Of a stretch of DNA of 64,000 nt, positions 1 through 64,000 are shown piece after piece (position 1 is the first letter of the stretch; every line of letters starts with the position of its first letter). The translations under genes and the position numbers were made by a program. This DNA is from Promethearchaeati archaeon (GTDB lineage Archaea > Asgardarchaeota > Heimdallarchaeia > Heimdallarchaeales > Heimdallarchaeaceae). Location of the stretch: the NCBI GenBank assembly GCA_013166775.1, contig JABLTJ010000001.1, forward strand, positions 32,001 through 96,000, written 5' to 3'. The notes beneath the pieces are model-generated. The model did no database searches. It saw only the letters and a list, made by a program, of their open reading frames with translations, and was not told where the DNA came from.

Positions 1-419
1 TAAGCACTAGAATTATATCTATTGATAGTATTAGTTCTGCTTTAACCCACTCTGGAAATGAATCCTTTGTTAGAGGGCAAGAGTTATTCACAAAAGCAAG
101 CATGCAAGAAGTTCAATACATTCTATCAGAATTATATGATTTAATTCAGGAGTTTCCAAGAACAATTCGAACTCAAACAATGAAAAAAGTGCTTCTGACA
201 ATAAGCTATGTTACTGATTATCCTCATGAATTCATTATTGATAAAGGCTTATCCCTTGGTTACTTCAAACAAAAAAACGAATCTATAATTATCAATGTAG
301 CACCTGATCAATGTATAGAGGGTCTAATTGAAAAGTTATCTGATGATAAAACAAAGAAAGAACTCAATCAATATATTAAAGAGCAAAATTCATCACGTAG
401 AATATATATTCGAGATTGA
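1..419 (+). CDS. 5'-truncated protein, possibly C-terminal part of a KaiC/RAD55-like ATPase-domain protein
   Basis: Frame is open from the window start (STRIISIDSISSALTHSG...); IISIDSIS resembles the RecA/KaiC Walker B. Confidence 0.4.
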   Translation, partial: STRIISIDSISSALTHSGNESFVRGQELFTKASMQEVQYILSELYDLIQEFPRTIRTQTMKKVLLTISYVTDYPHEFIIDKGLSLGYFKQKNESIIINVAPDQCIEGLIEKLSDDKTKKELNQYIKEQNSSRRIYIRD

Positions 420-485
420 TATAATAAATCTCATAACTAAAAAAATATATAAATTCGATAGAAAAAAGTCTCGCGAGGCAAGAAG

Positions 486-770
486 ATGCAGATAAAAGTT
501 CTGAAAAAGGATAAAGGATATGTAAAACTGAATATAAAACAAACTGACCCTCATACATTATTTAATCTTTTAAGAGAAGAGTTGTTAAAAGACGATGCTG
601 TAGATTTTGCAGGATATTGGAGAGATGAATCTTTTTACGAATCAGTTGTTTTTCAAGTCAAGATGAAGAAAAAAACTGCAGATCCTATACCCGCAATTCA
701 TAGTGCTTTAGACAGGTTAAGAAAACAAACAGATGAATTTGTTAAAATCTGTAAAGAAAAAATCGAATAA
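486..770 (+). CDS. rpoL: DNA-directed RNA polymerase subunit L (Rpo11)
   Basis: HTLFNLLREELL..VDFAGY motif, 94 aa. Confidence 0.9.
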   Translation: MQIKVLKKDKGYVKLNIKQTDPHTLFNLLREELLKDDAVDFAGYWRDESFYESVVFQVKMKKKTADPIPAIHSALDRLRKQTDEFVKICKEKIE

Positions 771-786
771 AAGAGGATGGAGTCTT

Positions 787-1215
787 TTGGACGCATCTTT
801 CATTAATACTTTAAAATTTGAGGAAATATTTTCTAGCAATGATTTTGCTAAATTTGGTGATTCAGTTGTTAATTTTATCTACAATGCTGCAATTTTTGAA
901 GCACAGACAAAGTTACAAGGAATAAAAGTCTGGGATTCTTGCCTTGCTGAAGCATGCAAGAAATCTCCTTTGAGGAGTTATATTGGAAGCAGAAAGAATA
1001 AAGGTGAGCTAGGGGATGCTGTCGAAGCTTTCATTGGCTATATCTATTTAACGCACAAATTTCCACTAAACCAAATGATTGATATTTTAGCCAAATACCT
1101 AAAACATAGAAGCGGTCATGACGAAAAAAACGAACAAGAATTGTGTTCTGCAGCTTTCATTCATCTAGTTAATCATCTATGTGATAAACTAGGTATAGTA
1201 GATAAATTAATGTAA
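787..1215 (+). CDS. archaeal RNase III-domain family protein
   Basis: AKFGDSVVNF and GDAVEAFIG motifs; lies next to rpoL; likely TTG start after GAGGA. Confidence 0.75.
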   Translation: MDASFINTLKFEEIFSSNDFAKFGDSVVNFIYNAAIFEAQTKLQGIKVWDSCLAEACKKSPLRSYIGSRKNKGELGDAVEAFIGYIYLTHKFPLNQMIDILAKYLKHRSGHDEKNEQELCSAAFIHLVNHLCDKLGIVDKLM

Positions 1216-1231
1216 ATACGTATTCTGATTT

Positions 1232-1813
1232 TCATATTATGTAATTTTTGAAACTCTGTCCGATCATATCTGCTAATCTTAATCCTTCAGGAATTGAACT
1301 GGAATAAGTAGTGAATTGAAGAAGTTCTTTAACTTCTTTCTCATCTTTAAACCCAATATATTGAACAAACATTTTGCAGATTCTACTCATTTGATTCTTA
1401 AATTCCATTTTTTGCAAAGGGGGATTGAATTTTAAAATCTTATAACGTTCTTCCCAATCTACTAAATGAGATAAAGCACTTTTAACCTCTTTTTCATTCG
1501 GAAGTTGGGATAATACAGTTATCACAGGAATTGAAGTGTTTTCATGAAGTTTTTTCAAATCAATTATATTAAAAGCAGCAATAGTTGAGCTCCCAAGGAT
1601 TATAGCTTTTAGTTGATCTATGAATTTGCTTTCGTTTATCATCTTACTTATCTTCTCTGTTGCATCTAATCCATCAATCTTGATATTTGTGCGCAGTATT
1701 CCCTCCACCAAACTATGCCCTCTCATTATCACTCCAAAAACAAAAGTCTTCTTAGAGTTTTCTCTCTGAAAAGCTGCATCGTCAATACCAATTGTACGTA
1801 TATCTTTTTTCAC
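1232..1813 (-). CDS. DUF99/UPF0215 endonuclease V-like protein
   Basis: IGIDDA, DGLDAT, FNIIDL and IPEGLRLA motifs. Confidence 0.85.
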   Translation of the reverse strand: MKKDIRTIGIDDAAFQRENSKKTFVFGVIMRGHSLVEGILRTNIKIDGLDATEKISKMINESKFIDQLKAIILGSSTIAAFNIIDLKKLHENTSIPVITVLSQLPNEKEVKSALSHLVDWEERYKILKFNPPLQKMEFKNQMSRICKMFVQYIGFKDEKEVKELLQFTTYSSSIPEGLRLADMIGQSFKNYII

Positions 1814-1872
1814 AATTAAGTTAAGGTTAATTAAGTTTTTAAATATGGGGAATACAAAGAGTAATGATTTGA

Positions 1873-2661
1873 ATGAGTAGAAGAAACCTTCCAGAAAAAG
1901 GGGCTTTGGTAATGGGTACTGTGAAAAGTATCTTCGATCATGGTGTCTATGTTGATCTAGATGAATATGATGATCTCCAAGCTTACTGTCATGTTTCAGA
2001 AGTAAGTTCCACTTGGGTAAGAAACATCAGAAATGTTATGAGGTTGGGGAAGAAGGTTGTAGGACGTGTAATGAGGGTAAAGGAAAATCAAATTGATATT
2101 AGTATTAAACGAGTTTCTGATGAACTTAAACGAACCAAAGTTGAAGAATGGAAACATTACAAAACCGCTATTACTCTTCTAGAGATGGCAGCGAAACAAA
2201 GAAAAATAAACTTAGAAACAGCACGTACAGAAGTAGAAGATGCAAGTGATGAATTTTATGGCAGTTTGTTTCATGCGTTTGAGGAATCGCTTTTCAAAGG
2301 AGAAAGCGTTTTTACAGATGCTGGGATATCTGAAGAATGGGCAAAAGTTCTTGCAGATATTGCTCGAAAGAATCTTACCATTCCTAAGGTTGCTATTACT
2401 AGAGATGTGGAAATCATTTGTTGGGAAGGGGATGGTATCAATACAATAAAGAAAGCGTTGAAAGATGCTCTTAAAGCAAGAGAAGAAATAGATGCTGGAG
2501 AAAAAGAACTAGATCTTGAGTTGTATGTAAGAGGGGCTCCTGTTTATAGATTTATGATATCTGCAAGAGATTATCAACTAGCCGAACAATTAATGTCTCT
2601 AGCTTATGAGAATATAGAAAAATCCCTTGCTAATCATAATGCATCTGCTAAAATACTATAG
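1873..2661 (+). CDS. eif2a: translation initiation factor 2 alpha subunit
   Basis: S1 domain with LDEY, HVSEVSSTWVRNIR, IDISIKRV; C-terminal GAPVYR. Confidence 0.95.
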   Translation: MSRRNLPEKGALVMGTVKSIFDHGVYVDLDEYDDLQAYCHVSEVSSTWVRNIRNVMRLGKKVVGRVMRVKENQIDISIKRVSDELKRTKVEEWKHYKTAITLLEMAAKQRKINLETARTEVEDASDEFYGSLFHAFEESLFKGESVFTDAGISEEWAKVLADIARKNLTIPKVAITRDVEIICWEGDGINTIKKALKDALKAREEIDAGEKELDLELYVRGAPVYRFMISARDYQLAEQLMSLAYENIEKSLANHNASAKIL

Positions 2662-2681
2662 AGAATATTACGTGAAAGAAA

Positions 2682-2852
2682 ATGACAAAATCAATTTTAA
2701 GATGCGCTGAATGTAAAAAATATACTTTGGAAAGCACAGAATGCTCCGTTTGTGGGGGAAGAGTAATCTCTCCTCAACCAGCTAGATTTTCTTTAGAGAA
2801 AGAGAGAAAATACTCAAAATATAGAAGAAAGTTGATTAAGGAACAACAGTAA
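2682..2852 (+). CDS. nop10: H/ACA RNP protein Nop10 (56 aa, not in ORF track)
   Basis: Manual translation MTKSILRCAECKKYTLESTECSVCGGRVISPQPARFSLEKERKYSKYRRKL; follows aIF2-alpha as is typical. Confidence 0.92.
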   Translation: MTKSILRCAECKKYTLESTECSVCGGRVISPQPARFSLEKERKYSKYRRKLIKEQQ

Positions 2853-2873
2853 TCTATTCGATGTTCGTAGGCC

Positions 2874-3473
2874 TCAAGCACTACGCAAAATGGCTATTTT
2901 GATGATATGATGTTTTTTCTTATGGAAGGAATACATTCTTGGTATTTCGAATTCAGCAGTTATTACCTCCGTAACCTCTTTATTGTGTTTTCGAATAAAA
3001 TCAATTAAGAACTCGATATTTTTCTGTTGGTATAAATGGATAGAATAACAAGTTTTTGAGTTTTTAAGAGCTGATAGTAGAAATATCTGATCCTTATGAG
3101 CTCCTTGAATACCAAATGGACTATTCATTAAAATTGTATCAACTTTTATTTTAGTTTCTCTTACATCTTTACAAAGAAAGATGATGTCTACTCCAGAAAT
3201 TTGTGCGTTTTTTTCAGCTATTTTCAAAGCTTCGTTATCGATTTCAATTCCGTAAACCTTAGATCCTCCTAATTTTGCAGCGGATATTGCAAATAATCCA
3301 GTACCACAACAAAAATCTGCAACCATTTTATTTTCAATATCTCCTAATTGAAAAGCTCTCCATGCAATCATAGCTACTAACCGCGGTGGAGTTTGGTATT
3401 GTTCCAATTGTACTTTAGGATTTTCAAAATTATGAAGTTTTGAAAGCATAATTTCCAATTCTTTTTGTTTCAT
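2874..3473 (-). CDS. METTL5-family RNA N6-adenine methyltransferase
   Basis: LEQYQTP, DFCCGTG and MNSPFG motifs. Confidence 0.88.
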   Translation of the reverse strand: MKQKELEIMLSKLHNFENPKVQLEQYQTPPRLVAMIAWRAFQLGDIENKMVADFCCGTGLFAISAAKLGGSKVYGIEIDNEALKIAEKNAQISGVDIIFLCKDVRETKIKVDTILMNSPFGIQGAHKDQIFLLSALKNSKTCYSIHLYQQKNIEFLIDFIRKHNKEVTEVITAEFEIPRMYSFHKKKHHIIKIAILRSA

Positions 3474-3482
3474 GTTGATACA

Positions 3483-4229
3483 CTATTCTTGAGTAGATAA
3501 TTGATTGAAAATTGTTCTAAAAATTCCAATCAAAGCATGAATCTCTTCCTTGTTTGTAAAACTTCTGTTGACAATATTTCTAAATGTGTGCTGTAAAATG
3601 GGTTTCCTATACTCTTCATAAGGTAAAACATCGGTTATTTGAGTGAATTTCTCAAAAAGAACCTCTCTCTCTTTGTAGGTAGATGTTTGCTTTTCAGCAA
3701 TTTGTAATTCCAATTCTAAAGGTGCTTTCCAAATTTCATAGACCATAATACCTACAGCATGAGAGATATTAAGCACCTTGTGCTTTCCTGGAACTGGAAT
3801 TGATACTAGAAAATCACACATCCGTAATTCTTCATTGGTTAATCCTTTATCTTCTCTCCCAAAAACTATCCCGAAATTGCCTTCATTCAAAATAATATTC
3901 TTACTTAGATGCCAAGGGAAAATTGGTTGTCTCAGAACATTATAGGAGCTTCCTGCTTTAGCTGATGTACCAATCAAGAAATCATACTCTCCTCTAATTT
4001 CATCAATTGAAGACAGGACTTTTGCACTTGTTAAGTAATTTCCTGAATGTTTTGCTCTAGCTTTTGCCTCATCTGAGAGGTGATCTACTTGAGGTGACAC
4101 TAGTACTAGCTTGTTAACATTGAAATTGTTACATATTCTTGCAATAGCACCTATGTTACCTGCAATTTTAGGCTCTAATATAATCACATCATAATTGATT
4201 TCTATTTTCTTTTCAAGCATCTGTATCAC
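3483..4229 (-). CDS. trmJ: TrmJ/TrmH-family SPOUT tRNA 2'-O-methyltransferase
   Basis: GNIGAIAR, FGREDKGLTNEEL and LNISHAV motifs. Confidence 0.85.
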   Translation of the reverse strand: MIQMLEKKIEINYDVIILEPKIAGNIGAIARICNNFNVNKLVLVSPQVDHLSDEAKARAKHSGNYLTSAKVLSSIDEIRGEYDFLIGTSAKAGSSYNVLRQPIFPWHLSKNIILNEGNFGIVFGREDKGLTNEELRMCDFLVSIPVPGKHKVLNISHAVGIMVYEIWKAPLELELQIAEKQTSTYKEREVLFEKFTQITDVLPYEEYRKPILQHTFRNIVNRSFTNKEEIHALIGIFRTIFNQLSTQE

Positions 4230-4842
4230 TAAGTTCTGATTTAACTAAATATAATTTTTCGAAGAACATGTTAATTTCGTCTATGATTTGTACAGAAAAT
4301 CCCGTATCTTCAATGTCGTGCAAATCTTCTTTACTCCAAGCAAGAGAAGAGAATAAAGTGTAGAAACTCGTCCTAATCTTGTTTTGTTTAAGATATTTGA
4401 ATAATTCATAGACCTCTTCATATCCTTTTTTTCCTCCAATCAGCATTTTCTTATCCTCAAATGAAAATGAATCTGTATCTTCGTCTGATGGAAGATAAGG
4501 GGGGTTCCAGATAATAATATCTGGACAAAACTGTCTTAGTGCTTGCATTTTATCCATGCAGACAGCATCTATCTGTTTTTCTAAATGGTTAAGTCTGGAA
4601 TTCTTATAAATTGTTTTTACTGAACTCAAAGATATATCAGTAATTAGACATCTGAGTTTTGGATTTCTATGAGCTAAAACAATAGAAATGATGCCACTTC
4701 CACCACCAATTTCTAGCAAAAATCTATAATCTTCTATGATCTCAATTGAATTGAGAATAAGAAAAGTATCCTCTTCTGGAAAATATACGTCTTCAGGAAT
4801 TTCCAATTTTATTTCATATTTAGGGAAAATATATCTGACCAC
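4213..4842 (-). CDS. HemK2/PrmC-type release-factor glutamine methyltransferase
   Basis: VYFPEEDTFL, EIGGGSG and NPPY motifs; follows ksgA. Confidence 0.85.
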   Translation of the reverse strand: MVRYIFPKYEIKLEIPEDVYFPEEDTFLILNSIEIIEDYRFLLEIGGGSGIISIVLAHRNPKLRCLITDISLSSVKTIYKNSRLNHLEKQIDAVCMDKMQALRQFCPDIIIWNPPYLPSDEDTDSFSFEDKKMLIGGKKGYEEVYELFKYLKQNKIRTSFYTLFSSLAWSKEDLHDIEDTGFSVQIIDEINMFFEKLYLVKSELSDTDA

Positions 4843-5699
4843 AAATCTTCGCCTATTTTAGTTCTGATAAATTTGTACAAATCAATAAGTTCTACTAAAG
4901 AGAGTGTAAAAATCCTTCGTTCTAAGTACGGTAAATTGTTTACTATTTTATTTCTAAGCTCTCCATATCCCTTTCTTTTTAATAAATTGGTAATAATGCT
5001 TCGTAAGATTTTCTTCTTATGAGAAAAAATAAGCGTTATAAAATTATCAAAATCAGAGTTCATATTGACTGTAATCTTTTCTTTTCTTTTCATTGATACA
5101 ATAGCTGAGTCAATTTTCGGAGCTGGATAAAAGGAAGACGGTTTTACGGTTTTTAGATATTGACATTCTGATTTTAGATTTATCATTACAGTAAGTCTGG
5201 AATAATCTTTTGTCCCAACCTTTGCAAAAAACCTTTGAGCGAATTCTCTTTGAAACATTAAAATCGCAAAATCAAATTTCTTTTCCAATAACTTGAATGT
5301 TATTGGAGATGATATTTGATAAGGTAAATTAGAAACACACTTTGTAAAAGTGGGAAATTCAACTTTTACTGCATCTCCCTGGATAACCTCTACGTTTGAT
5401 GAGGTACTGAATTTATCTGATAAAAAACCAGCAAACTTGATGTCGGATTCTATGACATAAACGAATTTTGCTCTGTTTACTAAACATCTAGTGAGGTTTC
5501 CAACACCACCTCCTATCTCAAGAATGGTGTCAGAAGGTTTGATATTTGCATGATCCACTTGGAAATTTATGATGCTAGCACTTATGAGAAAATTCTGACC
5601 TTTGTGGTAATAAGGTTTAGATTCCATCTCTTTTAAGCTATCAAAAACATACTTCCTCAATTCAGACGAGGTTTTCCAACATTCCATTACTCTTACCAT
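4809..5699 (-). CDS. rsmA: 16S rRNA m6,2A dimethyltransferase KsgA/Dim1
   Basis: GQNFL, LEIGGGVG, SNLPYQISS and MFQREFA motifs. Confidence 0.95.
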   Translation of the reverse strand: MVRVMECWKTSSELRKYVFDSLKEMESKPYYHKGQNFLISASIINFQVDHANIKPSDTILEIGGGVGNLTRCLVNRAKFVYVIESDIKFAGFLSDKFSTSSNVEVIQGDAVKVEFPTFTKCVSNLPYQISSPITFKLLEKKFDFAILMFQREFAQRFFAKVGTKDYSRLTVMINLKSECQYLKTVKPSSFYPAPKIDSAIVSMKRKEKITVNMNSDFDNFITLIFSHKKKILRSIITNLLKRKGYGELRNKIVNNLPYLERRIFTLSLVELIDLYKFIRTKIGEDLWSDIFSLNMK

Positions 5700-5710
5700 A
5701 CAATCTAATA

Positions 5711-6376
5711 TTATTTTCTTGGACCCGTTTCTGGATTTGCTGTGAATAATCTGTGTTTTTCGTCTTCTTCTAATTCTTGTATGACTCTATTTAGAACCAT
5801 TTTACGAATGTCCGATATTTTTACCCTTTCTTCAACATCAATGAAAGAAACAAAAGGCATTCCTTTTCTGGTTTGTAATATTTCCCACATTAGTTTTTTT
5901 CCAATTCCAGGGATTAGTTGTAAGGAATGAATGCGATTGGTTATGGGTTGTGCTTTGTTAAAGAATGAAACAAATCTCTTCTCATTCTTATTGATTATTT
6001 TCAATACTGCTTCTTCTAAGGATTGATATCCGGTATTAGTGATATCATTAATCGTGAGTCTTCGTTTCACTTGTTTAATTGGAGATTTTTCACTAACTTT
6101 CGGTAGAGCAATTTCCTCAAACTGATTAAAAGATCCTCTTCTATCTGTTATCAATTCAAGCAGTGTAAACCATGTAGTTCCAATTCCTTGAATAATAGGT
6201 TCTCTTTGTTTATCTTGACCAAATCCCTTCCCTTCTGGCAAATAATCTAGTACTAATACTCGAGATTCTACTTTCTTAGATTGCTTTATGTGAGTAATTG
6301 GACCAATGATGAAATCATCGCTTTCACTACTCTTGTCCAGAATCTTATTTTTCTTAGGATGTCGGTTGTCTACCAT
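5711..6376 (-). CDS. DUF655 putative nucleic-acid-binding protein
   Basis: VLDYLP, FTLLEL, FFNKAQPIT.RIHSL.LIPGIGKK; conserved position between rpoF and ksgA. Confidence 0.9.
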   Translation of the reverse strand: MVDNRHPKKNKILDKSSESDDFIIGPITHIKQSKKVESRVLVLDYLPEGKGFGQDKQREPIIQGIGTTWFTLLELITDRRGSFNQFEEIALPKVSEKSPIKQVKRRLTINDITNTGYQSLEEAVLKIINKNEKRFVSFFNKAQPITNRIHSLQLIPGIGKKLMWEILQTRKGMPFVSFIDVEERVKISDIRKMVLNRVIQELEEDEKHRLFTANPETGPRK

Positions 6377-6454
6377 CTTCCTCTCACCATAAATAAGCAA
6401 AGACCCAAAAAAAGTTTTTGTTCTCCTTTAAATCAAAAAATAGAATTTTTTATT

Positions 6455-6808
6455 CTATTTCTCCTTTTTATATTTCTCAATAAAGGGTTTGATAATGTCA
6501 AACATCTTTTTTATATCTGTTTCAGTCAGCATCGTTTGTTCTTTTTGTAGCAAGTCTTTTAGTTCCTCAGGAGATGGAGGGAGAATATTTGCAATAGTAA
6601 ATGCTGATAGTTCTGTTAGATCAAATTGCTTCTGTAATTTTGTTAGAATTTCTAGTGACTCTTCAGGCTCTATACGTGCATTTTGCATAGCATGCTCAAA
6701 AGCAACACGTTGCCAGTAAGAAAGCTCTGATTCTTCACTTCTCTGTTGTAAAATACGCATTGCTTCTGAAATTGTTGTTGGTTTTTTAGCAAGAACTTCT
6801 CTAGGCAT
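6455..6808 (-). CDS. rpoF: RNA polymerase subunit F (Rpo4)
   Basis: ELSYWQR..EHA and IANILP motifs; next to eL21. Confidence 0.9.
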   Translation of the reverse strand: MPREVLAKKPTTISEAMRILQQRSEESELSYWQRVAFEHAMQNARIEPEESLEILTKLQKQFDLTELSAFTIANILPPSPEELKDLLQKEQTMLTETDIKKMFDIIKPFIEKYKKEK

Positions 6809-6820
6809 AAAATCACTATC

Positions 6821-7132
6821 CTAATTACTCTGTTGAATTACTGAACGACTTAAGCGTAAGTGTTCTCTATTAGCAATAATCTTCTTTATTGCTCTTCCTT
6901 GTTTTATTGATACTATGTAAGCTTTGCCCTGTTTTTTTGTAATCTCTCCGGTTTTTCCGTGATATCTTCTGTGGGGCATTCCCTTATGTTCTCCAGAATC
7001 AATAATAATATCTACAATATCTCCTTCATTAAAGTCTCTTAACAAATAGTCTGGAGGACGAAGACCCTTCTTTCTTGTATGTTTCTTGAAGAGACGTCTA
7101 GTACCATGACGATAACCTCTGGATTTTCGCAT
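6821..7132 (-). CDS. rpl21e: 50S ribosomal protein eL21
   Basis: SRGYRHGTR and KGMPHRRYHGKTG; start reassigned to ATG 7132. Confidence 0.95.
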   Translation of the reverse strand: MRKSRGYRHGTRRLFKKHTRKKGLRPPDYLLRDFNEGDIVDIIIDSGEHKGMPHRRYHGKTGEITKKQGKAYIVSIKQGRAIKKIIANREHLRLSRSVIQQSN

Positions 7133-7239
7133 CGATAATTCACCTATTATTGTATAGTATCTTGTAAGTGTGCAAAATCCCTCACTGTAACTTTTAATCT
7201 TTTCGTTCTTCGTTTTAGAAAAAGTAGAGTATTTGTTTT

Positions 7240-8562
7240 TCAAACAAAGGGTTTATCTCTAATCTCTAAAACATCTAATTCTTTACAATTTGCTTGAATC
7301 CCGATTACTTCGCTTACACTTGGAATTGTTCGATTATCATCCCCTGAAATTAGTTCTTTTACATAACATCCACCCTCACACTCAATAGTCAGCTCTATTT
7401 CCTGATTGTTTATTTTCCTACTTTGAATAGAATAGACCTCTTTTTTTCTAATTTTATCGGCTCTTCTATGAGAAACTCGAGTTGGTGTCCTTTGTTTAAT
7501 AGTTATATCCTTAAAATATGAATCAAGCTTCTTCAAAGTTTCTTCTGAAATAGAAGAACTTAGAGTGACAAATGCTCTGTATTTCTTAACGGATTCTTCA
7601 GCATTTCCCTTAAGATAAACAAGCTCTTTTTTTGATGACCAACGATAATCTCTCACTTCTATTTTTCCTTTTCCATATTCATTTGTTGCCTTTTCCAATT
7701 TGAGGAGGTCTATTGATCTAATTTTAGGAGAAACAATTTCTAGAACGAACGGTCTTCCTGTTCCAAGCATTCTGGCATCAATATCTTCTCGACCAGATCC
7801 ATGTAAGACTCCTTTATCACCTTGTGCTATCTTTATAGCTTCAGCTTCAACAAGTTCCTCTACCGATTCTGAGTATTGCTTTCCTGTATTACTGCATTCT
7901 TTACACCCTTTTCCTTTACATTTTCTGCATGGCCAGCGTGTTTGAGGAATTGTTCTAAGATGTTTTAAGTACCGTCCATAAATATACAAAGATCGAACTT
8001 TAAGTTTCAGAGAATCAGAAAAAGGTTGTATCTCTGCAATAATTTCAGGCTCGTTGAAATTTGTTTCCACAGACATTTTTCTTGAGAGTTTTTTTCCAAC
8101 TTCTCTATTAAATTCCTGTTTCAAGTATTCTGATTGATGCAAATCGTATTTTGCCTTCAAATTGTGTTCTTTTTCAAACAATTCTTGGGGCATTAAAGTC
8201 CCTATTAGGAATGTACTAAATTCAATTGAGTTAAGTTTCAAAGAAAGATTTTCAGCAAGCTCATCTATTCTTTGTAGAGAATTTTTACATATGAAGCACA
8301 TCTCTTTCTCTTTTGGAATTATTTTGATTTTTGACAGAACCATTTTAGCATGTTCTGAATCCGATTTACACAGTGCTTGAAGAAAATTTATGCTATCATC
8401 AGTAATCCTTTTGGAAAAATTCATTACTAAAAACATTTTAATTGATTCTCCTCGAATGAAATTCGTTGTACCAGTAGCAAGATTTGAAAATTGCCTCCCA
8501 AGACAGTAATTACATAGTGAGTGGTTGTTAAGTAATTGAATTGTTTTCTCTTGTAAATCCAT
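7240..8562 (-). CDS. pus10: tRNA pseudouridine(54/55) synthase Pus10
   Basis: CNYCLGRQF, GREDIDARMLGTGRPF, QRTPTRV and GCYVKELISGD motifs. Confidence 0.95.
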   Translation of the reverse strand: MDLQEKTIQLLNNHSLCNYCLGRQFSNLATGTTNFIRGESIKMFLVMNFSKRITDDSINFLQALCKSDSEHAKMVLSKIKIIPKEKEMCFICKNSLQRIDELAENLSLKLNSIEFSTFLIGTLMPQELFEKEHNLKAKYDLHQSEYLKQEFNREVGKKLSRKMSVETNFNEPEIIAEIQPFSDSLKLKVRSLYIYGRYLKHLRTIPQTRWPCRKCKGKGCKECSNTGKQYSESVEELVEAEAIKIAQGDKGVLHGSGREDIDARMLGTGRPFVLEIVSPKIRSIDLLKLEKATNEYGKGKIEVRDYRWSSKKELVYLKGNAEESVKKYRAFVTLSSSISEETLKKLDSYFKDITIKQRTPTRVSHRRADKIRKKEVYSIQSRKINNQEIELTIECEGGCYVKELISGDDNRTIPSVSEVIGIQANCKELDVLEIRDKPFV

Positions 8563-9132
8563 TTACATCATGCTCTCAATATAGTGATTGGTAAGAATAA
8601 TCTGTTCATCAATTTCCAATGGCCCCCATGATATTCTATGCTCTATGTTCTCGGAATCTATTTTATCGAAACCAAACAAGAACAAGATAGGAAATGACAT
8701 TGAAAATTTGAATAATTGCTTTTCCTGTATGTTTGAATAATTTATCTGTATCCATTCATCTTTGGAGTGTTTTTCAAAAATCCAACTTGATTCTTCATTA
8801 TGAATAGTAATACCAGGTGTAAGTTTTTTTTGCTTTGAACTAGGGTTAATTATATGTTTCATCACTCTGATTAGTAGGTGAGCTGCTGAAAAAAAACTAG
8901 GTCCTAAAAAACGTAAAGACGAGCCATCAAATGTTATAATTAAAGATTTGTTGTTGAAACTGGTGCAATAATAAAGGAATAAATTCTTACGAAACTGGTT
9001 AGATAAAAAAAATGCGTCAGATATTGCCTTTATATATGGACTAATTTGAATCATGTTCTCGTTTTTGGAATATAGGTCTGATTTAGTGAAAGAAATGGGA
9101 GGAGAATTCAAAGCAAAGTAATATTGAGACAT
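8563..9132 (-). CDS. divergent TrmY-like SPOUT protein
   Basis: AFFLS..FR, FDGSSLRFL.P, TPGI and ISWGP resemble TrmY; adjacent to pus10. Confidence 0.6.
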   Translation of the reverse strand: MSQYYFALNSPPISFTKSDLYSKNENMIQISPYIKAISDAFFLSNQFRKNLFLYYCTSFNNKSLIITFDGSSLRFLGPSFFSAAHLLIRVMKHIINPSSKQKKLTPGITIHNEESSWIFEKHSKDEWIQINYSNIQEKQLFKFSMSFPILFLFGFDKIDSENIEHRISWGPLEIDEQIILTNHYIESMM

Positions 9133-9159
9133 GAAGACTTCACGTATTAAAGTTTTTAA

Positions 9160-10500
9160 TTACCCAAAAAGTCCTGGTGGAAGCCCTGGAATTTGCATGC
9201 CACCTCGTCTGCCTTTCCTCATACGTTTTACAAGCGATGTAACAGTTTTATGTTGGTTTACAAGCTCTCTAACTTCTGCTATTGTTCGACCACTGCCTTG
9301 AGCAATTCTTTGAATTCTTGAGCTGCTCAATTTTACCTTTCCATCTAGCTCTCCATCTGTCATTGAAGACATAATAACCTTGAATCTTTTCATGTTCTCT
9401 TTCGAGAGATCAAGCATATCTTCATCGAGCGACATTCCAAGCCCAGGAACCATAGATAACATCCGTTTCATGGATCCCATAGAACTAAAATTATCCAAAA
9501 GTTCCATCATCTGCCTATAAGAAATCTTCCCGCTTAGCATACTCATTGCTTCTTCTTTTGAAGGAAGGATTTCCATATCTCGTACTTCTTTTAACAATCC
9601 TTCTAAATCTCCAACTCCAATGAGTCTACCAACAAAAGATGTTGGATTAAATTCTTCTAGAGCGTCTACATCCTCTCCATCAGCTAAGAATTTAATAGGT
9701 ACTTTTGCTGCTGCTGCCGCAGAAAGACTTCCTCCTCCTTTAGCAGAACCATCCATCTTAGTGACAATAATCGAACCGATTTTTGTTGTTTGAGAAAATG
9801 CTAAGGCTTGATCATGTGCAGCTTGACCTTGATTGCCATCTACAACCAGAATAATCTCATCTGGTTTAATTTTGTCACTTATATCTTTCATCTCTTTTAG
9901 AAGTGACTTTTCCTCCTTGTGACGACCTGCAGTATCGATGATTATTACATTAAATTTCTCATCTAAGAATTTTTTAACACCATCTACAGCAATTTTAACG
10001 GCGTTGTTGTTTTCAGGATCACCATAAACTGGAACATCTATTTTTTCACATAATTGTTGAAGTTGCTCGTAAGCTCCAGGTCTAAAATTATCTGCTGTAA
10101 CAACAGCAACTTTCTTACCTCGTTTCTTTATATATTTCGCGAGTTTTGCTGTGGTTGTTGTTTTTCCAGAACCTTGAATACCAACAAGTTCAATCAGTGT
10201 AGGCCGATCAGGATGAAGTTTTAAGGGATAAGCTTTTTCTCCCAAAAATTTAGTTAATTCCTCATGAATGGTTGAGAGAACACTTTTCTTACGAGAAAGC
10301 CCATCTGGTAATTCTTTCTCGAAAGATTTTCTTTCTACTTCGTTAACAACACTAGCCGCTAAATCAAATTGGACATCAGCTTCAAGCAATGCTCTTAACA
10401 TTTCATTCTTTAGTTCTTGAATTGTTTTTTTATCAGGAGGTCCTCCTCTGATTATCTTTGTAATTGCTTTGTTAAGAGCTGTACCAAGTTTGTTCAACAT
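9160..10500 (-). CDS. srp54: signal recognition particle GTPase SRP54
   Basis: GIQGSGKTTT, DTAGRH, TKMDGSAKGG and Met-rich M domain. Confidence 0.97.
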   Translation of the reverse strand: MLNKLGTALNKAITKIIRGGPPDKKTIQELKNEMLRALLEADVQFDLAASVVNEVERKSFEKELPDGLSRKKSVLSTIHEELTKFLGEKAYPLKLHPDRPTLIELVGIQGSGKTTTTAKLAKYIKKRGKKVAVVTADNFRPGAYEQLQQLCEKIDVPVYGDPENNNAVKIAVDGVKKFLDEKFNVIIIDTAGRHKEEKSLLKEMKDISDKIKPDEIILVVDGNQGQAAHDQALAFSQTTKIGSIIVTKMDGSAKGGGSLSAAAAAKVPIKFLADGEDVDALEEFNPTSFVGRLIGVGDLEGLLKEVRDMEILPSKEEAMSMLSGKISYRQMMELLDNFSSMGSMKRMLSMVPGLGMSLDEDMLDLSKENMKRFKVIMSSMTDGELDGKVKLSSSRIQRIAQGSGRTIAEVRELVNQHKTVTSLVKRMRKGRRGGMQIPGLPPGLFG

Positions 10501-10581
10501 TAATTATCAAAAAAAGGAAGAAAAAGAGATTAAAGAAGATTTTGTTTTAAGGGTGATGGGAAAGAAAAATTATTCCAATTT

Positions 10582-11334
10582 TTACTCATTTAATTTTATT
10601 GGTTCTCTGTTAGTTTTAGCTTTACGATGTACCTTTATGGAATCTTGGTAATATATTTGTCCTTGTACATCTGAATACTTGCGGATATGAACATCTCGTC
10701 CTTTAACATCGTTTTTCACTATTGTACCTCTTAGATTTACTCTGTTTTTGCTAATAATAGATCCTGATATTTTGTATGGCCTATTTGATCCCTGCTTTAT
10801 AGCAAAAATGTTCCACCCTCTCTTTTTCCCAAGAGTAACATTGTTAGCAAATATATTCCCAGAGACAGATACAGATCCCTTTACTTTCACATCGCTTTCG
10901 GTTAAGATGTCTCCACCAGTACTAGCTGATCCAAAAATCATTATGTTTGATCCAGTTTCTATGCTGTTTCCTGATTTAATTGATCCAAAAGCTTTAAGTT
11001 TTCCTTTTAAATCAATTTTTTCTCCAATGCTTGCTGAACCAAAAAATCTTGCATTTTCTGTTCCTTGAAGCGATCCAGCAATACTAAAAGAACCAGAATT
11101 CTTAACTGATCCCTGTGAAATTATTGCGCCATTACCTCTTGTTGAGCCACGACTCTTAAATCCATGACATTCAAGATTTCCCTCTATTTTTGCAGATCCA
11201 GAGGATTTTACAAATTTCTCTATTTTACCTCCTGCTATTCTAACTGATCCCATTACTTTAATTTTAGTTTCCTTTTCTTTTATTCTTCCAGAAGAGCTAA
11301 AAGATGCTTTTTTTTCTTGTTGCATTTCACTCAT
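10582..11334 (-). CDS. bactofilin-like (polymer-forming cytoskeletal) beta-helical protein
   Basis: Repeated xSGSxxIxG beta-helix motifs; C-terminal VKGRDVHI..VQGQIYY. Confidence 0.7.
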   Translation of the reverse strand: MSEMQQEKKASFSSSGRIKEKETKIKVMGSVRIAGGKIEKFVKSSGSAKIEGNLECHGFKSRGSTRGNGAIISQGSVKNSGSFSIAGSLQGTENARFFGSASIGEKIDLKGKLKAFGSIKSGNSIETGSNIMIFGSASTGGDILTESDVKVKGSVSVSGNIFANNVTLGKKRGWNIFAIKQGSNRPYKISGSIISKNRVNLRGTIVKNDVKGRDVHIRKYSDVQGQIYYQDSIKVHRKAKTNREPIKLNE

Positions 11335-11342
11335 TTTTTCAC

Positions 11343-12233
11343 CTACAGTTTTAATTTCTCATAACTTATTTTTACGGGCTCTTTATGCAATTTTGCTTTA
11401 TCATCAATGTCAACTTTTTCAACATAATATACTGTCCCCTTTACTTCAGAAAAAGGTCCTATTTCTACAAAAACACCTTTAACATCCTGTTCAACAATTG
11501 TATTTCTTAGTATTACTTCTTTTGTTCCAAATACACTGCCTTTGACGATAGATGGTCTACTTCTCTTTAATCTATGTGCAACTACATCTTTGTTAATTCC
11601 AACATCCTCACCCACTAGATTACCTTCAATCTGTGTTCTTCCAGCAAGTGATACGGTACTTTGGGAAAGCATGTTTCCTTCAACTTTCGATGAACCTGCG
11701 ATTCTGATACCATTTTCTGCTTGCAAATCTCCTCCACATGAGAAGCTTCCTGAACTACCAAATTTACCTCCAATTAATACTTCACTTCCAACTTTACAGC
11801 TTCCTGCAACATTAACATCGTAATCTGCATGTAGAAATCCCTCACATTTGAATGAACCAGAGGTTTTAACATTGCCATGAGCGGTTATGTTGCCTGCACT
11901 TCTTACAGATCCTGCAGCTTTCAAATTATTACAAATAATATCATCGGAGAACTTGGCTGATCCAGCAACTCTAATATCTCTATCCACATTCCCACCATTA
12001 ATGGTTACTGAACCTGCAAAAGAAGCTACAGTATCAGAAATTGTCTGAGCACCAGCTACTTTCATTCTAGGTGTTGCCTTGCGTTTCTCTGCGAATTCTT
12101 TAGCAATCTCAAGTTTTTCTGTGTATCTTTCTTTTAATTCTTCATAATTCTCTTTATCAATCTCATTTTCTTCTCGTCTTTTTTCAAGAAGTTCTAGCAA
12201 TTCTTTATACATTTTGTATTCATTTTCAGACAT
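11343..12233 (-). CDS. bactofilin-like protein with N-terminal SHOCT-like helical domain
   Basis: Repeated AGS/SGS beta-helix motifs; N-terminal EIDKENYEELK; paralog of the neighbouring gene. Confidence 0.7.
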   Translation of the reverse strand: MSENEYKMYKELLELLEKRREENEIDKENYEELKERYTEKLEIAKEFAEKRKATPRMKVAGAQTISDTVASFAGSVTINGGNVDRDIRVAGSAKFSDDIICNNLKAAGSVRSAGNITAHGNVKTSGSFKCEGFLHADYDVNVAGSCKVGSEVLIGGKFGSSGSFSCGGDLQAENGIRIAGSSKVEGNMLSQSTVSLAGRTQIEGNLVGEDVGINKDVVAHRLKRSRPSIVKGSVFGTKEVILRNTIVEQDVKGVFVEIGPFSEVKGTVYYVEKVDIDDKAKLHKEPVKISYEKLKL

Positions 12234-12388
12234 TTAGCTCATCAAGATATCTCTCTCACTCCCTTTATTTAACCATTTTTTTAAATAATTAGGATAATCT
12301 TTTAATTGTTGAGTTAGATGCTTGTAAGTGATAGGTAAAAGCATTAAACCATTGAGCTTAAGCTTTCAAGAAGAAATTAGAAGAAAAA

Positions 12389-12511
12389 TGGTGCGGGGAG
12401 GGAGATTCGAACTCCCGAACCACTAAGGAACGGATGACTTTTCTAGCCCTTTTTCTTGGTTTTTCAACTAGATCTTAAGTCCGCCGCCGTTGACCGCTTG
12501 GCTATCCCCGC
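12389..12511 (-). tRNA. tRNA-Leu(TAA) with 38-nt intron at 37/38 (12436-12473), CCA encoded
   Basis: GCGGGGA/TCCCCGC acceptor, GGA-CTTAAG|intron|A-TCC anticodon arm, long variable arm, GGGAG TTCGAAT CTCCC T arm. Confidence 0.95.
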
Positions 12512-12597
12512 ACAGTGTTTTATATTTTGTAATTACTATAGAGACTTTTGTTTATTTTTTAAAACTTTTTATTTTGATATAAATTTACAGTATTTAT

Positions 12598-13911
12598 TTA
12601 AGGTTTTAATCTAGTGGGATCTCTTGGTAATAATCTCGCTTCTCGTATATTTGGTAAACTCAGTATCTGTTGGACAAATCTCTCTATTCCAGTTCCACTT
12701 CCTCCGTGAGGAGGTGCTCCGTTTCTGAAGAACTGCAAGTAACTATCAACATGTGCTATTTCAAATCCTTTTTCCAGAGCTTGTTCTGTTAATATATTTA
12801 CTCTGTGTTCTCTTTGACCACCAGTTGTAAGCTCTTGTCCTTTATAGAGTAAATCAAATGATTTTGTTAATCTTGGGTCATTATCATCTTTCATAGTATA
12901 AAATGGTCTAACATCCCAAGGATACAGGTCAACAAAAACAAAATCGGAATTCCACTTATCCTTGACATATTTTCCAATAATTCTTTCAGCTTCAGCATCT
13001 AGATCATCATAAAGATCTAGTTCTTTACCTTCATTTTCTAAAATTTCATTGCTTTCGGGTATTGTTATGATAGGCCATTCTTTTGGTTGAGGATCAATTT
13101 TGGCATTGAGTTCTTCTAAAGATTCCGCTTTTTCTTTTTGTACTCTTTCCAAAGCAAAGGTTATTGCATCCTGTAAAACTTTCATAACATCTCTTTGGTT
13201 GTCTATGAAAGAAATCTCAAAATCAATTGATGTATATTCACAGAGATGTCTTATTGTATGATGTTTTTCAGCTCGAAAAACCGGTCCTATTTCAAATACA
13301 CGCTCAAAACCTCCCATGAGCATCATTTGTTTATAAAATTGTGGAGATTGTGCAAGATATGCTTTTTTATCAAAATAACTTATCTCAAAGACATTAGCTC
13401 CACTTTCTGTAGCCGAACCAACAATCTTTGCTGAGAAAAATTGAAGAAAATCATTTAACCTAAAGTATTCCTCAATTGCGTAAGCTACACAACTTTCTAT
13501 TTCAAATATTTGTGCAACTTTACGATTTCGTAAATCAAGAAATCTATAATCATATCTTTTATCTGGATTCGTTTCTATCTTATCTGTGATATCGATGGGA
13601 TATTCTTGAACTCTTTTATTTATTATCTCTAACTTAGCAGGAAGAATTTCTTTTCCTTCTGGAGCGCTATTATTATCCACTATCTCACCACTCACTGATA
13701 TTATGTCACCTTCTTGTAAGTCAAGCGAAAAGATTTCCTGAGAAACCTTTTTTTTAGGTAAAACAATCTGGATAATTCCTGTCCGATCTTGTAATTTAAC
13801 AAATCTTAATCCTCCAAGATCTCTTACTTGTTGAATCCAGCCTGCTACTGTTATTTCTTTCAAATCGCTGGTAAATGCCTTACTAATAGTTTTTCTCTGC
13901 TTTAGATTCAT
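12598..13911 (-). CDS. aspS: aspartyl-tRNA synthetase, archaeal type, probably non-discriminating
   Basis: YLAQSPQFYKQ, GPVFRAE, GGQREH, PPHGG; Pro in the anticodon loop segment (NSAPEG) as in ND enzymes. Confidence 0.93.
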   Translation of the reverse strand: MNLKQRKTISKAFTSDLKEITVAGWIQQVRDLGGLRFVKLQDRTGIIQIVLPKKKVSQEIFSLDLQEGDIISVSGEIVDNNSAPEGKEILPAKLEIINKRVQEYPIDITDKIETNPDKRYDYRFLDLRNRKVAQIFEIESCVAYAIEEYFRLNDFLQFFSAKIVGSATESGANVFEISYFDKKAYLAQSPQFYKQMMLMGGFERVFEIGPVFRAEKHHTIRHLCEYTSIDFEISFIDNQRDVMKVLQDAITFALERVQKEKAESLEELNAKIDPQPKEWPIITIPESNEILENEGKELDLYDDLDAEAERIIGKYVKDKWNSDFVFVDLYPWDVRPFYTMKDDNDPRLTKSFDLLYKGQELTTGGQREHRVNILTEQALEKGFEIAHVDSYLQFFRNGAPPHGGSGTGIERFVQQILSLPNIREARLLPRDPTRLKP

Positions 13912-14071
13912 TATTGAATCCCCAATATCTCTGTCTGCACCTTTGAAACTTAATTAAAAAAGATTCTCTTCTAGTTGAACTGTGATTGAATGTATTAAAA
14001 GCGTATTATTTTTGCATTCAAAGAGAAAATATTATTTACTGATTAGATATAATAGGTTCTAGCGATCACTT

Positions 14072-14761
14072 ATGAAGAAGATTGTAATAAAATTTGGTGG
14101 GTCTGTTCTTTATAAAGAAAACATGATTATGAATATAGATTTAATTCAACGCATAGTAAATGTAATTAATGAACTATATGAAGAAGGACACAAAATTGCT
14201 ATAGTTGTGGGAGGAGGAAAATTAGCTCGAGTTATAATTAAAGCGAGTGATGTTCTTGGGCATGTTACAACATTCAAAGATATTTTAGCTGTAGAATCTA
14301 CAAGAATTCATGCTTTATTGATCATTGCATCCTTAAAAGATAAAGCATATTTACTTGTCCCTAGATCTTTTGAAGAAATAGGAAACGCACTATCTTCAGG
14401 AAAGATTGTTGTTTCAGGAGGATTACAACCTGGACAGTCTACAAGTGCAGTGTCTGCATTACTCGCAGAATATTGGGGGGCAGACATACTAATTAATCTC
14501 ACAAATGTTGACAAAGTTTACGATAAAGATCCGAACAAGTTTGAAGATGCAAAACCAATAGACAAAATGACCTCTGAAGACCTAACTAAAATAATCAGTA
14601 AGCAAGTAGAAGAACCTGGGAAATACGATCTCTTTGATATGGTAGGTTGTGAAATAATAAACCGTTCGAAGATAAAATTAGTATTTACATCGGGTGCTTC
14701 CCCTGAAAATATCTTAAAAGCAGTTAAAGGAGAACCTATTGGAACTATAGTAGAAGGCTAA
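14072..14761 (+). CDS. pyrH: uridylate kinase
   Basis: KFGGS, VVGGG, PGQST, TNVDKVYDKDP motifs. Confidence 0.95.
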   Translation: MKKIVIKFGGSVLYKENMIMNIDLIQRIVNVINELYEEGHKIAIVVGGGKLARVIIKASDVLGHVTTFKDILAVESTRIHALLIIASLKDKAYLLVPRSFEEIGNALSSGKIVVSGGLQPGQSTSAVSALLAEYWGADILINLTNVDKVYDKDPNKFEDAKPIDKMTSEDLTKIISKQVEEPGKYDLFDMVGCEIINRSKIKLVFTSGASPENILKAVKGEPIGTIVEG

Positions 14762-14813
14762 TTTGGAAATTATTGATCATAAGGAGAATCAGTTCTTTTT
14801 TCCAAATTGATAA

Positions 14814-16088
14814 CTAGTAATTTTCGTAAAGCTTGTATCTCAGTATTGCTGCTATTCCACCAAACACATTGTATAACATTGCACCATCTTCATGTGCACT
14901 CGATATAACCTCTACAACTGCACTAGTATCTTTTGCAAGTTCATTCAATTCAGTTATGAGATCTTTTTCTGATGCTATATTTAGCTTGGATTCATTGCAT
15001 TTTGGGCACTTTCTTTCTGATAGTTCTTTCATAAAATCAATATAGTTTTTTGTTTTAAACGATTCAGTCTTTGTGTATTCACACCCATCGCATTTTAAAT
15101 CAATATTTACACGATCAACTTCTTCACTAACCAAAACTGTTTCTACAGCACCCTTTACAAGAGCATCCATAACCTGTTTTTCTCCGTAAGTAGCGAGCCC
15201 AGTGTCTTTTCCAAGGTGTTCCATGAATTTCTTTGTTAAATTTCTTTCTTTTATTAGCTCAAAATCTGATAATTTATCTTGAGCTTTATCAAGTAATTCC
15301 CTAATTCCAACTGTTCCTCGGTATCCTATATCATAGATTCCTATTACCTTTTCGCGTATCCTATAATCTATTTCTTTATTTTCTAAGAATTCAGCTTTTG
15401 ATAAAGCGGGACCACCTATGATGATTGCTTCAACTGGATGGTCTTCTAAATAAGTTTTATTCATTATCTCTGCTACTTTACTGTACCATCTCTGTGCTGC
15501 TTCTTCTGTCAAACGTTGAAAACGTGCTTGGGATTGTCCTCCCATTTTGTGTTTACCTGGCACATAAGATTCTTCCTCTCTAATAACATCTAAACGAGAA
15601 CCTTGCACTACTGCTAGAGTGGCACCACCTCGTTCAATTAAAGCTAGACCATACTTTAATTTGCTTTCCATCATTTCTTTCAAATGATCCACATGGAAAA
15701 CATAATCACATAAATAGAGCTTAATTCCTATTTTTTCAGGAGGATTAACTAAAAAGAATTCTACTTTATTGCCTTGAGTGATTCCACAAAAAATGGCTAT
15801 TCCATTTTCTCCAGAATCTGCAATGGATTTCATTCTTGACATAATTGAGGAAATAGCTGCTTGTACAGCTTTTCCTGTGCTTTTGTCTTTGATATTTGTA
15901 GCTGTTCCATATTCGTCTCTCAATTGTGCATTTGTGTCTGACAATCTGGTTCTTGGGGGAATGTATAGCGTGACCAAACTTGTTGACATGTTAAAGCTAC
16001 GTTTTGCTTCTAGTTTTTCAATATCATGTTTGAGCAAATAACGTTCTATTGAAGATCTTTTTTCTTCGTTTTTCTGATTGTGAGACAT
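14814..16088 (-). CDS. prf1: peptide chain release factor aRF1
   Basis: NIKD, YLCD and GGQSQARF motifs; Zn-finger insertion; FGGIAAILRY. Confidence 0.97.
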   Translation of the reverse strand: MSHNQKNEEKRSSIERYLLKHDIEKLEAKRSFNMSTSLVTLYIPPRTRLSDTNAQLRDEYGTATNIKDKSTGKAVQAAISSIMSRMKSIADSGENGIAIFCGITQGNKVEFFLVNPPEKIGIKLYLCDYVFHVDHLKEMMESKLKYGLALIERGGATLAVVQGSRLDVIREEESYVPGKHKMGGQSQARFQRLTEEAAQRWYSKVAEIMNKTYLEDHPVEAIIIGGPALSKAEFLENKEIDYRIREKVIGIYDIGYRGTVGIRELLDKAQDKLSDFELIKERNLTKKFMEHLGKDTGLATYGEKQVMDALVKGAVETVLVSEEVDRVNIDLKCDGCEYTKTESFKTKNYIDFMKELSERKCPKCNESKLNIASEKDLITELNELAKDTSAVVEVISSAHEDGAMLYNVFGGIAAILRYKLYENY

Positions 16089-16245
16089 TTTATCCCCTCT
16101 TTGGAACTTTTATTGAGCGGAAGAAGGAAGAATATCACTATTTCCTAAATTCAACGCTTTAGATAAACAAATTTAATTCGCTAATATTAGTTTTGGTTAC
16201 ATACCAATTTGCATAAAATTTTAGAGAGAGAAAGTAATAATCTAC

Positions 16246-16509
16246 TTGAGCAACATGTTGGAAAAGGAGAAAGTTATAATTGATGTGTTAGATATTTTTG
16301 TGTCTGCAAGGAGAGGTCTTGCGTTTTCAGATATTATGTTTCAGTTAAATGACATCTATCAATCTCGGGGGGCAATGATGGAAAAATCATTGTTGGAAGA
16401 TATAATGAATGATTTAACTATGCAGGGGCATCTGAATAAATTCAAAGTAGGTACAGTTGATACTTGGAAGATTACTGAGGAAGGAGAAGACTACTTCTAT
16501 TCAATGTAA
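16246..16509 (+). CDS. small winged-helix-like protein
   Basis: 87 aa ending in WKITEEGEDY, a wHTH wing-like motif. Confidence 0.5.
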   Translation: MSNMLEKEKVIIDVLDIFVSARRGLAFSDIMFQLNDIYQSRGAMMEKSLLEDIMNDLTMQGHLNKFKVGTVDTWKITEEGEDYFYSM

Positions 16510-16536
16510 CGTAAAATTTTACATGAGAAGATCATA

Positions 16537-17295
16537 ATGGATATACGAGAAAGTACTGGTCTTCCAATAGAAAGCGATGAAGAGAAAATCAGCTACAATT
16601 CTAACGAAATCAATGTTAAGAAAACTATTTCCTACAAGAAGGGGGATTTACAAAATTTTGTGAAAAACCAGACTTGGGAGACAAATGAAGAAAAACAAGA
16701 GGTTTATAGGCTCTACCAGGAAGTCAAAAAAGTAGAAGATAAAGAGTTTTGGATAGACATTCAATTTGATATAATAATGATGTGGTCTGGATCTTTGGGA
16801 GAAGAATATAGTAAGACAATAGGTTACCAAAGGTCAACAGCTGAAAATGGTTTTAGATTCCCAGAAATTTATCAGATGGCAGAAGGATATGCAGAATTCT
16901 TCTTACAACAATCTAGAGAGAAGCATGAACAAATCAAAGAAGCGATAATAATCAGAGCGCAAAAGTTCGATTTAATTGTAATTCCACCCTCCTATAATGT
17001 TACTATCATTAATCCAAGTGAAAAGAAGAACATTATATCTAGATTGAGAGCTTCAGATGTAGAAGAGATGTCTGAACACTATGCAAGAACAAAAGGAGAA
17101 TGCTATTATAGATTGGAAGGAGGAAAATGGGAATTTAACGAAAATTATGAAGAAATTCCTGTGCTAAGATTAGAAAAACCTCAGAACCATTGGAAATCAT
17201 TGAAAAGAGGAATTCCAATTTATGCTTCTTACATATATAATCCAAAGAGACTCTATTGTTTAGTAGAACCAGATCCTATAGATTTTATTTTGTAA
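16537..17295 (+). CDS. cupin-type glucose-6-phosphate isomerase family protein (His ligands absent)
   Basis: FDI..G.LGEEYSKTIG, FPEIY, IPPSY, NENY; overall PGI-cupin layout. Confidence 0.7.
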   Translation: MDIRESTGLPIESDEEKISYNSNEINVKKTISYKKGDLQNFVKNQTWETNEEKQEVYRLYQEVKKVEDKEFWIDIQFDIIMMWSGSLGEEYSKTIGYQRSTAENGFRFPEIYQMAEGYAEFFLQQSREKHEQIKEAIIIRAQKFDLIVIPPSYNVTIINPSEKKNIISRLRASDVEEMSEHYARTKGECYYRLEGGKWEFNENYEEIPVLRLEKPQNHWKSLKRGIPIYASYIYNPKRLYCLVEPDPIDFIL

Positions 17296-17316
17296 TTAAA
17301 GTCTATTATTATTCTG

Positions 17317-17790
17317 CTAGCCATAAATTTCGTCATCACTCCAACCAGTAGAACGTTTAAGTAACCATTGTATATGTCCAATGTGTCTGTGTTCGTGATT
17401 GATTAATCTTACCAGATAGATTCTTCTTTGCATTTTACCCTTCCACATGTCAATTTCCTCCTCTTCTTGCTCAAGTGTAAGTGAAGATAATTTCTCGCAA
17501 AGAATTGGGGAAATAATATCAAATTCAGCTATAATCTCATCCAAAGTTGCCCTGTCATTAACCTCCTCACCTAAATCAAATGCGAGTTTAGAAGGTTCCA
17601 TAGAATAATCGGGAAGTTTCTCAAGCATCCAATGGATGTTCATAAGAAGATGACGAAAGATTAATTCTGGACTCCAAACATTTTCTATGATTGAATCGTA
17701 GAAATGTTTTTCATCAATTTTTTTGAAGAAACTGAAGTGTTTCTTTCTATCCTCTTCAACTATATTGTAGAGTTGCAGTAATGAAATCAT
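17317..17790 (-). CDS. DinB-family protein
   Basis: WSP..IFRHL and HEHRHIGHI motifs. Confidence 0.8.
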   Translation of the reverse strand: MISLLQLYNIVEEDRKKHFSFFKKIDEKHFYDSIIENVWSPELIFRHLLMNIHWMLEKLPDYSMEPSKLAFDLGEEVNDRATLDEIIAEFDIISPILCEKLSSLTLEQEEEEIDMWKGKMQRRIYLVRLINHEHRHIGHIQWLLKRSTGWSDDEIYG

Positions 17791-17904
17791 ATTGTCTCAG
17801 AGGAGTTCAAAGTTCAGACACTTATAATTATTCTACAATCTAACTGAAAAGAGAAGTGTAAGAAAAAACTTTTAAAAGTAATAAGAAAGGAAAAATGCAA
17901 GTAA

Positions 17905-18013
17905 GGGCCAATAGCTCAGCTTGGTTAGATGTTTAAAGGTTGCGTACCTTAAATTAACAAGCGCACGGCTGATAACCGTGAGGTCGGCGGTTCGAATCCG
18001 CTTTGGCCCACCA
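17905..18013 (+). tRNA. tRNA-Ile(GAT) with 31-nt non-canonical D-arm intron (17930-17960)
   Basis: Removing TGTTTAAAGG...TTAACAA gives a perfect cloverleaf with CACGG CTGATAA CCGTG; CCA encoded. Confidence 0.93.
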
Positions 18014-18087
18014 AATTTCATTTTATTTTAAATCAAAAGAGAGACAAATTTCTTACAGAACCTTCCATAAAACATGAAGGTGCTTGT

Positions 18088-18461
18088 TTGAGTTCATATG
18101 ATATTATTGACGTTAAAGAAACACTGCAGATTTATTTTGAAGGAAACAAAGAATTAGATACAGTAAAAATACTATCGTCTTGGATGAAGATCTCAAAATC
18201 ATCTCAACAGAGAGAACTAAAGGACCTGCTGTTTGGGTAGAGATGGAAGGTTATTACAGAAATGAAATAAACAATGACATGAGTAAATGGGGAATCGAGT
18301 TTGATATTGTTACTAAGGATGTTTTTAGAAACTGTGCATCAGTTAGAGTCGATGTAAGATATAGAGTTGATTCTAGAAATTTTAAGGAGACACAGTTTCT
18401 ACATCTGCTCAAGAAAGAAAATACATGGTTAATCTATAGTAAAATATTTACGTTTTATTAA
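18088..18461 (+). pseudogene. NTF2/SnoaL-like (lumazine-binding-like) protein with frameshift near 18180
   Basis: N-terminal half (TTG 18088, VKETLQIYFEGNKELD) and C-terminal half (ASVRV..FLHLLKKENTWLIYSKIF) are one base out of frame. Confidence 0.6.
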
Positions 18462-18502
18462 TATGAATAAACAAGTAAGGTTTAGAGATTCAGCATCTAA
18501 TC

Positions 18503-18709
18503 TTACTTTCCTGCTTTTACTTTCGAGTAAGTTTGAAGCTTCTTCTTATCCAGCATTTTAAGAAGTCTATATGCTGCTTCAATCTCTTTAGCACTTGCTC
18601 TTGGTTTTTCAGTCATCAAACCTTCCAATCTTCGGATAACTTGTTTTTCACTTCTTATTCCTGTTAAACTTGGAATAGATTCAATCAAATCCTCTATGTC
18701 TTTGGACAT
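18503..18709 (-). CDS. small hypothetical protein
   Basis: 68-aa ORF with upstream SD-like GTGAG. Confidence 0.55.
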   Translation of the reverse strand: MSKDIEDLIESIPSLTGIRSEKQVIRRLEGLMTEKPRASAKEIEAAYRLLKMLDKKKLQTYSKVKAGK

Positions 18710-18838
18710 AATAACTCACTTTTCTTTAGGATTCATAAGATTCATCTCCTTTTGTTTGAATGTATTACCTAGGTAATTATGTATTAGAATTGTGTGAGAC
18801 AAGTAATATTTTATATCATTCACACTCTTTTTTTACAT

Positions 18839-19255
18839 ATGTCTCCACCCGAAAATGATGAATATATTGAAGCAGGTGCTGATCTTTTGCTGAAAGGTTG
18901 GATGATGCTTAATAAGGCATGCCCAACTTGCTTTCAACCATTATACGAAAGACAAGGAGAAGCAGTTTGTGTAAAATGTAAGAAGGATTACATTCTAGTA
19001 GATTCAATCTCTCAAATACCACCAGCTCAGAGTAAACAAGTCAAGAGAGAAGCTTCATCTACACTTCCTAATTTGATCAAATCTTTTGACTTTTCAAACC
19101 TCCCACTTGAATTAAAAGATACTGCAAAGACAATAATTGAAAAAATTAATGCCCTTAATAATCAACTCAAAGAGTCTACAGATCTTAAAGAAATAACTGA
19201 GCTTTCAAGTGCAATTAATTCATTGGTTGATTCACTTCGCTCTCTTACTTCTTAG
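18839..19255 (+). CDS. UPF0148/autoantigen p27 Zn-finger protein
   Basis: GADLLLKGWMML..CPTC..PLY..CVKC. Confidence 0.85.
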   Translation: MSPPENDEYIEAGADLLLKGWMMLNKACPTCFQPLYERQGEAVCVKCKKDYILVDSISQIPPAQSKQVKREASSTLPNLIKSFDFSNLPLELKDTAKTIIEKINALNNQLKESTDLKEITELSSAINSLVDSLRSLTS

Positions 19256-21686
19256 TCTTTCTTTCTTTTTGTTCTCCTTTTAGAAAATCTAATTCTTCCT
19301 TCATCCCTTTTATTTCCTCCCCTTTCTCAATTTCATTATAATTTGAATAAACATAATCAATTATATCTGAAGCAATTTTCTCTCCTATACCTTTGATTTC
19401 AAAGAAATCTTCCAATTTTGCTGTAATTATTTCTCTAACAGACCCAAAATGCTTTAGCAAGCGATTTGCAATTTTCTGATCAACATGAGGTAGAGAAGCT
19501 ATAGTTTCTTCTAGTTGAATCTTCAACCCTAAACCTTTTCTCTTACCTATTGAAACTCTCCTTTTTCTCTCTTCTTGTTCTCTCTTGGCTAATGCGAATA
19601 ATATTTCGGCGGTCTCTTTTTGATTTTTGGTGTATATTATTGGAATCCTGAAATCAGTTGCTAATGAGGTTATGGCTCCAGCTAAGGCACGAGGATGAAG
19701 AGAAGAACCATATAAACTGAATTCTCCTTCTAAAAGAATTATAGGCTTAGCACAGTTTTCAACAAGTATTTTTGTTTGAGTAAATAGTCTTTTATCCAAA
19801 ATAGATTTGACGAAATCCTCTCCTGTTTTTCTTTCAACAACAACTTGATCTGAACAAATATAATCACCCATTTCCAATCTTTCAAAACCTAACTCAACTT
19901 CTTTGTTAATCAGCTCTTTGATAACAAGTGTATTTCTTTCTCTGCTATCGCATATGATTTTAATTCCATCTTTTCCTTCTTCGATTTCTTTACTTTCTTC
20001 TGTTTCAACTGCCAAACCATCTTCAATTTCTTCAGATTCTTCATCTAATTTAGTTTCGCTTTTTGCTTCTTCTAGATACTCCATAATACCTTTTTGTTTT
20101 TCTTTTTTAGTTGGACTTTTTTGTTTGTCTGTAGCATTCATCTCTCTTATGATTCTTTTCATTTTTTGAGCTTGCTTCTTAGATGCCCACATATAAGCTT
20201 CATCTCTGGTTCCTTCAGCTATTAGCATAATTACTTTACCCTTCTTTCTTCTGCCAGTTCGCCCTTTTCTTTGTATTAATCTAATAGCATTTGGGACTGC
20301 ATCATAAAAAACGACTAATTCACATTCACCTATGTCTAGACCTTCTTCTGCAACGCTTGTAGAAACAAGAACATTATAAGAACCGTCGCGAAAAGCTTGC
20401 ATAATCTCTATTTGCTCCTTTTGCGATAGTCCCTTATCCCCTCTTCCTGATGATTGCCCCACAAACCAATGAGCGTTAACGTTTTCTATTGCATTAAGTT
20501 CGTCGCTTATCATCTTAGCTGTTACTCTAAAGTGAGAAAAGACTAAGATTCTATTTTCAGGATTTCTTTTAACTTCTTTCTCTATTATATCCTTCAAGCG
20601 TTCTAGTTTAGGGTGTATTTCCTTTTTATCTTGCAAGGTTTCAACAGCTTCTATGACTGTTTTCATTTCATCTGAGAACATTAGTTCCTTTAATGCTCTA
20701 CTACCCTTTCCGAATTTAATATCATTTATTTGCCCTTCTAGATACTTACTCAAAGAAGGTATTCCCTGAGTTTCTATCAACTCAATAGCGTGAGATAAGC
20801 GTATCGAGTTCCCTACATAAGACATTGCTCTGAAAAAATCTGTTCGATTTTCTTCATGTTTGTCTGAAAATTTTTCATTAACTTTAGCTCTTAATGTTAA
20901 CAATACTCTCCTCGGATTATTTCTAGGAAGGGCGGATTGAATTATTTTTAGCTCTTTTAATCCTTCTAGCATTATCTTAAATAATTCATTTAATATATCT
21001 ATAATTGTACTGAATTCTTTGGGTAAAGGTATTATCTCCCAATTCTCTTCTATATCATGTATATACAATTTAACATCATCAGAGCTTTCATCTCTCATCT
21101 CAACATTTGAGATATTGAGATTCTGCTGAACTTCTTCTATCCTCTCGGGATTTGCACCAGGACTGGCAGTGATTCCTAACAATAGGGGGTTCTTGGTCTT
21201 TTTATAATACTGTTCTGCAATGAAAACGTAGCTATGGTCTCCAACTGCTTTATGTGCTTCATCAAAGCAAAGAAAAACAACATCCTCAAGTTTTACTCTC
21301 CTTTGAATAATATCATTTTGAATTGTTTGTGGAGTACAAATAAAAACCTGACCTGTTTCCCAAATCTCCCTTCTTTTTTTTGGTTCAATTTGACCTGATA
21401 TTTGTATTATTTTGTCTGTATCAATGTTTAATGATTCTCTTGTAGTATACTCGTGCTGGTCAAGTAATGGTTTTGTAGGAGCGCAAAAAACTATCTTTCC
21501 TTCAGGAAATTTCTCCAAACGATGAGCTGCAATCATTAGAAAAAGTATTGTTTTACCTAATCCCGTTGGAAGAATTACTAAAGAATTCTTCTTAATGCAC
21601 GAAGCAAATAGTGTTTGCTGATATAGTCTTGCTTCTACCTTGTCAGGCTTGATTAGTGGGTGATTGATATACTCAGTTTGCACCAT
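19245..21686 (-). CDS. hef: Hef helicase/nuclease (FANCM-like SF2 helicase + ERCC4 + HhH)
   Basis: PTGLGKT, DEAH, QRKGRTGR; CDSRE, GDY, ERKTGEDF; IKGIG. Confidence 0.95.
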   Translation of the reverse strand: MVQTEYINHPLIKPDKVEARLYQQTLFASCIKKNSLVILPTGLGKTILFLMIAAHRLEKFPEGKIVFCAPTKPLLDQHEYTTRESLNIDTDKIIQISGQIEPKKRREIWETGQVFICTPQTIQNDIIQRRVKLEDVVFLCFDEAHKAVGDHSYVFIAEQYYKKTKNPLLLGITASPGANPERIEEVQQNLNISNVEMRDESSDDVKLYIHDIEENWEIIPLPKEFSTIIDILNELFKIMLEGLKELKIIQSALPRNNPRRVLLTLRAKVNEKFSDKHEENRTDFFRAMSYVGNSIRLSHAIELIETQGIPSLSKYLEGQINDIKFGKGSRALKELMFSDEMKTVIEAVETLQDKKEIHPKLERLKDIIEKEVKRNPENRILVFSHFRVTAKMISDELNAIENVNAHWFVGQSSGRGDKGLSQKEQIEIMQAFRDGSYNVLVSTSVAEEGLDIGECELVVFYDAVPNAIRLIQRKGRTGRRKKGKVIMLIAEGTRDEAYMWASKKQAQKMKRIIREMNATDKQKSPTKKEKQKGIMEYLEEAKSETKLDEESEEIEDGLAVETEESKEIEEGKDGIKIICDSRERNTLVIKELINKEVELGFERLEMGDYICSDQVVVERKTGEDFVKSILDKRLFTQTKILVENCAKPIILLEGEFSLYGSSLHPRALAGAITSLATDFRIPIIYTKNQKETAEILFALAKREQEERKRRVSIGKRKGLGLKIQLEETIASLPHVDQKIANRLLKHFGSVREIITAKLEDFFEIKGIGEKIASDIIDYVYSNYNEIEKGEEIKGMKEELDFLKGEQKERKTKK

Positions 21687-21837
21687 ATGATACCACAATT
21701 GCAATTTGCATACAATGTTTGACTTTTTACTATATAAGAACTGTTGATATAGATTCCATGCCAAACAATGAGTTCCTAGGAATATTGAATGCGTAAATCT
21801 TATATGTCACTTTCATCAGAAACAATTGTGATTTAAA

Positions 21838-23355
21838 TTGAGTTCTTCCGACGCACTATCAAATAATGGTGACTCGTCACTTCCTACAGTTAAAGTAGGT
21901 ATTTTAGTTAGTGCCATCGGAATTGGAATTTTCATGTCTACGCTTGATGCTACGATTGTTGTGATTATTTTAGAGAAAATAAAAAGTTTTTATGAAGTTA
22001 CTTCAAATAGAGTTCAGTGGGTAATATTAGCATATCTTCTTGTAATGATGGCTTTCACTGTAATTGCTGGAGATTTAGGAGATAAATTCAGCAATAAACT
22101 TATTTTTCAAATTGGCATGGCTGTATTCGCGTTAGGATCTATGTTCTGTTTTTTGGCAAGTCGACCTGGTCTAATTCTAAGTAATTCTTTTTGGTGGTTA
22201 GTTCTTGGTCGTGCAATTCAAGCATTTGGAGCAACTGGAATGGTTGCTAATGGAATGGCTCTTATTACGTGTTTCACAACAAAAAAGAATCGAGGAACCG
22301 CAGTTGGTATAAACAATCTATTAATCTCTATTTCCGTTGTTATAGGTCCCGTTTTGGGTGCTGTGATTAGTGATTCAATTTTGAATTGGGGAGGTGTTTT
22401 TATAATTAATGTACCTCTTGGCATTATAGGATTTATATGGGTCCAATTTGCAATTCCTGCAACTCCTCCATGCGCTGGAGAACAAAAAACTGATTATGTT
22501 GGTTCTATTCTTCTTTCCCTATTCCTTACAACTCTTATACTCAGTTTTACTATATTTGTAGACATAGATATTGAAAGCGCAAAATTGTGGGCAGGAATCA
22601 GTTTATTATGCAGCATAATCATATTTCCATTGTTTATCTTTTGGGAAAAGAGAGTAGAGAATCCTATTGTCGACTTAGGGATGTTGAAAAATAAGAAAAT
22701 ATCTATTGGTCTATTTACAGCTATTATGAAACACCAGGGTTATATTGTTATTATTTATCATATTAATCTCTATTTACAAGAAATGGGAATAGTAGAGAAT
22801 ATTCTGCAGGTGGGGCTTATAATTGCGGGATTACCTGTTGGGATGGCATTAATGGCTGCATTCGCAGGTAAATTATCAAATACTATCGATGCTCGTATCT
22901 TATGTACGGTGGCAGCAGCTGGAGTTGCAGTATTATTATTATTGTTAGCTATATTCTTAGACATTCAAACTCCAATCTGGTTTTATGTTTTTACTGCCTT
23001 TACAATTGGTTTAAGCATTGGTTTGTTCATGTCACCAAATGCCAATTCAATAATGTCTGCTGCTCCTAAAGAGAAATTGGGAGTTGCTAGCAGTTTGCAC
23101 GGATTAACTACAAGCATCGGTATAAATTTAGGTATAGCTCTTTCTACTCTAGTATTCACATTATCAGGTAACATTCTTTCGAAATCCAATGGTCAACCTG
23201 CTGAAAATCCAATTAACTATGTACCTGCAATGCAATGGATGTTTGGTGTGTTTGCTATAATACTAGCTATAACTGCAGTAATTTCCTACTTTAGAGGAAA
23301 AGAAGATAGAACAGTTAGTCAACCAACACTAGAACCTGAATTAAAAACAATTTAA
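21838..23355 (+). CDS. MFS transporter, DHA2 family
   Basis: LDATIV, GDLGDKF, GRAIQAFG; about 14 TM segments. Confidence 0.9.
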   Translation: MSSSDALSNNGDSSLPTVKVGILVSAIGIGIFMSTLDATIVVIILEKIKSFYEVTSNRVQWVILAYLLVMMAFTVIAGDLGDKFSNKLIFQIGMAVFALGSMFCFLASRPGLILSNSFWWLVLGRAIQAFGATGMVANGMALITCFTTKKNRGTAVGINNLLISISVVIGPVLGAVISDSILNWGGVFIINVPLGIIGFIWVQFAIPATPPCAGEQKTDYVGSILLSLFLTTLILSFTIFVDIDIESAKLWAGISLLCSIIIFPLFIFWEKRVENPIVDLGMLKNKKISIGLFTAIMKHQGYIVIIYHINLYLQEMGIVENILQVGLIIAGLPVGMALMAAFAGKLSNTIDARILCTVAAAGVAVLLLLLAIFLDIQTPIWFYVFTAFTIGLSIGLFMSPNANSIMSAAPKEKLGVASSLHGLTTSIGINLGIALSTLVFTLSGNILSKSNGQPAENPINYVPAMQWMFGVFAIILAITAVISYFRGKEDRTVSQPTLEPELKTI

Positions 23356-23487
23356 TTATTCAAGTTAAGAAAAGTTGTCGATTTTTTAATAAAGCTATTT
23401 CATTAGTTGTTAATATAACAAGAAAGAAATTTATTGAGTGTGTTATCACTCAATTTTTAAAGCAAAGACAAAAGAAAGATAGTGTAG

Positions 23488-25965
23488 GTGACAGCGTTGA
23501 ATGAATTTATTCCCCAACTGAAAGAAAGAACCTATAACCCAAAAATTCAGGATATTGAGTTATTCAAAAAATGGCAAAAAGAGAGGTTGTTTGCTTTCAA
23601 CAAAAATTCTGGTAAAGAAATTTATTCTATAGACACTCCTCCACCTTATGCAAATGCTCCTTGGCATATGGGAGGTGCGGTCCATTATAGCGGTATTGAT
23701 ATGATTGCTAGATATATGAGAATGAGAGGACATGAAGTTTTGTTTCCCATGTGCTTAGATAGAAATGGACTGCCTATTGAGGTTCAAGCAGAAAAAGAAT
23801 TCAAAATATCAATGCACGAAGTACCTAGAGAAGATTTTCTTAAAATGTGTAAAGACATTCTAGATCGTGTGGGAGATCAAATCTTACATGTTTGTCGAAT
23901 ACTTGGTTTCAGTAATAATTCATTCGAATGGGAAGAAGTGTATAAAACAGATCACGAACAATACAGAGCACTAACTCAATCAACGTTTATTCAGCTTTAC
24001 AAAAAAAATCTTATTTATGAAGATAATAGACCTAACAATTATTGCACTAGGTGTAAAACGACAATAGCAGATAATGAAATCGATCATAAATCGGGCTCTC
24101 ATCTTCTTTATGATGTAAAATTCAAGGTAAAGGAGACAGGGGAAGAACTAATCATTTCTACTTCTCGTCCAGAGTTGATTCCTGCAATTGGAGTTGTGAT
24201 TTTTAATCCTAAAGATGAAAGATATGCACATTTGGATAGTAAAACGGCTATATCTCCATTGTTTCAAGATGAAGTTCCAATAATGACTCATCATTATGCA
24301 AAAATGGATTATGGGACTGGAATAATGATGGTTTGTGCATATGGTGATTCAGGTGATGTACAGATACTAAGAGAACTGCAATTGAATCCCAGAACAATAA
24401 TCAATATGGATGGGAAAATTACTGGTGCTGTCTCACAATATGAGGGATTAAAAGTAAAGGAAGCTAAAAAGCAAATTGCAAGAGACTTAGAGAGTCAAGG
24501 ATTTATTGAAGATAAGAAGGATGTGCCTCACAACTTTCCTATTTGTTCTCGATGTTCTAATGAAGTAGAATTTCTTGCAATGCCCGAATATTACTTAAAA
24601 CAAGTGGAATTTGTTCCAAAACTGAAAGAGTATTCGGACATTATGACTTTTTTCCCTACTTACATGAAGCAAGTATGGGTAGACTGGTTAAATTCCATAA
24701 CCATTGATTGGCCAATTAGTAGGCGTCGTTATTATGGTACTGAAGTTCCAATATGGTATTGTAAAAAATGTAATCATCCATGTTTACCAGAGTCTGGATC
24801 ATATTATCAACCTTGGAAGGATGATCCTCCTTTTGAAAGTTGTGAGAAATGTGGTACTTCAGAAGGATTTGAAGGAGATACTAGAACCTTTGATACTTGG
24901 ATGGATTCATCCATTAGTGAAATTTATATTACATCGCACCCCCATAATAAAAGAGATGATGATTTATTTGAACAATTGAATAACAGATCTTACATTTGCG
25001 ATATGAGGCCACAAGGTAAAGATATAGTACGAACTTGGTTACACTATACTATGTTGAGAGGATTTCAGCTTTACAATAAACCAGCATTTAATCATGCATG
25101 GATTTCAGGACATGTTGTAGATAGTAAAGGGGAAAAATTTTCTAAAAGCAAAGGAACAGCTGTTATGCCTGAAGAAATGATTGAAAAGTACGGTGGGGAT
25201 GCAGTTCGATTTTATGGCGCTTCAGAAGCAAGTCATGGCTCTGATATTCGTTTTAATGAGCAAAGGTTACAAGGAGTTTCAAAATTTATCAATAAGATAT
25301 TCAATATTGCGAAGTTTGTTAGCAGATTTCCAATTATCGAAGATGAATCAGAGATCGATTTACAACTTGCTGATGAATGGATTCTATCAGAACTTGCATA
25401 TGTGATTCAAGAATCGATGAAAGGTTATGATATATACGATTTCCAGATACCTAGTAAGATTTTGCGAAACTTTGCCTGGGAGACCTTCGCATCTCATTAT
25501 GTTGAGTTGGTTAAGGGAAGAGCATATAATAGAGATAACGCTTTTACAGACAAACAACAGAAAGCTGCTTGGTTCTCTCTGCATAAAGTAATAAGAGAAT
25601 TGACAAAAGCTTATGCTCCAATTATTCCATTTGTTACAGATTTAATTTATAGAGATTTATATGGTCGAACTGTTCATTTGGAATCTTTTCCAAAACCTAC
25701 GGAGATAATCGGTCAAGAAAAATACCGGGAGTTAACATCACAGATTCTGGAAATTAATTCTGCAATTTGGAAATTTAAGAAGAGCAAAAAAGTAGCTCTT
25801 TCCGCATCAATAAAACGAGCAATAATCCCCGCAAGTCTAACTCCTCTCTCAAAGGATTTAGTTTCCATGCATAAAATAGAGCAAATCGCGAACAAGAAGG
25901 ATGAGATGGAAACAATGGAAAGTATAGTTTTAACTGATGGTGTGAATATTTTCCTAGACCTGTAA
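23488..25965 (+). CDS. valS: valyl-tRNA synthetase
   Basis: IDTPPPY, HMGG, DWPISRRRYYG, DTWMDSS, RPQGKDI, KFSKSKG. Confidence 0.95.
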   Translation: MTALNEFIPQLKERTYNPKIQDIELFKKWQKERLFAFNKNSGKEIYSIDTPPPYANAPWHMGGAVHYSGIDMIARYMRMRGHEVLFPMCLDRNGLPIEVQAEKEFKISMHEVPREDFLKMCKDILDRVGDQILHVCRILGFSNNSFEWEEVYKTDHEQYRALTQSTFIQLYKKNLIYEDNRPNNYCTRCKTTIADNEIDHKSGSHLLYDVKFKVKETGEELIISTSRPELIPAIGVVIFNPKDERYAHLDSKTAISPLFQDEVPIMTHHYAKMDYGTGIMMVCAYGDSGDVQILRELQLNPRTIINMDGKITGAVSQYEGLKVKEAKKQIARDLESQGFIEDKKDVPHNFPICSRCSNEVEFLAMPEYYLKQVEFVPKLKEYSDIMTFFPTYMKQVWVDWLNSITIDWPISRRRYYGTEVPIWYCKKCNHPCLPESGSYYQPWKDDPPFESCEKCGTSEGFEGDTRTFDTWMDSSISEIYITSHPHNKRDDDLFEQLNNRSYICDMRPQGKDIVRTWLHYTMLRGFQLYNKPAFNHAWISGHVVDSKGEKFSKSKGTAVMPEEMIEKYGGDAVRFYGASEASHGSDIRFNEQRLQGVSKFINKIFNIAKFVSRFPIIEDESEIDLQLADEWILSELAYVIQESMKGYDIYDFQIPSKILRNFAWETFASHYVELVKGRAYNRDNAFTDKQQKAAWFSLHKVIRELTKAYAPIIPFVTDLIYRDLYGRTVHLESFPKPTEIIGQEKYRELTSQILEINSAIWKFKKSKKVALSASIKRAIIPASLTPLSKDLVSMHKIEQIANKKDEMETMESIVLTDGVNIFLDL

Positions 25966-26183
25966 CACTTATCCAATCGATTTTTCTGCTTTATTTAATC
26001 ATGATTTTCTTTTTTTCTCTTTCACACATTAGCTCAATAAAGAAAACCATTTTAAATGAAGAATTTGACGAAGAGTTTACTGGGCGTATTAAGATAACAA
26101 ATTGTAAGCGTTAATAAACCTTAAAAATTGTGCTCTTACCCGCTAATGTAGTCAATAAAACAAAGAATATAGGAGAATTAAGA

Positions 26184-26648
26184 TTGCCAACCTATAGATA
26201 TTCAGTTCAAACCGATCCAGATAGATCAGCAAAAGCTTCTGCTAGAGACATAGGAATTAGTAGAAAAGCTTCAAGAGAAATATGTAGAGCAATAAAGGGT
26301 ATGACTATCCATCAATCCATAGAATTCCTTGAAGCAGTAATAGAAAAGAAGGTTGCTGTACCATACAGGCGTTTTAAAAGAAATGTAGGTCACAAAAGTA
26401 ATGTGGTTGGGTGGACTGGTGGGCGATATCCAGAGAAAGCAGCAAAAGAAATTTTGAAAGTTGTAAGGAATCTTGAGAACAATGCAGAGAATAATCAATT
26501 GCAACTCGATAAGTGTAGAATTGTTCATGCATCAACTCTTCAAGGTACTAAACAGAAAGCAATTTTCTATAGAGCACAAGGAAGATCTTCTCCTAAAGTT
26601 AGAGAGTTTGTACATATTGAATTAATTGCTGAAGTAGCAGAAAGCTAA
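26184..26648 (+). CDS. rpl22: 50S ribosomal protein uL22
   Basis: EICRAIKG, VPYRRF, GRYPEKAA; TTG start after AGGAG. Confidence 0.95.
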   Translation: MPTYRYSVQTDPDRSAKASARDIGISRKASREICRAIKGMTIHQSIEFLEAVIEKKVAVPYRRFKRNVGHKSNVVGWTGGRYPEKAAKEILKVVRNLENNAENNQLQLDKCRIVHASTLQGTKQKAIFYRAQGRSSPKVREFVHIELIAEVAES

Positions 26649-26658
26649 GGTGTAATGT

Positions 26659-27672
26659 ATGCCAACAACTAAAGATTATCTATTAAAAAAATATCAAAGA
26701 AATGCTATTGATGAATATTTAGCAAAGGAGTTAAGAAATGCTGAATATGGGGGAGTTGAGTTAAGAAGAACCCCTCTTGGGGATAGAGTTATTTTAAAAG
26801 TAGGGAGAGTAGGATTAGCAATTGGGGGGAGAGGAAGAAATATACACAGAATAACTGAAAGACTTAGAGAAGATTATGGTCTTGATAATCCACAAATTGA
26901 AGTTACTGAAGTTGATAATCCAGAGTTAGATTCAAGAATTATGGCATACCGTTTAGCTTCCTCACTAGAAAGAGGAAGACATTTCAGAAGAAGTGCACAT
27001 GGTATCATAAGGAGAATTCTTTCTTCTGGAGCTAAGGGAGTAGAAATTAAAATTAGTGGTAAAATAACAAGTCAAAGGGCAAGAGTAGAAACATTCAGAG
27101 CTGGATTTGTTGCAAAAGCCGGTGATCCCGCTGATCGATTTGTTGATGTTGGAAAAGCTCAAGCGCTAATTAGAAGAGGACTAATTGGGGTTCAAGTTCA
27201 TATAATGCAAGGAGAAGCATTGCTTCCTGATGATATAGAAATAACTGCTGAACCTACTTCAACATCAATGATTGTGGTTACTGAAGGTGAAGAACCAGAA
27301 ATAATTGAAGAAATTAGTGAAGAAGCTATTGAAGATGTTTTTGAAGAACTTGAAGAGTACCCAGAGATTGAAGCAGAAATTAAGGCAACCAAAAAAACAA
27401 AGAAATCCAAAGATGAATTTGCAGAGCTCGATGAAGTAGATAAAGTATCCAAGCCAAAGAAGGCACCTAAGAAGGAAGAAGTATCCAAGCCAAAGAAGGC
27501 ACCCAAGAAGGAAGAAGAAGCTAAGCCAAAGAAGGCACCTAAGAAGGAAGAAGAAGCTAAGCCAAAGAAGGCACCTAAGAAGGAAGAAGAAGCTAAGCCA
27601 AAGAAGGCACCTAAGAAGGAAGAAGAAGCTAAGCCAAAGAAGGTAACTAAGAAAAAGGAAAAAGAAGAATAA
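26659..27672 (+). CDS. rps3: 30S ribosomal protein uS3 with long acidic plus KPKKAPKKEEEA-repeat tail
   Basis: KH domain IGGRGRNI, GAKGVEIKISGK, LPDDI. Confidence 0.96.
   Translation: MPTTKDYLLKKYQRNAIDEYLAKELRNAEYGGVELRRTPLGDRVILKVGRVGLAIGGRGRNIHRITERLREDYGLDNPQIEVTEVDNPELDSRIMAYRLASSLERGRHFRRSAHGIIRRILSSGAKGVEIKISGKITSQRARVETFRAGFVAKAGDPADRFVDVGKAQALIRRGLIGVQVHIMQGEALLPDDIEITAEPTSTSMIVVTEGEEPEIIEEISEEAIEDVFEELEEYPEIEAEIKATKKTKKSKDEFAELDEVDKVSKPKKAPKKEEVSKPKKAPKKEEEAKPKKAPKKEEEAKPKKAPKKEEEAKPKKAPKKEEEAKPKKVTKKKEKEE
27445..27660 (+). repeat. 36-nt in-frame tandem repeat, 5 full copies plus a partial copy
   Basis: aagccaaagaaggcacctaagaaggaagaagaagct (first copy ends gtatcc) at 27451, 27487, 27523, 27559, 27595 and partial at 27631. 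Confidence 0.97.
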
Positions 27673-27683
27673 AGGTGATATGG

Positions 27684-27887
27684 ATGGCACTTATTCGAAC
27701 AAGCGAAATCAGAAAAATGACTAAAGAGCAAAGAATAAAAAAATTAGATGAATATAAAAAGAAATTATTCACAGTTCGTTCAGAATTGTCTTCTGGAGGA
27801 TCAATTGAAAATCCAGGTCAAATTAATGATTATAAAACAGCAATAGCTCGTATTTTAACAATAATGACTGAATTAGATGAAATTTAG
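27684..27887 (+). CDS. rpl29: 50S ribosomal protein uL29
   Basis: EIRKMT, ENPGQI..KTAIARILT. Confidence 0.93.
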   Translation: MALIRTSEIRKMTKEQRIKKLDEYKKKLFTVRSELSSGGSIENPGQINDYKTAIARILTIMTELDEI

Positions 27888-28196
27888 ATGAATCTTAAAA
27901 CTAGAAAAAAAGATAGGTTATCTGAAGTTTGGTCTAAACTAGCTGCTACATTATGTGGCTTGAAGCTTATCATAAAAGAAAGTTCATCTAAAGAACTGGA
28001 GGGAATTAAGGGATTAGTTTTAGAAGAAACAGCTCAAATGATAAAATTGAAAACAGAGGAAAAAACAATCTGGATTCCAAAGAAGAACCAGTTTTTTGAA
28101 ATAGAACTGAAAAATGGTTTAAAATATCTAGTGGACGGTAAGATTTTGCTTGGAAAGCCTGAAGCAAGAATTAAAAGAAAAATCCCAAATTGGTAA
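27888..28196 (+). CDS. rnp1: RNase P protein Rpp29/Pop4
   Basis: GIKGLVLEET, IPKK, GKPEARIK; canonical position. Confidence 0.88.
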   Translation: MNLKTRKKDRLSEVWSKLAATLCGLKLIIKESSSKELEGIKGLVLEETAQMIKLKTEEKTIWIPKKNQFFEIELKNGLKYLVDGKILLGKPEARIKRKIPNW

Positions 28197-28323
28197 TAAG
28201 AAGCAATTTTACGTATTTTATTCCACTAAAGAGATTTTTCTTAACAATGAAAAGGATTAAAAAGATAAGAGAGGGGAAATGATAGTCAAAAATAAATTCT
28301 ATTAGAATATAAATAGGATTTGA

Positions 28324-28420
28324 GGTATTTGACGTCTTACTCCAAGAAAATTGGAGCCGAGATTGTTAGCTCTTTACTTTTGAATAATAAAGAGCGAACA
28401 TGGGTATAAGACGCTGTACC
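28324..28420 (+). ncRNA. candidate structured cis-regulatory leader of uS17 (three-way junction)
   Basis: Nested complementary stems GGTA/TACC, CGTCTTA/TAAGACG, CTCCAA/TTGGAG, TGTT/AACA, GCTCTTTA/TAAAGAGC, abutting the GAGGTGG SD. Confidence 0.6.
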
Positions 28421-28435
28421 GAGGTGGAAAAAAGA

Positions 28436-28768
28436 ATGTCTAAAGTAAAAAATATAGGACTTCCAGGTGTAGAACCACCTGCAACAGAATGCGAAGATCC
28501 TCGTTGTCCTTTTCATGGTAAACTTCCTGTAAGAGGAAGGGTTTTCCAAGGTAAAGTGATATCAGATAAAATGAGGAGAACTGTAGTTATCCGACGAGAT
28601 TTCTTGAAATACGTAAAGAAGTATAGAAGATACGAAAGAGCTCACGGGAAGATTTCTGCTCATAATCCACCATGTCTCAATGTAAAAGAAGGAGATGTGG
28701 TCTTAGCTGCAGAATGTCGTCCATTAGCAAAAACAGTCAGTTTCGTAGTCGTTCAAAAGTTGAAATAA
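28436..28768 (+). CDS. rps17: 30S ribosomal protein uS17
   Basis: CEDPRCPFHG, KYRRYE, ECRPLAKT. Confidence 0.96.
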   Translation: MSKVKNIGLPGVEPPATECEDPRCPFHGKLPVRGRVFQGKVISDKMRRTVVIRRDFLKYVKKYRRYERAHGKISAHNPPCLNVKEGDVVLAAECRPLAKTVSFVVVQKLK

Positions 28769-28777
28769 GGTGGTATT

Positions 28778-29194
28778 ATGGCGAAAAGAAAAACAGTTGG
28801 ACGAACTCAAGTTCATATAACAAAAGGACTAATGGTGGGCTCCAAAATTAGATGTGCAGATAATTCTGGAGCAAGAATAGTGCAAATTATAGCTGTAAAG
28901 CACTATAGAGGAAGACTCAATCGTATCCCTCGTGCCTCCGTATCAGATATGGTTATTGTATCTGTAAAGCAAGGAACTCCTCAAAGAAGAAAACAGATTT
29001 TTTCAGCGGTTGTCGTAAGACAAAAATTAGCTTATCGTCGCCGTTCTGGAGATTGGATTCAATTTGAAGAGAATGCTGTTGTGTTAACAAACGAAGTAGG
29101 GGATCCCATTGGAAGTGAAATTAGAGGACCCATTGCCAAAGAAGCAGCTGAAAAATGGCCAAGGATTGCTCATCAAGCATCCATTATAGTTTAG
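28778..29194 (+). CDS. rpl14: 50S ribosomal protein uL14
   Basis: CADNSGA, FEENAVV, GPIAKE. Confidence 0.97.
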   Translation: MAKRKTVGRTQVHITKGLMVGSKIRCADNSGARIVQIIAVKHYRGRLNRIPRASVSDMVIVSVKQGTPQRRKQIFSAVVVRQKLAYRRRSGDWIQFEENAVVLTNEVGDPIGSEIRGPIAKEAAEKWPRIAHQASIIV

Positions 29195-29205
29195 GAGTGA
29201 TGAAG

Positions 29206-29766
29206 ATGACAGCAATAAAAACAAAACAACCACGAAAACAACGTAAAAGATACTTCAAAGCTCCTTATCACATTCGAAACAGAATGATGACAGCTCCACT
29301 CTCTGATGCACTTAGAGAAAAATATGGCGTTCGTCGTCTTCCAGTTCATAGGGATGACAAAATTGTGGTTTTCAAAAACAAATCAGGCGATGAGGAAATC
29401 AAAGGAAAAGTAATTAAAGTTTTACCTCAACAATACGCAATTCATATTGAAGGACATAGTAAAGAGAAAGCTGATGGTACCATTGTTAGTTTTCCTGTTC
29501 ATCCAAGCAATGTTGTAATTACTTCTTTACATTTAAGAGATAGAAAACGTAGAGAAATGATTCAGCGACGTTCAAGGAAGGAGCTTACTGAAGAAGAGTT
29601 GACTGCGGGAATATATGATGATGAGGAAGAGTTAGAAGAAACTCTTGAAGATCATGACATCCCTGAGGAAGAAGATCTATTTGAAGAATTTGAAGAATTA
29701 GAAGCTGATGACTCTGCAGCGGTTGAAGACTCTACAGAAGCTGAAAAAGAGGAGGTGTCATCATGA
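29206..29766 (+). CDS. rpl24: 50S ribosomal protein uL24 with acidic C-terminal tail
   Basis: KQPRKQRK..APYH, LREKYG, HPSNV. Confidence 0.95.
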   Translation: MTAIKTKQPRKQRKRYFKAPYHIRNRMMTAPLSDALREKYGVRRLPVHRDDKIVVFKNKSGDEEIKGKVIKVLPQQYAIHIEGHSKEKADGTIVSFPVHPSNVVITSLHLRDRKRREMIQRRSRKELTEEELTAGIYDDEEELEETLEDHDIPEEEDLFEEFEELEADDSAAVEDSTEAEKEEVSS

Positions 29767-30530
29767 CAAAAAGTGGTAGCAAAAGACATCTAAAGAGATA
29801 TATGGTTTCTAAACATATTCCTGTTTCCAAGAAAGAATTCAAGTATACAGTTAAACCAGCTCCGGGACCACATGCAGCAGATGATTGTATCCCTATAGCA
29901 ATTTTGCTCAGAGATATGTTCAACTACGCTCGAAACATGAGTGAAATAAAGAGAATTTTATACGAACGAAATGTAGTTGTAGATGGGAGAGTAAAAACAA
30001 ATAGAAAACATCCTTTAGGATTTATGGATGTACTTTCATTCCCAAAAATAAACGAGCACTATAGGTTGATTTACTTGCCAAAAATGGGACTTAGAACCGT
30101 TCCAATAACTGAAAACGAAATGAATGTAAAACTGTGTCAAATCAAAAATAAGACTACAATAAAAGGAGGATTGACTCAAATAAATCTTCATGATGGTCGA
30201 AACATAATTTTAAGTCCAGAAGATTCAAAAAACCAATCCTATTATACTCATAACACATTGAAAATATCCATTCCAGACCAGAAAATACTAGAAAGCTATG
30301 AATTGAAAATTGGCAATTATGGTTTTGTTACAAGTGGTAGATGGATGGGTAAGCACGGGATTATTGAAGAAATAAGTAGTCATGGAACAAAGAAAACACG
30401 AACAGTGACATTAAACACATCTGAAGGAGAAAAATTAGTTACTCTGTACCGGTATATCTTTGTTGTTGGAGCTGAATCTCCAAGTGTAACTATTGAAGGC
30501 AAGAAGATAAAGGTGAAAGCTAATGAGTGA
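29763..30530 (+). CDS. rps4e: 30S ribosomal protein eS4
   Basis: HLKR, PGPH, VDGRV, GFMDV, QINLHDGRN. Confidence 0.96.
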   Translation: MTKSGSKRHLKRYMVSKHIPVSKKEFKYTVKPAPGPHAADDCIPIAILLRDMFNYARNMSEIKRILYERNVVVDGRVKTNRKHPLGFMDVLSFPKINEHYRLIYLPKMGLRTVPITENEMNVKLCQIKNKTTIKGGLTQINLHDGRNIILSPEDSKNQSYYTHNTLKISIPDQKILESYELKIGNYGFVTSGRWMGKHGIIEEISSHGTKKTRTVTLNTSEGEKLVTLYRYIFVVGAESPSVTIEGKKIKVKANE

Positions 30531-31089
30531 TGAAGCTGTAGAACAAGAGACTTTTGTACCTCAATTTGCTGAGGAGTGGGAAAAAAGTCCAATGAAAAAA
30601 CCTCGATTAACTGCTTTAATTATTAATGCTTCTATTGGTGAATCAGGACCAAGATTCGAAAGAGCAAAAGAGATTTTGCGACAGATTACAAACAAAGAAC
30701 CAGCGGATAGACATGCTAAAGAAAGTGTTAGAGGTTTCAATATCAGAAAAGGAGAACCCATAGCTGCTTTAGTTACATTAAGAGGAGAAGATGCTAAAAC
30801 AATGCTAAAAAGATTGCTTTACGCTTATGATTATATCTTAAAAGCAAATTCTTTTGATAATCAAGGAAACTTTGCCTTTGGTATAAACGAACATGTCGAT
30901 ATCGAAAATGCACCATTTGATCCAATGTTAGGAACTATAGGATTCAATGTAGTTGTAAAACTGGAAAGATCTGGTTATAGATTGAAGTATAGACAAAGAA
31001 AAAGAAAGAAGATCCCCAAAAAACATTTGTTAAATCCATCAGAAGCAATGGAGTTTATGAGGACAGAGTTTGGGGTGAAGATAATTTAG
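30523..31089 (+). CDS. rpl5: 50S ribosomal protein uL5
   Basis: FNIRKGEPI, FDNQGNFAFGINEH. Confidence 0.96.
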   Translation: MSDEAVEQETFVPQFAEEWEKSPMKKPRLTALIINASIGESGPRFERAKEILRQITNKEPADRHAKESVRGFNIRKGEPIAALVTLRGEDAKTMLKRLLYAYDYILKANSFDNQGNFAFGINEHVDIENAPFDPMLGTIGFNVVVKLERSGYRLKYRQRKRKKIPKKHLLNPSEAMEFMRTEFGVKII

Positions 31090-31099
31090 GTGACGGAAA

Positions 31100-31267
31100 A
31101 TGCAAAAAAGAAGAGAAATTAACTATGGAAAAGGATCTCGAACCTGCAGACGTTGCGGAACACACAAAGCTATTATTAGGCGAGGTGGTTTGTCTGTCTG
31201 TAGAAGATGTATTAGAGAAATTTACACCAAAATAGGCTTCAGAAAAACAGGAAGTCGTGGAGGATAA
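31100..31267 (+). CDS. rps14: 30S ribosomal protein uS14 (55 aa, not in ORF track)
   Basis: Manual translation ...YGKGSRTCRRCG...VCRRCIRE...IGFRK. Confidence 0.95.
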   Translation: MQKRREINYGKGSRTCRRCGTHKAIIRRGGLSVCRRCIREIYTKIGFRKTGSRGG

Positions 31268-31279
31268 GGAGGTAATAAT

Positions 31280-31669
31280 ATGCAAATGGATACACTATCA
31301 GATGCTTTAACTGCAATCTTGAATGCTGAAAAGACAGGAAAGAAAACCGTCACTGTTAAACCTGCAAGCAAGATAATCGCTAATGTACTAAGAACTGTAC
31401 AAAGAGCAGGATATCTCGGCGAGTTAGAATATATAGAAAATCATAGAGGGGGCATGTTCGATATCCAACTTCTTGGACGAATAAACAAATGTGGAGTTAT
31501 CAAACCTCGTTTTCCTGTTAAAAAGGATAAATTTGAAGAAGAAGAAAGGAAATATCTACCTGCTAGAGGTTTTGGGATTATAGTAGTTACTACTCCAGAA
31601 GGAGTTATGAGCCACGAAGATGCAAAAGAAAAAGGAATTGGAGGACGTCTATTAGCCTATATGTTCTGA
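31280..31669 (+). CDS. rps8: 30S ribosomal protein uS8
   Basis: GRINKCGVIKPRF, LPARGFG, GGRLLAY. Confidence 0.97.
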   Translation: MQMDTLSDALTAILNAEKTGKKTVTVKPASKIIANVLRTVQRAGYLGELEYIENHRGGMFDIQLLGRINKCGVIKPRFPVKKDKFEEEERKYLPARGFGIIVVTTPEGVMSHEDAKEKGIGGRLLAYMF

Positions 31670-31678
31670 GGTGATTAC

Positions 31679-32230
31679 ATGCAACAATTATATTTAAAAA
31701 GGGATATTGAATTGCCGGAAGATGTTACTATTACACTGAAAGATAATGTTGTAACAGCAGAAGGAGCTAAAGGAAAACTCACACGAGATTTCTCTGATTT
31801 CGATGTAGAATTGAAGAAAACGAAGACAAAAGTCAACGTTAAAGCTTATTTCATCAACAAGAAAAAGAAAGCTAAAGCATTAGCTTTAGTAGGCTATATT
31901 CAAAACATGATTAAGGGAGTAACTGAAGGGTATATTTACAAATCAAAAATAGTCTATAGTCACTTTCCCATCACAGTGGAACCAGATAATAAGAAGAAGA
32001 CTGTAGCCATAAAGAATCTATATGGTGGTCGGAAACAAATTAACGTTCCAATTATTGGCGAAGAAACAACTGTGAAAGTGGAAAAAGACGATGTAATAAT
32101 TGAAGGAATAGATAAGCAAGCTGTTGGACAGACAACTGCCAATATGCAAGAAGCTTGTAGATTGAGAGGTAAGCGCAGAAAAGATCCTGAAACTTTTCTT
32201 GATGGAGTCTGGCGTTGGGATCGAAATTAA
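31679..32230 (+). CDS. rpl6: 50S ribosomal protein uL6
   Basis: NMIKGVTEG, YSHFP, KDPETFLDG. Confidence 0.96.
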   Translation: MQQLYLKRDIELPEDVTITLKDNVVTAEGAKGKLTRDFSDFDVELKKTKTKVNVKAYFINKKKKAKALALVGYIQNMIKGVTEGYIYKSKIVYSHFPITVEPDNKKKTVAIKNLYGGRKQINVPIIGEETTVKVEKDDVIIEGIDKQAVGQTTANMQEACRLRGKRRKDPETFLDGVWRWDRN

Positions 32231-32383
32231 TACAATTTCTTCATTTCACCACACTCTTTTTTTTTCCTAGATTTATCACTTATTTTTTCACTTATGAATT
32301 TCTTAACAATAACAAGTATTAAAAAGTCCATTAGAAGTGATAGCATAATACTTTGATAAGGTAACATTCTACTGTGAGTCCCT

Positions 32384-32923
32384 ATGACAGTTGATAAAAA
32401 GAAATTACTGAAAAAGCGCAAAGAAATAAGCGCGAGAAGGCCTAAATTTGTCAGACAAGAGAGCTGGCGCTATAATCGAGTTAAGAAAAGTTGGAGAAAA
32501 CCAAAAGGAATAGATAATAAAATGAAAGAAAAACGCAAAGGAGTTCCTCGAATGGTTAAAATCGGTTATAGAGGGCCTAAAAATGTCAGAGGTCTACATC
32601 CTTCCGGTTATCAAGTAGTTCATGTTGCCAATGTTTACGAGCTTGATTACATCGATAAAGAAACAGAAGCTGTTATGATTAAACATACAGTAGGTGGAAG
32701 AAAAAAACAACTAATTCTTGATAATGCATCAGATATGGGGTTGAAAATCCTGAATCCACCTGCAAGAATTGAAGAAATCGGAGATATACTCGATGAAGCC
32801 GTACTTGATGAAGAATATGAACTGCTTGATGAAGATTTAGAGGAAGAATTCGAAGAAGATTTCGAATTAGATGAAAATCTCAAATTGGATGAAGAAGATA
32901 AATCAGAAGAGGAGTCTTCTTGA
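32384..32923 (+). CDS. rpl32e: 50S ribosomal protein eL32 with acidic tail
   Basis: FVRQES, WRKPKGIDNK, RGLHPSG. Confidence 0.96.
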   Translation: MTVDKKKLLKKRKEISARRPKFVRQESWRYNRVKKSWRKPKGIDNKMKEKRKGVPRMVKIGYRGPKNVRGLHPSGYQVVHVANVYELDYIDKETEAVMIKHTVGGRKKQLILDNASDMGLKILNPPARIEEIGDILDEAVLDEEYELLDEDLEEEFEEDFELDENLKLDEEDKSEEESS

Positions 32924-32948
32924 TAAAACTAAGTAACAGGTGTTATTA

Positions 32949-33413
32949 ATGGATGTTAAAACACAAAGAAGAATAGCAGCTAAAATAATGAAAATTGGCG
33001 TAAACCGAGTAAAGATTGATCCGGATAGTCTAGCTGACATTTCTCTTGCTATTACAAGAGAAGATGTTAGACGTCATATAGATGATGGTGATATTAAGAA
33101 AAGAAAAATTAAGGGAGTAAGCCGAGGTCGAGCAAGAGCCGTTGCAATTAAGAAGAAGAGAGGACAAAGAATTGGTCCTGGAAGTCGAAAAGGTCCAAAA
33201 TATTCTCGCCTTTCAAGTAAAACAAGATGGATACATAAAATCAGAGCACAAAGAAAGTATCTTCAACAATTGAGAGATGAGGGATATATTGATACTCTTA
33301 ACTATCGAAAATTATACCTTCAAGCAAAAGGAGGTTTATTCCGATCAGTTAGATATCTAAGGACCTATATTGCAGAGCACGGATTAGCCAAAAAACGTCT
33401 TCCTGAGTTATAA
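32949..33413 (+). CDS. rpl19e: 50S ribosomal protein eL19
   Basis: QRRIAA, AITREDVR, GPGSRKG, YRKLY.AKGG. Confidence 0.96.
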   Translation: MDVKTQRRIAAKIMKIGVNRVKIDPDSLADISLAITREDVRRHIDDGDIKKRKIKGVSRGRARAVAIKKKRGQRIGPGSRKGPKYSRLSSKTRWIHKIRAQRKYLQQLRDEGYIDTLNYRKLYLQAKGGLFRSVRYLRTYIAEHGLAKKRLPEL

Positions 33414-33426
33414 AAGGGTGGTAAAT

Positions 33427-34071
33427 ATGTCAAAAAGAAGAAGAAAAGGTATCAGAAAGAAAAGAAAATTACAACCTAAAAAACGAAGATATGGACCACT
33501 CTATCGAGTTCCTTTCAGAAGACGTAGAGAAATGAAAACTGATTATCAGCAACGTAAAAGACTCTTGAAATCAGGAAAGATAAGGTTTGTTGCACGCCCC
33601 TCAAACAAACAGGTTTTAGTTCAATTTATTGAGTCTAGAATAGGGGGAGATAAGACTTTTGTTCAAATCAGTTCATCTGATTTGAAAGATTATGGTTGGA
33701 CAATCTCAACTTCGAACCTCCCAGCAGCCTATCTAACTGGCTACCTTGCTGGAAAGAAAGCTCTCCAATCAAAAATCAAGGAAGCTATTCTGGATATCGG
33801 GATTCATACAGCAAATCCTGGTACTAGGATTTTCGCTACTTTGAAGGGAGTAGTTGATGCAGGAGTAGATGTTCCTTATAATGAGAGAATGCTACCATCT
33901 GAAGATAGAATTAAAGGCGAACATATTAAGTCATATGCAAAGATACTAGCTAAAGAGGATAAAGAGAAATACGATAAACACTTTTCAAATTATCTCAAAG
34001 TTGACATTAAACCTGAAGATTTGCCTAATTTGTTTAAAGAAACAAAAACAAAGATAGATTCAGTGGATTAA
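33427..34071 (+). CDS. rpl18: 50S ribosomal protein uL18
   Basis: FRRRREMKTDY, NLPAAYLTG, ILDIG. Confidence 0.96.
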   Translation: MSKRRRKGIRKKRKLQPKKRRYGPLYRVPFRRRREMKTDYQQRKRLLKSGKIRFVARPSNKQVLVQFIESRIGGDKTFVQISSSDLKDYGWTISTSNLPAAYLTGYLAGKKALQSKIKEAILDIGIHTANPGTRIFATLKGVVDAGVDVPYNERMLPSEDRIKGEHIKSYAKILAKEDKEKYDKHFSNYLKVDIKPEDLPNLFKETKTKIDSVD

Positions 34072-34082
34072 GGTGAAAAAAA

Positions 34083-34727
34083 ATGAGTAGAAATTTATAC
34101 TTTGATTTAGATGAGTGGGAACCAAGAACTAGAGTAGGTAGGTTAGTAAAAGAAGGAAGAATAACAACTATAGATGAACTCTTTCAACAAGGACTCCCGC
34201 TTGTTGAACCTGAAATAGTAGATCTTCTGTTTGGAGATACTTTAGAGGATGATGTAATAGATATTAGTCTTGTTCAAAGACAAACAGACGCAGGAAGAAA
34301 ACGTAAATTCCGTGCTACTGTTGTTGTAGGTAATAAAAACGGATATGTTGGTGTTGGTGAAGCTAAGCTAAAAGAAATTGGTCCAGCAATCAAGAAAGCA
34401 ATGATCAATGCAAAACTTAACATCAGACCAATAAGGAGAGGATGTGGATCATGGGAATGTACTTGTGGTACTCCTCATACTGTCCCCTATAAAGTTAAAG
34501 GAAAAGTTGGTTCAACAGAAGTGATAATTTATCCTGCACCAAGAGGGTTAGGATTAGTTACAGGTAATACTGCGAAAACTGTTCTGGAATTAGCAGGAAT
34601 ATCTGATGTGTGGAGTAAAACCTTTGGTGAAACAAGAACTACATCGAATTTTGCTAAAGCAACATTCGAAGCTCTAAAAAATACATATTCAATCATGGCT
34701 CCGTATGATTGGACAAGGCAAAGGTGA
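34083..34727 (+). CDS. rps5: 30S ribosomal protein uS5
   Basis: [26 protein letters not shown]. Confidence 0.97.
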
Positions 34728-34732
34728 AGAAG

Positions 34733-35221
34733 ATGAGTCAAGTAAAAAATGAATCTGATTTACTAGCGGTAATCCGATTAAAAGGTCAAATTAATGTAAA
34801 TTACAAAATACAAGCAACCTTGGATATGTTAAATGTCAGAAGAACCAATTATATGACTTTAATCCCTAATACTCCAACTTATCTTGGAATGTTGAAAAAA
34901 GCTCAGAACTTCATTACATGGGGAGAAATTAGTCAAGATATTCTAAAACATGTTTTAGAAAAAAGAGGAGAAATAGCTGGTAGAAAAAAATTAACTAACA
35001 AACACCTCAAAGAGCATACAGAATATTCAACTATAATTGAATTATCAAAGGCTTTACACAAAGGAGAAGTAACCATAGGGGATATACCTGAATTGAAAAA
35101 ATTCTTTAGACTCCATCCTGCTAGAAAAGGATATCGTGGAATCAAAAAGGGATTCGCTGAAGGTGGCGAAGTAGGTTATAGAGGTAAAGCTATAAACGAA
35201 CTAATTGTGAGGATGGCTTGA
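34733..35221 (+). CDS. rpl30: 50S ribosomal protein uL30
   Basis: AVIRLKG, ITWGE, FRLHPARKG, GYRG. Confidence 0.95.
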   Translation: MSQVKNESDLLAVIRLKGQINVNYKIQATLDMLNVRRTNYMTLIPNTPTYLGMLKKAQNFITWGEISQDILKHVLEKRGEIAGRKKLTNKHLKEHTEYSTIIELSKALHKGEVTIGDIPELKKFFRLHPARKGYRGIKKGFAEGGEVGYRGKAINELIVRMA

Positions 35222-35226
35222 TAAGA

Positions 35227-35670
35227 ATGACAGTGCGAACAAAAAGGAAAGGAAGGAAACATCGTGGTTCAAGAACCCATGGATGGGGAATAGTTAGGAC
35301 ACATCGAAAGAGTGGAATGAGAGGTGGAGTAGGTAACGCAGGTGCTAAATCTCATCACTGGATATTGACAGTCAAAGGAATGAGACCCCCCATTGGTAAG
35401 CATGGTTTCAAACGCCCTCAAAAAAGACAAAAGAAAGACAAAACCATTAACATATCACACGTTGAAGCAATGTTACCTTCTCTTATTGATGATGGAATAG
35501 CAACAAAAAAGGGTAATACTTACCAAATTAATCTATCTGAATTAGGTTATAAGAAGTTGCTTGCACAAGGAGAAATTGGAAGTCCTTTAAATCTTATAAT
35601 TGAATCAGCTAGTGAGAGAGCGATTGAAAAGATAAAAGGTGCTGGGGGCAAAGTAACTCTCCAAAAATAA
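35227..35670 (+). CDS. rpl15: 50S ribosomal protein uL15
   Basis: RGSRTHGWG, RGGVGNAG, GKHGF, KIKGAGG. Confidence 0.96.
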   Translation: MTVRTKRKGRKHRGSRTHGWGIVRTHRKSGMRGGVGNAGAKSHHWILTVKGMRPPIGKHGFKRPQKRQKKDKTINISHVEAMLPSLIDDGIATKKGNTYQINLSELGYKKLLAQGEIGSPLNLIIESASERAIEKIKGAGGKVTLQK

Positions 35671-35704
35671 GCATTCTTTCTTATAAACAAACAATTTTTT
35701 TCTT

Positions 35705-36718
35705 TTATTTTTCTTTCTTCTGGCTAGGGTAAGTATTTCTCCCCATTAGAACCTTCTTTACACTAGCAATAAGTCCCTGCTCTTTTTCTTCTAGCTTATT
35801 TGAATCTATTTGAGCTTCACCTAAAGCAATTAATTCATGCTTTAAAGAGAAAATAGCTATTAAATCTCCCTTTTGGAAATTATTTGTATACTTTGATACG
35901 CCTGGTAGAGCCAATGGTGCACCATGACACAATGTATCAACAGTTGTATCTTTAACAAATATTTTCGATAAATGTTTTACACCATATTCCATAGGTAAAA
36001 TAATGTTTCTTAGTGGTATTTCATCTCTCTCCTCCTTATACCATTCAAAAGCATCATATAAGTCTTGAAGAGTGGTTAGGAAATTATCTTCATTAAAAGG
36101 TCCTGTGGTTATTCTTCTTAATTCTTTCATGTGTGCTCCACATGATAAACTCTGACCAATATCGTGACAGAGTTTACGTATATAGGTACCTGCTTGACAT
36201 TTTACTCTGAAAAGAACCTCCATTTCTTTGATCTCGAATACATCTATTTCATAGATTTTCCTAACCCTTAGTACTCTTTTTACACTTGCTCTTACAGGTG
36301 GCCTTTGGTAAATGTCACCAACATATTCTTTCATTATTAAATGTAGCCTCTCCTCTTCTAATTCCCTATGTAATCTCATATTACAGACGTATTCCTTGCC
36401 AGATAAAAGAAGCGTATTGAGTATCCTTGTAGCTTTTCCCAAAGCTACGGGTAGAACTCCAGTTACTTGGGGATCCAATGTTCCTGAATGTCCGGCTTTA
36501 GGAATATCGAGAATTTTTTTTATGTAACTAACTACCTCGTGACTAGTTGGTCTTGCTGGTTTGTCGATATTTATAATTCCATAATCCAGCAGTTCCTCAA
36601 TTGAACGTTGCTGAGGTATTTTACCCCATTTAAAATCAGTTGTTTCACTGGATAATGTAATTAAATCTTCTTTCTCATTTTCTAGGAAAATTTGTTGAAG
36701 TGAAAAATTTATTGGCAT
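35705..36718 (-). CDS. cbf5: H/ACA pseudouridine synthase Cbf5
   Basis: GHSGTLDP, QRPP, GTYIRKLCHDIG; PUA domain. Confidence 0.96.
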   Translation of the reverse strand: MPINFSLQQIFLENEKEDLITLSSETTDFKWGKIPQQRSIEELLDYGIINIDKPARPTSHEVVSYIKKILDIPKAGHSGTLDPQVTGVLPVALGKATRILNTLLLSGKEYVCNMRLHRELEEERLHLIMKEYVGDIYQRPPVRASVKRVLRVRKIYEIDVFEIKEMEVLFRVKCQAGTYIRKLCHDIGQSLSCGAHMKELRRITTGPFNEDNFLTTLQDLYDAFEWYKEERDEIPLRNIILPMEYGVKHLSKIFVKDTTVDTLCHGAPLALPGVSKYTNNFQKGDLIAIFSLKHELIALGEAQIDSNKLEEKEQGLIASVKKVLMGRNTYPSQKKEK

Positions 36719-36769
36719 CTTATCACCGAAATTAGATAGAGAAATTAGGGAATTAAAGAAAAATCCTCT

Positions 36770-37045
36770 TTAAGGAACAATCTTTTCTTCCATATATTTT
36801 TTTAGATTAGCTTTTTCAATTGCGGCGATTACTTCTTCATCAGTGGCATCACGTTTTATTGCAACTGTCTTATCTGTGGGTTCCACATGTCCTATATTAC
36901 AACGACGACGTTTAACTGATGAGAGTGATTTTGGACCAGTAAGTAACACAAAGTTCTGGTTTACTAAATCAACTATCACTGCCTTCTTTCCTGCCTCTCT
37001 TCCATTTGTTTTTACAATAATTCTTCCTACTTGAATTGCTGTCAT
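36770..37045 (-). CDS. rpl14e: 50S ribosomal protein eL14
   Basis: GRIIVKTNGREAG, VKRRRCNI.H.EPT. Confidence 0.95.
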   Translation of the reverse strand: MTAIQVGRIIVKTNGREAGKKAVIVDLVNQNFVLLTGPKSLSSVKRRRCNIGHVEPTDKTVAIKRDATDEEVIAAIEKANLKKYMEEKIVP

Positions 37046-37596
37046 TTAATTTCACCTTTTATTATTTTTTTTACTGCTGTCATAATAATCTGAACGCAAT
37101 CAGTTGCATCGAATTTATTCGAGTTGACTATTATATCATAGATAGATAAATCTGAAATATCTATATTATACAGTTTTTGATATCGTTCTTTTTCAGATTT
37201 TTCCCTAGTTAAAGTTTCTGTTTTTATAGTATCAATTGATTTTTTCTCTCTTAGAACCATACGTTGAATTCTAACATCTAGGGGCGCAGTAATATAGACG
37301 AGTAAATCTGCTATATCTTTTAGAACCCAACCCCCCAATTGAGCATCGATAACAATATTATCTTCTGCTTTTGCAATTTCCAAGGTTCTATCATCAATAA
37401 ATCTATCAATCTCCTCCCTTTTTTCTGCAATCTTACTGAATTCTTCGATGTTCTTACCTTCTTCTCTAGCCATATCCCTAAACAACTCGCCTGCAGAGAC
37501 ATATTTATACTTAAGCTGTTCTGCAATTCTTTGAGCTGCTGTACTTTTTCCGGAACCATGAGGACCTGAAACTGCAATGATTTGCAAGGTAGCCAC
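37042..37596 (-). CDS. cmk: cytidylate kinase (archaeal)
   Basis: SGPHGSGKST, SAGELFR, RYQKLYNID. Confidence 0.92.
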   Translation of the reverse strand: MATLQIIAVSGPHGSGKSTAAQRIAEQLKYKYVSAGELFRDMAREEGKNIEEFSKIAEKREEIDRFIDDRTLEIAKAEDNIVIDAQLGGWVLKDIADLLVYITAPLDVRIQRMVLREKKSIDTIKTETLTREKSEKERYQKLYNIDISDLSIYDIIVNSNKFDATDCVQIIMTAVKKIIKGEIK

Positions 37597-37601
37597 TTCC
37601 T

Positions 37602-37865
37602 CTATGACGTTACTCGAGCTTTTGCTTTAATTCCACTTTTTAAGCAACGAGAACACATATATCCCGCATGAACTCTTGTTGGTAAACGCTCTGATTTTGA
37701 TGTTTTTCTTACTTTGCTCTGATGTCCAAAAACAACACCATGCAGATCTGCTCCACATTGTGAACAGTGTGCCTTCTTTGTTTTTTTGTTAATTCTTCTT
37801 ATTTTAGTTTGAGAAGGTGTTCTTACTTTTCGAGTTTTTGCTACACGTAATGAAGGTCTAACCAT
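37602..37865 (-). CDS. rpl34e: 50S ribosomal protein eL34
   Basis: RTP, CSQCG..LHGV, CSRC. Confidence 0.92.
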   Translation of the reverse strand: MVRPSLRVAKTRKVRTPSQTKIRRINKKTKKAHCSQCGADLHGVVFGHQSKVRKTSKSERLPTRVHAGYMCSRCLKSGIKAKARVTS

Positions 37866-37875
37866 TTCTATTTCC

Positions 37876-38556
37876 TCATTTTTTTGCTATATCTTTTGTG
37901 GCTATTCGTTTGGTTTTTGCGAGTTTCTCTTTAGTCACTGAAGTTGGAGTTCTCTTCTTTTCTTGTTTTGGTTTTTTCTTAGTTTGTGTTGCACCAGAAG
38001 GAGTAACACCAAACAATCTAGATATTAGTGATCCAAAAGCAAACGCTGTGATGAAATACCACAATGTAAAAGGAACTTTTGCATACCTAACTCCAGTCGC
38101 AGGATCTGTATATGGTTCAGTCCAACTTACTCCTATCCATGGAAATTCACTTAAGTTAAAGGGAAGCCAAGCATAATAATGACCCGTATATGCCCTGCGA
38201 AGAATAGCAAATAATAACAAGAACGGAATGGTTGTAAAGAGCATAGGTTTCATTCGTTTAAACATCATAGAAGATTGCATTTTCTTAATTCTCTCTTCAT
38301 CTCGTTTAACGCTTAACCATAATTTCTTATCCGCTGATTGCATAGCTTTCTTTCTTCGTTGATTCCAATCATTTACTTTCTGCATACTTTCTTTCAATTC
38401 ATCTACATTGGTTAAAAGTCTTGTAACCGTGGTTGAAAATATTGAAAGCATTATAGCTATAAGTGTAATAACTAACGCTGATGTAGGTCGGTCATTCCAA
38501 TTATTACCTGCAATCCATTGTGCAATAGAATTTAACCATTGATCCCAAAAAGCCAT
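37876..38556 (-). CDS. DUF106 / EMC3-TMCO1-like Oxa1-superfamily insertase
   Basis: TM-coiled-coil-TM layout, MKPMLFT.IP, WYF; adjacent to eL34. Confidence 0.88.
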   Translation of the reverse strand: MAFWDQWLNSIAQWIAGNNWNDRPTSALVITLIAIMLSIFSTTVTRLLTNVDELKESMQKVNDWNQRRKKAMQSADKKLWLSVKRDEERIKKMQSSMMFKRMKPMLFTTIPFLLLFAILRRAYTGHYYAWLPFNLSEFPWIGVSWTEPYTDPATGVRYAKVPFTLWYFITAFAFGSLISRLFGVTPSGATQTKKKPKQEKKRTPTSVTKEKLAKTKRIATKDIAKK

Positions 38557-38651
38557 TTTTAAACCACTTTCAATGCATATGCTTACTTACACCAAATTGG
38601 GGTATATTTTAAAAGCTTTTGTAACTGGAGTTTACTATCCTTACCAAATTC

Positions 38652-40097
38652 TCATTTCTTTTCATTTAATAAACTTAATAATGAATCTCTTTTTTTCTCA
38701 TCCGTAAAGTAATGACTCAATTCTTCAATTTCTCTTTTTATTCCTTCCTTCTTTTCTATTTTTGAATCGATTTCATAATACTTCTCAAATAATTCTAAAA
38801 TTACATGAATAATCTTCTCATCTTTCATCATTTCTAATGATATAAGTTCTCTATTGTTTCTATAGAAATCGTATGCTCTTATGTATGCTCCTATTCTCTC
38901 CCTTCTCTCATCTTTCTTTTCTTCTAGTTTGTTGAGCATATCCACAATTTTAATTAGAAACGTTATTATATCTTTAACTTCTTCCCCTTCGTACATGTAA
39001 TGTATCCTGCTCAAGAATGATTCAATCATTTCAAAATATGGTAAATCTATTCCCTCTCCCGCAAATTCGAGTAATTTCTTCCCATAAATTTCGAATATTG
39101 GTCTCATATTTTTTTCCTTTACTTCCCATTGCAAAAAAAGAGCTTTCTTTAGATCATTTAATATTTCTCTACATAATCCCCTTATTTGTGTTTCTTTTTC
39201 TCCTTGCTTCTTTTTCTTCTTGTAGAAATTATAAAGTAACGCACTTCTCATCAATCTCTCATTAATGATATTTTCACATTCATAGTATTGTTGATTGGAT
39301 AAACTATCTCCTAAATTTATACAAAAAGTTATCTTAAATAGAATGGTGGATAGCAAGATTAATTTTCTTTCTATTATGTTTTCTTCATCTTTCACATATG
39401 GATTCTGAAGTATTGTAGAATAGAAATTCACTAATGCACGTAATATATTTCTTGCTAAATTCTCTTCCTCATCCTTTTCAAATACCCTATTTTTGAAATA
39501 GAAAAATCTATTATACACTTCCGCAACTATACTGAAACCTATCCCTACTTCTGGAAATGGTTGTAAGATGTCTCCTGTTTCTATTTTTCTATTTAGATTC
39601 TCTGCTATCTTTTCCACTTTTTTTTCAAAACTATATTCCTTCTGTAAATCGTATTTTGATAGTACAGTCTCTGTTGCATCTTCTGATAGAATGTATTTTG
39701 CAGTAGATAAATATTTTAATTCTTCATCTGCTAGTTCAAACAAATTTAAAAAATCCCAATCAATAAAGCCAGATCTACTATCAAATTCTTTTTCTCCGTA
39801 TTTCTCCTTAAGGTATTCTCTTGTTTTCCTCTCATATATTACATCAATAAATCGTTCTTTCTCTTTTTGATATTGAACTCCTACAATAAAAGCTGTGGGT
39901 TCTTTTTCATTTATTAGACTATTACACGAATGGCATTTCTCCTCCCCTTCTTTGATTGAATTTTGACAATTAGAGCAAAGTAATTCTTTAGAGAACAAAA
40001 GAATCCCACATTTAAAACAGAACTTAATAGATGAATTGTTCATTACTTTACAGTTTATGCATTGATAAACTGAATGTGCTATTTTTTTATTCAACAT
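38652..40097 (-). CDS. double zinc-ribbon protein with long helical C-terminus
   Basis: CINC..FCFKCG..CSNC..CHSC; start uncertain (track start 40190). Confidence 0.65.
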   Translation of the reverse strand: MLNKKIAHSVYQCINCKVMNNSSIKFCFKCGILLFSKELLCSNCQNSIKEGEEKCHSCNSLINEKEPTAFIVGVQYQKEKERFIDVIYERKTREYLKEKYGEKEFDSRSGFIDWDFLNLFELADEELKYLSTAKYILSEDATETVLSKYDLQKEYSFEKKVEKIAENLNRKIETGDILQPFPEVGIGFSIVAEVYNRFFYFKNRVFEKDEEENLARNILRALVNFYSTILQNPYVKDEENIIERKLILLSTILFKITFCINLGDSLSNQQYYECENIINERLMRSALLYNFYKKKKKQGEKETQIRGLCREILNDLKKALFLQWEVKEKNMRPIFEIYGKKLLEFAGEGIDLPYFEMIESFLSRIHYMYEGEEVKDIITFLIKIVDMLNKLEEKKDERRERIGAYIRAYDFYRNNRELISLEMMKDEKIIHVILELFEKYYEIDSKIEKKEGIKREIEELSHYFTDEKKRDSLLSLLNEKK

Positions 40098-40169
40098 TAT
40101 TTCAACACACTGTCTACAATACCTATGTTCTTCTGTACATTTAAGCTTTCTGAAGCAAAAAGAAAGTAG

Positions 40170-40298
40170 ATGAGTGAAACTGTTGCTCACACATCTTTAA
40201 TTCAGGAAATACCTCCCCAGTTTGCTGTTACCCACTTAAAGAAATCAATTGCTTTTGGTGTTTTAGGTTTCAAATACTTCACAAAGTGGAAGAAATAA
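40170..40298 (+). pseudogene. remnant of a VOC/glyoxalase-family gene
   Basis: 42 codons MSETVAHTSLIQEIPPQFAVTHLKKSIAFGVLGF..., matching the P..V.DL..SI.FY..VLGF start with a deletion. Confidence 0.45.
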
Positions 40299-40350
40299 AC
40301 ATTTCATATTTTGTCTTTTTTTCTTCTATTTCTTTATCAAGTTCGATTTT

Positions 40351-41085
40351 TTAGTTATTTTTCTGTAGAAGCACAAAGAAGTTATCTTTTCCACTTTTCC
40401 CTCCTGCTAGAGTAATGTTACATATTTCCAAATTACTAGCTTCTAGAATCCCTAAAAGTTCTCTCTTTGTAAATAAATGATAATATCTATTTGCCACTAC
40501 GTGTTTATCTTTATTAAACCAAGGAAGAAAAATATCCCCGTGCCTCCATTTATTATTTAAGATTTTTTTTATTGGAAAAGCAATTATATCAAATACCATT
40601 TTTTTCAGAGTATCAGGTTTCCATCGTCTCCAAAATGATAGGATGACATATCCTTTAGGCTTTAGAATATTTGAAATATTTCTCAATACAGCTATTGTCT
40701 CTTTTTTATTTTCCAAGTGATGAGCAGTTGCAATACACAAAATTAAATCTGCTGCATTCTCTCTTATTGGGATTCTTCTCATATCGTTGTTTAGAATGTG
40801 GAGCTTTTGAATAGGGAGATCAACTAAATTCCTCAGTAAATCAATTGATAAATCTGAAGCTAAAAAGTGCCATTCTTGATCCTTAAGAAGTTCCAAATTT
40901 CTTCCATTTCCTGTACCAATATCTACTAGTACCCCCTCATAGGGTAGGGAATGTTGTTTTCCAATATTTATAAGATATTGTTGGAAATCTCTCCATGGTC
41001 TATTTTTTACTTCGACATATTTTGGAGTAATCTTCCTATATTCCTCCATTAAACTATATTCGTTGCTTGAGCTCTTTTTCTTCAA
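40351..41085 (-). CDS. class I SAM methyltransferase, Trm9/ALKBH8-like
   Basis: DIGTGNGRN, IATAHHL, PW..RYYHLF motifs. Confidence 0.8.
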   Translation of the reverse strand: MKKKSSSNEYSLMEEYRKITPKYVEVKNRPWRDFQQYLINIGKQHSLPYEGVLVDIGTGNGRNLELLKDQEWHFLASDLSIDLLRNLVDLPIQKLHILNNDMRRIPIRENAADLILCIATAHHLENKKETIAVLRNISNILKPKGYVILSFWRRWKPDTLKKMVFDIIAFPIKKILNNKWRHGDIFLPWFNKDKHVVANRYYHLFTKRELLGILEASNLEICNITLAGGKSGKDNFFVLLQKNN

Positions 41086-41206
41086 TATGATAAAGCTGTT
41101 GTGATTATATATTTCAATTTTCTTTTCTGAACTATCAATGTAGCTTATGATAAATTTTAAATATTCACTTTTCTTTACTCAAAATGAGTGAATTATTTCA
41201 AAGAGA

Positions 41207-42166
41207 GTGAATGAAATGGCAGAACTTAATGTGGTTGTTGTAGGTGTAGGGAGTTGGGGAAAGAATCACGCAAGAGTATTCAACGAACTACAAGAATCAA
41301 ATTTAATAGGTGTTTATGATCTTGACCAGAACAAAGCTAAGATTCTTGCAAAGCAATTTAATGTTAAATCATTTCCCAATTTAGAAGATATTTTCAATTC
41401 GGAACAAGTAGACGCTGTAACAGTTGCATCTCCAACATCAACCCATAGTGAAATATCTCTAAAAGCTATTGAACACGGAAAACACGTTTTAATTGAGAAA
41501 CCAATGACAAGTTCGATAGAAGAAGCTGAGAAAATCATAGAAAAAGAAAAAGATTCAGATGTTGTTGTTTCTGTAGGTTTCATTGAAAGATTCAATCCAA
41601 TTGTTAAAAGATCAAAAACATTGATTGAAGAAGCTGAACTAGGGGATTTAGTACTTATTAGTGCTAGACGTTTAGGTCCATATTGGCCTGATAGATTGAA
41701 AGATGTTGATGTCATCAGGGATGTGAGTATACATGATATTGATGTTTTTGGATATTTATTAGGAAAAGATCCTATTTCTGTTTATGCTAGAGGAGGAAAA
41801 TTAAGGCACCCATATTTCGATTATGCGGAAATATTGCTAGATTATGGAGAAGGAATCACTGGATTTATTGAATCAAATTATCTTACTCCACATAAACTTC
41901 GAAAACTTATGCTAACATGTGAGCAAGGAATTGTTGAAGCTGATTACATCACTCAAGATTATGTAATTGAAGATCAAGAATGGGCAAAGCAACAAAAGAT
42001 TCAATGGCAAGAACCATTAAAGGCAGAGATGTTGAGTTTTATTAATGCTTGTTTAGCGAAAAAAACACCTCACATTACATCTACTGATGGCTTGAAAGCT
42101 TTAAAGATAGCCGTAGCATCAATAAGGAGTATTCAATCACATAAGGTTATCGAACTTGATTTATGA
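41207..42166 (+). CDS. Gfo/Idh/MocA oxidoreductase (UDP-GlcNAc 3-dehydrogenase-like)
   Basis: GVGSWGKNH, EKP, GFIERFNP, IHDID. Confidence 0.9.
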   Translation: MNEMAELNVVVVGVGSWGKNHARVFNELQESNLIGVYDLDQNKAKILAKQFNVKSFPNLEDIFNSEQVDAVTVASPTSTHSEISLKAIEHGKHVLIEKPMTSSIEEAEKIIEKEKDSDVVVSVGFIERFNPIVKRSKTLIEEAELGDLVLISARRLGPYWPDRLKDVDVIRDVSIHDIDVFGYLLGKDPISVYARGGKLRHPYFDYAEILLDYGEGITGFIESNYLTPHKLRKLMLTCEQGIVEADYITQDYVIEDQEWAKQQKIQWQEPLKAEMLSFINACLAKKTPHITSTDGLKALKIAVASIRSIQSHKVIELDL

Positions 42167-42205
42167 TATTTTTTAAAAAGAAAATAAAAAGAAAAGTGTG
42201 AGTGA

Positions 42206-43654
42206 CTATTTTAAGCCAAGCAATCCAGCAAGTGCTGGTACTGTCTCACTAATCTGTTCACTCGCAAATATCTCATAATATTGTCTTAGGATACCCGTTG
42301 TAAGTAGAATTCCTGTACCCGTACCTAACGCTCCTAGAAAATCTGCTACTGCAGCTAGGATACCAATAAAGAATCCTCCTATCCATGCAGCGATAGGAAT
42401 ATATCTTTCGAGATATCTTTCAACTATCTTTGGATTACGTCTAAATCCCGGAATTTGCATATTTGCATCCAATAATTGCTTTGCAACATTCTTTGAACTC
42501 ATACCTGCCGTATCTATCCAGATCCGTGAGAAAACACCACAGAGTATTATCATGAAGAACATATATGCAATAGCATTCCCAGGATGGACTCCAACCTGTT
42601 CTGGTCCATACGGAGCCGTAGTTAAGGCAGCCAATCCTGAGACTGGCTGCAGTTGAGTCGTATCCGGTATTTCTTCCCATCTCCCCATGAAATTCACTAA
42701 GAAGAATTTGATACCCGTACTCTCATTTGACCATTTGTTGTGCATCAGATTTGATATGAAGTAAACATTAGCAAAGAGAGCACTAACAAGTATTACTGGA
42801 ATGTTGGAAGTATATAGGAACTTAATTGGATAGCGAGCTGGCATTTTATATTGACTATGTTGAACAGGAATTTCAACCTTTATAGAATCAACATAAATTA
42901 CCATTGCGAATACTACAATTGTAGCTAACAAACCAACAAGATCTGGGGTTCTTCCAGGTCTACTGAATGGAGTGGCTACATCACCTCTACCTATTCCTTG
43001 AAAGAAGGCTAAAATAGCTCCTCTATACCACATCACTCCTCCAGATGATTCTTGAGTCAAACTAAACATTCCATCAAAGATATTGAAACAAACACTTGCA
43101 GCAATAAAGAGACTTATTCCACTTCCTAGTCCATATCCTTTCTGAATAACTTCATCCATAAGCAAGATAACCAATCCTGCTACAATTAATTGTGTTAAGA
43201 TAAGCATTTGTGCTTCAAAAGTTAGATCTTCACCATAAGCACCACCAAGAATATATGCTAAAGCTTCGAACAGAGTCATCAATATAGCAAGTACTTTTTG
43301 TGTTCCAGTGTACAATGCTCTTTCCTCAGAACTAGTGAAATCTACTTTGATTATCTGCGAACCCACTAGTAGTTGCATAATCAAACCTGCTGTAACAATC
43401 GGACCAATACCGAGTTCAGCTAAACTTCCTCTTTGGGAAGCTAATATTGCTCTCATTGCAAAGAAAGGATCAGTACCTTGACCTGCTTCTCTTGGTACGC
43501 CGACAATGGGTATATTCAGCATTGCTAAATAGAGAGCCAGTATTCCGAAAGTCCAAGCTAGCTTTCTTTTGAAAGAAGGCTTTCTCGCTGGTTTTTTTAT
43601 TTCAAACGTAAAACGTTGAAATGGTTTGAAAAGCATCAAAAACTTCGAAGCCAT
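42206..43654 (-). CDS. secY: preprotein translocase SecY/Sec61alpha
   Basis: ELGIGPIVTA, KGYGLGSGISLFIA, YTSNIP, QIPGFR, GTGILL. Confidence 0.97.
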   Translation of the reverse strand: MASKFLMLFKPFQRFTFEIKKPARKPSFKRKLAWTFGILALYLAMLNIPIVGVPREAGQGTDPFFAMRAILASQRGSLAELGIGPIVTAGLIMQLLVGSQIIKVDFTSSEERALYTGTQKVLAILMTLFEALAYILGGAYGEDLTFEAQMLILTQLIVAGLVILLMDEVIQKGYGLGSGISLFIAASVCFNIFDGMFSLTQESSGGVMWYRGAILAFFQGIGRGDVATPFSRPGRTPDLVGLLATIVVFAMVIYVDSIKVEIPVQHSQYKMPARYPIKFLYTSNIPVILVSALFANVYFISNLMHNKWSNESTGIKFFLVNFMGRWEEIPDTTQLQPVSGLAALTTAPYGPEQVGVHPGNAIAYMFFMIILCGVFSRIWIDTAGMSSKNVAKQLLDANMQIPGFRRNPKIVERYLERYIPIAAWIGGFFIGILAAVADFLGALGTGTGILLTTGILRQYYEIFASEQISETVPALAGLLGLK

Positions 43655-43740
43655 AGGTGTCACCGGTCGGTTTTAATCCAATAGAAGTGCTTCTATTTAT
43701 AAGCATTTTTGCCTTCAACAAATTTCTACGGCAGTTATTT

Positions 43741-44346
43741 TCATTTTGAAAGAACACAGCCTCTGAAGTATTTGTATGAATGTTTAAATGAGTGATATGG
43801 CCAAATTTTATCTTCGGTTATAATAATATCATTAGCAAATGCTAGTGCATTACCTATACCCAATCCAATCTCTCTGATTTCTCGGCTAATGAAATTATCC
43901 CATTTAGCTAAATCTTGATCTTCTTGTGTTTTCTCGAGATATCTCCCTGAAACCTTGAAACGATCTGGATTCTTTACTCTGTTGAATCTTGTATTCTGAC
44001 TTGCATGAAAACCCAATACCTTTATGTTTTTTGTACCAAAATGCTTTCTAGCAAAATCAATTTCAGCTGGTGACTTTATACCATTTAAAAGAAGAATAGA
44101 TGAATCTTTATAGTTTTCATACTCATATTCAAGAATAGCTTGAGTAAATGCAGTAGGGTCTTTAGAAAGAAGTTCTTTAATTATCTTCGATGTATTAGTG
44201 TGATTAACCTCTAAACCTTGGTGTTTGATTTCATGATAAACAGCATGACCTGTCTCTATCATTGGGATTCCTTTTTCTTCTCTTAACGTATGGCCATGTG
44301 AGGACTTTCCACTAAGTTGCATTCCCACAAGTATGAAGACTTTCAT
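43741..44346 (-). CDS. UPF0200/dephospho-CoA-kinase-like P-loop protein
   Basis: VGMQLSGKS, GIKSPAE, REI..GIGNALAFA. Confidence 0.7.
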   Translation of the reverse strand: MKVFILVGMQLSGKSSHGHTLREEKGIPMIETGHAVYHEIKHQGLEVNHTNTSKIIKELLSKDPTAFTQAILEYEYENYKDSSILLLNGIKSPAEIDFARKHFGTKNIKVLGFHASQNTRFNRVKNPDRFKVSGRYLEKTQEDQDLAKWDNFISREIREIGLGIGNALAFANDIIITEDKIWPYHSFKHSYKYFRGCVLSK

Positions 44347-44467
44347 CGTTTCCGTTTTCTAATATAGGAGTAGAAGAAAAGGTTTTCGGACTAATATTGT
44401 TCTAATATTAGCACCTCATGGTAATATTTTTATTACAAACAAATTTACACCTCTATAATCATTTCTT

Positions 44468-44552
44468 GCCAGGATATCCAAGCGGTTACGGAGATGCATT
44501 GGAAATGCATTGCCCTTGAGGCGCCGGGGTTCAAATCCCCGTCCTGGCTCCA
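44468..44552 (+). tRNA. tRNA-Ser(GGA), intronless, CCA encoded
   Basis: GCCAGGA/TCCTGGC acceptor, ATGCA TTGGAAA TGCAT anticodon arm, long variable arm, CGGGG TTCAAAT CCCCG T arm. Confidence 0.93.
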
Positions 44553-44630
44553 TTTTCTAAATAAAATCACGCTTTAAAATTCTCGCTTAAGCAAATACTT
44601 AAAAAAATCATATATGCAGTCTTCTTGAAA

Positions 44631-44735
44631 TCGTTTGTGCTATAATTGAAAGAAAGCACATGGCGAAGCTCGATGGAGAACAACTCTCCCATTCTTGAAT
44701 TAAGAAGTGTAGAGCACTGCAACTTCGGGTTGTGG
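44631..44735 (+). ncRNA. candidate structured leader of the uS13-uS4-uS11 operon
   Basis: Hairpin + three-way junction + hairpin built from consecutive complementary stems. Confidence 0.6.
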
Positions 44736-44761
44736 AATACAAAATAATGAAAAGTGATAAT

Positions 44762-45205
44762 ATGTCATTTCGCCATTTAGTTAGAATTAAGTCTACAGAT
44801 TTAGAAGGGCATCTTCCCGTTTCTCTAGGTCTTTCAAAGATATCTGGAGTAAATAGAAGATTAGCTCAAACAATTGTAAGAACTCTTAACATCTCTTCTT
44901 CTGAACGCGTTGGTTCTCTTACTGATGTAACTATAAAGGAAATTGAAAGTATCATTTCTGATCCAGTCGCTGCAGGAATACCAGAATGGATGGTTAATAG
45001 AAGGAAAGATCGTCAAACAGGTGATAATTTACATATCACTGAGGCTCAGCTTATTCTCCAAACTAAGCAAGATATCGAAAGATATATCCGTATTCGTAGC
45101 CGACGAGGAATCAGACACTCATTTAAACTTAAAGTAAGAGGGCAAAAGACTCGAACCCATGGAAAAAGCGGAACAACCGTGGGTGTATCGAAGAGGAAAA
45201 GATAG
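44762..45205 (+). CDS. rps13: 30S ribosomal protein uS13
   Basis: FRHLVRI, IPEWMVNRRKD, RGIRH..KVRGQKT. Confidence 0.96.
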   Translation: MSFRHLVRIKSTDLEGHLPVSLGLSKISGVNRRLAQTIVRTLNISSSERVGSLTDVTIKEIESIISDPVAAGIPEWMVNRRKDRQTGDNLHITEAQLILQTKQDIERYIRIRSRRGIRHSFKLKVRGQKTRTHGKSGTTVGVSKRKR

Positions 45206-45214
45206 GGTGAGAAC

Positions 45215-46297
45215 ATGGGTGGAATTAGAAGACAAAGAAAGAAAATCATAACTCCTGGTCATCCATATGATCAAGCTCGATTAGAAAGAGAACTCCCCTT
45301 AGTAGGAGAATATGGTCTTAGAAATAAACGCGAATTATGGAAAGCTAGAACCGTTCTCTCAAAAGCTAGACAACAAGCTCGTGGTCTTTTAGCTCTTGAT
45401 CCTGATATCAGAAGCCAAAGAGAAAGAGAACTTCTTTCACGATTATCAAGATTTGGAATGCTTTCAGAAAGTGCTGATTTGGATTCAGTTCTTGCGTTAG
45501 ATGTAAAAACAGTACTTGATCGAAGACTACAAACTATTGTTTTCAGAATAGGTTTAGCTAGTACACCTTATCAAGCTAGACAATTTATTTCACATAGACA
45601 TATTGCAATAGACAAAGGAGTAGTTACATCACCAAGTAGGTTGATAACAGTAAAAGAAGAAAGCGGAATTGCTTATGCTCCAAGATCCCCACTAAATAAT
45701 CCACAACATCCATCTAGACCACAAGCTCCTCCAGTAGTTGAGGAACCTGAAAAAACTGAGAAACCCAGGCCCAAAGCTAAACCTGCTCCTAAGGAAGAGC
45801 AACGTAAACCTGCTCCTAAGGAAGAGCAACGTAAACCTGCTCCTAAGGAAGAGCAACGTAAACCTGCTCCTAAGGAAGAGCAACCTAGGGTAATCGAAAA
45901 GAAAGCAGAGGTTAAACCTAAGGAAGTAGAAAAGAAAGCAGAGGTTAAACCTAAGGAAGTAGAAAAGAAAGCAGAGGTTAAACCTAAGGAAGAGCAACCT
46001 AAGCCCAAACCTACACCTACACCTGAGGTGAAAGAAGCACCAAAAGAGAAAAAACCTCCTGCTAAACCTATCGAGGAGAAATCTAAAGTTGCAACTATAG
46101 CTGATCTTTCTCAGATTGAAGGTATAGGTGCAAAGACAGCAATGCTTTTACAAGATCATGGTTTCAAAACCGCACAAAAAATCGCTGGATCATCAGTTGA
46201 TGATATTACTAAAGTTCCAGGAATTGGCCCAGCTACCGCTGAAAAGATGATCAAGAACGCAAAGGCTCTTGTCAAAAAAGCAGGGGAAGGTAAGTAG
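45215..46297 (+). CDS. rps4: 30S ribosomal protein uS4 fused to a repeat linker and a C-terminal HhH domain
   Basis: [25 protein letters not shown]; C-terminal IEGIG..TA and VPGIGPATA. Confidence 0.95.
45779..45886 (+). repeat. 27-nt in-frame tandem repeat x4 (KPAPKEEQR)
   Basis: aaacctgctcctaaggaagagcaacgt at 45779, 45806, 45833, 45860. Confidence 0.97.
45896..45994 (+). repeat. 33-nt in-frame tandem repeat x3 ([11 protein letters not shown])
   Basis: gaaaagaaagcagaggttaaacctaaggaagta at 45896, 45929, 45962. Confidence 0.97.
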
Positions 46298-46305
46298 GTG
46301 ATTTT

Positions 46306-46752
46306 ATGAGTGAAACAAAAACAGAAAAAACAGAGACAGAAGCTAAAGAAGCTAGACCAAGGAGAAGAGAATCAAAATTCGGTATTGCTCACATTTTTTC
46401 AAGCTATAATGATACTATTGTTCACATTACTGACATCTCCGGTGCTGAAACTTTCAGCCGTAAAAGCGGAGGAATGTTTGTCAAAGCAGACAGAAACGAG
46501 TCCAGTCCTTACGCAGCAATGAAAGCAGCAAATGCAGCGGCACAAGAAGCGCAAAGTAAAGGAGTGTATCAACTATATGTACGTTACAGAGCACCAGGAG
46601 GACATAAAAACCGTACTCCAGGACCAGGAACACAAGCAGCATTACGATCGTTGAAAAGGTCAGGAATGAGAATACTAAGACTAGAAGATGTAACACCTCT
46701 CCCACACAATGGATGCAGAAGAAAAGGGGGCCGTAGAGGCCGTAGAATGTAA
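46306..46752 (+). CDS. rps11: 30S ribosomal protein uS11
   Basis: [31 protein letters not shown]. Confidence 0.97.
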
Positions 46753-46754
46753 AA

Positions 46755-46812
46755 TTCATCTTCTTTCATTTTTTATTTTATTACTTTTATTTTTGTAATA
46801 TTTGGGTTTATT
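46755..46812 (+). terminator. T-rich archaeal terminator after uS11
   Basis: Successive oligo-T tracts directly after the stop codon. Confidence 0.5.
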
Positions 46813-46860
46813 AAGCAATTTATCTATTATGTTTTTGATTGATTTGAGTCTAGAAAATGA

Positions 46861-47028
46861 AGGAAGTACTTTACCCAAGGAAAACGAACCTGTATAGTGC
46901 TGGGAGCAGGGAATACTCTGGAAGAGGTAATTCAAACAGGCTGCAGCAGTATTCCCAAACGCTATTCTGATCCACGATTCAGAATTGATATTGGAATGGA
47001 GTTTATTATTGAGAAAATAGTATTTTGA
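46861..47028 (+). pseudogene. C-terminal remnant resembling phosphoribosylamine-glycine ligase (PurD)
   Basis: KYFTQGKRTCIVLGAGNTLEEV...FRIDIG matches the PurD C-terminal G.TLEEA...R.DIG pattern; in-frame stop upstream, no start. Confidence 0.5.
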
Positions 47029-47914
47029 AATCTTCTGGGGCTATACTTGCAGTTTTGTTTGCAATATCTCTCATTTCCAAATAATGGTCCCTCATACCCG
47101 TTTCTGGATATCTGATATTATAATGCCTGTATCTGACGAATGCTGTGCAAAGTGCACCATATATTGTAAAAGATTGCAAACTATCCATTTCTCTATTACT
47201 GAGATGACGAACAGAGAGATACCCCCTAAGTAATTCCGACATCTTGATAAAATCCAGTTTGGCATCCACTCTGCAGCTCCCCACAAACGCCATACCAATA
47301 TCCATTGCATAAGGGGCAATACAAGCCTCTTCGAAGTCAATTAGGTAATATTTATCGCCCACAATCACATTATCAGCAAAAACATCTGAATGAATAACTC
47401 CCTGTGGAAGATCCATAGGTGGGAAATCAAAGGAATACAACCAAGATTTGAACTCCGGGTTCTTCCAGTGATCTGTCTCGAACCAGTGAGTATGCCCGTA
47501 GGGATGATCAACAGGTAATTGAGTATCTAGGTCAAGGCTATGCAGTTGAGCGATTAAACATCCGAGATCAAATACGCGATCTGACGAGGAAAGAATAGAT
47601 CCAGGTATGAATTTTTTCAAAATAACTGGATATCCCTTGTAATCAACCGAATAACTACCGTCTTCTGAGACAACGGGTTTGTAGGTTTGAAATTGTGCAC
47701 CATTCAGTTGGAGAACAAGATCAAGCACACCCTCGATCTCCTCATGAGATTTCTCATTACAGACTGTAAGAATAAACTCTCCACTGCTACTCTTCAGGAA
47801 GTAGGATGTATTGGCCGCACCTCCATGTATGTACCTGAAATCATGTACATAACAAGCAAATTTTTCAGCAAGAATAGTAATGGTCTTGAAGTTAAGATTA
47901 CTCAGTTTGGCCAT
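47006..47914 (-). CDS. thrB: homoserine kinase type II (APH-like fold)
   Basis: GGAANTSY, LPQGVIHSDVFADNV, IDFEEAC. Confidence 0.75.
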   Translation of the reverse strand: MAKLSNLNFKTITILAEKFACYVHDFRYIHGGAANTSYFLKSSSGEFILTVCNEKSHEEIEGVLDLVLQLNGAQFQTYKPVVSEDGSYSVDYKGYPVILKKFIPGSILSSSDRVFDLGCLIAQLHSLDLDTQLPVDHPYGHTHWFETDHWKNPEFKSWLYSFDFPPMDLPQGVIHSDVFADNVIVGDKYYLIDFEEACIAPYAMDIGMAFVGSCRVDAKLDFIKMSELLRGYLSVRHLSNREMDSLQSFTIYGALCTAFVRYRHYNIRYPETGMRDHYLEMRDIANKTASIAPEDFKILFSQ

Positions 47915-47924
47915 CCAATCCCCT

Positions 47925-48060
47925 TTATGTGATTCTATATGGTCTCACTGGATCGAAGTCGATGAGAAGAATATCTCTCCATCCTTTTCGTATGCCATCT
48001 TTTGATTCTATAGGAGAGACTCCATGAGAGATTTCATCATCACTGAATATCGATCGATCG
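47925..48060 (-). pseudogene. C-terminal remnant of a 2OG-Fe(II) dioxygenase-family gene
   Basis: IFSDDEISHGVSPI...GWRDILLIDF, matching the HGV.PI...G.RD.L.I.F C-terminus; no plausible start. Confidence 0.5.
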
Positions 48061-48103
48061 TTTAAATATAATTCTTTTATAGTGAAATCAGCTTCCTTCC
48101 TTA

Positions 48104-48547
48104 ATGAGTCTTGATATTGATTTGACCAAAATTAACTACAGTTTTCTTCACAAACCTTTGCTTATTGGAGGGAAAGCGATGGAGTATTATGAACTCCGTA
48201 AAGCTGGTAACGATATAGATTTTGTTATCTCCACTGAAGATTATGAGGGATTAAAAAAGAAGTATCCTGATCCTGAATGCCATAGAGATTTGTTTGGTGA
48301 TTTAGGAGTAATGGTAGAAGAGTTTGAAATTTGGAAATGCATCTGTCTGTTTGATTATGAATTATTATCTGAAAACGCTATCGAAAAAGAAGAATATTTG
48401 ATTATCTCTTTAGAGAAACTACTTTTCTTAAAAGCTATAGCAATGAAAGAAGAGAAATATCACAAAGATTTGAGGTTGATAGTTCAGAGGATTTTGGACA
48501 ATCAGTATGATGATGCAAAATGGAAGGAGAAATATTTGAAAAAATAA
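48104..48547 (+). CDS. nucleotidyltransferase-fold hypothetical protein
   Basis: LIGGKAM..Y..R...DIDF motif. Confidence 0.6.
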   Translation: MSLDIDLTKINYSFLHKPLLIGGKAMEYYELRKAGNDIDFVISTEDYEGLKKKYPDPECHRDLFGDLGVMVEEFEIWKCICLFDYELLSENAIEKEEYLIISLEKLLFLKAIAMKEEKYHKDLRLIVQRILDNQYDDAKWKEKYLKK

Positions 48548-48602
48548 CTGTAGAATGCAATTTTTTCTTTCATTTTTGTATTACTGTAGTTTTTATCTTT
48601 AC

Positions 48603-49469
48603 TTATTCAATCGTATCCCAAAATTCCTTTGTTGGATGTTCAACAGATTCAATCAATTGAATGTCATGCCAGCAGAAATCACATACATCTTCTCCTTCCA
48701 TAATTGTTTTGTTTCTTGTTAAAATGAAATGTTTATTGACACTTCTAGCATGAGTATAATCATTATAGCAAGAAGTGAGAAAACCAATCTCTTTATCGAA
48801 AGAGGGGTCAAAATCTTCGAATACTTCGTAGATCATACAGCGAGTGAGCTTACAACCAACTTTTCCATCTTGAATCTTGAATAGAGAGAAGATATGAGTT
48901 TTTGGAAAATGTTCTTTATACAATTCAAGCATACCATCAACAGTTTCCATATATGGAGAATTTACTTGATGATGCTTTACTGATACTTCAAGAAATTCTT
49001 TGTATAACTCAATTGTTTCTTTTCTTGGTAAAATTTTTGTTAGAGAGAGTAAATAGATGTAATGAGGAATTTTTCTTCCTTTAAATCGATCAAAAGCTTT
49101 TATCTCAATTTCATCATCATCAGGATTGATGTTGTATTGCCTTAGATTAAAATATGTCTCAAGCATGATTCTCATGTTTCTTAGAAGATTAGGATAAGAG
49201 TGAAGTAAATCCAATTCAACATTTCTTTCATAATTATCGTAGATGTTGCTGTAACCTTGTTCTTTCCGTAGTTGGTTATCAAAATCATTCTTAATCTGGT
49301 CAACATATAACTGAAGAATCTCTTTTCGATTTTCTGATATGAAAACTAATAATGAATCTAATTGTTGGATTGAGGGATTCAATAGATTCTTTATATTTTC
49401 CAAACTAACGAAATTATTGTCATATTGATTGATTCTATCTACTTCCATTCTCTCAATCACTTGTATCAA
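48603..49469 (-). CDS. ATC-hydrolase-like (L-2-amino-thiazoline-4-carboxylate hydrolase family) protein
   Basis: TRC, CYND, LTRNKTIMEG..CDFCW. Confidence 0.75.
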   Translation of the reverse strand: MIQVIERMEVDRINQYDNNFVSLENIKNLLNPSIQQLDSLLVFISENRKEILQLYVDQIKNDFDNQLRKEQGYSNIYDNYERNVELDLLHSYPNLLRNMRIMLETYFNLRQYNINPDDDEIEIKAFDRFKGRKIPHYIYLLSLTKILPRKETIELYKEFLEVSVKHHQVNSPYMETVDGMLELYKEHFPKTHIFSLFKIQDGKVGCKLTRCMIYEVFEDFDPSFDKEIGFLTSCYNDYTHARSVNKHFILTRNKTIMEGEDVCDFCWHDIQLIESVEHPTKEFWDTIE

Positions 49470-49559
49470 AACGCCTTATGCACTCTTATTAACTTATTGC
49501 CTAACAAATCAAACAAACAAAAAAGCATTTTAGCTAGATTTGAGATGTTGTGATATTAC

Positions 49560-49958
49560 TCAGTTTGAACTCTTCTTAATATTATCTTGTAATTCTAGTA
49601 GTTTTTCGTATTGCCAAACTCGCTCCTTTGTATTAACTTTAGCCGCATAATTTGCAGCGTGAATCGCATGACTAGGAACATGGGAAATAGAAGCAGTGTG
49701 TCCTGCAGCCAGAGCAATTGCATAAGCAACTTCATCATCAGTCTCACGAGTAGCAATATGAGATTCAAATGCAGCAGACCGTGCGACACCTACCTTTATT
49801 TCTCCTTTCACCCCTGCACGAGCTGCTTCTACAGCTTTTCTCAGTCGGTTATCATTTGGGTGCTTCTCCTTAAAATACGATAACACGTACCCAACACAAT
49901 CACTAGCCCAAATTGCTAATACTTTTTGATCCATTTTGTTTGCAAGCTCTGAAATCAT
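49560..49958 (-). CDS. Imm5-like putative immunity protein (possibly frameshifted 5' end)
   Basis: LAIWASDC, RKAVEAAR, AAGH...HV..HA..AANY, ERVWQ. Confidence 0.7.
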   Translation of the reverse strand: MISELANKMDQKVLAIWASDCVGYVLSYFKEKHPNDNRLRKAVEAARAGVKGEIKVGVARSAAFESHIATRETDDEVAYAIALAAGHTASISHVPSHAIHAANYAAKVNTKERVWQYEKLLELQDNIKKSSN

Positions 49959-50121
49959 CTTTTAATGTCACTATCTCTTTTGTTATTGAAACTAATTTCT
50001 TTCATTTCAATCATCTTAATCATTATCTATACCGATAGATAAATGTTGCACCAAATCCAATTAGATCTAATCAAGCAAATCTTTTATACAAGCAAACTTG
50101 GCTTTTCATTCGTGATTTTCA

Positions 50122-50877
50122 ATGTATGGACTCACTTTCAAACCTAGAATTAACGAGATTAACATCAAAGGGAAGTTACAATTCCCAGCTATAATCAATT
50201 ATTTCCAGCATATTGCTTACAAACATGCACATGATCTTGGGGTGGGTCATGAACAGCTTTTCCCTAAAGGTCTTACATGGTTACTCCTAAGATATACAGT
50301 GGAGGTTGTTCGCTATGCAAGATTGGAGGAGAAAATCAAAGTAGTAACTTGGGTAGCAGAATCGGAAAATCCAAGATATACTCTTAGAGAATTTGAACTC
50401 TATGATGAGGAGAATAAAGTACTTTGCAAAGCAACAACAAGTTGGTTGCTCTTTAATTTCAGAAAGAGAAAGTCAGTGGATTTCAAAGAGTACTGGCCTG
50501 AGTTTAAAGCTGAGAATAAAAGAGCTGTAGAAGATGCTTTTCCTAAACTCCGCCTACCACAGAAAGCTGATATAAAGAAAATTATGAATGTAAGGATGCA
50601 CGATTTGGATATAAATCAACATCTAAACCATAGAGTAAACATTGAATGGTTAATTGAAGGAATGCCAGAAAAAATCTTGAAGGATTATGAATTGACTAAA
50701 TTAGAAATCAGCTATAAAGAACAAGCTTTTTTTGAGGAAGAAATAATCGTTGAGACTGAGATTGTAAAGAAACAAGAAAAAGACCAGCTTGAAGCAGTTC
50801 ATCGTTTAATTAAAGGGAAAAAAGAAAAACTTGTTTCTAAAGCAATAACCCACTGGCAGTCATATCATAATAGCTAA
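50122..50877 (+). CDS. acyl-ACP thioesterase family (double hot-dog)
   Basis: TWLL, VVTW, REF, TTSWLL, DLDINQHLN. Confidence 0.85.
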   Translation: MYGLTFKPRINEINIKGKLQFPAIINYFQHIAYKHAHDLGVGHEQLFPKGLTWLLLRYTVEVVRYARLEEKIKVVTWVAESENPRYTLREFELYDEENKVLCKATTSWLLFNFRKRKSVDFKEYWPEFKAENKRAVEDAFPKLRLPQKADIKKIMNVRMHDLDINQHLNHRVNIEWLIEGMPEKILKDYELTKLEISYKEQAFFEEEIIVETEIVKKQEKDQLEAVHRLIKGKKEKLVSKAITHWQSYHNS

Positions 50878-50913
50878 TTGTAAAATTGCTCTAAGGAATA
50901 AGGAAAGGATTTT

Positions 50914-53100
50914 ATGGCAAAGTCAGATGACGAGAAAATATATGGTTATGCAACCATTAATCCTCAACATGAAGTTATTGCAGGAAGTTATGGCACTTGG
51001 TCTCTAACTTTAACTGTTGGAAAACACGGGATAGACGATGGTGGTCACATTAAGATTGCTTGGCGAGATGTAACTAATTGGCAAAGACCACAATTTTCTG
51101 AGAAAGAACAACCTAATTACACAACAATTACTACTTCTGGAAAAGCTGAGTTCAGCCTAAAGTTTGAAGATTTGGGCTATATTCGTCCATGGAGACCTTG
51201 CTTAACTATAACTGTGTATGATGGGAACTTAAGGGAAGGAGATACAGTTACAATTACATATGGTGATACTAGTAAGGGTGGTCCTGGGGCTATGGCTCAG
51301 ACTTTTGTGGAAGATAGCTTTGAATTCCGAGTTTTTGTTGATCCTTTTGGAACAGGACTTTATACATTGATTCAAGATTCACCAGTTCTGGAAATTGTAG
51401 CAGGTGAACCAGAAGAACTAAAAGTTGTAGTTCCTTCAGAAGTCGTTGAAGGTAATTCTTCTTGGCTTTCAGTAAGAATGGAAGATAGGTGGGGAAACCA
51501 TACATCAAAATTCACAGGAACTATTAAACTTGCATCTGATAATCCTAATGTTATACTTCCAAATCCATACACATTCGAATCAACAGATAGAGGAACTCAC
51601 CGATTTGAAGATTTAGTCTTTCAAAAACCTGGAATTTATTTCATTACTGTTTCTGATACAGAGAAAAACGAATTTTCTTGTAAAAGCAATCCAATTGTAG
51701 TTTATGAAAAGAGATTAAATAAAATGCTCTTTTGGGGAGATTTACATGGACAAACTGAAGAAACTGTTGGTACTGGAACTGTTGAACAGTATTTTTATTA
51801 TGCAAAAAATGTTGCAGCACTTGATTTTGTATCTCATGTAGGTAATGATTTTCAAATCACTAAAGAACACTACAAGGACACTCAAAGAGTTGTTAAAAAA
51901 TATCATGAGCCAAGGAAGTTCATTACTTTTCTAGGTTATGAATGGTCAGGAAACACCCCAGCAGGTGGAGACAATAATGTCTACTTCCTTAATGATGATC
52001 ATCTTACCATTCACCGTAGTAGTCATGCTCTCATTGAAGATAAATCTGATGAAGAAACAGATTGTTATCCGATTTCTGAGTTATTAAAGACTTATCGTGG
52101 AAGAAAGGATGTCATGGTAATTCCGCACATTGGTGGGCGTCATGCAATTTTGGATGATCATGATCCTGGTTTAACTCCTTTCATAGAAATATGCTCAGTT
52201 CATGGACATTTTGAGTGGTTTGCTCAAGAAGCCATTGTGAAAAAAGGTTTGAAAGTTGGCTTTGTAGGAGGAAGTGATGATCATACAGGAAAACCTGGAG
52301 GAGCGCTACCTGTTTCATTAATGGAAGCAGTAAAAGGAGGATTGATGGGTGTTTTCGCGAAAGAATTAACTCGTGAATCTCTGTGGGAAGCTTTCCAAAA
52401 AAGACATGTATATGCTACAACCGGAGAGAGGATTATCCTACGTGTAACATGCGGTAGTGCGATTATGGGAGACGAAATTACTCTTAATCAACCACAACCA
52501 TTAGATGTGGAAGTTATAGGAACTTGTGGTTTGGATAAAGTAGATCTTATTCGGGGAGCAGAGACGATATATTCTCACCAATTAACTCAATTTGATTCAA
52601 ACTCCGAAATACTCAAAATAGTTTGGTGTGGTGCTAGAGTTTCAACAAGAAGAAGAAATTCGGATTGGAGTGGGGAAATCAACATAGATAAAGGAAGAAT
52701 CAAATCTGCAGAAGAATTCGCATTTGACCTTCCATGGCATAGAATCACTGAGAAGACTGAACAAAAAATTCGCTGGATCTCAACAACCTCAGGAGACTTC
52801 GATGGAATTATCCTAAAGTTGGATGCACCAGAAGACTCTCAAATATTTTTTGACACTAACCTGGTTAGGTTATCTTTCCAACTCAACCAGTTAACAAAGC
52901 CCATGGTTGCTGATGCTGGAAAATTTGAACAGAAAGTAGAGGTATCACGGATTTCAGGAAAAGCAACACCAACGAGTGTGAAGTTTGAGTTTACGGATCA
53001 AAATATGAAATTAGGTGTAAATGCTTATTATGTTAGAGTTGTTCAAAGTAATGGAGAAAAAGCTTGGTCAAGCCCTATATTCATAAATTATGAAGAATAA
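50914..53100 (+). CDS. DUF3604 PHP-like metallohydrolase
   Basis: WGDLHGQT, GYEWS, EICSVHG, GGSDDH.G.PG, YATTG, AWSSP. Confidence 0.85.
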   Translation: MAKSDDEKIYGYATINPQHEVIAGSYGTWSLTLTVGKHGIDDGGHIKIAWRDVTNWQRPQFSEKEQPNYTTITTSGKAEFSLKFEDLGYIRPWRPCLTITVYDGNLREGDTVTITYGDTSKGGPGAMAQTFVEDSFEFRVFVDPFGTGLYTLIQDSPVLEIVAGEPEELKVVVPSEVVEGNSSWLSVRMEDRWGNHTSKFTGTIKLASDNPNVILPNPYTFESTDRGTHRFEDLVFQKPGIYFITVSDTEKNEFSCKSNPIVVYEKRLNKMLFWGDLHGQTEETVGTGTVEQYFYYAKNVAALDFVSHVGNDFQITKEHYKDTQRVVKKYHEPRKFITFLGYEWSGNTPAGGDNNVYFLNDDHLTIHRSSHALIEDKSDEETDCYPISELLKTYRGRKDVMVIPHIGGRHAILDDHDPGLTPFIEICSVHGHFEWFAQEAIVKKGLKVGFVGGSDDHTGKPGGALPVSLMEAVKGGLMGVFAKELTRESLWEAFQKRHVYATTGERIILRVTCGSAIMGDEITLNQPQPLDVEVIGTCGLDKVDLIRGAETIYSHQLTQFDSNSEILKIVWCGARVSTRRRNSDWSGEINIDKGRIKSAEEFAFDLPWHRITEKTEQKIRWISTTSGDFDGIILKLDAPEDSQIFFDTNLVRLSFQLNQLTKPMVADAGKFEQKVEVSRISGKATPTSVKFEFTDQNMKLGVNAYYVRVVQSNGEKAWSSPIFINYEE

Positions 53101-53125
53101 AGAATAGTAAGAAAGTTAGAGAGAG

Positions 53126-53335
53126 ATGAGTGAAGAAAAGAAGAATAATGTTGTAGGTTTAGGTTCCTGTACTATGGACATAATTTTTCCTGTTGATGAT
53201 GTTATGAGGATGGAACTTAGTGTTTTCAATGATGATACTACAGCTATCTCTGTTATATTATTAACTCCATGGGAAAAAGACAGTTCAATTTTTGCATACA
53301 AAGCTTTTTCTAATGTAAATTATAAGCAATTTTAG
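53126..53335 (+). pseudogene. internally deleted, truncated paralog of the PfkB kinase at 54328
   Basis: Two segments near-identical in protein to PfkB residues ~1-31 and ~107-134, joined in frame. Confidence 0.85.
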
Positions 53336-53345
53336 GTGTAAAATT

Positions 53346-54182
53346 TTGTCTATTGAAAAAGTCAAAGAGAATGTTTACGCTATTACAGATGGAAGTACAC
53401 GTGGTAATGTGACAGCTTATGTCTTACCTACTCAGATAGTTTTCGTTGATTCTGGTATGAATATTCCATTAATTAAAGAATTCAGAAAGCATGTTGAACA
53501 AGAAACAGGGAAGAAAGCTTCTATTCTATTTATTACTCACGAACATGGCGATCATGTTTTTGGCAACCAAGCTTTTGAAGACTGTGAAATAATAACTTCT
53601 GAGTTTACACATAAAGAAATGCTTGTATCCAAAGAGAAAAACTGGTCTCCTGAAGCTATAGAAGAGTGGAAGAAGAATGCAGACGACCCTTCAACTTTGG
53701 ATGGCTTAAAGATTGCTCTCGCTACTAAAACCTTTGCAGATGAATATGAGCTTGTAGATGGTGATGTGAAGGTAATTGCAAAGAGAACAGGGGGGCATAC
53801 AGAGGGTTCAAGTTATATCTATTGTCCTAATTACAATGTATTGTTTGCTGGAGATAACTTGTTTAATAGACAATTTCCTTGGGGAGGACCACCTTCAGCC
53901 AATCCAATTAAATGGATTGAAGCATTGAAAGAATATCTTTCTCTTGATATCGAACACTACATTCCAGGTCATGGCCAGATATCTGATAAGGAACCAATAG
54001 ATGAATTCTTGGTTTATCTTGAAAATGTTACATCACTGATAAAAGAACAAATTGCCACTGGAAAGAGTGAAGAAGAGATATTAGAACAAGCAGAAAAAAT
54101 CGAATATTATCCTCCCCGTGAAGGAAGAGAACAATGGAAGAATGCTACTCTAAAGAAATGGTATGATGTTCTATCTACCTAA
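53346..54182 (+). CDS. metallo-beta-lactamase-fold hydrolase
   Basis: THEHGDH, GHT, GD, PGHG motifs. Confidence 0.9.
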   Translation: MSIEKVKENVYAITDGSTRGNVTAYVLPTQIVFVDSGMNIPLIKEFRKHVEQETGKKASILFITHEHGDHVFGNQAFEDCEIITSEFTHKEMLVSKEKNWSPEAIEEWKKNADDPSTLDGLKIALATKTFADEYELVDGDVKVIAKRTGGHTEGSSYIYCPNYNVLFAGDNLFNRQFPWGGPPSANPIKWIEALKEYLSLDIEHYIPGHGQISDKEPIDEFLVYLENVTSLIKEQIATGKSEEEILEQAEKIEYYPPREGREQWKNATLKKWYDVLST

Positions 54183-54327
54183 ATTTTTTACTTTCAAAAT
54201 TGACTATAACAATTTAGTTATTACTTATTTCTTAATTACCGCTATTTGAGGAATGACAAACCTAGAATATTTTATAAAATCAATGCTAATTGGTAGATTA
54301 TTAATTAAAATGATGGTATGAATAGAA

Positions 54328-55347
54328 ATGAGCAAAGAAACGAAATATGATGTTGTTGGTTTGGGTTCCTGCACTATGGACATGATTTTTTCTGTTGATG
54401 ATGTAATGAGAATGGAGCTTATCGGGAAAAATCACTCGAAAAAAAAATACATGGCAATAGAGCATTCCTCAAAACTGAATGTGAAGAGTGTGAAATTTCA
54501 TCCTGGAGGTTCCGCAGCTAATGCAACTTGTAATCTCTCTCATATTGGATTAAAAACAGCGTTCATTGGGGGAATTGGGAATGATATGAATGGAAAAGCT
54601 TGCTTGGATGATATGAAAAATCACGGTGTTGATGTTTCGGGAGTAAGTGTGTTTGATAATGATACAACTGCAATTTCTGTTATACTCTTAACCCCTTGGG
54701 GAAAAGATAGTTCAATTCTAGCATATAAGGGTGCAAATAATTTATTTTCCGAAAAACATATACCAGAAGATAAACTTCTTTCAACAAGATGTTTTGTGTG
54801 GACATCCTTAACTTCAGATAAAGGATTAAATGCTATCAAAAAATGCATTGCATTAACAAAATCAGTAAACAGACTGATAGCAGGCGCTCCATCAATTTCA
54901 ATCATCAAGAACAGATTAGAAGAAGCACAATCTCTTCTAAAGGAATGTGATATAACAAGTTTAAATGAGGAAGAATTAATTGCTCTTACAAATGAGCAAG
55001 ATGTAATTAAAGGGATGAAGAAATTATTCGATTGGGGGCTTAAGATTGTTAATGTTACGTTTGGAAAAGAAGGTCAGTGGCTAAGTGATGGAAAGATTAT
55101 TATCAAAACAAAACCACCAAAGATTTTTGTTGAAGATACTACAGGTGCAGGTGATGCTACCATGAGTGGGATAATCTATGGACTTCTTGAAAATAAAACA
55201 TTACAAGAGACAGCTCAAATAGCTTCAGCTTTAAGTGCTATGGAAATTGAAGCACCTGGAGTAAGAGTTGGAACACCGCTGGAATATTCAGAACTTGAAG
55301 AGTTTATGAAGAAAAATGAGGTATCTCAAGAAGTCAGCGATTTCTGA
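54328..55347 (+). CDS. PfkB-family carbohydrate/nucleoside kinase
   Basis: GGSAAN, NEEE, DTTGAGDA. Confidence 0.92.
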   Translation: MSKETKYDVVGLGSCTMDMIFSVDDVMRMELIGKNHSKKKYMAIEHSSKLNVKSVKFHPGGSAANATCNLSHIGLKTAFIGGIGNDMNGKACLDDMKNHGVDVSGVSVFDNDTTAISVILLTPWGKDSSILAYKGANNLFSEKHIPEDKLLSTRCFVWTSLTSDKGLNAIKKCIALTKSVNRLIAGAPSISIIKNRLEEAQSLLKECDITSLNEEELIALTNEQDVIKGMKKLFDWGLKIVNVTFGKEGQWLSDGKIIIKTKPPKIFVEDTTGAGDATMSGIIYGLLENKTLQETAQIASALSAMEIEAPGVRVGTPLEYSELEEFMKKNEVSQEVSDF

Positions 55348-55425
55348 ATAATCTTATCTATTTTATCCCCTTTTTCAAAAATCTACATAAAATTTAAAGA
55401 AATATAGACTCTTCTATAATTACGG

Positions 55426-56124
55426 ATGCCTTCTATATCAGAAATGGAGAACAACATGCTGAAAAATTGCATTGTGAGGGAGGATTCCAACTGTATTGAA
55501 TGTGAGCTTAATGGTGAATTAATTTGCTTTGTAGATAAGAAATTCGCAAATAAGTTTTCAATTGGAAATATCGCCTATAGACTTTTAGCTTTTGGAATAT
55601 TCATCTTCTCTGGATTACTCATTGGACATTGGTGGATGTTAATATCCTATGCAAGTACAGTGTTGATTACTTTTGTAATAATCGAACCTCGATTATTATG
55701 TAGTCATTGCCCTTTCTATGAAAAAGAAGGAAAGTGTCTAAAATGCTGGGCTTTGAGAGGGATGCCAAAATTATGGAAATACAGTCCTGAGCCAATAAAT
55801 AAGATAGAAAAAACACTTATGCTCATATTAGGGAGTTTCATTGATTTATTACCCTTTCTTGGATCGATATGGGGGATCTTCTTCTTCTTTATGAATATCG
55901 AAGGGAATCTTGTATCAGGGATAGGAATAATAATTAGTACAGTGCTGTTCTTGATTGTCGTTGGTTATTTTTCTAAAGTTCTGCTTGGATATGCTTGTAA
56001 AAAATGTGCAAATTTTTCCTGTGCAATGAATAAAGTTCCAAAAGAAACCATCAATAAATTTCTCGAGAAAAATCCTGAGATGAAAAAAGCTTGGGTAAAT
56101 AGTGGTTGGAAAATAGAAGAATAA
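55426..56124 (+). CDS. Cys-rich membrane protein, about 4 TM helices
   Basis: CIEC, CSHCPFY..CLKC, CKKCANFSC between hydrophobic segments. Confidence 0.7.
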   Translation: MPSISEMENNMLKNCIVREDSNCIECELNGELICFVDKKFANKFSIGNIAYRLLAFGIFIFSGLLIGHWWMLISYASTVLITFVIIEPRLLCSHCPFYEKEGKCLKCWALRGMPKLWKYSPEPINKIEKTLMLILGSFIDLLPFLGSIWGIFFFFMNIEGNLVSGIGIIISTVLFLIVVGYFSKVLLGYACKKCANFSCAMNKVPKETINKFLEKNPEMKKAWVNSGWKIEE

Positions 56125-56187
56125 CTATTTCAGTTTCAACTTTGTCCCCAAATTCTTTTTTAAGCAGTTAATGACTTCATAATTAGA

Positions 56188-56997
56188 ATGACTAAAACAT
56201 TAGAAGAAATTATTAATTCTTTAAGAAATCTAACTGATAAAGAAGTGTATCGATCATCAGATTTTGGAATTGAGTTTGGAACATATGCTCCAAGAGTCTT
56301 AAGCGCAATAAATGTCAAGAGCATAGTAGTGTCTCCTTTTGTAAATCTTAAGTTGATACATTTTATGAATGAAAACAAAGCAAATCTAGTATTGACAGTT
56401 TTACCTCTTCCATTTACTACCAAGAATTTTCCTCTCTCTGAAAGCAATTTTGAGATCTTACGGTCACTAGTTACGAATAATATAAAGACAATGAAACTCC
56501 CAGAAGAATGGATATGTGCAAAAAATGGGAGTTTCAAATACTTTGCTCAAACACTTGGAATAAGTAAAATCGAACCTTTTAATCTGACATTGAATTCAGA
56601 GAAAACAATACCATACTGGAGTCTTCCTAATCTTTCATACGAAGATTTTCTTTCATCTTTAAGTCATTCAAATAAAAAATGGTTGACATATCCCTATGCT
56701 CCTAGTGATTCAAAACTATCCATTGTACTTGAGAAGCAAAGTTTTTCTCAGGATGATTTTGAACAATTTAAGAAAAACAGTATTTCAACCATTTTGAGTT
56801 TCAATTTGGATACAAGAAGAGTACATGAATATCAAAAACATAAGATTAACTACATCTTTATCCCTTTCCTGGATTATTGCAACATTTCATTAAGGAAATT
56901 TTCACAAATTTTACAATTGGAAACAAATGAAAAGGTTCTGTTTTATTCACACAAAACAATAAATTGGAAATCTTATGAAGAGCTAAAACTTAATTAG
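56188..56997 (+). CDS. degenerate NIF3-like protein
   Basis: N-terminus DFGIEFG..VKSIVVS..ANLVLT..P parallels NIF3 but lacks the His pair. Confidence 0.45.
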   Translation: MTKTLEEIINSLRNLTDKEVYRSSDFGIEFGTYAPRVLSAINVKSIVVSPFVNLKLIHFMNENKANLVLTVLPLPFTTKNFPLSESNFEILRSLVTNNIKTMKLPEEWICAKNGSFKYFAQTLGISKIEPFNLTLNSEKTIPYWSLPNLSYEDFLSSLSHSNKKWLTYPYAPSDSKLSIVLEKQSFSQDDFEQFKKNSISTILSFNLDTRRVHEYQKHKINYIFIPFLDYCNISLRKFSQILQLETNEKVLFYSHKTINWKSYEELKLN

Positions 56998-57045
56998 CTT
57001 AAGTTTTTTTCTTAAATAGAAGATACTCAATGAAGGGGGAGTATA

Positions 57046-58371
57046 ATGAAATCTCTGATTCCACTAACAATAACAATCTTATCTCAAATAGAGAAAGGGA
57101 AATCTATCCGTGTTGAACTTAGAAAGACCATTTCTGAATATAAATTGAACAGAGAAGAAGAATCAACTCTATATTCGTTGGTTTTTGAGATTTTCAGGAA
57201 ACTGAATGTTATTGATCTTTACATAAAGAAGAGTAGTTCCTCTTTTTCAATCAAGAAAATATCAAGTAAGACCCGAGCTCTTCTTAGAATTGCAACATAC
57301 CTATTGAAAGTTGATAATAGGCAATTTGAATATGTAAAAGAAAACCTAGAATCTTATTATGAAAATATTCAGGAACTAGGATTTGATGAGATTCTGAAAT
57401 TGATACAGGATATAAGAGAGGAAGAACTTTATGCGAATAGAGTAGATTTAGCTTCCAAATTATCAATTGAGTTTTTTACTCCTACTTGGATTGTTAGAAA
57501 ATTCATAAATCAGTGGGATGAGGATTTTGCAACCGAACTAGTATCTACATTTATTCAGAATCTCCCAGCATATGTTAGAGTAAATCCTTTCAAATCTAAC
57601 CTTGAAGAAATTTCCACAAATTTTAGGAGCAAAAAAATAACTTTCGAAACTGTTAAAGCGATTGATGGGCTTCTTAAGATAACAGAGAGTGAATTACCCA
57701 TCCCTCAATATGATGTGTTTAAAGAAGGAAAAATAGTTATTCAACAAAAAGCTTCCGCATTAACATCACTTGTTTTAAATCCTCAAGAAGGAGAAAAAAT
57801 ACTCGATATGTGTGCTTCTCCTGGAGGAAAAACTTCTCATCTAGCAGCTTTATTGGGGGATGGAAGTAATATTGAGGCTGTGGATATTAATGAAGAAAGA
57901 ATGAAGATTTTGAAAGAAAGACTAAAGCTACTTGGTATAACTTCAGTGAAAACCACGCAAGCAGATGCAAGAACACTCCATAATCAAACAAGAGAAGAAT
58001 ATGATAAAATCCTTCTTGATCCTCCCTGTTCAGGATCAGGTACTTATTCTTCTAGACCTGAGATAAAATGGAGAGTAAAGCAAAGAGACTTGAGGTGGTA
58101 TATTAATCTACAGCAAGATTTACTCAAAGAAGCTTCAAAACTTGTTAAAAAAGAAGGAACTATTGTTTACTCAACTTGTTCTTTATACAGGGAAGAAAAT
58201 CATGAAATAATATCTTCCTTTTTAGAAAGAAACAGTAATTTTTCTTTAGCAGAGGCAACTCCAATGCTAGGTTTACCATCTCAACTACTGCAAAACAAAG
58301 CACAAGAACTATATCCACATATTCATGAGACAGAAGGCTTCTTCATTGCAAAGGTTAAAAGAAACAGTTGA
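57046..58371 (+). CDS. RsmB/NOL1/Nop2 RNA m5C methyltransferase
   Basis: DMCASPGGKT, LDPPCSGSG, YSTCS, EN, GFFIA; NusB-like N-terminus. Confidence 0.93.
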   Translation: MKSLIPLTITILSQIEKGKSIRVELRKTISEYKLNREEESTLYSLVFEIFRKLNVIDLYIKKSSSSFSIKKISSKTRALLRIATYLLKVDNRQFEYVKENLESYYENIQELGFDEILKLIQDIREEELYANRVDLASKLSIEFFTPTWIVRKFINQWDEDFATELVSTFIQNLPAYVRVNPFKSNLEEISTNFRSKKITFETVKAIDGLLKITESELPIPQYDVFKEGKIVIQQKASALTSLVLNPQEGEKILDMCASPGGKTSHLAALLGDGSNIEAVDINEERMKILKERLKLLGITSVKTTQADARTLHNQTREEYDKILLDPPCSGSGTYSSRPEIKWRVKQRDLRWYINLQQDLLKEASKLVKKEGTIVYSTCSLYREENHEIISSFLERNSNFSLAEATPMLGLPSQLLQNKAQELYPHIHETEGFFIAKVKRNS

Positions 58372-58419
58372 AAACTAATCTTCCAACTGATTGATAAATA
58401 GTTTTAGATATTGATTTTC

Positions 58420-59052
58420 TTAGTAAATGCTATCCAGTAACACATCTATTTTTTTAATTAACTCAGATCTAAGCTGATGACGTGGAGGTTTTTCCATGCT
58501 TTTAGCAGTTTCAATATTTGTATCGAAGAGAATTTTTGATGCAAGAGTCTTAACAATTTCTTCAACATCATAGTTCTTCAAATCACCAATTTGAGTTCTA
58601 TCCTTGACTACATCTCTTATTACAGCTTCACTTTCTTCAAATGAGAGAGTCAAAGGCTCTGATGAGCTAAAGTCTTCATGTATAATTGGTCTAGTTTTTT
58701 CACCATAAACAAACGATGTTGTTTGTTTCTCAGGAATGTGTTCTACTCTAATTTCGGATTCTGGATGTGAATCCATCTTATCCAATATGTATGTAAGTAT
58801 TCGATCTTTATCTTCCTGTTCGATATTTATAATTTGATATTTCGATCCTCTATTTGTTTTCAAATTTGTTGCTGCTCTTCCTGCAGAATATGACAAAGCG
58901 CTAGATATTCCAGTTTTTCTGTAAATGTAAATTTTCTTACCTCTTCTGTCGATTATTAGAAAAGCATCTCCTTCATGAACTAAACTTTCCTTTACGGGAG
59001 GAACCTCATGATAACTGCCATCTTTTTGAACCGAAAAAATTCGGAAAACCAT
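58420..59052 (-). CDS. single gelsolin-like domain protein with C-terminal extension
   Basis: EVP..ESL..GDAFLIID...IYIY..SS...A.RAA..L...IEQ matches the gelsolin repeat pattern. Confidence 0.65.
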   Translation of the reverse strand: MVFRIFSVQKDGSYHEVPPVKESLVHEGDAFLIIDRRGKKIYIYRKTGISSALSYSAGRAATNLKTNRGSKYQIINIEQEDKDRILTYILDKMDSHPESEIRVEHIPEKQTTSFVYGEKTRPIIHEDFSSSEPLTLSFEESEAVIRDVVKDRTQIGDLKNYDVEEIVKTLASKILFDTNIETAKSMEKPPRHQLRSELIKKIDVLLDSIY

Positions 59053-59121
59053 TAATTATCACCCCAATTATTAAACATTAGGCAGAATACTAAATAAGAA
59101 TTTCTTTTTATAGTGTTTTTT

Positions 59122-59838
59122 TCACTTATAGAGCGTTTTATCAGAAATTTCTGCATTACTGAATGCTCTTTTACGCCTTAAGCAGGACTCACATTTACCA
59201 CAGTGAATGGGTTTTCCATCATTTGTCCAATCTTCTACATTATAGCAAGAAGAAGAAAATTCAAGATTTGCTCCTTTCTTTTCAAGATATTTTACTATGT
59301 CGGATTTTAATAAATCATGAAAAGGTGCTTGAATTCTTACTTTGTTCATACATCCTAAAGTAAGTGATTCATTCATTTTATCCACAAATTCCTTTGTATT
59401 ATCAGGAAATGTTTCCCCCTCTTCTAGATTTGCCCCAAAGATAATATCAACAGGTTCTTTCATGCTATCAGCAAAAGATGCTGCAATAGACAAAAGCAGG
59501 ATGTTTCTGCCTGGAACCCATACTTGTTTTGCTGCTTCGTTTGTAATTGCTTTCTGATCTAGTTCAGAGAAATTTGAAAAAGAAGGAGGTTCTTTTTCCC
59601 TCTTTGATAGCTTGGAACCTGCAAATTTGGTAAACTCTCCTAGAAAAGGAATTGCGATAACCTTTCCTTCCAAAGAAAGAAGAGATCTATATTTTTGATT
59701 TGCTTTTTCTATAACTTCATCCTCTTTGCTCCAGTAAAGTAAACTCAATAGTATAACTTTCTCATACCTATCTATGGACCAATAAACACAAGCAGTAGAA
59801 TCCAACCCTCCAGAAAACAAAACAATTGCAATGCTCAT
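59122..59838 (-). CDS. queC: 7-cyano-7-deazaguanine synthase
   Basis: FSGGLDS, WVPGRN, FPDN, SCY..HCGKCESC. Confidence 0.95.
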   Translation of the reverse strand: MSIAIVLFSGGLDSTACVYWSIDRYEKVILLSLLYWSKEDEVIEKANQKYRSLLSLEGKVIAIPFLGEFTKFAGSKLSKREKEPPSFSNFSELDQKAITNEAAKQVWVPGRNILLLSIAASFADSMKEPVDIIFGANLEEGETFPDNTKEFVDKMNESLTLGCMNKVRIQAPFHDLLKSDIVKYLEKKGANLEFSSSCYNVEDWTNDGKPIHCGKCESCLRRKRAFSNAEISDKTLYK

Positions 59839-59873
59839 AATTTTCCTCTTCTATAATTTTTGTTTCCACCTAT

Positions 59874-60338
59874 TCAATCTTCTCCTGAATAAACAACCGT
59901 GCTAGTTGGAGTTTCAGACATTATGATTGTAATTTTGAACTGTGGATATTGTTCTTCTATTAAGTTATGAATATATTTTGAAAACAGTTCTACTGTTGTT
60001 GATTCTATTGGAATAAAAACCACATCTTCTCTTGGTAAACGGTAAAGTTTCCCTTCACAAGTATTAATAATTATTTGCTTATCTTTAGTTTCAATTTGTA
60101 GATCTTTGCTCTTTGATGGTATCAAGGTTTTGTGATCAAACTGTTTCAGCATCTTTATCACATTTGATTTAAACAAACCAAAATCTATGATCATATTATT
60201 TTCATCAAGTTCTCCCTCAATCTCAATTTCCACTTGATAATTGTGACCATGAATTTTTGCACATTTATCATGTCTAACTAACATGTGGGCAGAAGCTATG
60301 GTTAACTTATCTCCTGAAATCCTTAATTTCATGTTCAT
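59874..60338 (-). CDS. queD: 6-carboxy-tetrahydropterin synthase
   Basis: SAH, C..IHGHNY, IDFG, FDH, TVE, ETP. Confidence 0.92.
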   Translation of the reverse strand: MNMKLRISGDKLTIASAHMLVRHDKCAKIHGHNYQVEIEIEGELDENNMIIDFGLFKSNVIKMLKQFDHKTLIPSKSKDLQIETKDKQIIINTCEGKLYRLPREDVVFIPIESTTVELFSKYIHNLIEEQYPQFKITIIMSETPTSTVVYSGED

Positions 60339-60341
60339 TCC

Positions 60342-60974
60342 CTAAATTGATTTTGTTTTCGCTACATCCTCTTTTACCATCTGTACTTCATCAACATACT
60401 GTTTTATTACAGATATTATCCATTCCTTAAGTTGATTATCTTCAAATTTGAGTTCTAATAATCCTATTGCCGTTACATGCTGTGGAAATCCTGAGCTTCC
60501 AACATTTAATCCTAAGTGTATTTTACTGTTAGTTACTCCTACTGAAGCAATTGCTACATTTAGTTTTTTCTCACCAATGTATATGTCTGTTCCTTTTCTC
60601 TGGGCTTTAATCCCCTTTGCATTCAATTTTTCCAAAATTATTAATATAAGCAATCGAAGACGATAATATTCTATCTCTAGATTTGGTGGTTGAATATCAA
60701 ATTCTTCAATGATTATATGTAAACTATCACTGGAACTTATCAGAATCTCTGCCAAATGTGATTCTCTTTGAATATCCTTGATATCTACCATTTCTGCGGG
60801 AGATAAGCTCATACCACCTCTAAAGACAAGAATACTATTTCCTAAGACATCATAATTATTCGCTATATATTGACTAGATAGCTGTGAACCATCATATACT
60901 ATGCTGTTTTTGAAATCTTCTACAACAATGTTATAAGATTGATACTCACTTTTTTTCAATTTGCTCAAATCCAT
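60342..60974 (-). CDS. DUF366 family protein
   Basis: YDGSQL, ILVFRG, MVDIKD, RKGTDIY..KLNVAIAS..KIHLGLNV. Confidence 0.85.
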   Translation of the reverse strand: MDLSKLKKSEYQSYNIVVEDFKNSIVYDGSQLSSQYIANNYDVLGNSILVFRGGMSLSPAEMVDIKDIQRESHLAEILISSSDSLHIIIEEFDIQPPNLEIEYYRLRLLILIILEKLNAKGIKAQRKGTDIYIGEKKLNVAIASVGVTNSKIHLGLNVGSSGFPQHVTAIGLLELKFEDNQLKEWIISVIKQYVDEVQMVKEDVAKTKSI

Positions 60975-61914
60975 TCAATTGTTTTTTTAATCTCTTCAGT
61001 GTTGTTCTTACCTCTGCCACAGCATTGTGTTGATGAATGCTTTCATAGTTTATCTGTTTAACTGCAATAACTGTTTCCTCTGGATGCTCAGAGAATCTTT
61101 CACTTACCTTTTGTAAAATAGAACGAACAACATCTTCCACAAAAACTGGATTTTGATGAGCATAAAGAACAACAGCTTGCTCATCTTTCCTTTTCAATAC
61201 TTCATGAACAGGAGAACTCATTGAATTTTCAAGAATTTTAATAACATCTTCTAGTTCTACTCTTTCTGAATCTCTTGGTTGTTCAAAGAGTAAAATTGAT
61301 TTTGATCTTTGATTATGAGCAGCTATGGGAACAAGTTTTAGGATTTTATCAACATCCACAGTACTGAATCCTTCTTTCAGCAATCTCTCTTTTGTGATAT
61401 CTTTTGATAGTTCTTGCGAGCATGGACAAACAGTAGTTCCTTCCACCTCAGCACCAATAATCTTAGTTATTTTTATTCCCTTATCAGTTCTCTCTGCATA
61501 AGCCCCAGCTCTAAGTACATGTACGCTGGTTTTATTTTCTAAGATCGCTTCTGAAAAAGTTTCCATTTCATAGTCAGCACTTAGATTCACTTCAGCAAAA
61601 TTAGCTCCTGGTTGCACTTCAATAACCTTTTCTGCAATCTTAGCGCATAACTCTTCACTATCAACTATTACTTCACTACTTAATGTAGAGATTACCTCGT
61701 TAATAGCTTCAATGTTTCTTGACATATGGATACCCCTTTTACTCGGAAGTAAATCGACAAAAACATCGATTCTAGCAGATAATTCATTGTAAATTCCAAA
61801 TCTTTTTCTTCGAATTATCTTTGGTACATTACAAACCCCCACTCTACGTAATCCTATCTGGATTTTTGATTCATATGCTTGAACGTCGGATAATTCTTTA
61901 CTTCTTAGTTCCAT
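60946..61914 (-). CDS. mptA: GTP cyclohydrolase MptA/FolE2
   Basis: DVQ, RGIHMSR, TVCPC, HNQRS, LKRKDE, FVEDVVR, ESIHQHNA. Confidence 0.92.
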   Translation of the reverse strand: MELRSKELSDVQAYESKIQIGLRRVGVCNVPKIIRRKRFGIYNELSARIDVFVDLLPSKRGIHMSRNIEAINEVISTLSSEVIVDSEELCAKIAEKVIEVQPGANFAEVNLSADYEMETFSEAILENKTSVHVLRAGAYAERTDKGIKITKIIGAEVEGTTVCPCSQELSKDITKERLLKEGFSTVDVDKILKLVPIAAHNQRSKSILLFEQPRDSERVELEDVIKILENSMSSPVHEVLKRKDEQAVVLYAHQNPVFVEDVVRSILQKVSERFSEHPEETVIAVKQINYESIHQHNAVAEVRTTLKRLKKQLNGFEQIEKK

Positions 61915-61926
61915 TTTAAATACCTT

Positions 61927-62733
61927 TTATAATATATCCAAGAATTTGTGCATTTGAACTGAAATTCCTATCTTATCTGGAGGAAGATATTCCGATGCTA
62001 TTCCTGAAAGCTCGATTATTTGTTCCCATGTTGGTTGTAAGATATTAGATTTAGCTGGCGGAGTAACAATTTGAATTACTATTGGTACCCCTATTCTACC
62101 ACATAATTTTGCTATTACTTCAAAATCTTCTTTTCTTGAGGATTTAGATATCACAGTTTTTGCAAAGACTTTAGCGTTGTTCTTTAATATCTCACACATT
62201 TTAATCTCTCTCTCTACTAACATTTCCCAATTGAGTGATGCTTCTGCACTACGATCTTTAACATCAACACAAGCAAAATCAATCAAATGTATAATTCGTT
62301 TCAAAAAATCTATATCTTCAGTATAAGCTGTTTCCAGATAAATCTTATAATTTTCTTTTTTGAGAAGGATAAGTAGTTTTTCTAGAAATTCAGGCTGATG
62401 TAGAGGTTCTCCTCCTGTAAAGCTAATTGAATGCAAATCATTAGTTGTTAAGTTTCTTATGGCTTCCAATATATTTTCTACTGTTACTGGATTATTTATA
62501 CCTCCAAAAGATTGTAAGCCTGCTTTTTCTTCTATTAGACATTGCTTAGGTTGATTTGCTTTTGCTTCTGGAGAGTCACACCATCTACAACCCTTTGTTC
62601 CTAGTAATCCTTGTGAAAGAGGACATCCTGCGAATCTAATAAAGATTTGTCGCAATCCATAGCAGCTACCTTCTACTGAAGCTCCTTCTCCTTGGAAACT
62701 TGAAAATATCTCCTTTATATAACCCTGTGACAT
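61927..62733 (-). CDS. queE: 7-carboxy-7-deazaguanine synthase (radical SAM)
   Basis: EIFSSFQGEG, FIRFAGC..CRWCD, TGGEP, QMHK. Confidence 0.92.
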   Translation of the reverse strand: MSQGYIKEIFSSFQGEGASVEGSCYGLRQIFIRFAGCPLSQGLLGTKGCRWCDSPEAKANQPKQCLIEEKAGLQSFGGINNPVTVENILEAIRNLTTNDLHSISFTGGEPLHQPEFLEKLLILLKKENYKIYLETAYTEDIDFLKRIIHLIDFACVDVKDRSAEASLNWEMLVEREIKMCEILKNNAKVFAKTVISKSSRKEDFEVIAKLCGRIGVPIVIQIVTPPAKSNILQPTWEQIIELSGIASEYLPPDKIGISVQMHKFLDIL

Positions 62734-62812
62734 TAGACTAATTTTTTCTCTAATCTAAATAAGAATTCCTTATGTTGATAGAATTGTTCAGTAATTCAGT
62801 AATACAATCTCC

Positions 62813-63280
62813 CTATAAGCTATATCTTCCGATTTGTTCAAATGTAGCATATTTTTCAATATATTCCTTAACTTTTCTTGCATATTCCTTTGGATCTCTT
62901 TTCATTAAATTAGCAGCTGTTGAATTGAGTGGATCATCAGGATTTGGATTACTCAAAATGAATCGAATAGATTCAATTACATCCACTAAATTATTTGCTG
63001 GTGTCCAATCAACTCCAAGAACACCAACACAAATTCTCGTATCAAAGACATTAGCATGAAAAACCTTGGTAAGCATTCTCACTTTTGGTGGTTTAAATGG
63101 ATATTCTCGTGGTATATCAATTTCCAGAACAAACACCCCACCCTCATACAATCCCGCTCCAAAGATAAATCCTCGCCATGATAAAGTATTTCCATCAACT
63201 GGCTTAAATGTAGGTAATTCCTTTTTAAGCTCATTTGCTTCTATAGCGATTCTTGGCCAGAATTCTTCTTCAGATAACAT
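62813..63280 (-). CDS. ubiquitin-conjugating enzyme E2
   Basis: YEGGVF..I.IP.EYPFKPPKV.M.TKVFHANV..RIC, WTP, PNPDDPLN; start reassigned to ATG 63280. Confidence 0.93.
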   Translation of the reverse strand: MLSEEEFWPRIAIEANELKKELPTFKPVDGNTLSWRGFIFGAGLYEGGVFVLEIDIPREYPFKPPKVRMLTKVFHANVFDTRICVGVLGVDWTPANNLVDVIESIRFILSNPNPDDPLNSTAANLMKRDPKEYARKVKEYIEKYATFEQIGRYSL

Positions 63281-63326
63281 ATGCTCATAACCTTTGGTAT
63301 TTGCTAATAATCTCAAGGTTATACCT

Positions 63327-63491
63327 TTAATAGACTCCTGATTTACCCTGTTGCATCTCTAACAATATCATAAGTATTGCTGAGATTAATCCTTTTTGAT
63401 CTCCAGCTATCTTTCTGAATTCTTCTCTTTCTAGCATCAATGCAAGAGATCGCCATCTCACTAATAACTCTACGATATCTCTTTCGCTCAT
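63327..63491 (-). CDS. 54-aa hypothetical protein upstream of E2 (not in ORF track)
   Basis: MSERDIVELLVRWRSLALMLEREEFRKIAGDQKGLISAILMILLEMQQGKSGVY, with GAGG SD. Confidence 0.55.
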   Translation of the reverse strand: MSERDIVELLVRWRSLALMLEREEFRKIAGDQKGLISAILMILLEMQQGKSGVY

Positions 63492-63638
63492 TAGCCTCAT
63501 TTATGAAAAGTTTGCTAGATTTATTAAGATTATGTAAGGTTAAAGTCTTATGAGTACATGCTTTTTCTAGAGCTCATCTAACGCTTCCTATTCCAAAAGT
63601 TTTTTTATATACAAAGTGTTCATTTTATGTGAGAGTAC

Positions 63639-64000
63639 ATGAGTAGCCCAGAAGAAATGCTTGTTCAACTAATAAACTCAATAAACAAATTGTCGAATCT
63701 TGTGCAAAATGTAAATGAAGCAATAAATAAGCTATCAAACCAGATATCAAAACTAGAAGATAAAATGACTGGTTTCTCATCTGTTGAAAATCAAGTCTCT
63801 GAAGTAGGTTTAAAGCTTGGAGAGATTCCAGGACTAAAGACCATGATTGAAGGACTTAATGCTAAAATTGATGGAATGACACCTAAAAAAAGTAAAAAAT
63901 CTGCACCACCACCTGCCGCAGAGGTAACTCCACCTCCCGCTGCTGAATCTGCACCACCACCTGCCGCAGAGGTAACTCCACCTCCTCAAGAGTATGTATC
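63639..64000 (+). CDS. 3'-truncated coiled-coil protein with Pro-rich repeats
   Basis: MSSPEEMLVQLINSINKLSNLVQNVNEAINKLSNQISKLE... then SAPPPAAEVTPPP x2; open to the window end. Confidence 0.8.
   Translation, partial: MSSPEEMLVQLINSINKLSNLVQNVNEAINKLSNQISKLEDKMTGFSSVENQVSEVGLKLGEIPGLKTMIEGLNAKIDGMTPKKSKKSAPPPAAEVTPPPAAESAPPPAAEVTPPPQEYV
63898..63985 (+). repeat. 40-nt direct repeat, period 48 nt (SAPPPAAEVTPPP)
   Basis: aatctgcaccaccacctgccgcagaggtaactccacctcc at 63898 and 63946. Confidence 0.9.

Follow-up and report, generated by a model that had tools for sequence, protein, structure and literature searches.

The leader of the uS17 operon in Heimdallarchaeaceae contains a three-way-junction RNA that directly abuts the Shine-Dalgarno (SD) sequence of the first gene. 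Judged by sequence comparison, the element is a real, well-supported structured RNA that is previously undescribed and restricted to this family. We consider it somewhat probable (about 55%) that it represents a new r-protein leader and serves as a translational operator to which one of the eight proteins of the operon binds; the transcription start site (TSS), the protein nature of the ligand, and how and in which direction control is exerted are inferred. A preliminary description had proposed a new Asgard r-leader for this operon. The RNA it placed next to the SD proved to be conserved, covarying and Rfam-negative, whereas its Asgard-wide scope did not hold up. All positions refer to the window, i.e. 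the whole stretch of 64,000 nucleotides that was analyzed.

Genomic context of the uS17 leader

According to Pfam, the genes are arranged in the order uL22, uS3, uL29, Rpp29, gap, uS17, uL14, uL24, eS4, uL5, uS14, uS8, uL6, eL32 and eL19. The gap described earlier as 240 nt long is present and measures 239 nt from the Rpp29 stop (28196) to the ATG of uS17 (28436). The region comprises the following features:

27888-28196, plus strand: Rpp29 (Pfam), in the same orientation as uS17 in this genome
28240..28264, plus strand: conserved BRE/TATA-like, promoter-like box, CTTAACAATGAAAAGGATTAAAAAG, near-invariant in genera g1, g3, g4 and g5
28293..28322, plus strand: upstream hairpin Pa of 11 bp, from the fold of 28284-28470; species-variable and outside the conserved core
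28324..28420, plus strand: three-way-junction core (MFE fold, RNAalifold consensus, pair counts, covariance model R1)
28324-28327 with 28417-28420, plus strand: P0, GGTA with TACC, present in the sequence
28331 with 28414, plus strand: extra pair G28331-C28414 from the comparative analysis, absent from the preliminary list
28333-28339 with 28407-28413, plus strand: P1, CGTCTTA/TAAGACG; the consensus keeps 28333-38 with 28408-13
28339, plus strand: junction residue A28339 of the consensus architecture
28340-28356, plus strand: P2, CTCCAA-GAAAA-TTGGAG, 28340-45 pairing with 28351-56 (sequence, fold)
28357-28359 with 28401-28403, plus strand: P3 base of 3 bp, C28357-G28403, C28358-G28402 and G28359-U28401 (comparative analysis; not listed before)
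28360-28363, plus strand: conserved 4-nt bulge (comparative analysis; not listed before)
28364-28400, plus strand: P3, TGTT-A-GCTCTTTA with TAAAGAGC-G-AACA, 28364-76 pairing with 28388-400 (sequence, fold)
28404-07, plus strand: J3/1, GUAU, of the consensus architecture
28421..28427, plus strand: SD, GAGGUGG, directly 3' of P0 and complementary to the genome's own 16S 3' end (...GGAUCACCUCCU)
28436..28768, plus strand: uS17, first cistron of the regulated unit (Pfam Ribosomal_S17, 1.1e-25)
28778..32230, plus strand: uL14, uL24, eS4, uL5, uS14, uS8 and uL6 (ORF list, Pfam, sequence)

Pfam agrees with the earlier list of controlled genes, uS17-uL14-uL24-eS4-uL5-uS14-uS8-uL6. The seven gene junctions from uS17 to uL6, read from ORF coordinates, lie between an overlap of 8 nt and a gap of 12 nt, and nine consecutive Ts are located 3' of uL6 (32257-32265). 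Within this unit, uL24 (window 29155-29766) carries a strongly acidic, D/E-rich C-terminal tail of about 65 aa outside the Pfam domain. Translation of uL24 probably begins at the ATG near 29200, downstream of the uL14 stop codon.

Within the genus, the DNA 5' of the promoter-like box consists of Rpp29 in the same orientation, of a divergent uL22-uS3 pair or of unrelated genes. Box, leader and uS17 remain joined in every one of these upstream arrangements, be they inverted or replaced. Since box and leader are kept with uS17 despite the upstream rearrangement, we regard the element as part of the uS17-to-uL6 transcription unit.

The S10-like part of the cluster (uL22-uS3 and neighbors) is found co-linear with uS17, inverted and divergent, or relocated within one genus (loci L009, L012-L014, L016, L021 and L023 versus L002-L006, L018 and L024; also L007, L010, L011, L017, L020 and L022). 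The breakpoint always lies just 5' of the promoter box. The element can be read as the marker of a recurrent rearrangement breakpoint and of a putative internal promoter within the classical S10-spc cluster. A survey of Asgard r-protein clusters reported truncated S10-spc clusters in some Heimdall genomes and did not mention a leader or promoter.

The 25-nt box is situated about 60 nt 5' of P0. With up to five mismatches over 25 nt, it occurs at two sites in the 3.85-Mb genome, 28240-28264 and 32302-32326, the second of which follows uL6 and the nine-T run and precedes eL32. In four other species, a DNA search likewise matched the box sequence at some 4 kb 3' of the leader. The spacing between TATA box and TSS is characteristic in archaea, and from the usual distance a TSS is predicted at about 28281-28290. 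A TSS downstream of P1 had been named as evidence against a leader; the promoter-like box, by its predicted position, sits 5' of the structure.

The two near-identical boxes have the common form CTTAACAAT-R-A-M-AAG-K-ATTAAAAAG and, placed before uS17 and before eL32, divide the classical S10-spc cluster into units. The common CTTAACAAT part 5' of the BRE/TATA sequence could be a candidate factor-binding site.

Genus g2 differs in that the Rpp29 stop is located 4 nt before P0, with a TATA-like sequence inside the coding end of Rpp29. Leader transcripts of this genus may begin at the junction or arise by read-through, and there is no room for hairpin Pa. Every species has some hairpin at the Pa position, but these hairpins cannot be aligned and are absent from the consensus structure.

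Structure and conservation of the junction

The ViennaRNA MFE fold of 28324-28420 is a three-way junction with an energy of -30.2 kcal/mol compared to -16.8 +/- 2.9 for shuffled sequences (z = -4.56), and none of 200 shuffles equaled the native energy. This fold is identical to the one proposed before, with P0, P1, P2 and P3 all at the coordinates claimed. The structure ends, likewise as claimed, at 28420, one base before GAGGTGG (28421-28427). The architecture including the P3 base and the bulge was also obtained in single-sequence folds of seven other species covering five genera (z from -2.3 to -5.0). In Heimdallarchaeum, P3 comprises only 5 bp and P0 is changed from GGUA/UACC to AAUA/UAUU.

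When 60 relatives were searched by DNA, the gap sequence before uS17 was found throughout the genus with 70-94% identity. A MAFFT alignment of 24 leaders (A1), which is independent of any covariance model, yielded an RNAalifold consensus consisting of P0 with 4 bp, a G-C pair, P1 with 6 bp, a 7-bp P2 hairpin, a 3-bp P3 base (CC-R with U-GG), a 4-nt bulge and a 9-bp P3. In A1, 94.7% of the cells pair compared to 36-50% with slid partners, 14 of the 30 pairs show compensatory changes, and none of 500 shuffles matches these values. The covariance model R1 was built from A1 and scores 100.6 bits at the window locus. In alignment A3, comprising 29 distinct sequences fitted to R1, 95.3% of the cells pair (36-46% with slid partners), again with no match among 500 shuffles, and compensatory pairs rise to 19 of 30: three of four in P0, all seven in P2 and eight of nine in upper P3. 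Overall, conservation and covariation in relatives, proposed earlier as a check, are strong both by RNAalifold and by pair counts on the two alignments.

P1 is essentially sequence-invariant among the 29 sequences. As its 7 bp are fully invariant, this helix is almost without covariation support, and its invariance may also reflect some further constraint. Further invariant or near-invariant elements surround it: in addition to GACGUCUUA and AAGACGC of P1, these are the junction A, the first P2 pairs, the G and U of J3/1 and the sequences CC-R-W-R-AUUG and YAUGGGU that make up the P3 base with its bulge. About 35 nucleotides are invariant across five genera, while peripheral stems and loops vary freely. 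Such a pattern would be expected if the junction formed the center of a specific recognition surface.

A coding function or uORF was rejected: TTG and AUG frames are not kept, loop indels are not multiples of three and, in L005 and L025, the invariant CAUGGG holds its AUG in a frame other than that of uS17. The non-triplet indels and the out-of-frame AUG show that the conservation is not due to coding.

Contact with the Shine-Dalgarno sequence and proposed mechanism

In 30 of 30 instances the SD abuts the 3' strand of P0 with a spacing of zero, even though both change in sequence (UACC followed by GAGGUGA, UACC followed by GGAGUGAU or UAUU followed by GGAGUUGAUCA). The SD is unpaired in all predicted folds, and the start region is not paired either. 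Neither the consensus nor the folds of long transcripts contain a conserved anti-SD or alternative helix, and no switch is visible. Sequestration of the SD was rejected, as the motif harbors no conserved SD complement and the CUCC of P2 covaries away. An alternative 5' helix (GUCAAA/UUUGAC) occurs in the long-transcript fold and not in the consensus fold. A search for an intrinsic terminator or attenuator found none, and the U-rich L3 loop is not conserved.

We propose that the internal promoter (box 28240-28264) would start a transcript about 35-40 nt 5' of the junction and that the RNA would fold such that P0 and P1 close a junction holding P2 and P3. One of the eight encoded r-proteins, once in excess over free rRNA, would then bind the sequence-invariant junction via a surface comprising P1, the first P2 pairs, the CC/GG base of P3 with the 4-nt bulge and the GU of J3/1. 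Because the 3' strand of P0 touches the SD, the bound, rigid junction could block or trap the 30S subunit at the uS17 start. Given an unpaired SD and no conserved anti-SD, it would act by steric exclusion or 30S entrapment rather than by sequestration. The packed downstream cistrons would follow by translational coupling and/or mRNA decay.

An SD that is unpaired in all predicted folds and always follows right after P0, together with the lack of any conserved alternative or switching helix, would also suit a constitutive, ligand-free 5'-UTR element that fixes operon expression at a high level. Such an element might insulate the SD from upstream sequence, serve as a ribosome standby or stacking platform, or protect the mRNA 5' end against 5'-3' exonucleases. 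We regard this explanation as possible but doubtful. The roughly 35 invariant positions include a 7-bp helix, a 4-nt bulge and the junction, while the other helices covary, and an invariant junction amid covarying helices argues for specific recognition over mere stability. In addition, related families manage without any leader.

Distribution

R1 detected one copy in 28 of 30 Heimdallarchaeaceae genomes, representing all five genera; among the members of this group are Ca. Heimdallarchaeum endolithica PR6, H. aukensis PM71 and AB_125. The two genomes without a match also lack uS17 in the assembly, so that the element is present in 28 of 28 genomes with uS17 assembled. The order comprises three further families, and in 16 of their genomes R1 found no copy. 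When about 185,000 GTDB species genomes were scanned for an exact pattern, 78 matches were returned, among which R1 accepts Heimdall-type contigs only. The element is single-copy in its own 3.85-Mb assembly and lies upstream of uS17 on the same strand in 30 of 30 instances. The term Asgard was therefore too broad: the motif is confined to Heimdallarchaeaceae, and other Heimdallarchaeia have a different leader or none.

One leader (99 bits) is found together with an archaeal uS17 on JAIVYW010000060.1 (L171 / L098), a 7.6-kb contig deposited as 'Candidatus Atribacteria bacterium', which is almost certainly a mis-binned Heimdallarchaeaceae contig. In another genome, the end of a contig carries a second box and the 5' two-thirds of a leader (L148, G004:C102:95002-95160). 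This partial copy holds P0, the 5' strand of P1, P2 and most of P3 before it runs off the contig, and it follows an unrelated 395-aa ORF on the minus strand; the complete copy of the same genome is located on G004:C30. A mobile or repeat element or a paralogue was rejected, given that the element is single-copy and that the partial copy is probably due to redundancy in the assembly or to heterogeneous strains.

Rpp29 abuts or overlaps uS17 in Hodarchaeota (L085) and in families f2 (L150) and f4 (L149). The sister family f3, including a Kariarchaeota-labelled MAG, has a gap of about 300 nt between Rpp29 and uS17 in the four loci with Rpp29 detected. We refer to its leader as 'Type B' (loci L152:1838-1959(-), L154, L155, L156, L157, L158, L159, L160, L161, L162 and L081). 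In single-sequence folds, its features were seen in all ten f3 genomes with uS17 assembled: CCUGAY, a covarying closing helix of NNAGCC with GGGUUNN, a GGAA-nRUCAGG-UUCC hairpin with a loop that complements the CCUGAY located 5' of it, and a second hairpin with an anti-SD-like CCCUC loop. Pairing of the first hairpin loop with CCUGAY would make a possible pseudoknot. The CCUGAY/RUCAGG helix, which has a single compensatory pair, was the only element recovered by MAFFT and alifold. The 3' boundary of this leader, as cut here, is located 2 to 30 nt before the uS17 ATG (10 loci). It thus resembles the Heimdallarchaeaceae leader in the gap between Rpp29 and uS17 and, in single-sequence folds, in its three-way junction, but it has other sequence motifs and is not detected by R1. 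Non-homologous, lineage-restricted leaders at one operon are usual for r-protein autoregulation (PMC3616713, PMC7247131).

Known RNA families and alternative functions

At the gathering score, Rfam 15 reported three tRNAs in the whole window and no match in the leader region; at E <= 10, the leader region yielded only three chance-level matches of 16-17 bits. A match to a known sRNA family, which the preliminary description had counted against novelty, was thus not obtained with Rfam. A C/D-box sRNA was rejected, as snoR116 reached 17 bits against a cut-off of 47 and was located in the non-conserved upstream part. On reading the sequence, no motif common with the uS13 leader of the same genome (window 44631-44761) was seen.

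In that the junction and bulge are invariant and the peripheral stems covary, the conservation is reminiscent of riboswitches, and many aptamers are three-way junctions. A riboswitch-like sensor for ions or small molecules (e.g. a polyamine, Mg2+ or a growth-rate signal), or for another RNA, is nevertheless unlikely. The riboswitches of Rfam gave no match even at E <= 10, a fully invariant P1 is unusual for riboswitches, neither an expression platform nor conserved alternative pairing was seen, and the element occupies one site per genome, only before r-protein genes. That a ligand-sensing RNA (for a metabolite, ion, alarmone or RNA), and not an r-protein operator, gates the synthesis of the eight r-proteins appears quite improbable to us. 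If it were true, the element would belong to a riboswitch class that governs ribosome production in the archaea most closely related to eukaryotes, and the unrelated RNA of the sister family would constitute a second solution to the same task.

The position of the element just after Rpp29, which encodes an RNase P subunit, in its own genome (G000) and many relatives, at a distance of only 4 nt in genus g2, could mean that a non-ribosomal trans-factor binds or processes the RNA at this site. The factor might be an RNA-binding protein specific to the lineage, or else an endonuclease that cuts the upstream S10-like transcript apart from the uS17 unit. We hold this to be improbable as well: the element stays with uS17 where Rpp29 is not adjacent, the promoter-like box separates the two in four of five genera, and the Rfam tRNA model does not match the element. 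Reading the sequence by eye revealed no bulge-helix-bulge geometry. A K-turn, as a site for L7Ae, consists of a 3-nt bulge followed by tandem sheared G.A/A.G pairs; here, the bulge is followed by UUG/CA Watson-Crick pairs and neither strand contains a GA tandem, so that this identity was rejected.

Finally, its own promoter-like box and the compact, stable fold would allow the element to act in trans, either as a separate small RNA gene or as an sRNA derived from the 5' UTR. This is very unlikely: the structure is not set apart from the SD by an oligo-T terminator and the RNA would continue into uS17, the SD distance is fixed at zero in all species and the weak C/D-box-like match is confined to the non-conserved upstream part.

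Search for the ligand

An r-protein leader may resemble the rRNA site of its regulating protein. The search for such a resemblance yielded no convincing rRNA mimic, and R1 scored at best 10.9 bits on the own 16S and 23S loci and the 5S loci of two relatives. The sequence UGGGUAUAAG, which spans the 3' base of P3, J3/1 and the start of P1, shows a 10-nt identity with nucleotides 1826-1835 of the own 23S rRNA, which we take to be part of H62 by homology to the E. coli sequence. In the 50S subunit, H62 is a neighbor of uL14 and bL19 (PMC11814078). Two of the ten positions of this identity vary among leaders, and about 0.4 chance 10-mer matches are estimated over the whole leader. uL14 may serve as a first, weak guess for the ligand.

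Other look-alikes fall partly on species-variable leader positions. Helix h8 of 16S rRNA carries GGGUAUAA and GAGAUU in a topology that differs from the leader and is a weak look-alike, and the base of h42 weakly resembles the AUUG-helix-CAUG arrangement. Mimicry of h42 was rejected because the h42-binding proteins are not encoded in the uS17-to-uL6 unit, and complementarity to 5S rRNA was not borne out by Heimdall 5S sequences. The uS8 operator of E. coli is located at the uL5 start, and the core of h21 is an asymmetric internal loop of AAGUC opposite GAUAC. This h21-like core is absent from the leader, in which P1 is regular Watson-Crick, no such loop was seen by eye and the site lies at the uS17 start; a uS8 operator or 16S h21 mimic was consequently rejected.

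Heimdallarchaeaceae 5S rRNA is divergent: the Rfam 5S model gave no match in the own genome and 19-31 bits in relatives (cut-off 38), and the own copy, G000:C54:89252-89373(-), was found by BLAST with the relatives' candidates (L142, L143, L144 and L145). The genes for 16S (99-1611, minus strand) and 23S rRNA (4985-8366, plus strand) are divergent on G000:C52 (L032, L033) and about 3.4 kb apart. The 23S match of 3382 nt compared with a model of 2987 positions suggests expansion segments.

Discussion

In E. coli, uS17 belongs to the S10 operon, and control of spc spreads to the downstream cistrons by coupling. The spc operator, bound by uS8, resembles the leader described here in that it serves largely the same genes (uL14, uL24, uL5, uS14, uS8 and uL6) and is a structured mRNA site near the ribosome-binding site (PMC3616713). 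However, the E. coli site is located at the start of uL5 and mimics the internal loop of 16S h21, whereas the Heimdallarchaeaceae element is a three-way junction at the start of uS17. Closer in architecture is the rpsO (uS15) operator of Thermus thermophilus, a 5'-UTR three-way junction by the start site that, as Serganov and colleagues are said to have reported in 2003, is bound by an r-protein recognizing a three-way junction in rRNA. The likeness concerns the architecture; protein and operon differ, and the operator is bacterial.

Among archaea, the candidate leaders L4-Archaeoglobi and eL15-Euryarchaeota (PMC7247131) and the Methanococcus L1 operator are likewise lineage-restricted, structured and identified by covariation. 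The element presented here was not matched by the Rfam 15 models, and the study of Eckert and Weinberg 2020 contains no uS17 or spc-type leader and no Asgard motif (PMC7247131). Overall, very few archaeal r-protein leaders are known. We came across no description of one from the Asgard archaea, a group in which ribosomes and gene regulation attract interest because it is so close to eukaryotes. The motif would merit a new Rfam family.

With about 100 nt, strong covariation, an invariant core and direct contact to the SD, the leader is a tractable candidate. The presence of a different RNA in the sister family and of none in other relatives offers a natural comparison for the origin and replacement of leaders. 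In conclusion, the motif could show how the synthesis of r-proteins and rRNA is balanced in Heimdallarchaeaceae.

Follow-up and report, generated by a model that had tools for sequence, protein, structure and literature searches.

A structured RNA leader of the rps13 operon in a family of Heimdallarchaeota, probably a new ribosomal-protein leader

Introduction

The window analyzed here (the whole stretch of 64,000 nucleotides, to which all positions refer) contains, immediately upstream of the genes for ribosomal proteins uS13, uS4 and uS11, a short segment in which back-to-back RNA stems can be drawn. An initial annotation of the sequence had interpreted this segment as an undescribed leader RNA, by analogy with the uS4-controlled alpha operon of bacteria. 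Many bacterial examples document how ribosomal proteins feed back on their own synthesis via mRNA leaders, archaea contribute only a handful of cases, and our literature search found no description of a ribosomal-protein leader in Asgard archaea. The locus therefore raises the question of whether the stems are real, to which transcript they belong and what they might do there.

The leader and its operon

The element (44631-44735) lies between a promoter-like block (44589-44609) and the rps13 start codon at 44762, all on one strand, within a leader of ~135 nt (roughly 44627 to 44761). The same arrangement of promoter, element and rps13 is common to 30 genome loci and 9 metagenome loci. The features of the locus are the following.

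44468..44552, plus strand: tRNA-Ser(GGA), the upstream neighbour, with its own T-rich end (ARAGORN; Rfam tRNA, 54 bits)
44589..44609, plus strand: putative archaeal promoter block AAGCAAATACTTAAAAAAATC, with a BRE-like segment and a TATA box at 44599-44606
44627, plus strand: predicted start of transcription, at a purine preceded by an invariant T and ~25 nt away from the centre of the TATA box
44631..44666, plus strand: H1, the 5'-terminal hairpin, with upper stem TGTGCT (44636-41) / AGCACA (44655-60)
44631-35 / 44662-66, plus strand: lower part of H1, TCGTT/GGCGA; the lower strand is GUC in most relatives
44662..44667, plus strand: 5' strand of the long-range helix P0, GGCGAA, invariant within the genus and continuing straight into P2
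44668..44715, plus strand: P2 domain, in which GCUC (44668-71) / GAGC (44712-15) encloses P2a and P2b
44675-44689, plus strand: hairpin P2a, GGAGA/TCTCC, variable
44692-44706, plus strand: hairpin P2b, TTCTT/AAGAA (domain 44690-44709), variable
44717..44735, plus strand: hairpin H4, CTGCAAC (44717-23) / GTTGTGG (44729-35), 7 bp, with a UUCG-type loop in genus g1
44736..44753, plus strand: A-rich spacer, varying in length and sequence in alignments A1 and A5 and unpaired in folds
44754..44758, plus strand: Shine-Dalgarno sequence GUGAU, matched by the complementary AUCAC at the 3' end of 16S rRNA GGAUCACCUCCU
44754-59 / 44763-68, plus strand: small Shine-Dalgarno/AUG hairpin, GUGAUA/UGUCAU, including the AUG and G.U pairs
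44762..45205, plus strand: rps13 (uS13; Pfam Ribosomal_S13, E = 8.8e-32)
44762-44764, plus strand: true start codon of rps13; the protein begins MSFRH and the context AAAGTGATAATATGTCATTTCGCC is conserved
44769..44774, plus strand: 3' strand of P0, UUCGCC, in rps13 codons 3-5 (Phe-Arg-His)
45215..46297, plus strand: uS4 gene, 360 aa; the product has a linker rich in repeats and an HhH domain at its C-terminus (Pfam S4, HHH_5)
46306..46752, plus strand: uS11 gene, the last of the operon (Pfam Ribosomal_S11, E = 6.8e-43)
47006-47914, minus strand: convergent kinase-like gene of the APH family, after uS11

A uS13 search of related genomes retrieved 24 loci of the same genus (g1; uS13 82-98% identical), with 6 more belonging to two further families within the order. 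The promoter block, with its TTAAAAAA box at 44599-44606, proved near-invariant in the 24 same-genus loci and recognisable in the alignment of the other four genera of the family (g10 to g13), and it is interpreted as a BRE/TATA promoter by analogy with archaeal promoter architecture. Transcription is predicted to start at ~44627, where alignment A1 has G or A following an invariant T, and the three genes are predicted to be co-transcribed. The gaps between them are short, with 9 nt from the rps13 stop to uS4 and 8 nt from the uS4 stop to uS11. Neither a T-run terminator nor a second conserved promoter was seen between the element and rps13. Since a T-run is absent between H4 and the start codon and the conserved promoter lies just 5' of H1, the stems should belong to the mRNA. 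The claim that the leader precedes uS13-uS4-uS11 thus holds, as the element falls within the predicted 5' UTR of that operon, downstream of the conserved promoter.

The Shine-Dalgarno sequence is conserved 3-4 nt upstream of the start codon in all genera. A GTG at 44732 and an ATG at 44747 were considered as alternative rps13 starts and rejected, neither being conserved. An upstream open reading frame from the ATG at 44660 was likewise discarded, since only some species have that ATG. The same tRNA-Ser gene precedes the leader in genera g1, g10 and g12. Rfam also matched two more tRNAs in the window, at 12392-12511 (minus strand) and 17938-18010, neither of which was reported by ARAGORN in its default mode; the former spans 120 nt and is probably intron-containing.

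Every stem of the earlier description, i.e., H1, the hairpins of the three-way junction and H4, was found in place. The GC enrichment noted for the segment was also recovered, with a GC content of 0.43-0.45 over 44630-44719 versus ~0.28 in the flanks. As a lone sequence the leader folds only marginally better than expected (z = -2.0, with 6 of 200 shuffles folding equally well), and the case for the structure consequently rests on comparison with relatives.

Distribution among related genomes

All 24 same-genus loci share the same promoter block, stem order and spacing to the start codon, while the sequences of the stems differ widely. A covariance model (R1) was built from these loci. Searched against the genome from which the window derives, R1 returned exactly one match, the leader, with no second site and no site in rRNA. 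One match per genome was likewise obtained in 23 of the 24 g1 genomes and in both g10 genomes, always just 5' of rps13. Matches in g11, g12 and g13 (including two closed genomes) were weak (E = 1e-4 to 0.04 in a 31-kb search), yet each was the best match of its locus and occupied the same place. Scanning of metagenomes revealed the element on 9 further loci or contigs. The motif was absent from 14 loci belonging to other families of the same order (L025-L030, L141-L148). As judged from these genome comparisons, the leader is restricted to one Heimdallarchaeota family, all five genera of which it covers.

Other conserved sequences were observed before rps13 in family f3. Its genus g3 (L028, L029, L030, L141) has a different conserved leader ~60 nt before the gene: GAUUARG ... 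CYUUAAUC form a hairpin that contains an inner stem, and the 3' strand of the hairpin directly adjoins the Shine-Dalgarno sequence GAGGUGG. Three loci from other genera of f3 (L143, L147, L148) have in common the motif ACCUGAUCA(C), located 20-60 nt before rps13 and just 5' of the Shine-Dalgarno sequence; given its resemblance to the 3' end of 16S rRNA (GGAUCACCUCC), it may represent an element of the anti-Shine-Dalgarno type. Across this order, the leaders of the rps13 operon seem to be specific to individual lineages.

Covariation of the stems

The stems were evaluated in an alignment of 26 homologues, in which 95.4% of cells were paired versus 38-43% when partners were slid by 1-3 columns, and 15 of the 30 pairs showed two-sided changes. 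This alignment was fitted to the structure model, which favours structure; the slid controls and the folds of individual sequences agree with it. H4 was in addition aligned across the five genera without the model, and all 7 of its pairs covaried (99.3% paired, versus 31-49% in slid controls), with further variants of this stem supplied by the metagenome loci. Two-sided changes were found in 3 of 4 pairs of P2a and 5 of 6 pairs of P2b, and GC/AU and CG/UA swaps in the upper stem of H1 in 6 of the 26 sequences. Covariation, which had been suggested as a check on the proposed stems, is thus strong for upper H1, P2a, P2b and H4.

Two parts of the original drawing have to be modified. H1 stands in its upper, covarying stem, whereas the lower part does not: its pairs barely vary and are mismatched in places, most relatives have an A.C mismatch or can form GUC/GGC only, and the same strand competes for a stronger long-range helix to the coding region. 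A 5' hairpin of differing sequence is nevertheless present in all five genera. As for the three-way junction, P2 and both of its hairpins are present and supported, but the hairpins are not fixed parts. A single short stem substitutes for P2a and P2b together in L020, L024, L149 and genus g13, and the two hairpins are therefore dispensable.

P2 itself behaves differently from the helices around it. Its GCUC/GAGC pairing is invariant in the 26 sequences, and an alignment of 28 sequences contained one departing cell, UAGC for GAGC in g12. Invariance of this helix amid covarying ones points to sequence-specific recognition rather than to structure alone.

A long-range helix between leader and coding region

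A pairing that was absent from the earlier stem description is a new observation of this study. GGCGAA at 44662-44667 is complementary to UUCGCC at 44769-44774, in codons 3-5 of rps13. Each sequence was folded over the interval between the predicted start of transcription and position +21 of the coding region, and this helix, P0, was formed in all displayed g1 folds. P0 closes a four-way junction comprising P2, H4, the A-rich spacer and the small Shine-Dalgarno/AUG hairpin, the last of which was 85-93% paired with zero two-sided changes in the 28-sequence alignment. An unguided RNAalifold consensus predicted P0, P2 and H4, and the pair probability of P0 in the present sequence is 0.33-0.72.

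All 6 pairs of P0 are intact in 28 of 28 sequences from four genera in a MAFFT alignment, and the substitutions that do occur retain pairing. Genus g10 has GACGAA with UUCGUC, a two-sided change (G to A in the leader, C to U in the Arg codon) that is synonymous on the coding side. In g11 the combination is GGCGGA with UUCGCC, the A to G change in the leader being kept as G.U, and in g12 it is GGCGGA with UUCGUC, where A to G and C to U are both kept as G.U wobbles. The Phe-Arg codons of g13 are UUU AGG and cannot pair, and the leader GCGAA is there complementary to a UUCGC overlapping the probable start codon. Only the g10 change is two-sided, because the 3' strand of P0 is coding, a point that we count against an operator. 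Also counted against an operator is the position of the P0 partner in g11 and g12, ~25 nt past the AUG and beyond the ribosome footprint.

The rps13 start of g13 is itself unusual. The two closed genomes of this genus (L058:1477-1509, L059:1477-1509) have no in-frame ATG near the start of the gene. Downstream of the conserved Shine-Dalgarno sequence GGTGAT, a gap of 4 nt leads to ATT-TCG (Ser), which corresponds to the Met-Ser with which the protein begins in the other genera. An AUU start codon is thereby suggested for g13 rps13, the alternative being an in-frame GTG inside the Shine-Dalgarno sequence.

The coding strand of P0 lies in an exceptionally constrained part of the gene. Over 24 species, mean codon entropy is 0.04 bits in codons 2-7 versus 1.00 in the rest of rps13, and five consecutive codons are invariant compared to 10 of 98 comparable columns overall. 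Arg4 is always CGC in these species, a codon that accounts for 2.3% of arginine codons across the long ORFs of this genome. The block that is best conserved in the leader and the one most constrained in the coding region are therefore complementary to each other. Codons 6-7 (UUA GUU), for which no pairing partner was identified, vary no more than the P0 partner does, an invariance that P0 leaves unexplained. Synonymous variation returns abruptly at codon 8 (AGA/AGG and ATT/ATA in codons 8-9, window 44785-44789). The first seven rps13 codons appear to be under constraint at the RNA level, which calls for caution in their analysis.

These data could also be read as stems that are real and a P0 that is coincidental, with GGCGAA retained within a site for protein binding and the constraint on codons 2-7 due to initiation efficiency. 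We consider this reading a serious, if doubtful, possibility. It draws support from the single two-sided change, from the invariance of codons 6-7 outside P0 and from the negative outcome of the shuffle control presented below. It has to accommodate, however, that the longest invariant block of the leader complements an invariant coding block, where we estimate that a given 6-7-mer would be matched by chance in the first 30 nt with a frequency of ~0.2-0.6%. It also has to accommodate that all four substitutions keep pairing, that g13 gains a new partner upon its codon change, and that all 24 species have the rare codon CGC.

Energetics and proposed function

The closed fold of this sequence has a predicted energy of -36.7 kcal/mol, and keeping the region from the Shine-Dalgarno sequence to +14 single-stranded costs 7.6 kcal/mol. 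This cost is not raised relative to dinucleotide-shuffled leaders (8.4 +/- 2.6 kcal/mol; 176 of 300 at least as high). Since the sequestration energy is ordinary, support for P0 is comparative and not thermodynamic. An alternative pairing of the same segment was seen in g1, g10 and g11, where a 5' GUC can pair with the GGC of P0 and thereby lengthen H1; the G to A change of g10 converts U.G to U-A in this GUC/GGC pairing too. The best fold with the coding strand held open uses the extended H1 (-30.2 kcal/mol). These models suggest that the open form may be made first during transcription and the more stable closed form later.

Two further pairings were considered. The 5' GUCAUU can pair with AGUGAU of the Shine-Dalgarno region over 4-7 bp in most species, with no discriminating covariation and a chance expectation that we estimate at ~0.45 such matches per leader; we note it as no more than an idea. 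Another long-range helix, joining ~44620-44629 to codons 5-7, was set aside, as most of it lies upstream of the predicted transcription start and the pyrimidine-purine pattern there fits an initiator element.

On balance we favour, at slightly more than even confidence, the interpretation that the leader is an operator acting in cis on translation of the uS13-uS4-uS11 mRNA and probably serves ribosomal-protein feedback. This is based on its position at a ribosomal-protein operon, its single copy, an invariant junction amid covarying helices, pairing with the start region and the tight coupling of the genes. The leader would act in cis on the initiation of rps13 translation and, via the 8-9 nt junctions, probably on the whole operon. 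It would fold into the 5' hairpin H1, the P2 domain and hairpin H4, with GGCGAA paired to codons 3-5. In the closed form, P0 would close the four-way junction that holds the hairpin of Shine-Dalgarno sequence and AUG. In the open form, GGC would instead pair with the 5' GUC, extending H1 and freeing the start region. An excess of one of the operon's ribosomal proteins would bind the invariant junction of P0, P2 and H4 and stabilize the closed form. Switching, translational effect and ligand are all inferred.

A structured UTR that works independently of any protein could account for part of the same evidence. H1 would then protect the mRNA from 5'-to-3' decay, and the remainder would set a fixed, moderate translation efficiency or a folding pathway for an operon that is highly expressed, with no ligand involved. 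Such a role agrees with the presence of a 5' hairpin a few nt from the predicted start in all five genera despite sequence differences, with an ordinary energy for opening the start region and with searches in which neither rRNA mimicry nor a second genomic site was found. It sits poorly with the 4-bp P2 and its flanks, which are invariant family-wide while neighbouring helices covary freely, and with a leader-coding complementarity that survives substitutions, and we regard it as rather unlikely.

Comparison with other RNA classes

That the RNA is undescribed was corroborated by Rfam. A scan of the window at gathering thresholds reported three tRNAs and nothing else, and cmscan of 44350-44850 with E up to 10 returned the tRNA and three chance matches outside the element, i.e., none in the element. 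The leader gave no covariance-model match to Alpha_RBS or other curated S4 leaders.

A sensor RNA gating the start region appears improbable, be it an RNA thermometer or a riboswitch that responds to an ion or a small molecule. The alternative pairings of one GGC segment and the G.U pairs of the Shine-Dalgarno/AUG hairpin would suit such a device. On the other hand, no Rfam riboswitch class was matched, and each genome has a single copy of the element, confined to a ribosomal-protein operon. Its conserved bases are helical (the invariant ones sit in P0 and P2), so that no unpaired pocket is apparent, and the inner hairpins are deletable. Very improbable, in turn, is an independent or processed small RNA (a guide or a tRNA-like molecule) that merely lies between tRNA-Ser and rps13, as the compact multi-stem shape beside a tRNA gene and the GC content above the flanks might suggest, since ARAGORN and Rfam recognise no family, inspection found no box C/D, ACA pocket, k-turn or bulge-helix-bulge, a terminator is absent before rps13, there is pairing between element and coding region, and the g11 and g13 copies are linked to rps13 but not to the tRNA.

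Individual structural motifs were rejected on the following grounds. For an L7Ae k-turn, the strands GGCGAAGCUC and GAGC-A-H4 (alignments A2 and A5) place, on inspection, no GA opposite GA beside a 3-nt bulge at a continuous junction of two strands. For a bulge-helix-bulge, the strands flanking GCUC/GAGC form no outer helix in most genera, as seen by inspection. For tRNA, box C/D and H/ACA RNAs, ARAGORN and Rfam were negative and no such motif was seen on inspection. A pseudoknot between CGAAG and the H4 loop CUUCG is broken by the loop variants UCCG, UCUG and UGCG while GGCGAA stays fixed, and in other genera the H4 loops GAUAG or AGAAAG likewise break the pairing with CGAAG.

Candidate ligands of the operator

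If the leader is a translational operator, uS4 is the default candidate for its ligand, by analogy with the alpha operon, and uS13 and uS11 are candidates as well. Possible resemblances to the rRNA were examined. GGCGAAG is also present in 16S h23a, GCGAA/UUCGC is the core of h4 in the 16S of this genome (not so in other genera), and H4 recalls bacterial h16, as in the E. coli sequence. Local alignment of the leader cores of the five genera with their own 16S rRNAs gave similarities within chance, the h4-h16 uS4 site included, and mimicry via h23a, the h4 core or h16 was rejected accordingly.

The initial annotation had also envisaged a role for the HhH extension of uS4, which our data do not support. 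The uS4 proteins of g11, g12 and g13 are 205-235 aa long and lack HhH, and the leader core is present in all three genera; the extension is therefore not required. Genus g1 was the only one in which an entire uS4 with HhH was observed; in g10 the loci stop short of the C-terminus. The linker between the uS4 core and HhH (within window 45715-46297; loci L001-L024) consists of short P/K/E-rich repeats. Repeat unit and number differ between species, giving complete uS4 proteins of 303-425 aa, and assemblies often break or hold N runs at this linker (L020, L024).

Relation to known leaders and significance

In E. coli, the S4 operator structure includes the rpsM ribosome-binding site, and binding of S4 traps the ribosome (PMC10931766). 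The Heimdallarchaeota leader resembles this system (Alpha_RBS) in lying 5' of a first cistron encoding uS13 (rpsM) in an operon that also encodes uS11 and uS4, in a predicted structure that takes in the start region of that cistron, and in the tight coupling of the downstream genes. It differs in its archaeal host, in the gene order S13-S4-S11 and in its fold, which is a nested multi-branch structure closed by a long-range helix, in contrast to the nested pseudoknot of E. coli; a role for S4 is here proposed by analogy.

Lineage-specific S4 leaders before rpsM or rpsD operons have been described in Firmicutes, Clostridia, Fusobacteriales, Bacteroidia and Flavobacteria (Eckert and Weinberg 2020, PMC7247131). 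They are narrowly distributed and structurally unrelated, and most are without rRNA mimicry (PMC7247131). The present leader is likewise narrowly distributed and recognised by position and covariation. Unlike the Firmicutes and Fusobacteriales S4 motifs, it does not conserve their GUAA, it has no Rfam match and it is archaeal.

Four archaeal ribosomal-protein leaders are on record, all in Euryarchaeota: two for S15 (Halobacteria and Methanomicrobia), one for eL15 and one for L4 in Archaeoglobi (PMC7247131). With these and with the Methanococcus uL1 operator, our leader would share the nature of a cis-regulatory 5' UTR structure of a ribosomal-protein operon, whereas it sits in a different operon, has a different structure and belongs to a different phylum (Asgard versus Euryarchaeota). 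Several of the archaeal leaders show clear rRNA mimicry, in contrast to the chance-level similarity of the Heimdallarchaeota leader to 16S. Protein-binding elements with an L7Ae k-turn in archaeal 5' UTRs have been proposed to regulate translation (PMC5539422). Both are structures of archaeal 5' UTRs, but the junction of the present leader is, by inspection, without the tandem sheared G.A pairs beside a 3-nt bulge.

Taken together, the leader is probably a new, family-restricted member of the ribosomal-protein leader class. It constitutes a new RNA family that can be added to annotation models, and it bears on whether control of the rps13 operon is ancient or was repeatedly invented. More tentatively, it may be the first autoregulatory ribosomal-protein leader of Asgard archaea, a three-strand switch in which uS4, uS13 or uS11 locks the closed junction and turns the whole operon off. 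If so, trapping of the start region at the rps13 operon would occur both in bacteria and in the archaeal lineage nearest to eukaryotes, with sister families bearing their own, different leaders at the same operon. As Asgard archaea are the closest prokaryotic relatives of eukaryotes, this leader offers a testable entry into how they balance the production of ribosomes.
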